Assembly (NCBI RefSeq): GCF_000150275.1
Contig: NW_002060945.1
Span: 2,317,172-2,381,171, forward strand
Length of the DNA stretch: 64,000 bases
Reading direction: 5' to 3'
DNA from: Trichoplax adhaerens
Lineage: Eukaryota; Animalia; Placozoa
In this document: one piece after another, positions 1-64,000 of the stretch
Position numbering within the stretch: position 1 is the stretch's first letter
Layout of the letters: the number at the start of each line of letters is the position of its first letter
Made by a program: the position numbers and the translations under genes
The notes under the pieces: generated by a model
The model's database searches: none
The model's input: only the letters and a program-made list of their open reading frames with translations
What the model was told of the DNA's origin: nothing

Positions 1-462
1 CAAAAGTTCCGTTGGCATTAAAATAGCGGCCCTATATTAAGTAAATATATTTCGACATGCTTCAAATAAATAGTGGAATGGGTCATTTATGTGTACTAGC
101 GTTGCATCCGCGTAAAGCAGAGATCTACATTGAGACATTATATCCTTACTGAAACTATGACAGTACAATAGACTCAACCAGTATTATTGTCTTGGCTATT
201 AAATCTCAAATTCAGAATATCATTAGATGTTTGATGGTACATCTTTGGTTGTTTCTTTACTAATTTTTACAAATTAAAAAAGCCGACTTATACCTTATGC
301 TATAAGCTTTTGCTATTGCATTAACTAATGAACGAATTTTTAAACCATTGATACAGCAATCACAGTAGATCATTAAGGCCTTATTACGTTGATCAATATC
401 CTTACTAGATCCCAGTTTCTCGCGATACTAACTATTTCTCTATATTCTATAATCTTTCCAAG

Positions 463-3378
463 ATGTGGGGAATTTTAAGAAGGCAGAAAAATGTTCAAAA
501 GTCATTAGGCTCAACAACCAATGGTTCCGATACAAGTTCAGTTAAATCACAGGTATGCATTCGTATGTACCATGCCTATGTTAGGTCTGAAGTTGATAGT
601 ACCCGAAACGCTACGAATTATTCATTTACTCACTTCTGCGATATAACGAGTAGAATAATTACTTAAATAAAGCGTAACAGTCTGAAATTTCAGTGTTAAC
701 TTTAATTCTTCCATGATATATATGTACTATTGACTTTAATTAACGATGCTTAATACATAGTCTTAGTACTCTTGACACGTTTAAATTTGTTAAATTATCA
801 ACTCGCAATTTTTTGAAATTTAGGAAGAGGACAACAATATACGAAGATCATCGTCTGCGTCAGACGATAGTGAAGGTGTTGAAGCAGAAAGTTGTAGACG
901 AGAATTAGAAGATCGAGCCCGCGTGTCTTTAGACAGAGCCAAGGTTAATATAGAAGTATTGTCTATGAGCCACTGCTAGTACTTCTTTATTACTCTTCTG
1001 TTACTTATTGTTATTGTTTGTGACAATCTGATGTAGTCTAAGACCATTGCCTTTGCTGTACGGGCAAATGTCGGTTTTAACGGTTCCGTTGACGATGACT
1101 CTCCGCTCCCTGGATATGCTGTATCATTTGATTCGAAAAGTTTCTTGCATGTCATCGAAGTAAGTTATTATTCTTCTTCTTTTTGTTTATGTCAGTTTGC
1201 ATCACGAACACCTAAACTACTGATAAATTTTCTACTATAATTTTATAATATATTTTCTAACAAAAAACTTGCCTGTAAATTGCTAAAGGAATTTAATGAA
1301 GAATGGTGGATCGGAAGAGTTGTCAAAGTTGGTGCTGGATTTGGTTTTGTGCCTAGGTACTACAACCGATAGTGTTTTTATCTCATGATCATTACTGTTT
1401 ACTAGTGTTATAATCGACGCTTTTACGGATCGAATGCTTTTGCTATATTTATTTTTGCTAATGTAATGTAGCCCAATAAAATTTGAAAATTTGAAACTGC
1501 AAAGCAGTATTACGTCCATCAAATCAATTCCCAGAACTACTGCTAGGTACTAATATTAAAAAATATGTTAACTAAGCCATTGTAATGTCGAATATGCATT
1601 ATTTTATTGCATTAGTAAATAATAATATATTTTCGTTGTTGTAATAGATCTATCAGCAATCAAAATTATTTTAGTTACTACGTCAAGGAAGCTTCGACGT
1701 TTGTTGGTGCGACTGCTTCAGGTTTGCACTTTTATTGGACAGGATTTGTACTTTAGGTTGATAGCCTTACCGTTCGTATTGTTATCAATAGGGATTGATG
1801 AAATTTCTTCTCCACGTACTGTTGATATAACTTGCGAAGACGAGGAGGAATTCCCTGATGTCAAAGAAGAGCGTTCAGGAACCGGTCTTTCTGGCATTCG
1901 ATCGAAAAGAATACTTTTTAAGAAGGTAAGTTTTAGCAATTACCTAGATATTCTTATCTTGCTGTTGTTCTTATACTTATTTACGTTTATGGAGAATTAA
2001 ACCTAATCTGTTCTTATTACCATTAGATGGATTCTCAGTCACCTTACGACATCGTTCCCATAATGCGACCAATCGTTCTAGTTGGTCCATCATTAAAGCA
2101 ATATGAAGTAAGATTTACTGTATTATTCTATCTGTATACCAAGTATTTATTTACGTATTTGATCTTAAAGTTGATAGTTACTAAGTTTGATACTGATTTT
2201 ACTGTGTCTTTCTTGAATTATAAGGTTACAGATATGTTACATAAGGCCCTGTTAGACTATTTGAAGCAGAAATTCGCTGGAAGGTATAGTAAATGTGAAT
2301 ATTACTGATTTGAAATTAAGCACTGATAATCATGCTAAAGTAAAAATTTGATTGTGATAAGTAAATGGAAATTCATGCCAAGGATAACATATTTATTATA
2401 TTATTATTCGCTTCAATGTAGAATTGCTTTTATGAAAGTGACTGCAGATTTTAGTTTAGCTAAAAAGATGACGCCACAAGCCGCAAGTAAAATTGCTGTA
2501 ATGGAAAAAAACAGTAATAAATTCTCAGGATTAGGTATTACCTTTTGCTAATATATACTTTGTTTGAATGTAAATGAGCGCATCTTAAATTATCGTTTCA
2601 AGATGCACGATATCTATTTTACGGGCTATTTCCATAATATTATATTGATGCAATTCTATCTATAGCTTATTAATAAGGTTTTATACACTTATAGTGGAAG
2701 TGTCCAATACTGTTAAAAGAGTATTTGAAATGGCTAAGAATAATATGCAGTTATTGGTCCTTGAAAGTGATGCAATTAATCATCCCTCTCAAATATCGAA
2801 AACAAATTTAGCCCCATTGATTTTTTACGTGAAAATAGACAATGTTAAAGTATGTTACAAACTGAAAATTTATTTAAAAATATTAGATATTTCTTTACAA
2901 AAACTAAATAAAATATTTTACGCTGTTATCCATGTGCAATAGGTTTTACAACGGTTAATCAAATCTCGTGGAAAGAGTCAGAGTAAATATATGAATGCTC
3001 AGTTGGTTGCTGCAGAGAAATTGCAATTATGTAATGAGGTTAGTAATTACTATCATAAAAGTAGACTATGCCTGCCTATATGTAATTTTACTAAGAAATT
3101 ATAACATTGGATTGCTACAGGATCAATTTGCAGCTATTTTAAATGAAAATCTATTACGTGAAGCATGTGAACATCTTGGTGATACATTGGAAGAATATTG
3201 GTTAGCTTGTCATCCACCTTCGAGTGTCTCTCGCAATCAATCAGCTAACTGTTCACCTGCTAGAAGTCGACATGATACATTGCATAATGTATCAAGGCAC
3301 CAAACACCTAAAAATTCGCCTAAACTTCCGCAAAGACTGCATAATTTTCTTTCAAGATCCTCTAGTAATAAAACGTAA
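463..3378 (+). CDS. CACNB: Voltage-gated calcium channel beta subunit (SH3-HOOK-GK), ~13 exons; may start upstream of the window
   Basis: Approximate exons: 463-552, 824-943, 1037-1159, 1289-1356, 1472-1546, 1648-1721, 1792-1925, 2027-2107, 2225-2283, 2422-2534, 2695-2849, 2943-3038, 3121-3378. Motifs: [11 protein letters not shown] and [16 protein letters not shown] (SH3); [61 protein letters not shown] (GK). ATG 463 follows a pyrimidine tract plus AG, so this could be an internal exon. Confidence 0.96.
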
Positions 3379-5242
3379 TGATGTTTGTGCCAATGTCATA
3401 TTTAATCATATCTTTTTGCTATATTATATCATATAATCACCGCCAAGGTTATCATAGAAGGATTGCTAATATTTTGTGACCTTGCTTCGTTACCTATATT
3501 AGAACGGTTATTGTTGAAGCATTTCTAAAGCTATTAGCTTTTTAGTTTATTCGAACGACTGGCTTGAAGTCTTTGTATTTATATTCATGCATCATTAGGT
3601 GTGAGAATGACATGGAAGAGAATATAGTATCAATTCCTTTCATCTCATGACAACACTTAACTCATCACTATGCTTTCATGTTACTAGACGAATACAATTG
3701 ATCTCGTAGTTCTTTTTTTATCCGTGTCCGTACACTATGCAGTGAGCACAGCTTATGTAACTATTATTATTGAGTTAATTTTTTTCTTTTAATAACACAA
3801 CCTCAAAAGCTCGCTACGGATTAACTGCGCTACGTAGGTTTACCGCTGTATGAAATACCGTATACCGCATAATGCAGATATATATATTTGACCTTTCGGT
3901 CCTATTGGCAATATTGTAATATAATAATTATGATTATAGCAGGGCACGCTTGGACTTAAGCCTTAATCAATATAAATATCTTAACCGATGTGTTTCCATC
4001 AATTTTACTATTTATTAATTGCACGTCCAATATCAGCACGTATAGTCATTGGATGTTATTTATGACAAAATTTTTAACATATCCGATAAGATTAGCGTAT
4101 AATATTTTACTTCTATTGAAATTATTTGAGGCTAAATAAATAATAAATTATTTATTGCACTACCTTTTCTGTATTGGTTAGTTTTTTTTTGGTATTCATG
4201 CGCAGACGACTAAATAGTCTAGTACAATCAGGTACTTGCTATTTGTAGCAGATCCTGAAAATTTGTAAAGCACAATATCATTAACTCTGTAGTGCATTAA
4301 GGGAGAATTGTCTAAGAATGGAGAGCATTCCTGTATTTGATCCAGCTCTCTTAGATGCATCTGTAATTGAATCGCGGCCGCTGGTATGGCTAACAACAAC
4401 GTGCCATAGCAATAAAAAGAACATTCAAAGCATTTTATTACATATTGTAGAGTAAGGATATAATGACATCCGCAATTAATTAATTACCTTTGAATACTCA
4501 TCGACTGGAGTCTTGGAAATTTTTTCAAGCTTTGTTAAATTTGACATCTATACCAAACCGTGCATTGTATTTACTCGATAGACTGTATACCTGTAAAGTT
4601 TCTGCTGATACCCGTAATATGCAATATCTACCATCAAAAAATTATTATGAACTCAGATTTTTTTTTGTAGCGTCCTATGCAATTGTATTGCAGTTACAGA
4701 ATTAACTAAGGTTAAAGTTATGAGATTGTTCGAAAACACATTACAGAGTAGTTCAAGTCGGTATTGTTCAAGGTACCAAGTGTACATGCATATATATAAC
4801 AATAAAGTAAAGTTATACAAGAAATTGTAGTTCTTGCTATAATATTTTGGAGAGAGCTTATAAAACCAATATAAAATTACGATTCGAATAACATAACTTC
4901 CATCTTAAAATAGCGGAAAATATTCATGATAGTGAAACAAACATATTGTAGCGTAGGGAAGCTGATCGATTGATCTCAATGCCTTTTTCCGTCTATCCAG
5001 GCCTCTGTAATCGTCCGCTCCACACTCCACAGCGCAGTTTCGCAGTTTTACTGTAGGCCTAAACCATCAGCATGTTGTATACTACAAAGTACAAGACCGT
5101 AAGATTTCATATTGCTATTACTATCGCGCACACTAAATTCAGTAGCTAGAGTCTCAAATATCATTTGAAGGCTGAACCAGACTAATCCATCAGCTACACA
5201 TTGCTACCTGGTTACTGTGTGGAAAGACCAAGAGAATTAGCA

Positions 5243-8200
5243 ATGGATGACGAGAGATTTGCTCATATTTCCTATGATCCCAAATTTAAGGTAATTCTCA
5301 GTCATAATGCATGTAATAAATCGGTTATAGTAAGTAAAATGGATCTATATTGTAGAGATCAGATGGCCAGTACCAACTGTAGACGATCACTTGTTATTTG
5401 GCTTAATTTGCGTAATGACTTTTGCTCGAGGACGAAAATTAAGCCGGCTATAAAATCATTTATAAAGATCATTCAGTTCTCAGTCGATCTTTGAAGTAAA
5501 ATCAGTAACAGNNNNNNNNNNNNNNNNNNNNNNNNNNNNNNNNNNNNNNNNNNNNNNNNNNATGGCTTAATTTACCACTGACAGCCAGGACGACTTGCAT
5601 ATTGTAACCTTGTCTTTCTGCATTATTTACATCGGAGTATCAATAGCATCTTGCTGAGCGTCTTAGTTTTAGTGACAGTCTATAAAATGAACAAATTATG
5701 TTCTAGTTGTAGCAGATACAAATTTTATCATTTCTTACTCGAAATAGAGTAATCAACTTTTGTCTCGTAGTAGTATAGCCTTATATCGAAGCTTCAAGTA
5801 GCATGTAGAAGGAGTTAAACTCTGAGTGAGATTGTAGCAATACCCTGCTAGAGCAAGTGTACTGTCTGCTCATAGTAGTTTATCAATATTGATATGCTGC
5901 TGCTACCTATCGGTTTGAGATTTATATTATTAAATTATAGTAATTTAAAACAATTTGATCTGTTCATAATATGAGGTATATTACAGTATGTACATCATAA
6001 ATGACTTAAACATTAATAGAAGCAAGGCTTTTAAGGAAATGCTATTATCATGGTTGCCCATGCCTCATTAGTTGGATTAATCGATCTTTTAAATCTCTTT
6101 GTTTACAGAAAATTTCGCGTCAGCAGCGAAAAGTTGTCATCGATGCTCGATTTAAGCGCATGTTTGAGGATAAATCCTTCAAGACGATCTGTAAGCTATA
6201 ACTAAAATTTTAGAAATTTGCTACTGCTAGTGGCAATTTATGTAATGTATGCATTGTACAATAAGATTCATGGCTCAATGAGGATATTCTAACAATGATC
6301 TACAATTCTACTTCGCGGTGAAAACATTTTGAAATTACATATTAAAAGTATTTAGTCGTAAATAACTAATAGATAATGTTTCAATACTGTACATTGTTAT
6401 ATGTCCCTTTTAAGAAGAACTAGTGACACTAAAACCTTGCAGAATTAATCCATGTTAGATTTTTGATAACTTTTCTAAATTAGGATGATGATCTATACGC
6501 AATGAATTAGATTACTTAAGGAGTTGCCTTGGGTGTATCGCCACTAACTTAAACTGTGCTTATACCGCATCCGTACTAGCATTGATAGAATCCTGACAAT
6601 CTTGTGACTTTTCCAATTTATTATAGATACCGTCGACAAGCGAGGTAAAAAAAGTACTGAAACATCCACCGAAAATCTGCGTAAATTCTATGAACTGGAC
6701 GATGATGATGGTAAGAGTTCGTATCGTTTTACTTACATAGCACATTCAGTTAATGCTTGATCTGTGTACCTACGTGAAAATTATTATAATTTGTCTTATC
6801 ATTGTATTTTCAATTAGGAGATAGTGATGATGATCACGAGGAACATCAATCTATAGAAGGGTAAGCATACTTAGTTAATGGATAGCATAGTTGATAGCAG
6901 CAGCCTTAATTGCTTTGATTTGAAAGGCTGGCATAAGTACGATAAAATCGAAAGAACGTTTTCTAACCGTGAAGATACATTTAAGCAGTGCTGAAGCAAT
7001 AATACTAAATCTGAGATTATTTACCTAATTATTATTTTTGTGATGTGAACAAAAGTTCCGGTAAAGATGGCATCCGAAAAGACAAAAGGAAAAGTATGAG
7101 AAATTTGTAAGCAACTACTGTTAGCATGGAACTTTAAAGTTTTTTTGCAAATATGTGTCTATGATATTTTAGTGGATAACTCTTCGACTAGTCGTGAAGT
7201 AGAAAGCTCCGAAACTTCCGAGGACGATGATAGTGAAAAGTCAAGTGGTGAATATAGCAAGGATGAAGTTAGTGACGAAGACGCAAGTGATACTAGTAGT
7301 AGCAGTAGCAGTTCAGAAGACGAAGATAGTTCAACGGATGGTAAACCTGGAGAGGTAGATTTTTGATATTTTTGAGAACAGCAAATTATGGATGTAAACT
7401 TTAAAATTTCTCAACTCATTTGAAATACTATTTATTAGAAGTGTACGAAATCTATTATTGTTGTCATTAGGAAATCGTACACCCTTGGGGAGAAATAGAA
7501 AATGTAGTCCACGCTGAGGATGTCACATCCCGCTTTGCTGTGTGCAACTTAAACTGGGAATTAATTACTGCGGATGATTTATTTGGTGTGAATATTTCTC
7601 ACTTTCTCAAAAGCACAAATAATTTAGTGATACTTTACTAATATTGCAAATGACACGCAAACTTTAGCACTCTTCTACTCTTTTAAACCAAGAACTGGAA
7701 TTATAAAATCCGTTAAGGTACTTTATGATCGTTCATAACGTGTTTTCTTGACCATTTATTTAGACGAGATTTTGTTAGTTCTTAGTCATAATTTCATTAC
7801 ATGTAATCATTATATTAGATTTATCCTTCCGAATTTGGATTAGAACGTATGGCTGCCGAAGAATGTCAAGGGCCAGGAAAATTTATTGATACAGATGAAA
7901 ATGTTCAGGAGGAAATTTCTGAGGTAGCATTACTGAAAATTGATACAGCAGATAAAATTGCTAAAAAGTCGATATTGGTTTGATGTACTTCCGTTTTTGT
8001 TTAGGGGTCTGAATATGCAAAAGAAAAAATTAGGCAATACGAATTAAGTAAACTAAAGTACTTTTATGCAGTGGTTGAGTGCGGTTCCCCTGGTAATTCT
8101 ATATATGTAAACGTACGTGAGGTATTACGAATACGGCACTATTATCGAACTTTTTGTATGTACTTGCATCTTATAGGCACTGCAAATGCTATTTATGAAG

Positions 8201-10767
8201 AATGTGACGGTTTCGAATACGAATTAGGAGCCAGCCGTATCGATTTAAGGTTTTTTAAGCTCTTCAGTTCCTGAAATTTAATACTTCATCATTACTGTGC
8301 TTATGCACCTTCATATTTACATACCCAGTCTTGTCTTGATAGATTTATCCCGGATGATATGAAATTTGACCTGGAACCACATTCAGTTGCCCTAGAATTA
8401 CCAACAATATCAGACAGTAAATCCCAGACGTACGTCTAGATATAGCTGAGTCTTTGCTGTTTTGAGAGTATTGTTTAATACTTTGTCTTATCAAAGAAGT
8501 TCTAAATTGTCTGTGCATTCTTCTGTTAATTTATCAACTTTGAAAGTTTGCTATATAAACATTGCAACAAAATTATGTTTTTAGTTATCGTGTAAATGCA
8601 CTTCAAAGTACTAATATCCAATTGACATGGGATGGCGTTGATAAGCAAAGATCAAATTTGATGAAAAAAAAGTAAGACTTTGCCTGATTTTTTATTTTGC
8701 TATTCAATCAACAGCTTTCGCAATGTTGTAAGTTTGATGCAAAATAAACTTGTTTCATCAGGTTTACTGAAGCTGAGATTAATGATATGGATATCAAAGC
8801 CTATATTGCCTCATCTAGTGATGAAGATGCAAAGTATACTTCAAATTTTTTTACCTAGTTTAATGTAGTAAATTAACTTCTAACATGCTGCACTATCTAA
8901 CTTTCACGTCTAATATGCAATCTCTGTGTGTATACAGAGAAGAGAGCGATAACGACGGCAAAGCGAATTTAAAGAATAAATATCAGGTATGATCATATCT
9001 CACGATGTAAAGTTATTGATTTGAAGTGATTTCTTTGTTTATTTTGTAACTTCTAACTGTACATGTTTTTAACAGGCATTGGTACAAAGTGCTAAAAGCG
9101 ATGGCGAAGATGATGAAGAGGAAATGGAAATCACGTGGGAAACAGGTAAATTCTCTTTATTATCATTCTTCTGTATCTATAGGAAAATATCTGATATGGC
9201 AATGCAATTTTAAAGGCCTTACCGATATGGCTGAAGAAATAGCTTCTAAAACTAAAGGTAAAGTTAGAAGTGATTACTTGAATGCTTTAAAAATGTCGTT
9301 TATAGCGTAATACGGAGAAGCCTAACATTTTTCGTATCGAATTTATAGAAAAGTTAATGAATAAGGGTCTTACACCATGGGAAAAATATTTGCAAAAGAG
9401 GAAGGAAAAAAAGAAAGAAAAACGACTTGCTCATAAGGTTTGTTCCAGTATTGAAATACTGTCTATATTCAGTATAACAGACGTAACTTTGAGGCTGTGA
9501 ACTTTACAAAATATTAATGTAGACCACTAGAAATGAAGATATATCAGATGTGCCTGCTGACATTGACATAAATGATCCATTCTTTGCTGACGAGCTTAAG
9601 AATAGGCGTAAGGTAAGGTTTACAATTCCATTTGGCTTTTTATGACCATTTGATCCTAAAATGCTCTTTCAAATTTGATTTGTAATTATAATAAAATAGA
9701 CTTCTAATGAGCGTAATGAAAAGAAATCAAAACGACAGCTAACTAAAGAAGAGCTGAATCGATCCGCGGAAGAGAAATCAAAATTAGAGTTACTAGTTTT
9801 AGATAGTGATAATAGCAGAAGCCATTTTAATATGAATGTTAGTTTCCAGTCACTATGACTTTACGTTTTGCAATTACTTGTAATTTGTTCAAATTAATTT
9901 TCGATAATGGTTATTATTTGTAGTCACTAGAAATTAACAATCCCAAAAAGAAGAAAAGGAAACTGGATACTAATGATTCCAAGGATGTTCGTTTCACAAC
10001 TTGATCATAACTTTATAGTCATGCAATAATGTAGTCACTTAGTAACGATTCAAATCACTGCTATTGCTTTGCTTTACTTTTGCGTGACGGAAGGTTCTAT
10101 ATTACATTTATTAGGCGCCAGAAGATAATTTTGCAATTGACGTTAATGATACGAGATTTAATGCCTTATACAACTCGCATGAATTTGCAATTGACCCTTC
10201 GGATTCCCTATACCGGTAAGTATCAAAGCTGAAGCGAACACGACATGTATTGACTCTTCGCGTTGACTTGAAATGGATATTTCAAATGGGACTTTGTATA
10301 CTGTAGGAAAACAAAAGGAATGGAAACGTTACTTAAAGAGCGACAGCGAAGAAGACGAAATGGCGACGAGAACGCTGACAGTAGTAGCAATAGTGGTAGG
10401 TAAACGTATAAGGCTGAGGAGATTAACCCTATCAGCATAATAGGATAGCTACAAAAAGAGTGCGATTTGAAATAAATTATTCTAATAATTACTTTATTAT
10501 TAACATGTCCATTTAATTACATAAAGCTAAGAACAATAGCCAAATGAAAGATAAAAGGTATAAATACATAATTAATTTCCGATAATGAAAGATATTCTGT
10601 GTATGATATCATTACTTGGCTGCTAAGAACCAACTCTACGATCATATTCACATAAATATAGTATATCTGCACTTGTAAAGTCTGTAAAAGCCAAATCTTT
10701 GCATCTTCACGGCAAGAAATCGAGCCGATTACATGGAAGAAAAAAAGATGGAAATAATGCAACATAA
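5243..10767 (+). CDS. ESF1: ESF1 pre-rRNA processing / nucleolar protein, many short exons
   Basis: MDDERFAHISYDPKFK; KVVIDARFKRMF; YTVDKRG; acidic tract; TSRFAVCNLNWE; IYPSEFGLERM; KIRQYELSKLKYFYAVVEC; IYEECDGFEYE..IDLRFIPDD; NUC153-type DVNDTRFNALYNSHEFAIDPS; terminal ISALVKSVKAKS with TAA at 10765-10767. Confidence 0.95.
5512..5561. other. Assembly gap (50 N) in ESF1 intron 1
   Basis: Run of N characters. Confidence 1.
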
Positions 10768-11222
10768 GCACATATCACGCAGGTACAACAATACTAAATA
10801 CAGTAAAGCAGACATACTTTTATGTATTTTATTACATAAAATACGCTGAATCTAATCTTAGCGCTATTAATATTTATAATTTCATAGATTGGCATTCGTA
10901 TATGGCATCAATTGAAAAAATATTAAATTGCAGGATACTGCAGTATATGTCGGAATGATACAGAGTTGTTGGTTACAAATTGGATTGATATATATTTAAA
11001 TTACGAGATATTAATGCCGTATTGAAACTTTCATTTTTACTTGATATAAATGCAAGTGTTATATTTGTTACTGATATATAAAACTGAGGAGTTATTCCAA
11101 TTTTACGAAAACCTTTCAAATAAAATGGTCTAAACAAAATATGGACATTGCCTCATTCTTTTGTTAACACTAGTATTACCGTAGTAGCTAAAGTTTAAAT
11201 TGAATAGTAAGGTTTAGGTTTT

Positions 11223-12953
11223 TCATGTAACATTTTTCAAATCAGCTGTAAATAGAACCTAGATAAGCATATAAGAGCAAAATAGAAACGAATTTAGCGT
11301 AGCAAATATTATGTATATCCAATCTGTTAAATATTCAATTATTCTATTGACTTTAATATTAGGCATAATTACAGAGTGTGCCCATCCAGCATAAGGGCCG
11401 TAGAGTTTTAAGAAATATTCACCTAAATAATAAAAATAGACCGTAGATAATGTGTTATTTGTAGTCAAGAAGCAATTCATGACTTAATTTTAAACTAATT
11501 TGATATTTATGATATCATTTGTTTCGTTACTTACTAATCTCAGTATAAGCTTTTCCCGTAAGTGATTTTTGTTTTCGGAGGCCTGGAATGTAATATCTTG
11601 ATGAAATCTGAAAGACATGTGTATCTACCGGTACAACCGAAGGCTTATCTAAAGACATTAAGCAAATGCAGTCAGCTACTTTAGCTCCAACACCATATAA
11701 CTGCCGCAGCTGTTGCTGGCATTCTTTGTACGGAGTCTGACGAAGTGAATATAGCCAAGCGACACTAGGATAACCAATACGAATCCGATTTAGCTTGAGA
11801 GATAAATTTTTTAAAATTTGTTATAATGGTGCAACAATTAGTTAATTTTACCCTTTCTTATTCAAAATCTTTGCAGATTCATTGATGTACTTTGCACGGT
11901 AGCCAAATCCCATATCACGCATCACTTTCTCTGCATCATGCTGTGCTAAAGCTGCAATCTCAGGAAACTGATAATAATCGATGCCATCGACATTCAAAAG
12001 TCTAACATAGTTTAACAGTATAAGAAGAGTTCAATTTCGCCTAACGAAAACGTTCTTCTTACATGTATGCCTAATATAATGAATTAATTTTTATCGCGAA
12101 GTTATGAGTTTAACCTACTTTCGACCATATCTTTTGCATAGATTACCAACCATACCGGTAATTCTGGAAATATTATTATTTGATGAGCATATAAAGGAGA
12201 ATAAATTTTCTACAGGATCTTGTCTAAGAATACGAATTCCGGTCATTGAAGTAGCAACTTTAGCAAAATTACTATCAGCTTTACTCCATTCAGCATACAG
12301 TTGTCTTAAATTGACATCTAGCTGAAAATAGTCTTTAATGATAGAGTCAAAGGTTTGGTATTGGCTCTCAATGGCATCCATGCTTTCTAAACGAATATAA
12401 TTAATGTTAAGGAGCTAGCAATTTCTAATGTGACATGTTCACTCGATGACCAAGTCGCTAGCAATTGCTTTAATCTACAAATAGCTTAGTGTACATAATA
12501 TAGAAGAGTTAATTACATGAAGAAAGGGTAATTTTCACATTCAATATGGACAGGTCTTACCCTCCAATCTGTAGCATTATTGAATGCAAACTATTACGAA
12601 TTTTTCAACAAGTTACCTTGGTAACCAGCTCCCTTCTTGGCAATCACATGCCGCCGACCGAGGTCAGTACCAGCTTTCCTCTTCCTTTTCGATGAAACCT
12701 TGGTATCTTTCCATGGTCCATGAATCATGTATAATAAATTTTCATCATTTCTATCTTGTTTTAACGTCCATACCATCTCGGCAATTACTCCACGCCATGA
12801 CGCTTGAGTATCACCATCTACTGTTGCTGTTTCGTTCTCGCGAGCGATCTTTCTCCAAGTAAATTGTTGACCACTTTGTAATGTCTTACTTAAATTTAGC
12901 TCACCCCTAGGTAATTTAATTACACGCCAAGTTTTGAACAGCGACTCTGCCAT
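11223..12953 (-). CDS. OGG1: 8-oxoguanine DNA glycosylase/AP lyase, 6 exons
   Basis: Exons 12953-12617, 12386-12119, 12001-11852, 11764-11535, 11422-11373, 11258-11223. Motifs: [46 protein letters not shown], Hh[13 protein letters not shown] (catalytic Lys), VPVDTHV (catalytic Asp), [12 protein letters not shown]. Confidence 0.97.
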
Positions 12954-14072
12954 GAAACTAGTCGAATAAATAATTAAAATAAATCTCTGGAAAATCCTAC
13001 AGTAACTGCTACCATGACTAATTCATTGCATTACATAATGATGCCATCTACAACGTGTGCATCCTATATCCAGTAATATCATTATTCCACCGATAGCAAT
13101 TAATTAAATGATTTAAAAATGTCCACTACAAATACAAGTGTTGTTATTACTTGAAAATTAATATACTATCCATGTGTATTCTATGAAATATAGCAATATT
13201 TGATAGCTTCCTAGCGTTATTACCTGACTTGTTTTCGTTTGGGCGCAGTACTCGTTATACCCAAAATCAATGCAACCAATCGGACGCTGTAGTCTGCACG
13301 TAAACATACAATTGCAATTGCGAATGCAAATAAGTTTACGATGGTTTATCCAATAACTGCATAATATAGAAGAAAATGCAGCAATTTTTAAAGCTCTACT
13401 GCCGGCAATGGAAGATGGAGCTCGAATGATTTCACAAATTACGATCGCTTGTGATATAGTACTCTAGTATACCGTAGGCTGTCTTTTACAAGTACTGTAT
13501 GAACACCCCACCTACCAATTCATACTAATGAAGTAAGCTTAAAATCCTACATAATACACTACCCTATTTGCAATATCAGAATTGATGCTCCTACCTTTCA
13601 GTAGTAAATCATCACCGATGGCAAGAAGAAGAAACAAGCTTTGCAGTTCTTGAGCATCATTCCCACAAAATTGGCAGAATTACGCGATAGAATTCCTAAT
13701 TTTAAACCCTTTCCTTGTGTAAGCGTAATTTCCCAATATCGACCAGTTTATTACTGACATACGATAGGAAAAAAAGGACAAAGAAGGAATAGGAGTCCTT
13801 GTCAATTTGCAGGAATAACTTACAGAAAAAGGAGCTAGAAATCCAACTGTGAAACGCCTCGATTGTATGCTTCTAAGTATAATTTTTACAAGCTTTGTCT
13901 ATTAATTATTCGATATTTACAGCTGATTTCTTAAAATAGTAAGATAGCCTTCTTGTCTACAGCAAATTCCTAATTAGTTTATCATCGGTTTATCGTCTGT
14001 TAAAGGTTTAAAATTGATCGAAATTTCCCCCAAGATACGTAAACAATTCTCAACATCAACCAAATCGTCAAT

Positions 14073-14948
14073 ATGGCAAAGGTAGTCTTAATCACTGGCT
14101 GTTCGACTGGAATCGGTCTTAAGTTAGCGCTTAGACTAGCTCAAAGTCAGAATCCAACTTATAAAGTCTATGCAACGATGAGAAATCTAGAAAAGCAAAA
14201 GCAATTGGTTCAAGAGGCTGGAAGCGCTTTAAATAAAACGCTGCTAATTCGTAAGCTAGATGTAGGAAAAAGTGATCAAGTGCAAAGTGTGGTAGAAGAA
14301 GCCGTGCAAAACGAGGGCAAAATTGATATTTTAGTTAATAACGCCGGTTTTGGATATGTTTGTGCTTTCGAAAGTATGCCTATGGATATCGCTCAACAAA
14401 TGATGGATACTAATTTTTTCGGCTGCATGCGTTGCATGCAAGCTTGTATTCCACATATGAAAAAACAAAACTGTGGGCATATTATTAATCTTAGCAGTCT
14501 AAGTGGCATCTACGGTACACCATTTCATGGTTTATATGCATCAACTAAGTTTGCAATGGAAGGTTTAAGTGAATCTTTAGCACCGGAATTAAGTTATTTT
14601 GGTATTTCCATTAGTTTAATTGAACCAGGCCCGGTTGCTACTACCTTTGTTGATACATGGATAGATCGTAGAAAAGATTCCAAAGAGAACAAACAGTTAG
14701 GCCAACAAACTCAAAAATTGACTGATGGTATCATCGATTTTATGACTAAGCGGCCACCTGATGTAGTGGAGAATGTCGATCATGTGGTTGATGTCATTAT
14801 GAAATGCATCAATGATAAACCTCCCTCACTTAGGTATCCAACAACAGAAGTGGTATTAAAGGCTGCTAAACGTAAATTTATTGATCCAACTGGTGACTCC
14901 GTAACTGATTTCACGACTAGTTTTTATCCCATTTTTAAAAAGGACTAA
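14073..14948 (+). CDS. Short-chain dehydrogenase/reductase, RDH8/HSD17B1-like (copy 1), intronless CDS, 291 aa
   Basis: VVLITGCSTGIG (TGxxxGxG), KVYATMR, ILVNNAG, catalytic Ser and YASTK, EGLSESLAPEL, SLIEPGPV. Confidence 0.93.
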   Translation: MAKVVLITGCSTGIGLKLALRLAQSQNPTYKVYATMRNLEKQKQLVQEAGSALNKTLLIRKLDVGKSDQVQSVVEEAVQNEGKIDILVNNAGFGYVCAFESMPMDIAQQMMDTNFFGCMRCMQACIPHMKKQNCGHIINLSSLSGIYGTPFHGLYASTKFAMEGLSESLAPELSYFGISISLIEPGPVATTFVDTWIDRRKDSKENKQLGQQTQKLTDGIIDFMTKRPPDVVENVDHVVDVIMKCINDKPPSLRYPTTEVVLKAAKRKFIDPTGDSVTDFTTSFYPIFKKD

Positions 14949-16374
14949 TCCTACTTTACGTGACCACATAGCAATGCAAGATATTGATCATTTCATATTA
15001 ACTCTGGAAATCTTGCAACTTTGATTTCATTTGACGAATACTAATTATTAACTGCAAATTCAAGCTGGGTTGAAGTCATATATTGTAACACTTTCTGCCT
15101 GCTCGGCTCAAAAACAAGTGATCCATTCCTTTCGATAATACTGTATATCCAACTAAAATTACACGAGCATAGAATTAGAAGTGATAAATCCAAGATGGCA
15201 TCATCAGATTGATATTTCTAGCATAAGCTGGTAGCCTACCGTTGTGATTATCATGTACAAGATATACTGTATCTTACAAGTTATATAACACTTTCTTAGT
15301 ACGCATTAATTGATGCCATTTATTTTTTGCTTATACAATATAGTATAAGCTGTCGGTAGAGAAAATAATTTACTGGTGGTAATGCAATTATTTTAAATTA
15401 TTTTAACACTTACTTCATCAGTCTAATTTGTTTATCATTTCATACTTTGATATGAAATAATTAACAATATCAACTGTTGAACATTGAATCAATTATATTT
15501 GTAAATTACAAATGGTAGAAACGTAAAGTAGAACATATTGCGTATATTCATTTAATTTGTATACAGTACACCAATTAATTTCAAGTTCTTATTAATGAAT
15601 CAATTATATTCTAATAATTATAAGAATTTACAATGATGACTAAAATTTGGAGGGATATTCTAAAAGCACGATATCTCTTACCACTTATCATGTGTATGGT
15701 TTAAAATTCTTGAAAAATAATTATATCAATGCTTTTGATATAGTATGATCTTTGTAGGAGTGGGTACTTTTGATATTATTGACGTGAAGTTATGATTGTC
15801 CAATATCGCTGACTGTTAACATTTAAATTTAATACTTCAAGGATAACTCTAATTCTATTCTTGCAAGGTCTTTACATTTAAACGATCTTTGGTATCCATA
15901 TTTGGAGCATTTAATACACAATCAACTAATACTGTGCTGATTATGCTACGTGATAATATACATAAAGTGTATAGCACGCGCTAAACAAGTAAATGTATTT
16001 ACTATAAATTTCATTTTATAATCACGTTTTGTGTGTACAGTATATGGTCTTAAGCCTTATTAACAAGTATAAAGCCTCAAGTGTACGCTTCTATAAATAA
16101 ATCTAAATTTGTGTGCATAGATCATGTTTGATGTTTTAGCTCATGTAGATCTAGAAGCATTTGTTCTAATAAATAGTTCTGTTGATATGGTAGTTTTGTT
16201 CGACAATCGCAGACACATCCCATGTTGTGATCATATTAATAATCAGTTACCATGACACTATTTTTTAGAGGAAGATAAATAGAAATTCTCATCATTAGTC
16301 GTTCAACAGTATATACATATCACAATATTAGTGAAGGTGTTTAGTAACATACAGTATATTATACATGCGAGTAT

Positions 16375-18190
16375 TCAAGTAGTAGAGCAAGGTTCTAGCA
16401 TTGATAGCATTAGGCAATAAAATAGTCTTGGCGTTACTGTTTCATCAAATGATAGATATTTCCATCCAATAAATTGGCCACAACTTGAGCAGATACCATA
16501 CGACCATGAAAACCTAGAGTATGATTGTTAGCACAGAAATAGCATTGATATTTTAAAAGCAGAAAGTTAAAAATAGCATTCAATAACACATAGTTCAATA
16601 CAATCATTAACTAACCCTGGAAACCAAGACTGATGGGTAGCCTCTTCACTACTCCACGAAGTATTTACGACCTGACTGGTTGTTACAGTTTCATACTGTT
16701 GCCCACCAGAATCGACGTAAATTGCTAATGGTCCAACTGATGACATACTAATCAAGTAAGTATAAAGCATAATTAATTTTCATGTTGAAGTTAACGATAC
16801 TTTCACATGAAATTATCCTACAAGCAAACTATAGTGGTAGGCGAGAGTGAACGTTCTTATTTCATCTAATTACTCATTTTACCTAATTACATCGGCATAA
16901 CGAGTAATGACTGCTTGACATTGTTGACAGCAAAGCTCGCTGTAACGATTTAAGTAACCAAGTATCGTGCGTAGTCTGTTTATTATATCATCCATGCTAA
17001 GTAGATTTAATCTCCATAGAATAGGTACAGGTAACTGGGAAGCCACATTGATAGAGAATTGATCACAACCAATATTATTTTGAAATATTTGGTGTGAGTT
17101 GTCGAACCAGCCTGAAATTTGTTTCTTGATTTTCTTTCGTAAGGTAGCTGTGTTATGATGGATCAAAAGAAGTTTACCAGAATAATCAATATGAATTGCA
17201 GTAAGACTACTAGTTAAAAAACTATCGCAGTCTACTATATCAGTGTTAGTTATGATAGTATGCTCAAGTTTACTTACTTTTATCATATAATCTATAAACC
17301 CATATTGGCCAGCAACTTAAGTTAGGACGAGGTTGGGCAAGTATGGTATTAGCCATAGCTAAATGATCTAAGGTAAATCAATACGTGTATAAGAAAATCT
17401 TTTTTTTTTCATACTACTAACCATTACGCCATGAGTGTTTGGCCATTTTAGCCAGGCATTTTAATTCAAACTATGTATTACTGTACTCTACTTTCAAGAA
17501 CGATACTGTCATAATTTCTCGTATATATTCGCGTATTACACGATGAGATTATTCTATCATCTAGACACTATAACCATGGCCAATCAAGCCAAATTCTATT
17601 CACTTGCTACTGTAACAAACAAGACGATAACAATTAATGATGATATCAAGGGTAAATGAAGTACCGTTAGCAGTTGGCTCTTGTGGATCTTGTAGAATCT
17701 TGACCTTGCCTGTCGCAAAGAGTTCGCCCTCGACTTGTGAAACTTGAAGTGTGACAAATTTCTGGCGCCCAATGAGTAAACCAACTAGACAACGATCTGA
17801 GCCAATTTGGAATGATTGGACATCTGCGGTAACACCATAGAGTGATAAAGCATCGACATGGCGATCATTTTGTCGATCTAAAATATGATTACATGTAACT
17901 AGTCCTATGCTTTGCTCTCCTGATAGAAACTCGTCAATTTCAATGTCAATATTCATAAATTCAGCAACACGAAATGGTAGTATTTGTCCAGGAAATAAGG
18001 TTATATTATGAAGAGCAAACAACGTAAGCTCTACAACTTGTCCATCTCGATATCGTTGACCAGTCGATGAAGTATCATCGCCATCACTATTTAAATACGG
18101 CGATAAATAATAGTGCTGACCAGGCAAGCTTTTATCGTACATCTTAGGGTTAGTCGTCTGTCCAGGATAACCTTCATTCATGCGCTCCAT
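16375..18190 (-). CDS. Divergent cereblon paralog (LON-N, helical bundle, CULT domain), 5 exons
   Basis: Exons 18190-17665, 17367-17278, 17147-16883, 16747-16616, 16513-16375 splice in frame with canonical GT-AG. Motifs: YDKSLPGQHYYL, ITLFPGQILPF, LSCWPIWVYRLYD, CCQQC, SWFPGFSW..CSSC..IGWKY. Confidence 0.9.
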
Positions 18191-18768
18191 TTCAATTAAT
18201 CGGGGGTTAATCACAACACGAGTAGCTCGATGAAATCATCAATTGTCCACTATGTGAACATACTAAGTCAATCAAAGCCAATTAGCAGGATCTAACTGAA
18301 TTCATTCTAAGTCTATAACTTGAATCAATAACATGAATGGAGATAGAGTGATCCTAGAGACAAATTGAAATGATCGAGTAGCAACAACATCGTCGTCCAA
18401 ATAATCATGGAAAGTAATCAAATCGACATTTAGTATTAAAATACGATCCACCTTCCACGCCCATGCCGACACACCCAAACAAGGCATAAAATGACTGCTA
18501 GAGCCAAGCTCATCCATACTCAATCCACTATCGTTATGGACGGTATGCGTATTAATGTAGGGAGTGTCTACGACTATCAGAAGAAGTCCTGCCTACCGTA
18601 CGTCCTGGACTAATTACTCGCTTGGGTAATGGACAGACGGATGCTACTGAATACAGTACAGTAGAATACTCTTGCTATAGGGCTTCAAGCCCACTCAATC
18701 TAGTTGACAGCAACCCTGCAATTAATTGGTAATAAAATAATAACTTTTGAACTTTTAGGCGTGCAACC

Positions 18769-19635
18769 ATGGTCAAGGTAGTTTTAATCACAGGATGTTC
18801 TACTGGAATTGGCTTGGCTTTAGCTGCACGATTAGCCAATAGTCCAGGAGCTGAGTATAAGGTATATGCAACGATGAGAGATGTTGGCAAACAAGGTCCA
18901 CTAGTGCAAGCGGCAGAAAATTCCATCAATAAAACTCTTTTAATTAGGAAATTAGATGTTTGTCAGGCTAATCAAGTAGAAGAAATTATGAAAGAGATAT
19001 TAGACACGGAAGGCAAAATTGATATTTTAGTCAATAATGCAGCGTTTGGCCTAGTTTGTGCTTTTGAGAATATGCCCATGGAAATTGCTCAAAATATGAT
19101 GGATACCAATTTTTTCGGATGCATGCGCTCCATGCAAGCTTGCATACCTGTCATGAAAAAGCAAGGCTATGGTCAGATCATTAATGTGAGCAGTTGCTCT
19201 GGCATATTTGGTGTCCCATTCTTAGGGTTATACAGTGCTTCTAAGTTTGCGTTAGAAGGTCTTAGTGAATCCTTAGCTCCGGAATTAAACGCTTTTGGTA
19301 TTAATATAAGTTTAATCGAGCCTGGACCAGTTAATACACCATTTATTGATACCTGGGTCAATATTCGACAAAATTTGAATGAGCAAGTCGATCAAAGAAC
19401 TGGCCAGATGGTAGATACTGTCGCTCAGACTATAATTAATCGGCCAATGGATGCTAGACAATCTGCAGATGGAGTAGTTGACGTTATTATGAAATGTATA
19501 CGTGATGAAAAGCCATTATTGAGATACCCTACTGCGGAGAGTGTGACCAATTTAAATAAGCGAAAATTAGTTGATCCAACCGGTCAAACCGTTTTGGATG
19601 TTACGAGAGGATTTTACCCAATATTCGATCAATAA
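18769..19635 (+). CDS. Short-chain dehydrogenase/reductase, RDH8/HSD17B1-like (copy 2), intronless CDS, 288 aa
   Basis: VVLITGCSTGIG, KVYATMRD, ILVNNAA, YSASK, EGLSESLAPEL; colinear paralog of 14073-14948. Confidence 0.93.
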   Translation: MVKVVLITGCSTGIGLALAARLANSPGAEYKVYATMRDVGKQGPLVQAAENSINKTLLIRKLDVCQANQVEEIMKEILDTEGKIDILVNNAAFGLVCAFENMPMEIAQNMMDTNFFGCMRSMQACIPVMKKQGYGQIINVSSCSGIFGVPFLGLYSASKFALEGLSESLAPELNAFGINISLIEPGPVNTPFIDTWVNIRQNLNEQVDQRTGQMVDTVAQTIINRPMDARQSADGVVDVIMKCIRDEKPLLRYPTAESVTNLNKRKLVDPTGQTVLDVTRGFYPIFDQ

Positions 19636-20361
19636 ATGTATTATAAGCTGTATGAGAGGATGATGAAGAAATCTCATTATAGCTTTACTTTAAGTTCATG
19701 ATTGATGAACTAGCTAGATGTATACGACATACATAATAATATTATAAACAATATAAAATTTCTGCTTATAGCTTCTACTGTGTAACCGTCTCTAAAATAA
19801 GTCAAATAAATGATTCTTTCTCTATCTTCAGACAGTTACTGCTAAACATTATGTTGGACAACTCATCAAATACACAGTTTTCAATTGTTGCACGGTAGCA
19901 ATTTGCAATTGATAATCACAGAGTCCCTGACTATATACGTTGCATACTGTATACTCGTATGCTACGGCTAAAGCTCGAAATAAGAGTACACAGACTTTCA
20001 GTAAGATTACTTGCTACAAAGAAAGGAAACAAGCTTCGTTTAGTTCATTTCAGATATGCAATAAAATGATTAAATGTTTTACTTTTTACTTATTAAAAGC
20101 ACTTACTTAGCCGTGTAAAGCTCGAAATTGGAAGGATTTTACTCTTAATTCGGGCTTTAGCCGGCTATTATGCATAATAACCGGATCGGGTTTTAGCTGT
20201 AACATATATACGAAATATATAATATACTCGTATACATTCAGTTATCAATATATCTCAGAGTAGAGTTTATAAATCTTAAAAAAATTAGGGAAAATTAACA
20301 AATTAGAAGATAAATTTACCAAATTTAATAAAATCGATTTTTGAAAGCCTGGCGTTGGTGC

Positions 20362-20622
20362 AAAGGGAGCTAATAATTTATATATATATATATATATATG
20401 TGTAATCATCCTGTAGTTCTACAAAGCATAAACTACTAGATATACCTATCTAGCCCAGTAATCCATGGTTATAGTTGTCAAAGCTAAGCATTATTGTAAA
20501 GGGAGCTAATAATTTATATCTATATGCGTAATCATCCTGTAGTTCTACATAGCATAAACTACTAGATATACCTATCTAGCCCAGTAATCCATGGTTATAG
20601 TTGTCAAAGCTAAGCATTATTG
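20362..20622. repeat. Near-perfect tandem duplication (~135 + ~125 bp); copy 1 carries a (TA)n expansion
   Basis: aaagggagctaataatttata...gctaagcattattg at 20362-20496 and again at 20498-20622. Confidence 0.95.
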
Positions 20623-21601
20623 AGGTTTATGCTTGCATACTAAATTTATACAGCAGTTTTAATTTGCTGTTAATACAAGTCAATCACTAGGCACCAGTTT
20701 TCGCCTCTCGCCAATATATTCTGTCAGCTTAGCTATATCGAACTGATTGAAAAATTGGATACGCAATCTAATAGACCTGCTAAGCATGGACGGTTGAGCA
20801 TATACGTCCACAGGCTAGAGAGCATTCAATCAGTCATGGCATAAAGCGTTCTATTCCATATGCATTTAATTCATCTTGTAGACTTAGCATAGGCAGCCAG
20901 GAGTATTAATAGCCCTTGGCTAGGTCTTAATTGTAGCTCTGATTCTGAAATACTGCTTGTATGCATATGCAATTATATCAAGTTAGGTTGCAAGCCTTGA
21001 TTAAGTTGGAGTCCAACTGTGCAAGCTTGCAGCCAAACCTCTAGCAGACTATAAACGTTGCGCAGAAAAGCTTTTTCTATCGCTTATTGAGTACTGAATG
21101 GGATGCAGTATACACCATCCAGATCGTGTTGACATTTTGGTCAAACCTACTTTAATGAGCCAAGCTCCCTATTGCTAGGACCAAGTACTGTCGATCGTAT
21201 AGGACTGAATGTACTGTATCATACTGTACCGTGGACAGCAAAGTGTCATGAAAGCCTAGCACAGTTGCCCTATATAATCCAAGAGGTTCTGCGGGTGTTA
21301 TTAGTTTTTATTATTATTAATTATTTTACTGTTGTGATTTATTGCAATTATGACAGCAGTAGATGAAGTTTTGAGCTTAAAGATCAAGTTTAGACCATCA
21401 TTTATCTTCTAATAGTCAGGAAAAATTAACCTGCATGCGCTTATAGTGTGTAGGAAGATAGAAATATTATCGAGCTAAGTTACCACTTGAAAGATCAGAT
21501 GTTTGCATAGGAAGGATAGATTGCTAGAAGAATTGCCTGACGAGGCTTGAACTTTTGAACGCTTTGCAATTTATTTCCATACTTTAAAGTCAAGTTAAAT
21601 T

Positions 21602-23940
21602 ATGGCTGACGAAGAGAACAACCATGATGATATTGAGATCGCTGAACCAAGCACAAGTGATGAAAGTATTAGCGATGATGAGAGTGATGACGAAGAATTT
21701 GATGATGCTGTTGACGATTGGGGTGACATTGATATTGTGGAGGTCGCCGGTGAACACGACGATGACGAGCAAGATACTAGCCAGGAATCGCAACAAGACG
21801 ATGATGACGACAGTAATGATCACAATTTCGATCCCTCTTTACCAGTTCATCATCAATATTTAGGCTCTAACTTAGAAGAATTTACTGGAAGGACAGTTTT
21901 TGAAGAAGATCAAGTCATTCAATTACCTATTCTAAGATTACCGTCGCTAGTTTTATTTCCTGGCGAAATGTTACCTCTTCATTTTTATATGCCTAATCAA
22001 GTTAATATGGTCAGAAATCTATTTAGGACAAATAGAACACTAGGTGTCGTCAATTTAAAGCATAGCAATCAACAATGTCGATATGGAACAACAGCTGAAA
22101 TTATATCAGTCCATGCAGATGAATTAGAAGGTGGGATAAGCGTTAAAAGTATTGGTAGGCAACGTTTTTATATCAAAAGTACAAGACGTCAAAGTGATGG
22201 AATACTGCTCGCTAATGTCGAGATTATGAAGGAATCGTCTGTAACCAAGTATCCAGCAGGTAGCTGATATGAGTAGGATAACCCTATTTCACAATAAGCA
22301 GTTTAAATGATCAATATAAAAATCGAATTATTTCTAATAGCAATCTGCGATACAAAATCAATCTTATGCCAGAAGAAAGGGTTTAAACAGTCGATGTACA
22401 AATCAAATTATTTCTACTAGTAATGTGGATAGTATCCTGACTCTAATAATATACTCTAGCATGATTATTAATGTCATCACTAATACTTTACTAATCCTAT
22501 TTTAAAATGGAAGAGTTTGAAACTTTGAATAGTCAATGTAATCAAATTATTTCTACTGATAGTGTAATAGTTTCAACGATATATTCTTGCATGACTATTG
22601 TTATCACCACTAGCATTTCACAAATTTTTACTATACTGCAGTAATAATACTAAGCAAAGTAATTCATAAAATCCGACATTGTAGGCTTCGTCATCTCGAA
22701 ACCTGGCTGTCGTAACCGAGCGTTGAGTACATACAAAAATCTATCACCTCACCCTAGCTGGCTCTACGAAATGTACAATGAAGGTAAAATATCAACTTTA
22801 AAGTGGACTTGACGAATGTATGTAATAATATCGGTAAAAATAATTGACAAATTAAGATAGAAAAGGCATCAAGTATCTCGTTACAATCAATATAGCTAGA
22901 TCGGGCTGTATGGCGATATATTGTATTGATATGGAAAGTAATCTTATTCCTATTAACTAGTTAAAATCCCATTTTGAAAATAGATTGATACTGTACGCCA
23001 GCATAAGTATACTAAGGGGAGATATATGTGCTTCACAATAAATATATATATATATATATATATATAATCGCAATTTTCAATATAGTGTAGTTGTTAATCT
23101 CCCTGCATAAAAGGACTAAGCGTTTTATACGTACAAGGCATTGAATTAACAACCATGTATGTTCTACTTGCAGATATTCTTATTCAAAGAATTAAGAAAG
23201 AGTTGCTGCAATGGAATAATGCTTTTAACCTATCTAATCTACCCGACGAACCGACGCGCTTTTCATATAAATTAGCTAATGGACTCCCACTAGATGACAA
23301 CATTCGGGTCGAATTATTAACATTGAATTGTACCGTGTACAGGCTACAAAAGGAACTGGATTTAATCTGTCGCTATACTATGTTATCATGCAGTACTTGT
23401 CAATCACCAATAACTGATAAAAAGAATATCTTCAGGTTAGCAATGATAACTTATCAATACTCGATTTTTGAACTCTGATCATCCCATAGTATAATCTATT
23501 TCGTAATATAAACAGAATAATTCTTATATTCCTCATAGAACTAATGCAATCATATTCACGACTTCATTTCTTATTTAGTATGTCCATGAATGGCCCAATG
23601 TCGTCCTTTGTTAATCCCGGTGGATACGTACATGATACCTTTACTGTCCGAAAAGTCTCCAATATTGTCACCATTGGACAAAAGTCACTACAATATAGCT
23701 GGTTTCCTGGGTAATCTTTAATTTATTTAATTTAAACCACCGGTAATGCAGTACTACCTTAATATTCCATCTCGCTTAAACTATAGGTATGCATGGACAA
23801 TTGCTCAATGTAGTAGTTGCCATCAACACATGGGTTGGAAATTTACAGCTACCAAACACTCATTAAATCCTAAACAATTTTATGGTCTTACTCGTTCTTC
23901 TGTTCAACCTGTTATTACACTTGATAGCACTACCGTTTAA
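21602..23940 (+). CDS. CRBN: Cereblon, CRL4 substrate receptor (canonical-type copy), 5 exons
   Basis: Exons 21602-22259, 22685-22783, 23174-23435, 23579-23710, 23787-23940. Acidic N-terminus, [84 protein letters not shown]. Confidence 0.97.
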
Positions 23941-26113
23941 ATGACTGAGCCAGTATTCTAAAGACTTTGGCAATGGTCTAATTTTAAAGTATTAAATGCA
24001 TATATCACTACGAACTTATCCTTAACTTTACCAACAGAGTTATCAATAAGATGGTTTCATATTAATACTTTCTCCTATACATCTTCTGATACTTGCTTTA
24101 ACTTAAAATTAAAAATTCTATACAAGAAATTTATTAACACAATTTTGATCTTAATATTTATTAGTGTATTTTTTTACTGTGCTACTGTCTTTATAAGAGC
24201 AAATTAATAAACTATTAAATTTTGAAGCTGTATTGTAGCTGTTTAGAAATTAACGTTAAAAGTATCATGAAACTAGACATATTGTGTAATATATGATTTA
24301 AGAGTATATAACTGGAAGCTTATTTATAAACATATAACAAATATATTGTTGCAGTCTAACAGAAGGCATCGTTTACTGTCTCTATTTGTCCTTTAAAAAC
24401 TAAATTTTATAACTTTAGCCAAATAAACTCTTTTGTGCGTATCGCATTACTTAATTTATTCACTTTGATGCTTGTCAAACTAGCAGATATCTCAAAGTTT
24501 TGAGTAGCTTAACTTCATCTAATAGTGACCAATCTACTGCTATGGCCTCTAAGAATTGAGGTAAGCTAATAATAATGCCAGTATTTCCTTCTGGTATATT
24601 ATATTGATGCATAAGGAATATTGTATTATCTTTGATTCCAACGTATATATCAATAATCTTGTGTTCAGTCTAATCTAAAAGCCATTACCTCCTAAGTTAG
24701 TTCGTAGGATAAATACACCAGTATTTTTCTATATGGCACTTGCTTAGAATTTGTGATATAATACACTTATTTACATTCGCGTATCTAATGCTTAGGTGTT
24801 TTCTTATTTATTTTTTTCTTACACATAGCATCATCATCAAATCCAATTTACAAACTGTCACGGTACGAACTACCATGAAGAAATAGCCATCTAAATTTGG
24901 TTAATATAATATAGTGATAATATATTACAACTAGTTACTTACAGTAGGAATTACTCTAATTATAAATGTGTTACAGTAAATTTAATGCTGTGCTGCAATG
25001 TGCTCTGAAATGATTCTGTGAATGGACATATTGTAGTCCAACTGTGAAAAATTAGTTAGTAGATGTTCTCACCTAAGTATTTTTATATGATGACTCATGA
25101 ATGTTAGCTGCTGTAGAAGGGTATATAAGCCCGTCAGATAGTTAAATAAAGGAGTTCTCAATTGTATAGTTGTTTTAACGTAGAATCAAAGGCGTCTAAA
25201 TTCTTGTGAGGTAGTTAAGGGATACTGAATCCCGGAGACTATAGTAATTTAGAGATTTGTTTTACGTTATCCTTGTCACGAAGCTGGTTTGTGACACAAA
25301 CACAGATGATTTTTTTATTATAATCTTTCATTACTGCTTTATTCGGAATATTTATTACAAGAAAAATCTATATTATTATTAACTATACAGATATAGTAGT
25401 TTTAGTAATTATAGTTATCATAATAAAATCTATGGGAAAATACCGATTTGATAAAGAAGAGAATTTTTTCACACCTCCTTAGCCAATTTACAAATACTGA
25501 TTCATTATCACTCTAATTCTTTTACCATCGGTTTAATCAGGAAGATCAAAATATAGTAAAATTTCGATTTTCGTATATGCTAGATAGGGTAGAGAATTTA
25601 TGCAATCACAGTTATCAGAATGATCTACCTACCGGGATGCCATGTCATAAATAGAAGAAATGGTTTTAATTTATTTTATATTATTCTTTTATAATATGTG
25701 TGAATATGACACTAGAACTCAATTAATTCTATTCTCGATAAAATCTGAAAGTGAATTTTACATTTCTACATCAATATTACTTTCTTTTACGTATAGTAAT
25801 ATCTATATGATGGATTTTTATACTATTATAATACAATCGATAGCTCAGACAAATAATGAAACAGTTTCTGTGGCCTATTAATGAACTAAAATAATGAAGA
25901 AAAGTTTGACATAAGTGACCGAGATTTATAGCAATTACCATAGCATTTATACTCATATACTTGTTCAAAGATGGGCTATTTACTTATAGAAACATTCTAA
26001 TATAAGATCGATTTAAGAATTAACAAAAATAAATAATTTGGTTTATCGGGATCAAATATTTTTACGTTAATGTCTTTATAAGGTGCAGTTTAATGTAACA
26101 CTTGTAGTAACGT

Positions 26114-29100
26114 TTACTTAATAGTAAAAACTTCGTAATCCTTAACGTAAAAGTTGTATGATCCCATAAGTAGGTTAACAGAAGCATTTAGACCTTCAAA
26201 TGAGTACGGAAAGTTCGAATACGACTGATCATTGCTATCACAATTCGATGCTATGCATAAATCTGCTCCTGCTCCAAAGGTTGGACCATACCTATCGTCA
26301 TAATTAAAGATCAGATTTTAATCACGCTGTGCTACATGCCGAATACACCGCATTGAGTGGTATCTAATAGCGATTACTTACTCTTCATCGTACACTAATG
26401 CGTACTTTTCTTGCGTAATATCGAATCGACTTGGTGGCATGTCCTGTTGATTTGTTAATGTGAATATAAATGCCCTACAAAAGTAAGGATATAAGATTTA
26501 AAAGTTGCACTACAATACATAATGCCGATAGAAAGAGTCATTTATTAACTTCACATCAGAAATTCACTATACTGTACTTTGATGATCTTGTGTAGCTGCC
26601 AGATGCTCCTTTTCTGCTCCACGGTTGATCGCTAAAACCACCACATAGATTATCATCGGGCCCCTAGCAGAAACAAATGTAATGTTAGCGAAGTAATTGA
26701 ATTTAAAATTTATAAAGAAAGTTTCACCAATATTAACCCGAATAAAATGACGCTATATGCAAATACGAACCCTAACAATTACGAACGTCGGATCAATATT
26801 ATCGCAATATACATGAAATTGTCTTGCACTAAATCCATCGCGTGATGCACGAAATATAAGCTTCCATTGCTGTAATTCATTGCCATACCTAAAATTATAG
26901 AATAATTTTGGGTTATATTAATTAGGTTTTACGGAAAAACTATGAGAATTTAGTACAACCAAGCATTCAAATTAGACAGCAAAGCTTACCATCCGTTTAA
27001 AATGCTTTGCAAGTATAAATTATCGCCACTTAAAAGGACTGATCCTGAAAATAGTGTCTTCATCTTTCTTGGTTGAAGGCGATTATCAGTAGCAGTATTG
27101 AAAGCAGCAGGTACAGCAGCAAAACGATATCTAGAAATAAAAATACGCTTACTATTAAAATCAATTGCTATCAGAATCATTCCACTGTAGGTTTATTGAT
27201 ACTTTACGAGCTTACCAGCCAAAAAATTTCAATGTTGCAATCATTAAATTTTAAGTAGGAATTAATTTATGGAATTCTAGATTGATATGTCTGAACAAAT
27301 TGCAGGTACCGTACCGATACTATAAGTTCGATTTAATTTAGACGAGTATACATGGCATAGTAAAAGAGAAAAACGATAATGAATATAACCTTCAATTTAA
27401 ATTAAAAACCCAATTGATAACTGTAATATGGACAAAATTAGAAAAGTAGGATGTATGAATGTAAAGTTAAAGCAACCATTTCGATATACCATACAAGACT
27501 AATATCTTTTAGGATGTTAAGTATACACATTTCCATTACCTTTCTAATGACAATTTCATCGGAACAGCACCAGTAGGTTCAATTTCTTGTGCATATACTT
27601 CGCTATCAATTAGCAATAATTTAATACAGTGGATCACCTTTGATAAATGCTGTTGGTAGCAGTCATTAAAAGATACCACATATTGAAAATTAAGTCATAG
27701 AAATATTTTATATGTACGATTATATTAGATTGGATTACTGGACGAATAGATCATTCATTTTTAATAGAAATAGAAAATGATGCCTATTTATGTCTTACAT
27801 GCGATACAGCCATCTTTTCACTATCATTCCATGACTTGATTTGACCTGTTACATCAGCTTTATTTTTAGCCCAGCGTAATACTGATCTCCATATTTCCTC
27901 TTCAGATAACGCAAAATCATCCCTGCCTACTAATTCAATTAATGATTCATTGCTTAAGTGTAGGAATGATTCAGTATTGGTTACATCTTCGGCATTTTCA
28001 TCGATAAATGTTAGACAGCTTTTCTTGACCTCATTCACAGCCGGCCATTCTGGAATCAAGATAAATGATAATATTTATACAGTGCAGGACCATCTATGAA
28101 GAAGGTTGTTGAATTATACCTCGTTACTAATTAAGTTTTTAACAGCTATATTATAAGCAACTATATGATAAGACAAAATCACTATTTGAGTAAAAATAAT
28201 ATTGAATGCATTGCCTAATTTGTTTACGTATGATAGATTTAAGTAGGGTTTGTTGTTTAATTTGAATGATTATCCAAAAAATGTTGTTTTACCGCTATCA
28301 TTGGATAAAATAATATCCCTTATCACCATATAGTAGCTAATAGCATTATCAATAGTTCTTTGAGAGTTAATTTGATCAACACAAGCACTTTGCAGGCTAG
28401 CGATGCCAAAATCGTCAGCTATCGCCAAGATTGGAAAGACTTTGGAGCTATCTAGATTAATCTGTTAAAAAAATTATAGAAATGATGGTTGATGAATGAT
28501 AATCAGTTCTATTATAAAGAAACTAATGTACAACTACTTATCAAACATAGAGGTTACAGCCAGATGGATAGCTTAATTTAAATTTTGTTCATTCACAATA
28601 AAGTGATATAATTTACAAAGTTTAGAGAATAGAATTTTCTACTGCACGCCTTCAACGAGTGTTTACTGTAGTTTATTGCAAAGATAATTTAGATGTTATG
28701 CCAAGAAGGTGTTATAAGTATGTTTTACTGTCCAAGAAAATCTGCCGATAACAGCTTAGAAGATAAATTGAAACTCGTAATTAATTCAGTTTGAATAAGA
28801 CTATTACAGGCCACTAAGGTTTAGAAGTGTGTTAACATATGAAAACAAGCGTAGATTTAGATCTTGATGTACTTACTACGGACGATTATAAATAGTGATC
28901 GCTATTTTTATAAAGAACTCAATTCAAATAATGCTCTGATATGAGGCAATAACTCTCAGAAGGCGTAAAAATAGAATGAATTTCGATAATTTTCTTAAAT
29001 CCAGTGATGATCGTATGCGACAATTACTAAGAACTGAAGTTTTATAAGGTCTACTGAACTTTTGTTAGGTCTATCAAACTTGTATAAGGTCTACCTAAGT

Positions 29101-30928
29101 AAAGCTATAGCATTTTGATATCGTGTTTTGAAATGATCAGTGCATGAGAAAATTAATCAATCCTTTTTAACCCCCGAAATAAGTGTAGATAAATTGATTC
29201 ATTAGTATAGAATATGAGGGCTGTGGTAATAAAATATCCTAAACTAAGGATAGTCATTACTCCTAGTAAATTTTTTTTTTAAATAACGTACACAAGACAC
29301 GAGAATAAGATTCGCCAGCAGTTAGCGAGTAACCTGATTGATCTAATCATAAGCGAGAATCATCCTGAATTAATTGCTCCACTAGTACACTACTGTAGAA
29401 TTAATCAATAAGAATATTGGCAGGGTAAAGATTTCCCTGAAGAGAAAAGCCAAACCAGACATTCTATAGAAAGATTCTTAATAAGTAATGATAAGTTAAG
29501 TTATAGTTTATCGAATTTGTGCATGTTATCTGAATGGGTGCCATTTACTATATAACGTAAGTGTAAAAGTGATCCCCGTTGTATATGAATATTTGGAATA
29601 AATAGGAGTAATAGCCCTGCTGAAGAAAGAAGAAGGATAATCCTATTGGTAGATAAAAAGGGTCTGTAGTCGGTTCATTTATTCATCAGATGTAAGACCA
29701 CTACCGGTACTAAATTGATCAAGGATTCTAAATATTTCAGTTCCGTAAGAGACTTAATTGATTGAATTATTAACTAAACTAAGTCCTTTTTTGAGGGTCT
29801 GAAGAAGAAAAGATATGAAAAAGGATAGAATCAAACTATACACAGGTATCAGCAAACTCATTATTGTTTAAAACCGCAAGAGTAAAGCACGCTAAATATA
29901 GGTTGATATGAAATCACTGCTATTAATTATTACTCATGGTGTTAGGAGAAACGCTTTATTAGCATTGATGTTGCTGCTATCAATATCAATATGAATATTA
30001 ATGTAGACGTAAACAATCTCTCTCTGAAACTGGTATATAAAGTATTTGGATAAAACGTTTATATTTCTAGTATTTCATGTCTATCAGTATTGAAAGTTGT
30101 AACTGAGGGGGGTAATTGGTTATTTTGGCATCTATTCTCTTTTTTCTCTGCCTTTTTACCGCCATACCTTGTAAAAAAACTTCTATCATAGCAGGAGCTG
30201 TTGGTAGCAGTGATTGCAGTTATTATTTGATTTCTCTTACTAGAATCACGATTTTCTACTAGACCAAAAAAGATACAAGTATTTGGAACAAACGATAATT
30301 GATTTGATTGATGATGACTAAGTCAATTAATGGATTTAATGGATGGCTTGAACGGGTGAAAAGAAAGGAATCGTAGACTTGAAGAAGTTAACTACCGTCA
30401 TTCATTGAATAATATTACAAATATTCCTATCAAGAGGATCAAATCAAGAGCGATACCGATTTCGTAAGCTAAGAGTGATGATGACTCCCTAGCTAAAGTA
30501 TTTTTCTAGCCGTATTTATCCCTATCATGATATTGACTATGAGTGTAGGTGTCATGTTGATCAACCAATCAACTTACCTTGCCAATATATAAATAATCGA
30601 CAACTTGTTGGAAATATTGGGCATTGAGATAGGGTTTGTTAATGATAGCAGGCGATTGACAGCCATGCGATTGAGATAGAATGGAGGGATGTTGATTTCG
30701 AAAGCCTTTACATCGTGCCCAAATGATCAATCGATGGGTATAAAATGGTGTCTTATTCTCGCCGACATAAATAATTAAATCGGTCGATTGACGATCATCA
30801 ATTAAATGACTTAAATCAGTAATTAAATTAGTCAAGCCAGCTTGTGATTCTTCTAATTGGGGTAATTCTTCAATTGGTTCTAATGTGCAATACTTGGGAG
30901 AGCCCATATTATTGTTGTTTAACGCCAT
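26114..30928 (-). CDS. BTB/POZ-BACK-TLDc domain protein, 9 exons
   Basis: Exons 30928-30578, 28461-28293, 28049-27799, 27649-27540, 27130-26990, 26888-26771, 26663-26578, 26474-26382, 26291-26114. BTB: STDLIIYVG..FYTHRLIIWARC..YLYIGKI. BACK: ESFLHLS..SEEEIWRSVLRWA. TLDc: WKLIFRASRDGFSARQFHVYCD, CGGFSDQPW, AFIFTL, YGPTFGAGADL, VKDYEVF. Confidence 0.92.
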
Positions 30929-31456
30929 TTTCAAGTGCAAGAAGGGGAAAGAAATTACGGCCACTTACACATGAAATCAACAATGAAATTGACCACCGAG
31001 TTAAATGACTTTCTACGTTGGTCTCTCTCGTCCACAAAGTCAACACTCGTCTATCACGTGACGATAATGGACCATCATCATCTGTCTCGCATCGCATCAG
31101 TCATTAGTGCTAGACACATCACAGCTGACTCCCAGATCACACCTGACGTTTATTAATTGTTGTCGCGACCGTTATGACCGTTAGTGAGTGTTGTAACGGT
31201 TTTGTCTACAATGGGTTATCGCGTCGTATCGCTGCGGTTGAGTCGACTGCTGTTGACGCTCCATTGTTGTATCTCCACGGACTTGTTTTCTTCTAGTAGT
31301 CTACGACTGTATCGTACAACAGTGACGGTCATATACTATCCTAGCAATAGTTGTGTTACGGCCAAGACGCGTATTGGCCGAATATAGCACGATACGAACG
31401 GTGACGTTCGGTTAGACTATTTGACTTGATGACTACGGTGACGGTACCACGGCTTC

Positions 31457-31529
31457 ACACACTTTTGTGTGTCACTATCCAATACGGTGCATGGTTTCAT
31501 ACACTTTCGTGTGTCACTATCCAATACGT
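31457..31529. repeat. Short direct tandem repeat (2 copies, ~42-bp period)
   Basis: acactttYgtgtgtcactatccaatacg occurs twice. Confidence 0.85.
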
Positions 31530-31629
31530 GCAACTTTACTGTGTCATAGTAAGTTTATAGCCCACCAAGATCGAATTTAATCACGTAAATACACCATAGC
31601 AACCTTCGATATATGTTATATATATATAA

Positions 31630-32077
31630 CATAACTAATTAATCGATCCATGGCAGCCTAATAATTGTAAGTTGACAACGCAATAACATGGACTACTAGA
31701 TGTAACTACTAGATGTAATTTAATAGTCCATGATACTAAATTTAGGTAATATTAAGTTAAATCGAGTAAATATACTATAGGCAATGTAAAAATCTGGGCA
31801 GTCTATATAAAATACTAATTAACCGATCCCTGACTGCCTAATAGTAAGTTTATAACGCAATAATACGGACTACTAGATCACATCTAGTAGTCCAGTGATC
31901 TAGTAGTCCATGACACTAAATTTAGGTAGTATTAAATTAAATCAAGTCAATATACTATAGCAATCTTAGGTGTATATAACATGGACTACTAGATGTAATT
32001 TAGTAGTCCATGACACTACATTTAGGTAATATTAAATTAAATCAAGTCAATATACTGCAGCAATCTTAGGTGTATAT
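31630..32077. repeat. Tandem array (3 units) of a hairpin-containing repeat
   Basis: Each unit has a (cat)ggactactag...tagtagtcc(atg) inverted repeat followed by ctaaatttaggta.tattaa.ttaaatc.agt.aatatact. Confidence 0.9.
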
Positions 32078-33157
32078 TATATACGTAGAATACTAAATAA
32101 ATGATTTCGTGTACTTGTACTTTTTTACTTTACGCTACTAAGATTCCCGTTTAAATAATTTGTACGGGTAATATTCTACACAAAACAATACAATCAAAGA
32201 AAATTTACAGCCAAATTATTTCTTACTACCTACCAAGCATATTGATGACTGTTTATGCTAATGCATCGTATTAATGCACAATCTACACCATAGAGAGCGT
32301 AGTAGATAATTGATACGTGACACCATACCATATTGCACTGCTGGATGTGGGCTACATTAACTATACTAGCTAAAAGGGCAATTGGACTGATCATTTTGGT
32401 GTTCTACAACATTTGTAACATTATAGTGTCCTGTAAGCAGCCAACTTACTACTTTAGTCAAGGACTATTCGTCTAGGACCACGAGTAGTCCTTGACTCAG
32501 TACAGTCAGTTGTACAGTGCAGTTTACATTATTATCGTTGCAGTTTTGTACAGCAAATAGATCCGATGATACGGTCCACGGACTAATGATATATTAAGTT
32601 ATTTATTATCATGGTATACGTAAAAAAGAGACAATTATGCTATGTAGGGAAGCTAATTCTTAATCATTCCATCTTACTCTAACACACGGTAATAATTTTC
32701 GGTGCTCTTTTAAGAATTTCAACTTTCGTTCTAAACTCACGGCTAGTACAAAAACTACTGGAAAACAAGAATCTTTATTCTTAGCAGTCCTTAACTAGTA
32801 GAAGCTTTATAGTCGCAGAATATGTTCGACGTTCAAGAGTAGTGCCAAATAGCAAAGTAATAAGGAGCTGCTCTATTACATTGTAATTATTATACTATCG
32901 ATACGTTTCATTGAGATGGATCCGTATGATACAGTTATCCTATTTCCAATATGGATAGAGTTGTGAAACTCTCTCGTTCTTTCACATGGTAGAAGAGTCA
33001 ATTATCTTATTTAACTCAAGCAAAGTATGCATCGTGAGCTCGAATTTCTGCCACACTGAGTAATGACACAAAATTCTATCTGATATGACTATGTGCTGAG
33101 CATAACCGGGCGAATAGAGATTCTAGAGAGAGACTCCGATGATAATAAGTGAGGTGG

Positions 33158-33335
33158 CGGTGCTAGACCTAAGGAGACTAGTGATATCAAAGAGAAAAGG
33201 ACTAAATTATTTTTGGCGTTAAGATAGTCGGTGCTAGACCTAAGGGTACTAGTGATGTCGAAGAGAAAGAGATTAATTTTTGGCATTAAGATAGTCGGCG
33301 CTAGGCCTAACGGGACCACTGACGTCAAAGAGATT
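33158..33335. repeat. Degenerate ~70-bp tandem repeat (2.5 copies)
   Basis: cggtgctagacctaagg..actagtgat.tc.aagaga near 33158, 33229 and 33296. Confidence 0.85.
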
Positions 33336-34969
33336 GCTTTTACACGTTAGGATAGTCCTATGCTATTAAGTTAAACGATTAATCAATTGTAACTGAAATC
33401 GAGAAGATTTCTTATGCATACTAGTAAATTACCCCTTCAAATAAACGGGAACATAATCTGCATAAAGCAATACATTAACAGAAAACTCAGAGCTAGTTTA
33501 TCTTAATATACTGTAAGCTTACTAAAGATGAGCAACCGGCACGGTACCAAGATAGAATTAGTACAACCGAGATCGGCAAAGATTTCTTCTTTCTACTGCA
33601 GTAAACTAGTACAATATGGCTTATGGCTTAAAACGAAGGATGCGTAACAGGCAAAGCGCCTAAGCTACTAGATGACAGTAACCCTTCACCGACACCAAGT
33701 ATGACTATAACGTATACCAGTATTCTATAAAAATCCACTTCATTTTAGCCTTTCTAATCCTATATTAATTATGCATCTTGACTCCATTGATATAAACTTA
33801 TCAAATTTATGATCATTCGACTTTCTTATGAATATATTTATAGTATTCGATCCATTATAGTTATCTCGAGGGATAAAGATAATCACAGACCAATAGCACA
33901 TACCTTAACTCAATACAAGAGCCTCTTGGGCCCTAGTATTCAATATTGGACAACAACTATTTAAATACAACAAAATGCCATCGCTGTATTGATGATGGTT
34001 GTGAGAAAATAATTCATACATGGTAAAATGAGGAAACACAACTCCACTAATCCCAAGCTCTATTAGACATGAAATGAATCCGTATTCATGAAATACATCA
34101 TTAAATAGATCAATAAGGATTTATTCATCTATATTCTAATAAATTATATTGAAATAATGACAGTCTTTGAATAGGGCAATATTACATATTGCAAATATTC
34201 TATAGCCAATTGGACATCTCTATACTGTACACGATATAAATCATCCATGGTAAATTAGCATAAAATAAAATACACATTTTGCTTGTAATTTGAATGAGTC
34301 ACACAAGGTAATGGCCGTGAAAGAAAGACATTGCAACCCTAATTACAACATCTAATTTAGGAAATGAAAGACGATTAGATTCCATTACTATCACCTAATA
34401 GAAAGAACCAGTATAGTAAAATGGGGACAATTCCACTAATAGCTAATTCGCTATGATGAATTTGCTTGGAAAAGGACTAATAGTTTACAATCAGTGACAC
34501 AAATTAGACAGAAAAGGCAATAGTCTCTGCTGCACATACTTCAAGAATTGCATATGAAATAATACAGTAAATTCCGTTCATATCTGCTAGAGGGCACTAT
34601 TTCAGTTAAGCTAGTCTATCCGTAAAATAGTTCAATAGCATCGAAACAGAATTCTAAAAATGGGATGGAATATCAACTATCCTACCGATTAGGATTTGAA
34701 TTCTATATTCTCGTTATTACAAATTTATACAGTATATAGAAATCACTCGTATATTATTTTTGTGATACCGATAATTTTCATAATTGGCCATTACGTATAA
34801 TACAAGAAAATTATCCCACAATATGACATTAGCTATCCTTCTATTCTTTCTAAAAACATCAGATACAGGTAAGTTCTAATTTGGTACAGTTCTAGAAATC
34901 AAACTACTTGATAAAAGTTGAAATTTCTTGACATATTTTGGTAGCCAATAAAATGTATTCAGAATTCCT

Positions 34970-37900
34970 TTAGCCAGCAAGATCGACAGGTTGATTACTA
35001 TTATTTGGATTGGATATGGACATTTTAGCCAGTTCCAATTCTTTCTCCTGTAATAGCGTAACAGAAATGGATTACATCATAATAGTTGTAGATACGTAAA
35101 TGGAACAGAATCTGCAGTAGCAGCTAAATTATTAAAAAACCCCAGCATTATCACCTAATAACTATCAAGATTGATTAAACATATTATCTGAAATCAACTT
35201 TGTAAAATATTAATCAACATAATATCATGCCTTTAGCTGCTCTTGTAATGTTTGCAATTTATTTTCATATTGTCGCTGGATAGACTGCTCAACAGCTTTC
35301 TTGACCTAATGTTGCAGTAATATCATATAACGTTATACTACAATGTTAGTATTGATACAAAAATAGGATAAAGTAGATCATTTAATCTTGCATAAGATAT
35401 CAAGAAAACTAGCATTTCAAATATCACTACATCATGAAAGTCATTATATTTTGTAATGTTCTAATATTGGCAGTAACAGTTATGCCTTCAAACCTGTTGT
35501 AAAGAATGAGTTAGCTGATGCTTAATTTGCCCTCTTTCCAGTTCTAGTGTTTTCTTAAGTAAATGCAATTCGCTCTGTAGCTCTTTCGATAGTGGTGCGC
35601 GATGATTAATCGCCTCATCTTGATCAAAGACTTCATCAAGGATCTCATGACTGCTAATGTCATCATATGGAGGTAAAATTAGATCGTTGCCATCTTCGTG
35701 ATGCTGGCTTTCTTCTTCTTGTAACTTAGAATAGATTTTCTCTAAATTCTCTTCCATAATTTGTTGGTCTTGCAGTAAATTAAGCATCTATCCATTTTAG
35801 AGTAGAATAAAGATTTCTTAGTTCCCCTCTTAAATGATCATACTTTATCACATTATAGAGCTGTATAAATCTAATGGTCAAATTACCTTCTGACTTAAGG
35901 CTAAACCAATATCATATCGATAGTGATTTTCGTGTGTAAAAAACTATAGGCAGTAGAGAAAGGGACAATTGTTAGAATTGAACTATTAAATGTATCTCAG
36001 AAACTGATACAGTATATGAGCTAGCTATATTAATGAGTATTAAAGTTATAATTATGGAAATCCCAACTGTAAATCTATTTATCTTATATTGAATTTGCCT
36101 TTTTGTCATTTTCTTTCATAATGGCTAATTTCTTTTTATGTAAATTAAATTCCAAGTCTTCAATTTCCAGCATAATTTCTCTTCGTAATACCAGTAATGA
36201 CTCGATATCATTTCTAAAATGTGGATAGACTTGATTAGATAAATCAAAAAATAAACATCACCAGCAATATAACTGAGATGTGGCGTAACAATATGCTACA
36301 CGACAGCTCTGCAAGGAAATTAATAGTCCATCTATAATCACACTGCCACCCGCATACAGAATTGCGTTCATCATGATATAGCTACGCCAATTCAGCAATT
36401 CGAATCAGCAATTTGAAATCAATCACTTTTTTATAGACAAATGAGATCTCACACCACAGCAATAGACCGTATTGTACTATAGATCCTTTAATTTTGCAGC
36501 GATAGAGAAAGTCTCATTCATTATTATAAAAATACATAATTTACCTTAATTTACTATCCTTCTTAAATTTATCTATATATTGTTTAGTGCTGTCGGCAAT
36601 ATTATTTTGCTCTTCTTTATAAACGTTCAATGCTTCTTCAAGCATTGCAATCTCTTCAAAGGCTCTCTATATAATAAGTATCATCCATTTTTAAGTTGAT
36701 CGATCAAGAAATTCTGCTATTCATATCATTTTACAAAGTGGAATCATTGGTAGGATAACGTTGTGTATATATAATAGTGAAAACCTACTTCTTTCCCTTC
36801 AGAAAGCACAGACTCGTTCGATCGCTTATCAAAGACATCATCGGATGCGGTATCGAAATAAAGGCTGGCACTACTTAATGTCTACATAAAAATTATAAAG
36901 ATAAATGGTCGTTGGATATTTTTACCTTCGTCATGTAACTAACAATGTATTAACAATGGCTCCCCTGCACTATCTCTTCACGATATTATAGTTACTACAG
37001 ATGAGAAAATCAATTTAGAAAGGTTTTATTAAAGGTTTTATTACACACTTACAGCTAAGGATCGATCAACCGGTATTTTTCGTTTCTGTCTATGCATTAC
37101 GGCATTTTCTTGAGAAGAATTGCCATCTTCAGGTGTATCTGCGTTTCATTGCATTGAAGAAATTATAGCAGATACCAGTTTAGATGCTATAAGATATCTC
37201 AATCTTCGTCTTCATACAACACATTTTAAACTGAACTACACCTTTCTTATTTACTTTAATCCATCTGAGACACTTATTACTATCGTATTGAATATTTAAC
37301 TGTAGTAAAATCGATAGATAAGCGACTTTGCAGGGTTACGTCTGTAAAATTGTACCGATATAATAGAAAAAGGGATCAACTATTTACTATTCGATCAATC
37401 TCACCTTTAATTTCCCTACTTTCAGGCCAAGCTACCGACTTTTCTTTATTTACTGCAGGCTTATCCAAGTTATTATCTTCTACCTTCGCCCCTTGCTTAC
37501 TTTCAGCCACTTCTTGTGTAATATACTATACGAATATAATGTATTTAATATCAAGATTACTACCTGTGCTGATGATAACCGATGCAACGTGGCAGATATT
37601 TAAAATAGCGTATCGAAATTTTCTATATGACTGACCTCTGGATTGCATACCGCATGTGATCTCGTCAATAGGCCACGTTTACAAGGTCCATCATCAATAG
37701 AATGCTTTGAATTAGATGGGTTATCATTACGTTGAATATTTTCAGATAGTAATTTGATTTGATCATTTAGCGATGCGGATGAAAGTCGTCTCCTTCGCCC
37801 ATCGCTACTCTTCGATGTCATCGATGTTTTTCGACTTATTGTTACAGTTTCTATTTCACTATTATGATCATCATAATCTGAGCTTGAAAAGGTTCTGTCA

Positions 37901-40900
37901 GAGCTAAGCGCAGTTCTTGATGTTGGAGATGATGGTAATGATGATACAGATGTCGATTTCTTCCGCAACGAATCAAGTACAATGTAGTTTTCACTGGAAA
38001 AGGCACCGGCATCATCATAACGATAGGGTATTGGCATACTTTGATATTTTTGATCCTTAAAATATTTGCTATCAAGCTGACTATCATCAACCGATTGACT
38101 TTGACTTGATCTTAACCCTGATCTGATTTTGCTAGATCGTTGACGTAAGCCATGAAAGAGTTGTTTAATTGTGGAAGATTTACCAGGTGATAAACTAGAA
38201 TTTGCTTTCACTTCTTGATCAATACCGTCGTTTGGTGCAGTGTCTGGAGAATTGGATTCAATGAGTTGATAAGAAGATTCACCCTTAGGCAATGATTGTA
38301 AAACTTGGTCATCAATTTCTACAAATGATGAAGAAGTTATCCTACTTAAAGGCCGGAATATATTAGAATCTGGACTATAATTATGGTCATTTTTATCACG
38401 ACTAGTAAATACGTCATCGTCATAACTGCTCTGAAGACTAACGCCATTAAGGTGGCTTTCCGATTTTGCGTTGACGATTGGATGATTATCACGACCAGTA
38501 GTTAAATTTGGGCTAGAGTAGCGTAATTTAGACTTAACAGTTTGTAAAGTATGACCTTTATGTTTTAAATCAACGTAGTCTCCGACAGGAATACATTTCG
38601 ATTTGGACTGCTTTTCATCAGTCTCCACTTCTTCTTCATCATCGGCGCTAACGCGAACATGAAAATGATGCGGTACTCCAAATACACCGTCTTTAATCCT
38701 TGAACTTAACTTTAACGAATTTAGCAATGTTGCAATGTCAATACCTTGAAATCGAGGTGGAATTCGATTTAATATACTTGTAATGACATCATCTGTAGGT
38801 AAACTGCCGCCAAAACCTAGCGAAAGTAATATTTCCTCAGGGTTGCCACGTCTCAATTTGAGAATATCTTGTAAGCTGTATAAGATGAATATAGTAATGA
38901 TCAATTAGCTATTAATTATCAATACTTTTACCATAATTTATTCACTTCTTATGTACTAAATTTAATAATCTAAGGAGATCGATACCCCATGCTATTGATC
39001 ATAACGAAAACAAAATAAATAGGGAAGCAAAATACTAGTGGCCCTAGGTTAAATTAATAGTGCAGAAAATGGGTAGGAATCTGTAGTTTAAAATAACAAC
39101 AAATGCTCAACAAAGCAAGTTCAAATAGATGCTCAAGTAATTACTTCTATAAGCATCTAAGGGAAAATTAAAAATGGAGAAATATCAAGACTCTGAATTA
39201 GATGATACGTGATTGAAAAACTTCATTCTGTAGTTAGGATTACTGAATTCAACATCTAATTCAGCCTAGTACAAATTCATGGTTTTCCATTTGATTTTAC
39301 CTTAAAGTTTGACGATCATTGGGTCCTTGAAGAAATAATTTACCATCGTCGAAAACAATACTATTTTGCCTATTGATTTTATCGTGATGATATTCTTCGC
39401 TACTGCAAAAGCGATCCGGTATCCTGCACAAAAATCATTATTAGTATTCTAAATAAATGGATGTGCTAGTAGCTGAATAAACGGTCTATACGTAGTATGA
39501 TAGTCGAAAGTACTATTTATCCACGTATAGAGATTGATTGCATAAATTTTTAATTTTATTCATTCAATTCCAATATGATTTATATGGTAGTATATCATTT
39601 TAATTGACCCTCAGTTATTGATATTAATTTCAACGGAAAGTATGTAGCAGTAATACCCGGTAATTAGTTTTTAATCCCAACTGCTGTACTCAACAATCAG
39701 AGTTTAATTTCCAAATTGAAATTAAATTCGTATGCTTCTTATTAGTCTACTTGAAAATTTGTCTCATAATTTTAGAAAGTGCATCAATATAACAAAAACA
39801 AAGACAGAAGTAAGGTTTAGATTGCTAAAGAAAACTCTAACGTTATGTTTCTTATAACGTAATTACAGAAGTGACTTTATACTGTCCATACAGGGTATTC
39901 AGTACGGTTTTGTTCAGATTTTGCCAAGAATTATAGTGGCATTTGCAATAGCTAGTTAGTTATTACATATCACTTTTGCTAAAGTAAATGGTCGTCAAAG
40001 TGTGGTAGTAGTGGATCATGAAAAGTTTCGTTTAACAGCGAATACTTTGATAAAATGGGTTATACATGTCTAAGTGGAAATATATATAGCATTATAATAT
40101 AATTAATAAAAGGCATTTTTCATTTATTAAAGAATTAGCAGTAATTGTAAGCAATGAAAATACTGGTTTTGACGATAGATTACATCTAAATGAAGGCTAT
40201 GCTTGTAAAGCTCAATGTTTTTTCTGACATATTCAAAAGAATTACCTAGAGTCTGCTGCCCAATGATACTGATTACTATCACAGCTTTGATTGATAAATG
40301 ATGAAGAAGCCAGAGATTTTCTGGAGTGGTCATATCCATTTTGGCCATAGGGTAGACTTCCGTTGTGTGTTTGGTAAAGAGGAGAAATATCCTCCGTTGA
40401 TTCTTCCTCAGTTGTAACAATATCACTACCTTGATGATCAATAATTTGATATTTTTGTTCATTTTCTATCTTTCGAAAAGATTCAGGCGTTCCTTCTCCT
40501 AGAAATATAGGTGATGATGACATTAGCTTACGTAAAAGACCAATACGCGTTAAAATCAATGTTGAATAGGTCACAATATCTCTGACGAGGAGGTAATATA
40601 GTCCTCAAAATTGCGTAGATGCCGTTATATATAAACGCTATTGCTTAACTAAGAATTAAATATTAATAAAATAAGATAATGAATATTGTTGCAATAATGA
40701 ATTTATTAATAATATGATAATTGTAAAGATGTAAGAAACCAATAAAGACAAGAAAAATTATTTTTGAATGTTCGTCTACGCTACTAAGAGTAATCGGAAG
40801 CTCAGTTGTTATTAAAGTATTCATTTTTACGGCTTAATGAATTGCCCCTTATAAGAAAATAATGCTGCCTATATATTGTAATACCACACAATGTTATGAA

Positions 40901-43900
40901 TCGATCAAAAACCAAAATCATAAGGTACTGTATAAAATAATTTTCCAAGCAACTACCCATAGCGTACCCAGTAATATTCTATATATGTCAAGCTATCATG
41001 CTGCACCTTTTAATACGCATTTTTACCAGTATTACCCCTTAAAATTATTGAGCTGACATTTTACAGAATATTTCTGGAATTCATTTTAACAAAAGTAGAC
41101 TCTTTCAGAATTGAGTAATGTCATAAAGTCGCCTAATCAATTAAATCTACATCATAATTGCAGTTTGCTATTTTTGCTGTAGCTTGTATAGATTCGGTGC
41201 AATTTATATGAAACTTACTTCATTAAAATAGCCGGCAGAATATACTGTATACAATATATTTATATATGCGAATGTATATAAATGATAATGATTGCTGTTG
41301 TTTGGTTGAATTTGAAATTGACTCTAAATGTAATCATCAAAACTACTACTGCATATCTTAGGCATGGCAGATGTTGACAGTATATATTTTACTCGAAAAG
41401 CGTATTTTATGACCATCAATATGAATCAATCAATTATTGTGATTATTGAATATTTAATTGTACAATCAGAATATTTATAGACAAAATTTTTCTACTGATT
41501 AGATAAAATGAATATTTACTCTCCTTTTCTTGATTCTTATTAGCTCCCTATAATAGTCTCCTTTATATTCGCTATTGCATATTTAATTTAAAAATAATTA
41601 CCGCGTTCATAAGGTATTGAAACTGTTTGGATTTAGCAAATACAATCGAAAAGAATAAATTAAATTCTGCTAAAGAAAGACTGCCTTGTAACTATCACGG
41701 CAACAATATGATTTTGCCAATATTCGTGTGACTAAATAATATGCTACTTGGTTAGATGGTAATTTTGGTCGCATTTTGTGTTATTCTTATATAACTGACA
41801 TTCGATCGCTAGCTACTCATTTTGAACTTACGTATCGACTCTATCGATTAAGTGATAGCTTAGTACTAATTGAAAGTGCTCAATCGATAAATTCTTAGAA
41901 CGCTCAAAATCGCAGAATAAACGTATTATGTGCCTATCAGATCGAGAGTAATTGAAGTTTTTACTGTCCATAAAAGCTTTATGCATTTGTAGCTATTGTT
42001 ATTGTAGGCCACCTTGGCAAGGAAATGAATACACAGATTATTGCTTATATAGTATGAATAATGACAAGGCACAGTTGGTTGCTATTTATCAATTAAGGAA
42101 TAATCAAGACTATTAAAGTGAATGAATGGAAGCCGATTGCGGCATTTTATTAAATAAAAAAGTAATTCTATTAAGATCCATCGATGTATTAATGATCCGA
42201 GAGTCAATGACAATTGTCTGACCTAGTGTATTAATTTTCAACGTTAGATGATTGAACACCTTATTACGACTACATTCGATGTAGAAGTTTGAGTTGGAGC
42301 TAAATAATGTTCAATTTATTCACGGCTATCCTTAAGACAAGAACCTATAAAGCTACTAAAATGAGTCGTCTCTAGTTCAGACTGATTGAAAAGATTACAT
42401 GTCTTTACTTAGAAAAGCGGTTACGACATAATTTATCATTTTTTCAACATTGAATTATTGCATGTCTTGCAATTACTGAATTGGAAATTAGGAATTGAGC
42501 AAGGACTAACTGAAAAATATTCATAGCTATGACTGATGAGATAAGAATTTATCGAGCCAGTAAAATGAGCCACCTCCATTTTAGATTAATTGAAAAAATT
42601 TACATGTGTTATATTGTAATAAGAATTTATCATGCTAGTAAAATGAAAGAATCTTCTGCATTGGATATAAAAATTTGAGTACTGGTAGGAACTAACTACT
42701 ATAAAAAATATTCGCCGTCAAAATTAATAAGACAAGAAATTGTCAAGCTAGTAAAATGAACTGCCTCCAATTCACGGTAATCAAATTGATTGCTTGGATC
42801 TACTTAGGAATGTGCTTACCTCTTAATTTTGGCATGGAGGGTAGCCATCCTTTAAACGAAGGCTTCCTAGAACGTCCAAAAGTTGGTATAAAATATTTTT
42901 GTTGTAAGAACTGATATTGTGTAGTACCTTCTCTGCTACAGAGGTGTATTATCGTAATAAGTGATAGTGGTTCGGATATAGCAATTCAGTAATTCGAGGT
43001 CAAAGCTATACCCGACTGATTCTTTGAAAATATAATAATTAGCAACTACCTATGATCGGTAAGCTTACGAGCATTCCCTAGCAAAGCTTAATAGGATCAA
43101 ATTCAATGTTTCAGACTTACATAGATAATGCTCCAATTAAACCATTAGTTCCTGCATACTGCGAAGTATTGCGTGAGGCTAAAAGAATGGAAAAAGAGTA
43201 AAAATTTTTCGAACGGATTGCCCCATATAATTAAATCTGTTCAAGGTCTGGTCTGAGACCGAACATAACTATCTATGTGCTCATTGCCACTATTTTAATA
43301 AGAATCTACCTACTTCAGTAAGCGAAAAGCTACATTTAACTCTGAATTTATATTTTATTATAACAAAATGTTAATAAAAATAGTTTAATACATACATAAT
43401 TAAGCGAACGATGAATTATATTTCTATATTAATGAACTACAATTATCATATATTGTAACTGCCTAAAGATTACAGTATAATGTATTACTGGGATCTGTAA
43501 AACAAAAAGCCACTTTCTAAAGTACAGTAAATGACAAGATTAAAAGATTACATTGCATTTTTTACCTAACGAGCTATAATAACCAAGTATTGCGGTCTAT
43601 TAAAGATTGCAATATGGTTTTTATAGCTATAAAAACTGAAATTCACTAGCTAAAGTAAATGATAAACAAGAACAGAAGCTAATAACTATAATAAAATAAT
43701 CTAACAGAGGTGAAACGGTTAACTTTTATGAAAATACAAGAGCGCTAAGTTTCCTTTTCCTAAATCAAGATAATGAATCACTACTTACGAGCTTGAGGAG
43801 AATACTGACTTCGCTGATTTGGATAAGGCTGATATTTATGTTCTTCGGTTGTATCTAAGTCATAGCTTCTGTTTTTTTTTTTCATATTTTCTAAATTGAA

Positions 43901-44194
43901 TTCCACATTGCCACTACTATTTCCTCTTGGTCGTGAAGTTTCTGTCAATGAAATAGAAGTTGGGTTGTAAACTAATTTGTGTCTATTCGGCACAAATTGT
44001 TTGCTATTGTTGCTGCTACTCAATCCTGGCGTTTGGTTTGGATTATCGGCATGGACACGAGCAGCTTGCAATGTGGGAGCTTGAAAGTGAGATTGGGAAT
44101 GGGACCTACAGAAATCATTAATATCAAAATCATCAGAAATTGTGATTGGCACCATGTTGATTTTTCTAGTGCAGTATAAATAATCAGGAGCCAT
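34970..44194 (-). CDS. ITPRID2: KRAP/SSFA2 (ITPRID2/ITPRID1/TESPA1 family) IP3-receptor-interacting protein, ~13 exons; 5' end uncertain
   Basis: Exons 44194-43789, 40498-40246, 39423-39301, 38875-37636, 37525-37405, 37138-37053, 36881-36789, 36666-36545, 36213-36099, 35943-35887, 35787-35494, 35305-35231, 35047-34970. SLQDILKLRRGNPEEILLSLGFGG...ILNRIPPRF matches the KRAP IP3R-binding motif. DIESLLVLRREIMLEIEDLEFNL and MLNLLQDQ resemble the SSFA2 C-terminal coiled coil. Probably a pro-orthologue of the whole family, so the symbol is approximate. Confidence 0.8.
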
Positions 44195-44559
44195 AAACTA
44201 ATGTTTTGCTTTTAAGTGTTTGTCATATTACATCATTCAACATGGTCAAGAGTAATAAAGCTAACTTGATTAATATCCGTTCAAAATAGCCTCCGTACCA
44301 TCAAATAGTTATGCAATTGAAAATAATTCTCATCATGTGCTAATTCTAATCCCGTGATGTCATAGAAGGATATCAACTTGAAGCATTTAATATAATACAG
44401 AGTTTACTCGGAAATGGATGAAAGCGAAAAAATAAATTGCGGACACACAGGCTTGTTTAGAATAATGTCAACGAATGGACACTGAATTCCAACGAGATAA
44501 ATTTAAAATCATCAATATCGCCCTTGTAATAACACCGTTTAGTTGTGTTACTAGTGTAA

Positions 44560-45260
44560 GATGAGATAATTACTGTCATTCTCGACAATAACTAAAGTAT
44601 AAATGAATTCTTTTCTCTTCTATTCGATAACTTGAAAACGTAAATACACGTGTATAGTCGTCTAAAAAATACAGACTAAAGTTATGGTTGGTTAAGCCTA
44701 GTAGGCTATTTTATTACATGTATACTATGAGATAATTACTGTAGTTCTTGACGGTCACTAAAGTATCAAAGAGTTCTTTCTTTTTCTAGACCACTAGAAA
44801 ATATAAATCTAGTTGTCCAAGAAATACAGATTAAATTTTAGAGATGGTCGAGCCTAATAAGTTGGATTCTTGTCGGCACACCATGAAATAACTTACTATA
44901 ATTTACGATACTAATCATAATATCAAAGAATTTCTTCTCTCCCGCTAGACTACTAAAAAACGCCAGTATAATTATCCAAGACTAAAGTGTAGGATGGCTA
45001 AGACTAGTATAGTAAAACTATGACAATTATTAGAGTATCAAACATTCCTTCTCTTCTAATAAATTACTAGAAAATGCAGACGTAATTATCATAGACTAGA
45101 GTTAAGATTGGTTTAGCTTAATATACTAAAATATTACAAATATACGATAAGCCAATTTACAGTAAATTTCGATGCTGGCTATAATACCGAAGAATTCTTT
45201 CTTTTCTACTAGACTACGAGAAAATGCAAATGTAATTGTATAAGATACATAGACTAAAAA
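44560..45260. repeat. Degenerate tandem array, ~130-165-bp period, ~5 units
   Basis: atga.ataattact...ctaaagtatc...ttct..ctagac.acta.aaaa..agactaaag units start near 44561, 44728, 44883, 45018, 45146. Confidence 0.8.
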
Positions 45261-45949
45261 GCTTAGGCATTGATAAACATAGCATGGTACAAAATGATTT
45301 ATTCATATGCTCTGTTGATAATAATAAATCTTGATCTAATAATAATTAGGGTGAGGGTGAATAGATGATTACATTTGCCTTTGAATAACGAGTTGCCTAA
45401 ATACTCTATACCATTCAATAGGGAAAGAATTGATACTTAGAAAATATCGGTCATAAAGAGGAGTCTATGTAAATTATAATGTCAACAGTCGAAATTTACC
45501 GTAAAGAATAAATTTACGTTCATAATAGCACTAATTAACACAGCTGAAAGCCTTTAGTATCAAGACTTTGAAAGAATATATTATCAATCAACATCAGTTC
45601 AATAAAAATTGAGGTTCAATAGAAGATTGGGTGATCATGAATGGCCAAATGTAATTTAGATAGATTATTATACAAATCGTGTTAAGACTGTCACTATAAA
45701 TAAGAAAATCGTCATAATAAAAATATTGATAAAAATATTTTGAATACATGGATCAATAATTACCCTAAAAAGACAAGGAATTTATTCGGCTATAGTATTG
45801 TAGGGGATTAAAATTGATACCATAGGGTGTGGATGACTGATCATAAAATTAAATTATTTCAAATTTAGAAATTTGAGGATAAATTTCGGTTCGTACTGAA
45901 ATATTTAGTGGCTTAATGGTATGTAGAGTAATGACGATTAAGCAAAATG

Positions 45950-46900
45950 ATAGAAAATAATTATCTCTAGAATTGAAAATCTGGTCATTAAATAGGCTGA
46001 GCTTAATCTAAAGTTAAGGGTATCAAATAGAATAATAAAATGAAAAATTAGAAATTGGCAGACATTATCGGATAATTCATGACAATCTTAAAATATTGCA
46101 ATGGCTCAATGTCATGTGGAATATGGAAAGTGAAACGTGAATACCGCCATATTGCGAAGCAATACAGTGTATAGTCATTACTGGAAATGATTATTGCTGT
46201 AACTGAAAATCTACCCATTAAATAGGCTAAGCTTAATTTATAATTAAGGCCTTAATGTAGAACAGCAAAATAAAAAATGAAAAATCGATAAAAATGGTCA
46301 GATAGTTCATAACGTGCTTAAAACATTCTAATGGCTCAATGCAATGCGGAATACATATGATAAAGAAATTCCAAGAGAGTCATGAATATCCATATTGACT
46401 GGAATATACATTGGCATTGTTAAAAAGTTATTTGATTATTACTGTAACTGAAAATTTATCCCCTAAATAGGCCAGCCTAATTTAAAATGAAGGCCATCAC
46501 ATAGAATAACAGTGTCAAATCAGAAATCTGTAGAAATGGCCAGATACCGGTAATTCATGATATGATTAGAATAGGCTAATGGCCCCTTGCAGCGTGGAGT
46601 ATTAAAATGTGATAATGATGTACTGGTACCTGAAGAAAGGCGGATATTGCCATATTGAGATGAATATACAATGCATCGACATAGCTGAAAAATGATTATT
46701 GCTGTAACTGCAAGTCTACTCGCTAAGCTCAATTTAAAGTCAAGGCTGTCAAATAGAATAGCAAGATGGAGAATTAGAAATTTGTAGAAATGATCAGATA
46801 GTTCACAATATGCTTAAAATATGCTAATGGCGCATTACAACATCGAGTATTGAAATGTGATTATGAGATACAAAAAGAAATGCGAATATCGCTATATTAA
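45950..46900. repeat. Degenerate tandem array, ~230-260-bp period, 4 units
   Basis: atgattattgctgtaactgaaaat...taaataggct.agcttaattta...aatggtcagatagttca...taatggctcaatg near 45954, 46184, 46432, 46690. Confidence 0.85.
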
Positions 46901-49900
46901 GAGGTAATGTAAGGTATCAGTATTATTAGAAAATGGTTCATTCTCTTTTTCGATTATCTTTAAATACGAGTACAGTATCCAACATTCCAAATTGAAATTT
47001 CCAATGCAGTTGAAAATCTTAGGAGCTAAAAAATTTGTTTTAGTCTTTGCGCGAAGATTGATTACAAACAAAAGTAAACAACTAGCAGACAAAATAAATG
47101 TCAGGCACTAAAACAGAGAAACATGGAGTTTGACAGCTAGGCATGCATGATCAAAGTAGGATTACTACTGTTATTGAGAGTTTGATAATTCAACAAAATG
47201 TGATAGAAAGACACCAATACGTGAAAATAAATTTAAAAAGGAAATGGAAATAGTGGACATCGTTGTATGAGCAAAAATACCATAACTTAAGTCATTATTG
47301 AAGAGTATAATAACAATAGGCACGAATTATCGATTTTTTTCTGAAGAAGTTAAGGAAGTGGAGTTGCAATTTATCTAGCGATGAATTGCGCTGAAAATTC
47401 AATAATCTAAGAAATTGTGAAACCTTGAATGTAATGGGATGGGATAGAATGATGATAAATGGTGAAAATTTCCCTATGGTGTATTACTAAGGTTAATAAT
47501 CTACACTAATCCAGACAATTTGTTGAAATGTGGGGTAATGATATATATCATCATGAAAGGGTAAAAGCATTACATCAAATAGAAAGATACGAAGACTTGA
47601 ATAACGAAGAGATATTGGCCAAGAAGAATGAATGCTACTGTCGAGGTAGCCTTTAGTTAAAATGAGGGGACAAGAACATCAGCAGTTTGGTAATAAAGGG
47701 TATCCAAAAAAAATTAATCGGGGTTTCAAAATGTTTAAGTGTTTAGTGGTTACATAGAAGAGAAAAACTGAGGCTGATGACGATAAAAATTAATTTATAT
47801 CGTTGCTGAGATACCCAGTAGCTAAATAATAAATAAAAAATATCAAAACTATAAGAAAAAATCTAATAAAATGTTAAAGAACTAGTAAACATTTACACTA
47901 TAATTGAAAATCTGGCAATACACTGCGATGGTACAGAAAATGATATACGAGTATATGGAAAGGAATAAAAGTGGCCTAAAGCGAATGAACCAGTGAGAGC
48001 ATTACTATAATAGATATACACCATGATTTAGATCTAGCGGTTCAATTATGAAGGGAAAAATCGAAGTAGAAGAGGCTGAGAACGAAATAAAAATCGCAAC
48101 TAATTTTTATTAAAATGTGATTTATGTGACGGTCCAAGATCAATTGATTCGATAGAAGATATAGGAAGTAAATAAAAAGGGGCTGAAACGGACGTAAAAC
48201 TGTATTATTGCTATAAGAGGACTATGTCTACTAGGGTAAATTTAGGAATTTGTTAATTTAAATTTGAAATTCTGTCACTGAGAAATACTTTGGGACTAAA
48301 AAATTGAGAGCAATATTGGTAATATAAAATCTTCACCAAATAAAAATACACTGACGTACAACTATAAGATAATTATCACTGCTAGTGAAAGTTTAGGAAT
48401 TTCATAGTAAAGGATTAAATTGAAATAGACTCAAAAATATTGAGGTTTTACCAATGCGTAATATTCACAAATATTGCTACAAAATGATAATCAAAGGTTA
48501 TTGTAAATTTAGGAATGTCATCGTAGAGAAATGCAATAGGGACAGGCTAGAAAAATGTGGTTTTATTACCAATACATAGTTTTCTTTTCTAATGAACGTC
48601 TATAGTAACTGGGAAACTGGCCAAGAGAAACGGAGCAAATGGAATAAATATCTGGTATTACCGCATTGCTAATTTAGTTCTAAATGGTGGACCGACGTTG
48701 AATATTTAATAGTTTTATAATTTGAGAAAAAAGAACATCCTAAGTTAAAAGGAAGATATTAAAAAAGCAAAGTAAAAATGGAAAGTGACGTTTATTTGGT
48801 CTTAATTATTAAAGCGCCATGACAGCCTTTCAATAACAGATTGCGAAACGCAGCAATTGAGCGAAAACTACGCAATAAGAAGAAATTGAAATTGTTGACT
48901 GTCTTTCTATAGAACAGAGTCTAAAGATGTATTTTAATAGCGATGAAAATATTGTTCTCCTGCTCAATCAATCAGGATAGACAGCAGCTATGATTACAAA
49001 TCATTAAAATGCTATTCTGCTTTAGAGTAAAAATAGACTGATTTTTAGCTGTATTACACCAGTATACTGTCTCAAGTGATGGCTTCAATTTTAAATTGAA
49101 TTTTGAAAAATAGTCCTGTAGATGGGCGTAAATGATTCGTCAGATTAATGTATTGTAATCTATTTATTTTTGCAATTACTTTACAGTCACGATTACCAAT
49201 GGTTAAAATACTGTTCTACAGAAATGTGGAAAAAGACTCCAGTTTAGCCTTATTACACATTTGTCATTTCTTAGATGATAGCTGCAATTTTAATTGAATT
49301 TTAAGGAATATTGTTAAATAATAAATCTATCATTACATTACTAGCCTGTCTTACGTGAAATGGACTGACATTCGCTTTTATTACAGATTTGCAATATCTT
49401 AGGTGATGGTAGGGTACTAATGTCAAATTGAGAATTCTTCTATCTAAATCCCCGTAGAAAAGAAATGGAATTGATGTGATTGGGACCCATTTATTTTTTA
49501 CTCTGGCCAGCACTTAAAGCTCGATATAGAGGCTCGACCACTTTATATTCAATTTATGAGCAGAGCAGTAATGTTTCATTACTATGGCTGAGTGTCAAAA
49601 AAAATACTGTGGTAGAGTAAATGATGGCCACAGCCTTTAGTTCTCTCAGAAGAAATTATCTCTTCAATTTAGACTACATCATCACGGTTCTCTTTCTATA
49701 TTGTTATGAATATTCCTGATTTAAAATAGCTAGCAACAAAATATAAAACGCTCAATAGAATAGCATAGCGGAGTATGGGAACTGGTTAATCGTTGATAAA
49801 TTTAACGGATCAAATCTATGTACATATTTCAAACTTTAAAAATTTAAAATCCAGTTCTTTAATTTCGGATTCTCGACGAAGACAATTTTAAAGGAAAAGG

Positions 49901-50504
49901 ATTAAGGCTGGGTTACAGTCGATTCGTGTAGCCTTTCTATTGAAATTAGCCGCGATATGGCAATTTCCCAAATGGCTTAATTCATGTTTAGGTTATAGGA
50001 ATTAGATACTTCTATTATTTTATTAACAAGTCCGATAGGTTGAAAATACAGTAAGTAAGATCTTTGCCGCATCTATCCCTTGATATTCATAATTTTCAGT
50101 ACTGTTGGTTGGCTAAATAGGAGGTAGGCAGTTGCTAAAGCTGTAACATTTTAAGTCTTGGCTTTTGCCATTGGACTGATGCAATAAATAAGAAAGAATC
50201 AATTTCACCTACGGACATCCTTGATGCAGCTTATAAATAAAGATGCTAAACATGATGATATAAAATGACAACAGTCTCTTCTTCTATAGCTTAATTAGTC
50301 TCTTCCGTCATTATAAGAATACAGTTAGTCTACAGCTTTAAATTCCCCTTGTCTTAGTCCATCTTTTGCAAACTTACATATAATTCTATACCATATAGGT
50401 ACTGCCAATAAAATGAAGCTGTCATCTATCTAGTTAAGTGATGTTAGCTATAAAATAGTTGACGTAATCCATAGTAAAATCGGTAGAAAAACAATAATTT
50501 TTTT

Positions 50505-51130
50505 AACTTATTCACTTGTTAGCTGCTCAAGCGGAAGTACATCAGAAATATTAAGTAGAGAATGACTTTATCTTGTGGTTACAATGATAGGATATTATAA
50601 CTAAAAAGTAGGGGAAAAATACTGTTATCATTGATCAATACACGACTTATTTCAACTTATTTATCTCTCGGATAATTATATGAAAGTAGAGTAGAAATGG
50701 AACGATCATACTTAGTTATTACCTCTATAAAAGCAGGAGATATCGTAACCGTAAAAAATATGTAAGATCTGAGCTGCTATAGACAAATGAATGAATTATT
50801 CTAACCTATTCACCTCCTCTTTATTTCTGCGGAAGTCCATCAGAAATACTAAGCAGCTAACGAATTAATATTAACGTATTTACTTTTTCGTTGTCAGCAC
50901 AGAATTGTTTTAGAAATATTAAGCAATGAAAGAATAATACTATCCTATTTATCCTTATTTATTTGTGTGAAAAGATATCAGAGATATTAAGAAAAGAAAA
51001 AATTATACTGACCTATTTATCTCTTAGTTATTCATACGGAAGTATATCACAGATATTAAGTCACGAAATAGTTATATTAACTTATTGATTGGTTATTTAT
51101 TCGTGCCAAAGTAGTGCTAAAAGATGAAGC
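50505..51130. repeat. Highly degenerate short repeats (~60-65 bp core)
   Basis: Recurrent cctattta/c...cggaagt..atcaga.atattaag at ~50510, 50805, 50944, 51012. Confidence 0.65.
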
Positions 51131-54100
51131 AGTAATCGATTATAGCTTACTATTATAATTACAAGTAAATGAAATGTTGTAGTCAACGGGTAAATCAGAA
51201 GATTTACTGTCATTGATCGGATCATGTTATAATTAGTTGAAGTTGTTGACTTTTTTCTCGTTTATTCATGCGATTCTACTCTCGAAAAATGGTACAGCAA
51301 GCAATTACATCTTGTCTCACATTGCTAACTGTTTTAAATGCTATAAATGGGGGAAAGAGGGCGACTGATTTACTACTTTCGACTTTATCGAGTACGCTAG
51401 AAGAAGTTCAAGTTGGACGTAGTTTAACATTGGGCATCCCCTATTGAATTTCATGGAAATAAATTAGTTTAAAGATAAGATGGTGTAAAGATAGACTATG
51501 CTAGGCATTGGGATCAGTGTTGAAAAGAAAATGTTGGCGTTGGAACCGAATAATACTTTGGTCTACAGAGATTTCGGTCTACATATTTTGATAAACGGGA
51601 GACAAGGTGGCCTAGATGACGAGCTTTAGTTTAATTATAGGACGAAGTTAGACAGTTTTAAAGTCAAAAAAGGAATAGCTAAGTGATGACAAAAATTTCT
51701 CGACCTTTTCAGATGCCAATAGCGATCAATGATTAATTTTCTTTATTCTAATTACACTTCTAGTTCGATTCTATCTTCATCATCAATCTATACTAATGGA
51801 ATGATTCCCATTGATAGGAGTGAGTTGTTGCGGACAGACATTAAATTTACGAGGAGGAGCACACTAGCATGCTATTAAGCTTGAACATAATCCAAAATTA
51901 TATTATAAAAGTAGACCATCCTTATGCGTCACAAATTGAGTAATGTAAGGATAGTAATACTCATAGAGTGTATATATATATATATATACGTATGTCTTCC
52001 AAGTTACTATCGTGATACTTTCACATTAAAAAACTAAATTAGAATTTAATCGAATATCGATAACCTAGCTATCTCAGAACCTTCTGCCTCACAAATGGGC
52101 AAAAGTAAGGAGAGAAAGATAGAGTATATATTTTCCATATCGCTCTAGATGTTCTTTTATATTTAAAAACTAAATCAATATCCAATGTCTGGGCTGATTA
52201 ATATCCAACCATTCAAGTTAAATGAATAGATGGTCAATATTTCCAAGCCGTTTCAAGCAGCTGTAGCGCGAATATCGATACTTCAAGTATCCAGAACAAT
52301 TAAGACTTGTACTACAACATCTTGAACACTTAATGGTAGAATCCAAAGTGAGAAATGACCATTTTATAAAATGTGAATAGAGTAACATCATTGAGTAGAA
52401 TTATTCAATGATTGCAATGTAATAAGGTTTCACTTTTTACAAGTAATTACTCAAAATTCCGTAGTAAATACAATAAGTAGTTGTGATCTAAATATGAGAT
52501 AAACGCACGTTTAAGTGAAAAAAAGATAAAAAAAGATTGCCAGCTTATTCTATTACAATACGTATAAATCTTGTTAGTTGCGAGTTTCTATTATAATTAG
52601 TGATAGAAGATTGTTACAATTTAACTGAATAGGCTAGTTGGTCTAGCAGTCTGTAAAAAAATTGTCGAAATGTGAAAGATTTTACCTTCGTATCCGTCTC
52701 ATGTTTGCTTTGTATAATGACCTAGGAGGTGATTTTTTTTATTTTGTATCGCTGCTGTTGTCTTTGTCCACTTCCAATTTAACTAAAATAGTATTAACGT
52801 CTCTTCCTTGCTAATGAATTACTTTAGACTAACGTTTTTTAATATCCTTTTAACATACTATTGAAGATGAGTGCGATTACCACGTTATAAAATAACCAGG
52901 ATAGATAATATAGTATCTTGAATGTTGTTTGATCAAGATTTAATCCTTGTTAACTTTATTAAAATAGGCAACACATCAGTCGATGTGCGATAGAATACAG
53001 CGGTCAATAAGTGAAATTCGATGATAGGGAAAATAGTCGTTAGATCAAAAGCAATACTATCATTCAAAAGAATCTATCCAAGTTTTCATTGTATTGTTGT
53101 TGTTATGGATCTTCTGCACTAACAAGAGGTTCAAGCATTAATCAAAGTAAGCTAACAGAAAATAAATTCTTTTCTTTGAATCAATTTTCAATTTGCTCTT
53201 ATTATTTGGCAGTAATCATTAAAAAGGATTTATTATTCTATCTTAATTGATTCATTGAATTAGATCAACTTTTAATGGTGATTGACAACTATTTTTGCCC
53301 ACCCATTTTCATTCTTTATTAATTTATTAAAGAAATACTTGGAGTTCTTCTACCTGACAGTAATTGAATGTCGCAATATTCTCTGTATGTAGACAATAAA
53401 TTATTAACTTGAATATTCATTTGAAATATAACCTGATCCAAGTACGCTGGAAGTTTTTACTTTATTACGGATAGTAAAATGGTCTAAATCGTGAAATAAA
53501 TTAAACCATATTGAGAATTCCGTGATATAAATTAATTTCATGAGTTATCTTCTTTTTCTGTTGGTAGAATCATTACCAAGAGCTTACTCCTTTATCTAAT
53601 TTTAGCTACTTTTACAATGAGACAAAGGCGTACATGGTATTTGTCTATGGTATAAATTGGTGGAAATACCCGTAGGTTGATTTCTACATAAGTTATGAAA
53701 ATAAATGGGCGATAAGCTATAGTAATTCTATTGCTTTCTTTCACTTCTCAAATGGATGAAAGAGTTATAACTTGGCTTCCATTTGATTGTAGTATAGCGT
53801 AAAGTTACCATGACTTTTCGCCTGCCCCACAAATCTGAGATAGTGTTTGATTCTCTACATGATTCATGAAATATGTTAAAATAGAAGACGACTGATTGCA
53901 AATCGATTGCTAGCCTTCATTTTCAATCGAATGAAACAATTATAAATAGACTACGGCTGATTGTAAAAAATGACGTAAGTACAGCTGGTATATTTGGCCT
54001 ACTATCTAGTTGGTAATTCTAGAACTGATTTTTATTTATAAATTATGAAATAAATGAATGCTGAAGACGATGATCATTCTATTCACAGCTAGTCTACGAC

Positions 54101-56269
54101 TTGTTCCCATTCAGTAAAGTGATTGGGCTGATTTAATAAATAATGCAGGTGATGGAATGAATTAATTAAAGTTGAAGGCAACTATAGATAATTCTGTTGG
54201 TGTCCATCCTTTTCTAACTGATTAACTCTTTGATTATAAAATGATGCAAGTCATATAACTATTACTTAGCTTGCTATCTATCCAGTAAATCTGTGAATCT
54301 GACTTTATTCATAAACCGTGAAATAATTTAAAGCTGAAGACGATGAATGAATATTCCATTGAAATACAACAACTATATAGCTTATTCTCTATCCTGTAAA
54401 TCTCAATTGTAGCAAACTTCAATATCAATTTCATACTTCAGTAAATAAATATATATATACATGTATATGTACGGTAATTATTTTTTAGTTTCCTTCATGT
54501 TTTTACTAATTGAAATAGTGACCAATCGGTAATCGTAGGTATGCATAATTGCACAAAAATACAAGCACTTAAATAAGCATGGTCCTTTATGTCATAAACT
54601 AAATTTTGGTAGTATTTTAGTGTTCTACATCTCAATCAAGAAATATGTTTACATATTGAAAAATTGTGATTCTCTTGCTCGTCTAGATTCCTCAATGGGG
54701 ATACTATAACCACAAATAACTTCCTATTTCATTTAGGACGAAAAACAAAGCTAATATTCATCTATTCATTAATTCTATGATACTTTTCAGTACTCAAATG
54801 TAGATTAATCACAAAATAAGGTTGAAGATGAATCGACGTGATTTCATTGCTCTCTTAGTATCTTTCAATAAGATTGAACATTCCAATTAAGCTTCTACCT
54901 TATTTTAGAATAACTCATACAGTTGGTTGATATAACTATTTACCACTAGACCTACGTAATATTTTAATACCTAGTCCGTGGCATAAATTTGTTCATTTTA
55001 TCCAGTCTATGCACAATGTCTGCAAGCGTGATAATGATTTCATTTACATCATAAAGAAATTATCGTTTATTCTACTGGAAATTATATATAATTACAGAGC
55101 TTTCAGTACTTTCGTAGAGGTAGGTATTATGACATAGTCTTTGATAGTTGATAAGTAAATAAAAAGCAGTCATACTCTATCTACCTGCACTTATCACTGT
55201 CTACTCATATAATGTAATTTATGCGCAGGAAAGCAGATATAATATAGTAATCTCGTTTCTAAGTTAAGTTCAATATTAAAATTTCTCCAAAGCTCTATTG
55301 AATTAAATAATTAAAAAATGGTTTGCTTCGTATGCAATATTGTAGTTTGCTAATTCAGTTCAATATTAGAATTTGCTCAAAAGTTCTAACAAGTTTAATA
55401 ATTTAAAAATAACTTATTTTGCAGGTAATATTACACTTTGTTTAAATATAAGCAAGACTGAAATGAATGGATAATTCGATGCTAGTGTTAGGAATTCCGC
55501 ATTTTCCTCCATTAGCATACCTAAAGTTAAGTTAGAGCTAGGCCAATATTAAATACCGTAACTAATTCAAGTCTATTCCTCTACTTTGATGAATACAATT
55601 ATATTTAAAACAGATTTATCTCCATATGTATATATTAATTACCATTAGCTGACTACTTTATCTTACAGTTAATTTAGGTGAAAGCGGCTGTCAACACTGT
55701 AGTTAAGTTTTTTGAACTATTTCACAAGTAATGCTCACAAGTATATAGTACTTTGTTCAAATATACCTTCACTTCCATATATCGACTAGTTAAGTGGCTT
55801 ATCCAAGATAGTGTAAGCGATTCAGTTATAAATACCAAGTTAATATAGGGTTTGTTGAATTGTTCTAATGAGTTTAATTATCTTCCCTACAAGAATACCT
55901 TCACTACTACTCAGCAACTAACTTCTTTCCTTTCGTAAGTTAACGTAAGTTAGCCCAACTTTATGCTCTGTAGGTAGTTCAATAAAATTTAAACTTCTTT
56001 GATAGATATAACTACATTTCAGATAAGTGCATATTTACCTTCACTTATCAGTTAGCTAACATAAAGTTAATTTAAGTTAAGCCAGCTGGTAACTAGTATT
56101 TGACATATTCGTCGCTAAATAACGTTTTATAGACCATTTCTTTGTAAATATAATTATTCGATATCATTAAGCTCTATAGTCTCCGCCCAAATTTAAAACA
56201 GTAACTTATAATTCTCATCATAGAAGACTCCATCCTTGGTTGTGGCTTAGGAAAGCGAGCTTCCGCATT

Positions 56270-56420
56270 TTCACTGAGTCAAAGATTGTTATGGTTATTG
56301 CAATTATTTCTTGTACGAATAGCGAAAAAGATACTCTATCCTTGGCTATATCTGGAGATAGCGAGCTGCTATATGTTACTGAATCAAAGATTGTTGTGGT
56401 TATTCCGATTATTTCTAGTA
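56270..56420. repeat. ~108-bp-period direct repeat
   Basis: actga.tcaaagattgtt.tggttatt.c.attatttct.gta at ~56273 and ~56378. Confidence 0.75.
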
Positions 56421-59400
56421 TAAATGGCGGAAGAGATGAAGCCCTACACATACTACTTGATTAATGAGCCAATTTCTCCTTGTTAAAATATCTTACAAGG
56501 ACAAAAGATATACAGCACAACTAAATTTATGTTGAACAATGTTGTAGATGGTTGTTGTGAGCTATTCTAAGTGCGTTTCTATTTAATTAATACGATTCCA
56601 ATCGATCATAAGTCACCTATTGAAAGCAGTCAGGTAATAGCTGCGCCAGTAAGGTATTGATGTTAATATTTATTTTATAAAAATAGAGATATGGCTTAAA
56701 ATCTGTAAGAATAATTTTGAAAAGTATATTGGCAGAAGTTGAAAGGTGCTCATGTTTACTACGTCAGTCTTTTTATCATTTCTGTAGTATCAATTTTGCC
56801 ATCTAATTTCATCATCAAATCATGTAATATTGAAAAGTCATGAATTATTTCTCTATACGTTACAATTATAGGTCTATCGAATAAATAAAGTCACTTTATG
56901 CAATTTAGGAATCAGTAAATTATATTGCATTATTTTTTAAACATTGATCTAGAATTGACACTGCGGAATATTCCGGAAAAAAGAAACACTGTTAAACTAT
57001 TACATTATAATGTAACCAAAATGTTTAGAAGAATATCAGACTCATTATATTTTTCATTCCAGAACTAATTATTTGATATTAGCAATTCTAGAATCATTCT
57101 CTATATTTTGGATTATAATCTATCGAATCGTACAAAGTCTATACATGTAACTTTAAGGATCAGTTAATCACGTATCAGCATTTCCGAATATCTACCTAAA
57201 TGCTATCTTGTGTAGTATTTCTCTGGTACCGGTATTTTATTGAAAGATTTAGAAAAATATGAAGCTTAAAATTTATAATTTATGTAAAAGTATTATAGCT
57301 CATTGACCTTTCTATTAAATGTTTGCTTATCAATTTGCTAGCAGAAAAGAGCGATCGTGAGGTAGTACAAATACCTATTGGAGATTACTTTAAACAATAT
57401 ACTGTACGATTTAAGTACTGTACTCGTTCGAACAATTATGGAGAAATCTTTTACAGTGATAAGACATATAAGATATCTCATATGTCGTATTTGCGACAAT
57501 TTCTAGTAGTAGCAATTGATGACGTTTTGAGGTGTCAGCGAAATGGAAAGCTACCTTATAAATTTGAGATTAACAAACGAGTATATCAGTAATTTTCAGG
57601 TGTCTTAGCAGAACGTGATAAAGTAAAGGTATTGCAAAGAGCACATAAAGAAAACCCGTGGTATTCTAATATCGTTATAGATTGTCATTGCTTAGTTAAA
57701 AATCGGAAAGGAAAGTTTATCATTCGTAATTAATGAATACGATGTAAGTGTATAGAGATGAAAGGATACAAATTGAAACGACGATACTGAAGAAAGAAGA
57801 TATGATTTTTGTCTATTTTCCTTCAATTGATACCTAATTAAATAATTCTGTTGATAATTGATGTTATAGCTTGGAAATTGAGTGTAAACTACACGGATTT
57901 AAATAATAGCAAACAGTAAAACAGGGTAAAAGAGCAGTCTTATCAAAGTTAATGTCAGGAGAGCCCACTAATCAATAGCTTCACATATGGTTGTGTAACC
58001 TTTTCTCAAAACTTTGTAATCACGATTTGAAAGGGCTTAAATTTATCTCTACTATTCTGCCATCTTCTCTTACCTTTCTAGTCAAGATAGATTTGAAAGC
58101 TGTTTTGTTCAATATCAATATCTAAAGAAAAAAATCAAATATTATCGTGATGATCTTTGCGATATAATAGGTGCTCATAAACGAAGTCTCCTTCAAGTTA
58201 CGATTAGTAATTTCTAGTAAAATATTGTCGTTGTTAAAATTTGTTTTCTTCCGCGTATAAATTCTATTCTGTATGGTCATATTGGTCAGCTTTTATTTTA
58301 GAATTACCCATTATGGCAATGATTGAAGTTTATTTTAATTAATAGTTCCGCTACCGATATTACTTGTCAAGTAAAAGCCTCGAATAATTATTTACACTTC
58401 CTATCATATTTTCCTGAATTACATTTTAAATGATGAAATTAATGTGAACTCTTACTAAGAAGTAGCTATCTATCAGTAGAACAGTTTCTCTCTTAAGATT
58501 TTTCTAATTCTAGATTTCAATAAAAGGAGAGATAGTAATCAACTTCTGCACTCTTGAACAGAAGTAACTATAAGTAAGCGATAAGGTTCCTAAGGATCAT
58601 GATATCAATGATAGACATCCGAAATGACGAATTGAAATATCTTCGCGATAGACGTTACACAAACTGGTCTATCAGTTCAGTATCATGTAACTCTAGTACA
58701 ATGGCTAATTTTCAGTTGGTCATTAGAATCAAGCAGATTGAACTATCGAAGAATTAGTTTAATCTACGCGATTTGCCGATTACCTTACTTTCACTCATTC
58801 ATACCAAGTTTACAGTCGTTAGCCTAAGACAAACAACTGTGCATGACTAAAACTCGAACATCGACAGTATAATATAAAGCCAGATACACAGCTTTAATTC
58901 AATATCATCATAAAATCGAATTACGTGTAGCGCGTTATATACGTTAGTTTTAGTGATTATTTCATTATGATTCAACTATTTTACTGAAGAGTGGAATCCA
59001 TGTTTTACACTCAAGATCTATGATGAAATTCACCTCTAGCTTATGCTTAAGTAACATTACACTTGTACGCTAAATACTTGAAACTATCTCATTGTGATAT
59101 AAACTACCAAGAAATAGAATTCATTAAAGGAAAAAATATCAAGAATTACGCATTCACGATAATAGTATAGTTGAATTTTAATGTTGGTTTTCAAGGAGGA
59201 CTTAATAGAATCTAAGTTAAGGACGAGTTAGAATAAAAAAATTATTATTTTGACTATCCTGGCACTTACTGTAGGTATTGTATTCATTATATTGACTCTC
59301 AATAATCAACTATGAGTTATTGAATTTCTATATAAAGTTAGGAGTCGGATTTGTTTGATGTTCGTTTCCCCATGCACAATTTATGATTCCTAGCATGGCT

Positions 59401-61639
59401 GGAGGATAGCCATCATGACTAACTTAGCAGTACTAGTACTTGATTTTATGCAAAGATGAATCGATTAAAATACTAAAGCCAATGAAATTGTGAATATGTA
59501 AATGCTTTAACTGAAGGAAAGATAGCTACTTGCAATGAAGCTAAGGTAGATAGCTATACATAGCGGGTAAAAGAAAAAGAGAGCGGTTCAAACCTTAAAT
59601 GCAAAATTAGAATCAATTAAATTGTTACTATTAGCCATTGACCTGGAACAAATCTCGGTCACAAGACAAATATAGATGTCTTTACTTTTAAATTGACATG
59701 CATGGATAGTGCAAGGATTCCTTGATATGCATTTTTATGTGTTTTTAGGGAAACCAGACCTGGGATAAGTTACAACTATGCAAATCAAGTAGGGTTCGCA
59801 TTTGACCATGACTCACTTTATATAAATGCGTCATGCTATGCTTTAGTTATTCATCGTCATTATATGTAGTGCATTTGATTTCTTTTGTAATTACATAAGC
59901 TAATACACTATGATATAAATTAGAGATATTAAGGATTTTCGCCCACAAGTTAAGACAGTAATAAGAGCTATATTTATAGATAGTGATTACCCCTAAATTT
60001 GTTGTACCGTTAGTTCATGTTTCAAATTGATACCGATTGATTTATTTAATTTGATCAGAATACGTATCATTTAGTCATTCTACATGTTAGACTAACGAGG
60101 TAATGCGATATCAGAAAATAGATTAAAATGTTCTATTAACAAAAAATACATTTGGGCATGATTTATAAAAAGAAACAACGTGAACATAAGCAGTTATCTC
60201 TATTTTATTGTACCGACACAATTATGAACATGGTGTTATAGTTCACTTTTTAGATAGTGTTTTTATTACCTTAACAGTTCTTGTCTTGAATGAAGGCGAA
60301 CAATTCGATTGGTTTGAGTTGTTATTGATGATTCGAGATGAGATAGATCACACTTGTAACTGGAATACTAGGTTGAAAGGTTACTCGATGTCTTAGCGCG
60401 ATGAGTATTGATTCATACATTATACTTACTTTCTGCGATAGTATATGGATCAAATAAGTAACGCATGATTTCTCATCAAGTCGCTTATGATTACGAATGT
60501 TGATTGCTCAGACTTAGTGACTAATAGGAATGAACGATTGAAAACAAGTTCAATATGTAAATTGCACGTCAAAAAAGGATTGAATGCATATAAATGCAAT
60601 TAGACAGATCGGGCTGTCAATCAAATTAATCAATTTTCAATAATAAGGAAAGATACATTCGTTGCATCCTTTATTTGCACACAAATTAAGGTGAATAACA
60701 GATGTTTTAATTTTTCCATCTGTTTCTATTTTAACTCAACGGCATCATCTTTAATTGAATCAAGTTTTCCTAAAGTATAATTAGCATTTTGATTGAGACG
60801 TGGGAATATTTGCCTAAATATCAATTTCCATTGAAATAAGATCTAAGTTGAAGAGCTAAGTAGAGTGTTTCTATTTAAAGTTAGATTCAAATCAACTGAT
60901 GATCGCTGCTATTTTTATACATTTATTGGATCAATAAGAGGTCAGGATAATTTGATGTCATGTAAACTTATGGCTGGCTTATAGTACTGTAAAGGGAGAA
61001 TCATTCTAGTAAAAATACCAATCAAATTGCCTTATTTATAAAATATCGATATACCTGTATAGTTTAAAATGATTCCGTAAACTTTGTTTGTGAAACTTGC
61101 AAGTTAATACTATTTAGCCTAGGGCAACAACTTTTTTTGCGTGCTAGTGTTACTTTATCCGTACTCATACCATTTCATTACAATTCCTTTTAAACTTGAA
61201 TATAGCTATAAAATTCTCTTTTCTGTTCTACTCGGCCAATTAATACCCATAGCTAAGATGTTGTTTATAGAAGCACTTTAGTGGATGAATACGTATTCGT
61301 GTGATGGACTCATCGATATCAGCAGTCTATAGTAGAGCTAGTAAAGAAATTTATTCATCTAGATGTATTTAATTAATTTTTAGATAGTAAATTATTCTTT
61401 TATTTTTGTTATATGCGTATTCCTCACTCGATCTATTTAATTACAGTAGTCTTTCGATGGTAAATTATTATTTTTTATTTTTATATTATCTACAAGCAAG
61501 CAATGGCCATCATCTCTAGCGGCAGATCATCAATCTGATATAGTTAATATAGTGGCTATTTATTTGATTCTATCAAGTCTATTATGACATGGTTAGTCAG
61601 TCAGGAATAATAGAATCTACTTAAAAGTTCTTCATCGTA

Positions 61640-62560
61640 ACAATGATATTGAGGATTTCTTTTACCCGTCGTTACTAAAGGTATGAGGATGATTAGCAAA
61701 TAAAAATAGATGAAGACAATGGCTAAGGTTACTGATGGTTTGAATGATATCGAGAGAGCAAATTATGGTGTTGAACTAAATGTTTCAGTTAATCACTGGA
61801 CGTTGATGATGAAACAATCTAGCTATTGACATACCAAAGGGAGATAGTATTTTAGTTAGAAATGAATAATGCTATTAAAGAAAAGTGTAGTATTTTACCA
61901 AATCTATGATTCTAAATAATAATATGGAGGGAGCAAATGGTGGTATTAACCTTAAGCTGAAATATCCAGTGTATCACTGGATATTGATGATCATTGAACG
62001 ATATTGCTATTGATATTTTAAAGAGAGATAACTTTTACAGCGTAACGAATGATTTTTTTCAAGTATAGCGTATTACTAAGCCTGTGATTTTAAATCATAG
62101 AGAGGAAGCAAATATCGGTGTTGAACTGAAATATCCAGTGAATCAATGGAATTTTATAATGAAGTGATGTCGCTGTTGATATAAGCGTATTTAAGGGAGA
62201 TAATTGTTAGGAGAAATAAATGACTTTTTCAAAGTAAATATAGAACATTGCCAAGCCTGTAATTTAAAATAATATAGTGGAGCAAATGGTGATACTTAAC
62301 TGAAGTCTCTATCGAATTACTGATAGATTACAAGTGAGATCATTCTAAAGGGAAAGTTAATGATACTTTCAAAGTGAAATAATTTGTGTTAGGCTATTGA
62401 TTTTAAATGATATACTTGTAGAAGGAGCAAACGTTGGTATTAAACTGAAGGTTAAAAGCTAAGCTCGAACATTTTGGATGACACTTTTGCCTTATTAAAG
62501 GGAGAGTTGTAAGAGAAAAAATGGAATGATTCTTTCAAAATAAAGCATATTACTAAGCCT
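61640..62560. repeat. Degenerate tandem array, ~175-bp period, ~5 units
   Basis: gagcaaat..gtg.t.aactgaaatatccagtg.atcactgga...aagggagata...aatga.tttttcaaagt...ttactaagcct near 61756, 61931, 62105, 62280, 62425. Confidence 0.85.
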
Positions 62561-62812
62561 AGCCATCGTATTAACTTTGTTTTAATGCATTATATCGCTT
62601 CCTGTAAACCTTACGTACTCTTTGCTACTATCGTACTGGTGTATTGTTTTTATTTTCGATTAAAAGCAAATTGAATAGATATTGGCTGTTTTAAAGCGTT
62701 TACTTCCGGTCGTGCTGTCATGTCCTTACCGTGCTCTATTTTAGCACAGTGCAGTTTATCAGGGTAGTCATGCTTACGAAAGTTGTTGGTATTACTGATA
62801 TTCTTAAAAGTA

Positions 62813-63992
62813 GATTTAGTAGTCGATATTCATTTACTCGAAACATGTTGACAACAACCTAATGTTTTAATGAATCAAGATTTGGTATTACTGATATTCT
62901 TAAGTGATATTCCGAGTACTATCATTAAGCAGAAATCTTTGCAAAAAGTAAGCGATTTCTTACCTTTAAAAGCTTGTAAAAGACTAATGGATAGTGCTAG
63001 AACTACAGGATAACGTCCATTTTTTTAATGGCGTATGGTGAAGAAAGCAACAAATGTTGTCATTTTTGAGTGCTATCTTAACAGATTTTCTTCATCATCT
63101 TATTTTATAAGGCATGCTGTTGTAATACTTTTACACTTACAGTTTGATACCATAGTATCTTACTTGATCAGACGAGAATATCGATTATGAAATGGTAGCA
63201 CTGCGGCTTCTTAACTTTACAGAGATGATGATTTGAATTCTCGAAGGAGAATACTATTATTAATTGAAAATTTGAAAGATGTTGGTGGACAGTCAATGGG
63301 GATATAATTGCTAATCAAATTGGTATTGGTAATTCAATCCGACCCATCGTGGCCAGAGTGGAGGCTAGGCGTAGCACAACTGTTTAGCTCAGCGTACAAT
63401 TGGATATTGAATCGTTCTTCATTTCGCTATTTGGTTCTCTTTTGATTCATAAGACGACAGCATAGATGCAGATTGGTAAAGGTGCAAATGCTGCCATTTG
63501 TTAGGAGCGAAATTTTTTCAATCTCTTAGCCCAGATTGCATTACGTCATATGCTCGACCATGCTCATAACCCTAACCACTGTTTTCCGGTCCAGTAGGTG
63601 AAATATTGCACAGGCATGGACTTCTAGAAATAGACCATTGTAGTTTATTTCTAGAAGTTAATGGCACTGCTATGCTCTGTAGTCTAGAAGTACAATTCAG
63701 TGAATGAGTGAGTGAGTGCTGATACTTTTAGAGATGGTAGTCTGTATCGTTTTTTAATTTCGCTATAACATTAAAATTATAAAGTAATTCTGATTGATCT
63801 AGTCGTCTTGGATTGAGATCGTAAAGGGCAAATGTGGCCATTTGTTACGCAGGAGTATTTTACGGGATATTGGATCTCTGCGCGTACTACAGTAGATCAT
63901 GTCATGGACTACTAAAATACTAAAATACTAAAAGTATATTTAGTAGTCGATGTTCATTTACTGGAAACATGTTGACAACAACCTAATGTTTT
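62813..63992. repeat. Dispersed direct repeat, ~55 bp, at 62813-62868 and 63938-63992
   Basis: atttagtagtcgatRttcatttactSgaaacatgttgacaacaacctaatgtttt occurs twice. Confidence 0.9.
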
Positions 63993-64000
63993 CAACTGCA

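Follow-up and report, generated by a model that had tools for sequence, protein, structure and literature searches.

A second, divergent cereblon gene in Trichoplax adhaerens with an intact tri-tryptophan cage and a replaced degron-reading rim

Thalidomide-class drugs and most clinical degraders act through the receptor cereblon, and the logic by which it reads natural degrons has begun to emerge only recently. In the human protein (CRBN), the G-loop site is made up of N351, H357 and W400 (PMC12999498). The structure of human CRBN bound to a native peptide with a C-terminal cyclic imide shows the imide sitting in the tri-Trp cage, a hydrogen bond from N351 to the -1 carbonyl of the degron, H397 packed against the -2 Tyr, and van der Waals contacts from Y355 and H357; single mutations of N351, H397, Y355 and H357 impair native degron binding (10.1101/2025.03.24.645050). 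A cereblon carrying the double mutation Y384A/W386A cannot bind thalidomide (PMC9217950), and the DDB1-interacting segment of human CRBN comprises residues 194-248 (10.1101/2024.01.18.576231). Bacterial CULT proteins consist of the CULT domain alone (PMC4287342), and secreted CULT proteins are known from animals, including the Trichoplax member XP_002115135.1 (Lupas et al. 2015, PMC4287342). A full-text literature search for cereblon together with Trichoplax returned only this 2015 CULT-family paper, in which the Trichoplax protein appears only among the secreted CULT proteins (PMC4287342).

Our study examined a window of 64,000 nt of the T. adhaerens genome that holds two LON+CULT genes, here called copy A, a canonical cereblon, and copy B. 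Copy B is a genuine cereblon paralogue that is expressed, maintained by selection and strongly diverged; its cage is intact and its degron-reading rim is replaced. It has the domain order of canonical cereblon (human CRBN and copy A), that is, belt motif, LON-like domain, helical bundle and CULT domain, and shares with it the four zinc Cys, W380/W386/W400, the WFPG motif and an ungapped CULT core. It differs from canonical cereblon by N351D, Y355Q, H357Y, Y384F, V/I388Y, H397F, F402Y, G416C and R419L, and by a LON exon that phmmer does not recognise as cereblon against the PDB. With the bacterial CULT protein of Magnetospirillum ('cereblon isoform 4', PDB 4v2y; E 0.016 for copy B exon 5) it has a zinc CxxC pair and the cage in common, but copy B also possesses LON and helical-bundle parts and groups with copy A. 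The secreted animal proteins are a second CULT-bearing animal lineage that, like copy B, is present in placozoans; they combine a signal peptide with CULT and have no LON, whereas copy B has LON and helical bundle, and its reading frame has no N-terminal extension. Yippee/Mis18 beta-tent proteins (PF03226) share the fold class and the zinc site but, unlike copy B, have neither tri-Trp cage nor LON, and this genome has its true Yippee gene at another locus.

Two short-chain dehydrogenase paralogues are interleaved with the two cereblon genes, the local order being dehydrogenase 1 (plus strand), copy B (minus), dehydrogenase 2 (plus) and copy A (plus). The features are as follows.

14073..14948, plus strand: short-chain dehydrogenase paralogue 1, an intronless ORF flanking copy B; cluster mate RDD39931.1, 'Retinol dehydrogenase 8 [Trichoplax sp. 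H2]'
16258..16352, minus strand: copy B 3' UTR intron of 95 nt, GT..AG, starting 22 nt past the stop codon, deduced from loose-end sequence
16375..16513, minus strand: copy B exon 5, including the stop; second zinc pair CSSC (C391/C394), with F339 (Y384F), W341 (W386), Y343 (V388Y), F352 (H397F), W355 (W400), Y357 (F402Y), C371 and L374
16616..16747, minus strand: copy B exon 4, CULT sensor loop and first cage Trp, bounded by RNA joints 16747/16883 and 16513/16616, with D306 (N351D), S307, G308, Q310 (Y355Q), Q311, Y312 (H357Y), H332, Q333 and W335 (W380)
16883..17147, minus strand: copy B exon 3, remaining helical bundle and C-terminal part of LON; first zinc pair CQQC (C279/C282, equivalent to human C323/C326)
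17278..17367, minus strand: copy B exon 2, helical-bundle segment with NLSCWPIWVYRLYD, bounded by RNA joints 17367/17665 and 17147/17278
17665..18190, minus strand: copy B exon 1, ATG at 18190, short N-terminus, belt motif YDKSLP..HYYLS and N-terminal part of the LON substrate-binding-like domain
18191..18447, minus strand: copy B 5' UTR, colinear with the genome; RNA contigs 18152-18281, 18252-18392/18447 and 17782-18402
18769..19635, plus strand: short-chain dehydrogenase paralogue 2, an intronless ORF; cluster mate RDD39932.1 (Trichoplax sp. H2)
21602..23940, plus strand: copy A, canonical cereblon of 434 aa, exons 21602-22259, 22685-22783, 23174-23435, 23579-23710 and 23787-23940

Copy B is a minus-strand gene of five exons (16375-18190) with a coding sequence of 1152 nt for 383 aa. 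A first-pass annotation of this DNA had described it as a five-exon ORF without stops or frameshifts, and this holds: the frame contains none of either, and the limits 16375 and 18190 are exactly the stop and the ATG. As an in-frame stop lies at 18236-18238, 18190 is the first in-frame ATG. The introns (297, 130, 135 and 102 nt in transcript order) are all GT-AG, with phases 1, 1, 2 and 2. Copy A is likewise built of five exons with identical intron phases.

Transcripts of copy B come from three studies, and their splice junctions coincide exactly with those of the model. In X16 and X17, from different studies, single RNA contigs (1165 and 1158 nt) join all five exons, with CT..AC ends on the plus strand and skipped lengths equal to those of the modelled introns, and two of the joints are seen in a recorded RNA-Seq library of a third study (X19). 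This evidence consists of assembled contigs, from which presence and splicing were read and which cannot rank expression level. The loose ends of X16, X17 and X19 at 16353/16360 continue with the letters of about 16228-16257, in the 3' UTR. X19, which is metatranscriptomic, also contains unspliced contigs over copy B introns at 17118-17307 and 17507-17694, for which pre-mRNA or DNA carry-over is possible; in run X13, which was guessed to be RNA, introns and intergenic DNA are covered as in a DNA library. RNA contigs of copy A leave exon 1 at 22260 and go on with exon 2 sequence as modelled.

Pfam and PDB searches were run exon by exon for copy B. Exon 1 alone was matched by PF02190 (LON_substr_bdg) with an E value of 1.6e-8 and 35.2 bits against a cut-off of 28.7; searched against the PDB, it found no cereblon at E<=10 and only a bacterial Lon N-domain (2.6e-4). 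Exons 3, 4 and 5 each match solved cereblon structures, and their PDB matches at E<=0.1 are all cereblon or bacterial CULT proteins. For exon 3 the cereblon match has an E value of 1.5e-9, with residues 1-79 on human 252-329, and the C-terminal part of LON is matched weakly by Pfam (E 0.15); exon 5 is also weakly matched by Yippee-Mis18 (PF03226, E 8.6e-4). Without gaps, residues 2-43 of exon 4 correspond to human 341-382 and residues 1-41 of exon 5 to human 384-424, and it is these PDB alignments, ungapped or nearly so, that set the human numbering used for copy B. On this numbering every substitution that the first-pass annotation had named is correct, and the neighbouring copy A does keep N351, P352, H357, H397 and F402, as well as Y355 and Y384. 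Copy B carries five changes absent from that earlier list, H353G, Y355Q, V356Q, G416C and R419L, the first of which is common to copy A and many invertebrates. The exon running from S/MS.. to ..WFPG/ has boundaries common to copy A (23579-23710, plus strand), copy B and exon-sized ORFs of many animals (P0151-P0164).

Conservation within the pocket was counted by column in 57 full-length LON+CULT cereblons aligned with the spliced translations of copies A and B. The 57 were drawn from a profile search with the two exon-1 peptides, in which 1.84 billion representative proteins were scored; only two clusters fell below 1e-30, one of A type and one of B type, and the others were ordinary cereblons, those with names coming from a cnidarian, a scallop, locusts, a filarial nematode, an amoebozoan and a green alga. 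Copy B keeps C323, C326, C391, C394, W380, W386 and W400, so that the earlier reading of CQQC, CSSC and three cage tryptophans as retained is confirmed by both the PDB alignments and the column counts. All four zinc Cys are invariant (57/57), and the cage stands in the context WFPG..W...C..C...GW. Seventeen CULT columns are invariant in all 57 sequences; copy B keeps 14 of them (the four Cys, the three Trp, F381, P382, G383, G344, G354, G399 and P411) and changes only N351, H357 and Y384. H397, present in 55 of 57, is F in copy B; position 388, which is I or V in cereblons, is Y; and position 402, F in 51 and Y in six of the 57, is Y.

In all, the changes in copy B are N351D, P352S, Y355Q, V356Q, H357Y, E377H, H378Q, Y384F, V388Y, H397F and F402Y, with G416C and R419L as further changes in the CULT domain. 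The degron-reading rim of N351, H357, Y384 and H397 is replaced by D, Y, F and F, and none of these four states is shared by any of the 57 cereblons. Copy B is therefore a cereblon homologue and paralogue, yet not a canonical one in its degron-reading rim. Given the roles described for the human residues, copy B keeps the cage and replaces all four degron readers outside it (N351D, Y355Q, H357Y and H397F), whereas copy A keeps all four. Of the 48 columns in which 85 % or more of the sequences agree, copy A matches 47 and copy B 38, the lowest count among the 59 sequences, and seven of the ten deviations lie in the CULT domain. Among the 25 conserved CULT columns, copy B changes five of the eight that contact ligand or substrate, the other three being the tryptophans, against two of the other 17 (Fisher's exact p 0.017, indicative only, with contacts classed in part from the literature).

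The first-pass annotation had spoken of a rewired degron-binding pocket, and this describes the rim, which is replaced along the sensor loop and on the H397/V388 side, but not the imide-binding core, which is intact. The term overstates the change, since the three tryptophans, an aromatic residue at 402 and a gap-free alignment are all kept; there is no indel across 84 aligned CULT residues, the sensor loop (341-361) included. Cage binding may be unaffected by Y384F, F402Y and H378Q. Position 378 appears unconstrained, since H, Y or F is found there across the family. At 377/378 copy A reads Q/Y, in place of the E/H of many animals.

We hold with moderate confidence that copy B is a functional, selectively maintained, placozoan-lineage-specific cereblon paralogue that serves as a second CRL4 receptor with its own substrate set. 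The earlier proposal of a neofunctionalised paralogue thus stands in so far as this is a real, expressed and constrained gene with changes on degron-reading residues, and is narrowed by the intact pocket core and the confinement of replacement to the rim. A local duplication next to canonical copy A most probably gave rise to copy B, which then changed fast and asymmetrically and was conserved afterwards, with its architecture kept (belt motif, LON-like domain, helical-bundle motif WP.WVY..YD, and CULT with four zinc Cys). The cage would still take a small cyclic ligand, the rim would select a different sequence or chemical context, and copy B would act as a second CRL4 substrate receptor while copy A keeps the ancestral job. 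An altered specificity and a role as ligase receptor are reasonable to propose for copy B.

It is possible, though we consider it unlikely, that copy B still reads C-terminal cyclic imides and that its rim reflects drift or affinity tuning, the two copies being used in different cells, stages or conditions (subfunctionalisation). Such a division of labour would accord with the intact cage tryptophans, zinc site, WFPG motif and spacing, with the occurrence of F402Y in six of 57 cereblons and the freedom at position 378, and with a promoter region of copy B's own, head-to-head with a dehydrogenase gene. However, N351, H357 and Y384 (57/57 each) and H397 (55/57) are invariant or nearly so across animals, an amoebozoan and a green alga, which makes free drift at these positions unlikely, and in human CRBN single rim mutations impair binding of the native degron.

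In cereblon the segment that docks on DDB1 belongs to the helical bundle. Exon 2 of copy B contains the motif NLSCWPIWVYRLYD, whose counterpart is human 236-249 (10 of 14 residues identical), inside the segment 194-248, in line with the earlier note that it matches the DDB1-contact segment; it fits the family consensus P.WVY..YD more closely than does the motif of copy A. The counterpart of human 194-235 has about 22 residues in copy B versus about 42 in human. Binding of copy B to DDB1 is plausible, and its docking is made uncertain by the segment ahead of the motif, which is about 20 residues shorter. This short segment would suit a functional but DDB1-independent cage protein, such as a ligand sensor, a chaperone-like binder or a decoy competing with copy A, as would the very divergent LON that matches no PDB cereblon, the absence from copy B of the acidic N-terminal tail present in copy A, and the existence of stand-alone CULT proteins, both bacterial and secreted animal (PMC4287342). 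We regard this as doubtful, however: the best-conserved motif of the helical bundle is kept, and closer to consensus than in copy A; belt motif, LON and CULT all lie in one reading frame that is conserved in orthologues; and another full-length cereblon, P0005 (384 aa), has a linker as short as that of copy B.

The origin of copy B was approached through the genome and through phylogenetic inference. The genome, searched over 105.6 Mb in 1414 contigs with the window on a contig of 9.66 Mb, holds exactly two LON+CULT genes, copies A and B, which are 29-32 % identical to each other, compared with 63.5 % for the dehydrogenase pair that flanks copy B; exon 1 of copy A matches vertebrate cereblon with an E value of 1e-33. 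The terminal branch of copy B is the longest in a maximum-likelihood tree (2.5; median 0.7). Holding A and B together gave a tree that surpassed the free search by 25 log-likelihood units (p-AU 0.93). The quick free tree had placed copy B basally beside non-animal sequences, and this was rejected as a long-branch placement because the constrained tree has the higher likelihood. Copy B thus sits inside the eukaryotic cereblons as sister to copy A, and a lineage-specific duplication is the best reading, with the exact position made less secure by the long branch. Evolution since then is strongly asymmetric: in relative-rate tests against seven outgroups, copy B carried 53-83 changes of its own and copy A 27-36 (p from 0.04 down to 1e-7), so that copy B has evolved two to three times faster than A.

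Present constraint on copy B was assessed from strain variation and from orthologues. Strain variants comprise five synonymous and two nonsynonymous changes (T266A and R142C), giving a pN/pS of 0.11 that indicates purifying selection (binomial p 0.007 against neutrality), in a sample of only seven variants; the pocket codons are unchanged in the contigs that cover them. Relatives of copy B elsewhere were found as B-type exon-1 proteins in other assemblies, namely P0002 and P0166 (Logan) and P0165 (ENA, a 6.2-kb contig), the last being 91 % identical to the other two. They are about 61-66 % identical to exon 1 of copy B and only 26-30 % identical to copy A, and the exon-1 orthologue at 66 % has an open reading frame. 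As a B-type orthologue exists beyond this genome, the A/B duplication predates that split. The A-type orthologue P0001 is 67 % identical to copy A, against 66 % for the exon-1 orthologue of B, and, assuming equal divergence times, copy B would since the split have changed about as slowly as A.

At 17 exon-1 positions where A has the family consensus and B differs, the B-derived state is identical in two orthologue sequences at 13, and these include changes in near-invariant columns (YLG to YLS and GRQRF to GRQKF). Orthologue conservation of copy B applies to exon 1: a protein search with an exon 4 profile found only canonical fragments of the VNPGGYVHD...WFPG type from other animals, a protein search with exon 5 gave no candidate orthologues, and a metagenome scan with the B exon-1 alignment gave no matches. 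That copy B is a decaying, still-transcribed duplicate whose pocket changed under relaxed constraint would fit its longest branch in the family and its lowest match to conserved columns, but is very improbable against a frame free of stops and frameshifts, splice sites that are all intact and used, a pN/pS of 0.11, an open exon-1 orthologue sharing 13 of 17 derived states, and the retention of every structural invariant (four Cys, three Trp, Gly and Pro).

A bolder version of the second-receptor reading, which we think improbable but worth stating, is that copy B constitutes a second, placozoan-specific degron pathway that reads a chemically different end-group or modification and delivers proteins to CRL4. 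The cage in copy B would be lined by its three Trp and by Tyr or Phe at 357, 384, 388, 397 and 402, and at 351 an acidic residue replaces the universal hydrogen-bond donor Asn; in such a pathway the ligand may be cationic or some other group that is not an imide, or else a cyclic imide whose backbone context is inverted. If this were true, copy B would be a naturally evolved orthogonal cereblon. As it stands, copy B is a naturally occurring variant of a ubiquitin-ligase receptor that is a major drug target. Kept under selection beside a canonical copy in an early-branching animal, it offers a natural test of which residues determine substrate context. The design of orthogonal cereblon-ligand pairs could take it as a template, and it hints that evolution can retune CULT cages.

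The two dehydrogenase paralogues are 63.5 % identical to each other and cluster at >=90 % identity with RDD39931.1 and RDD39932.1, which are consecutive accessions in the Trichoplax sp. H2 proteome. This hints at, but does not establish, a missing annotation there for copy B, whose gene is located between the two. RNA contigs of dehydrogenase 2 begin at 18750. Copy B and dehydrogenase 2 stand head-to-head, with only about 300 bp (18448-18749) between their outermost RNA contigs, and this gap suggests a shared bidirectional promoter region. Upstream of dehydrogenase 1, at 12115-12953 on the minus strand, ORFs were judged by eye to resemble exons of an OGG1-like 8-oxoguanine DNA glycosylase. Elsewhere in the genome, the gene for the secreted Trichoplax CULT protein reported in 2015 was found neither by the exon 5 search nor by the PF03226 search, the latter returning only Yippee and copy A exon 5. 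The Yippee gene itself (G000:C1413:7420590-7420907, L006) is the sole strong PF03226 match.
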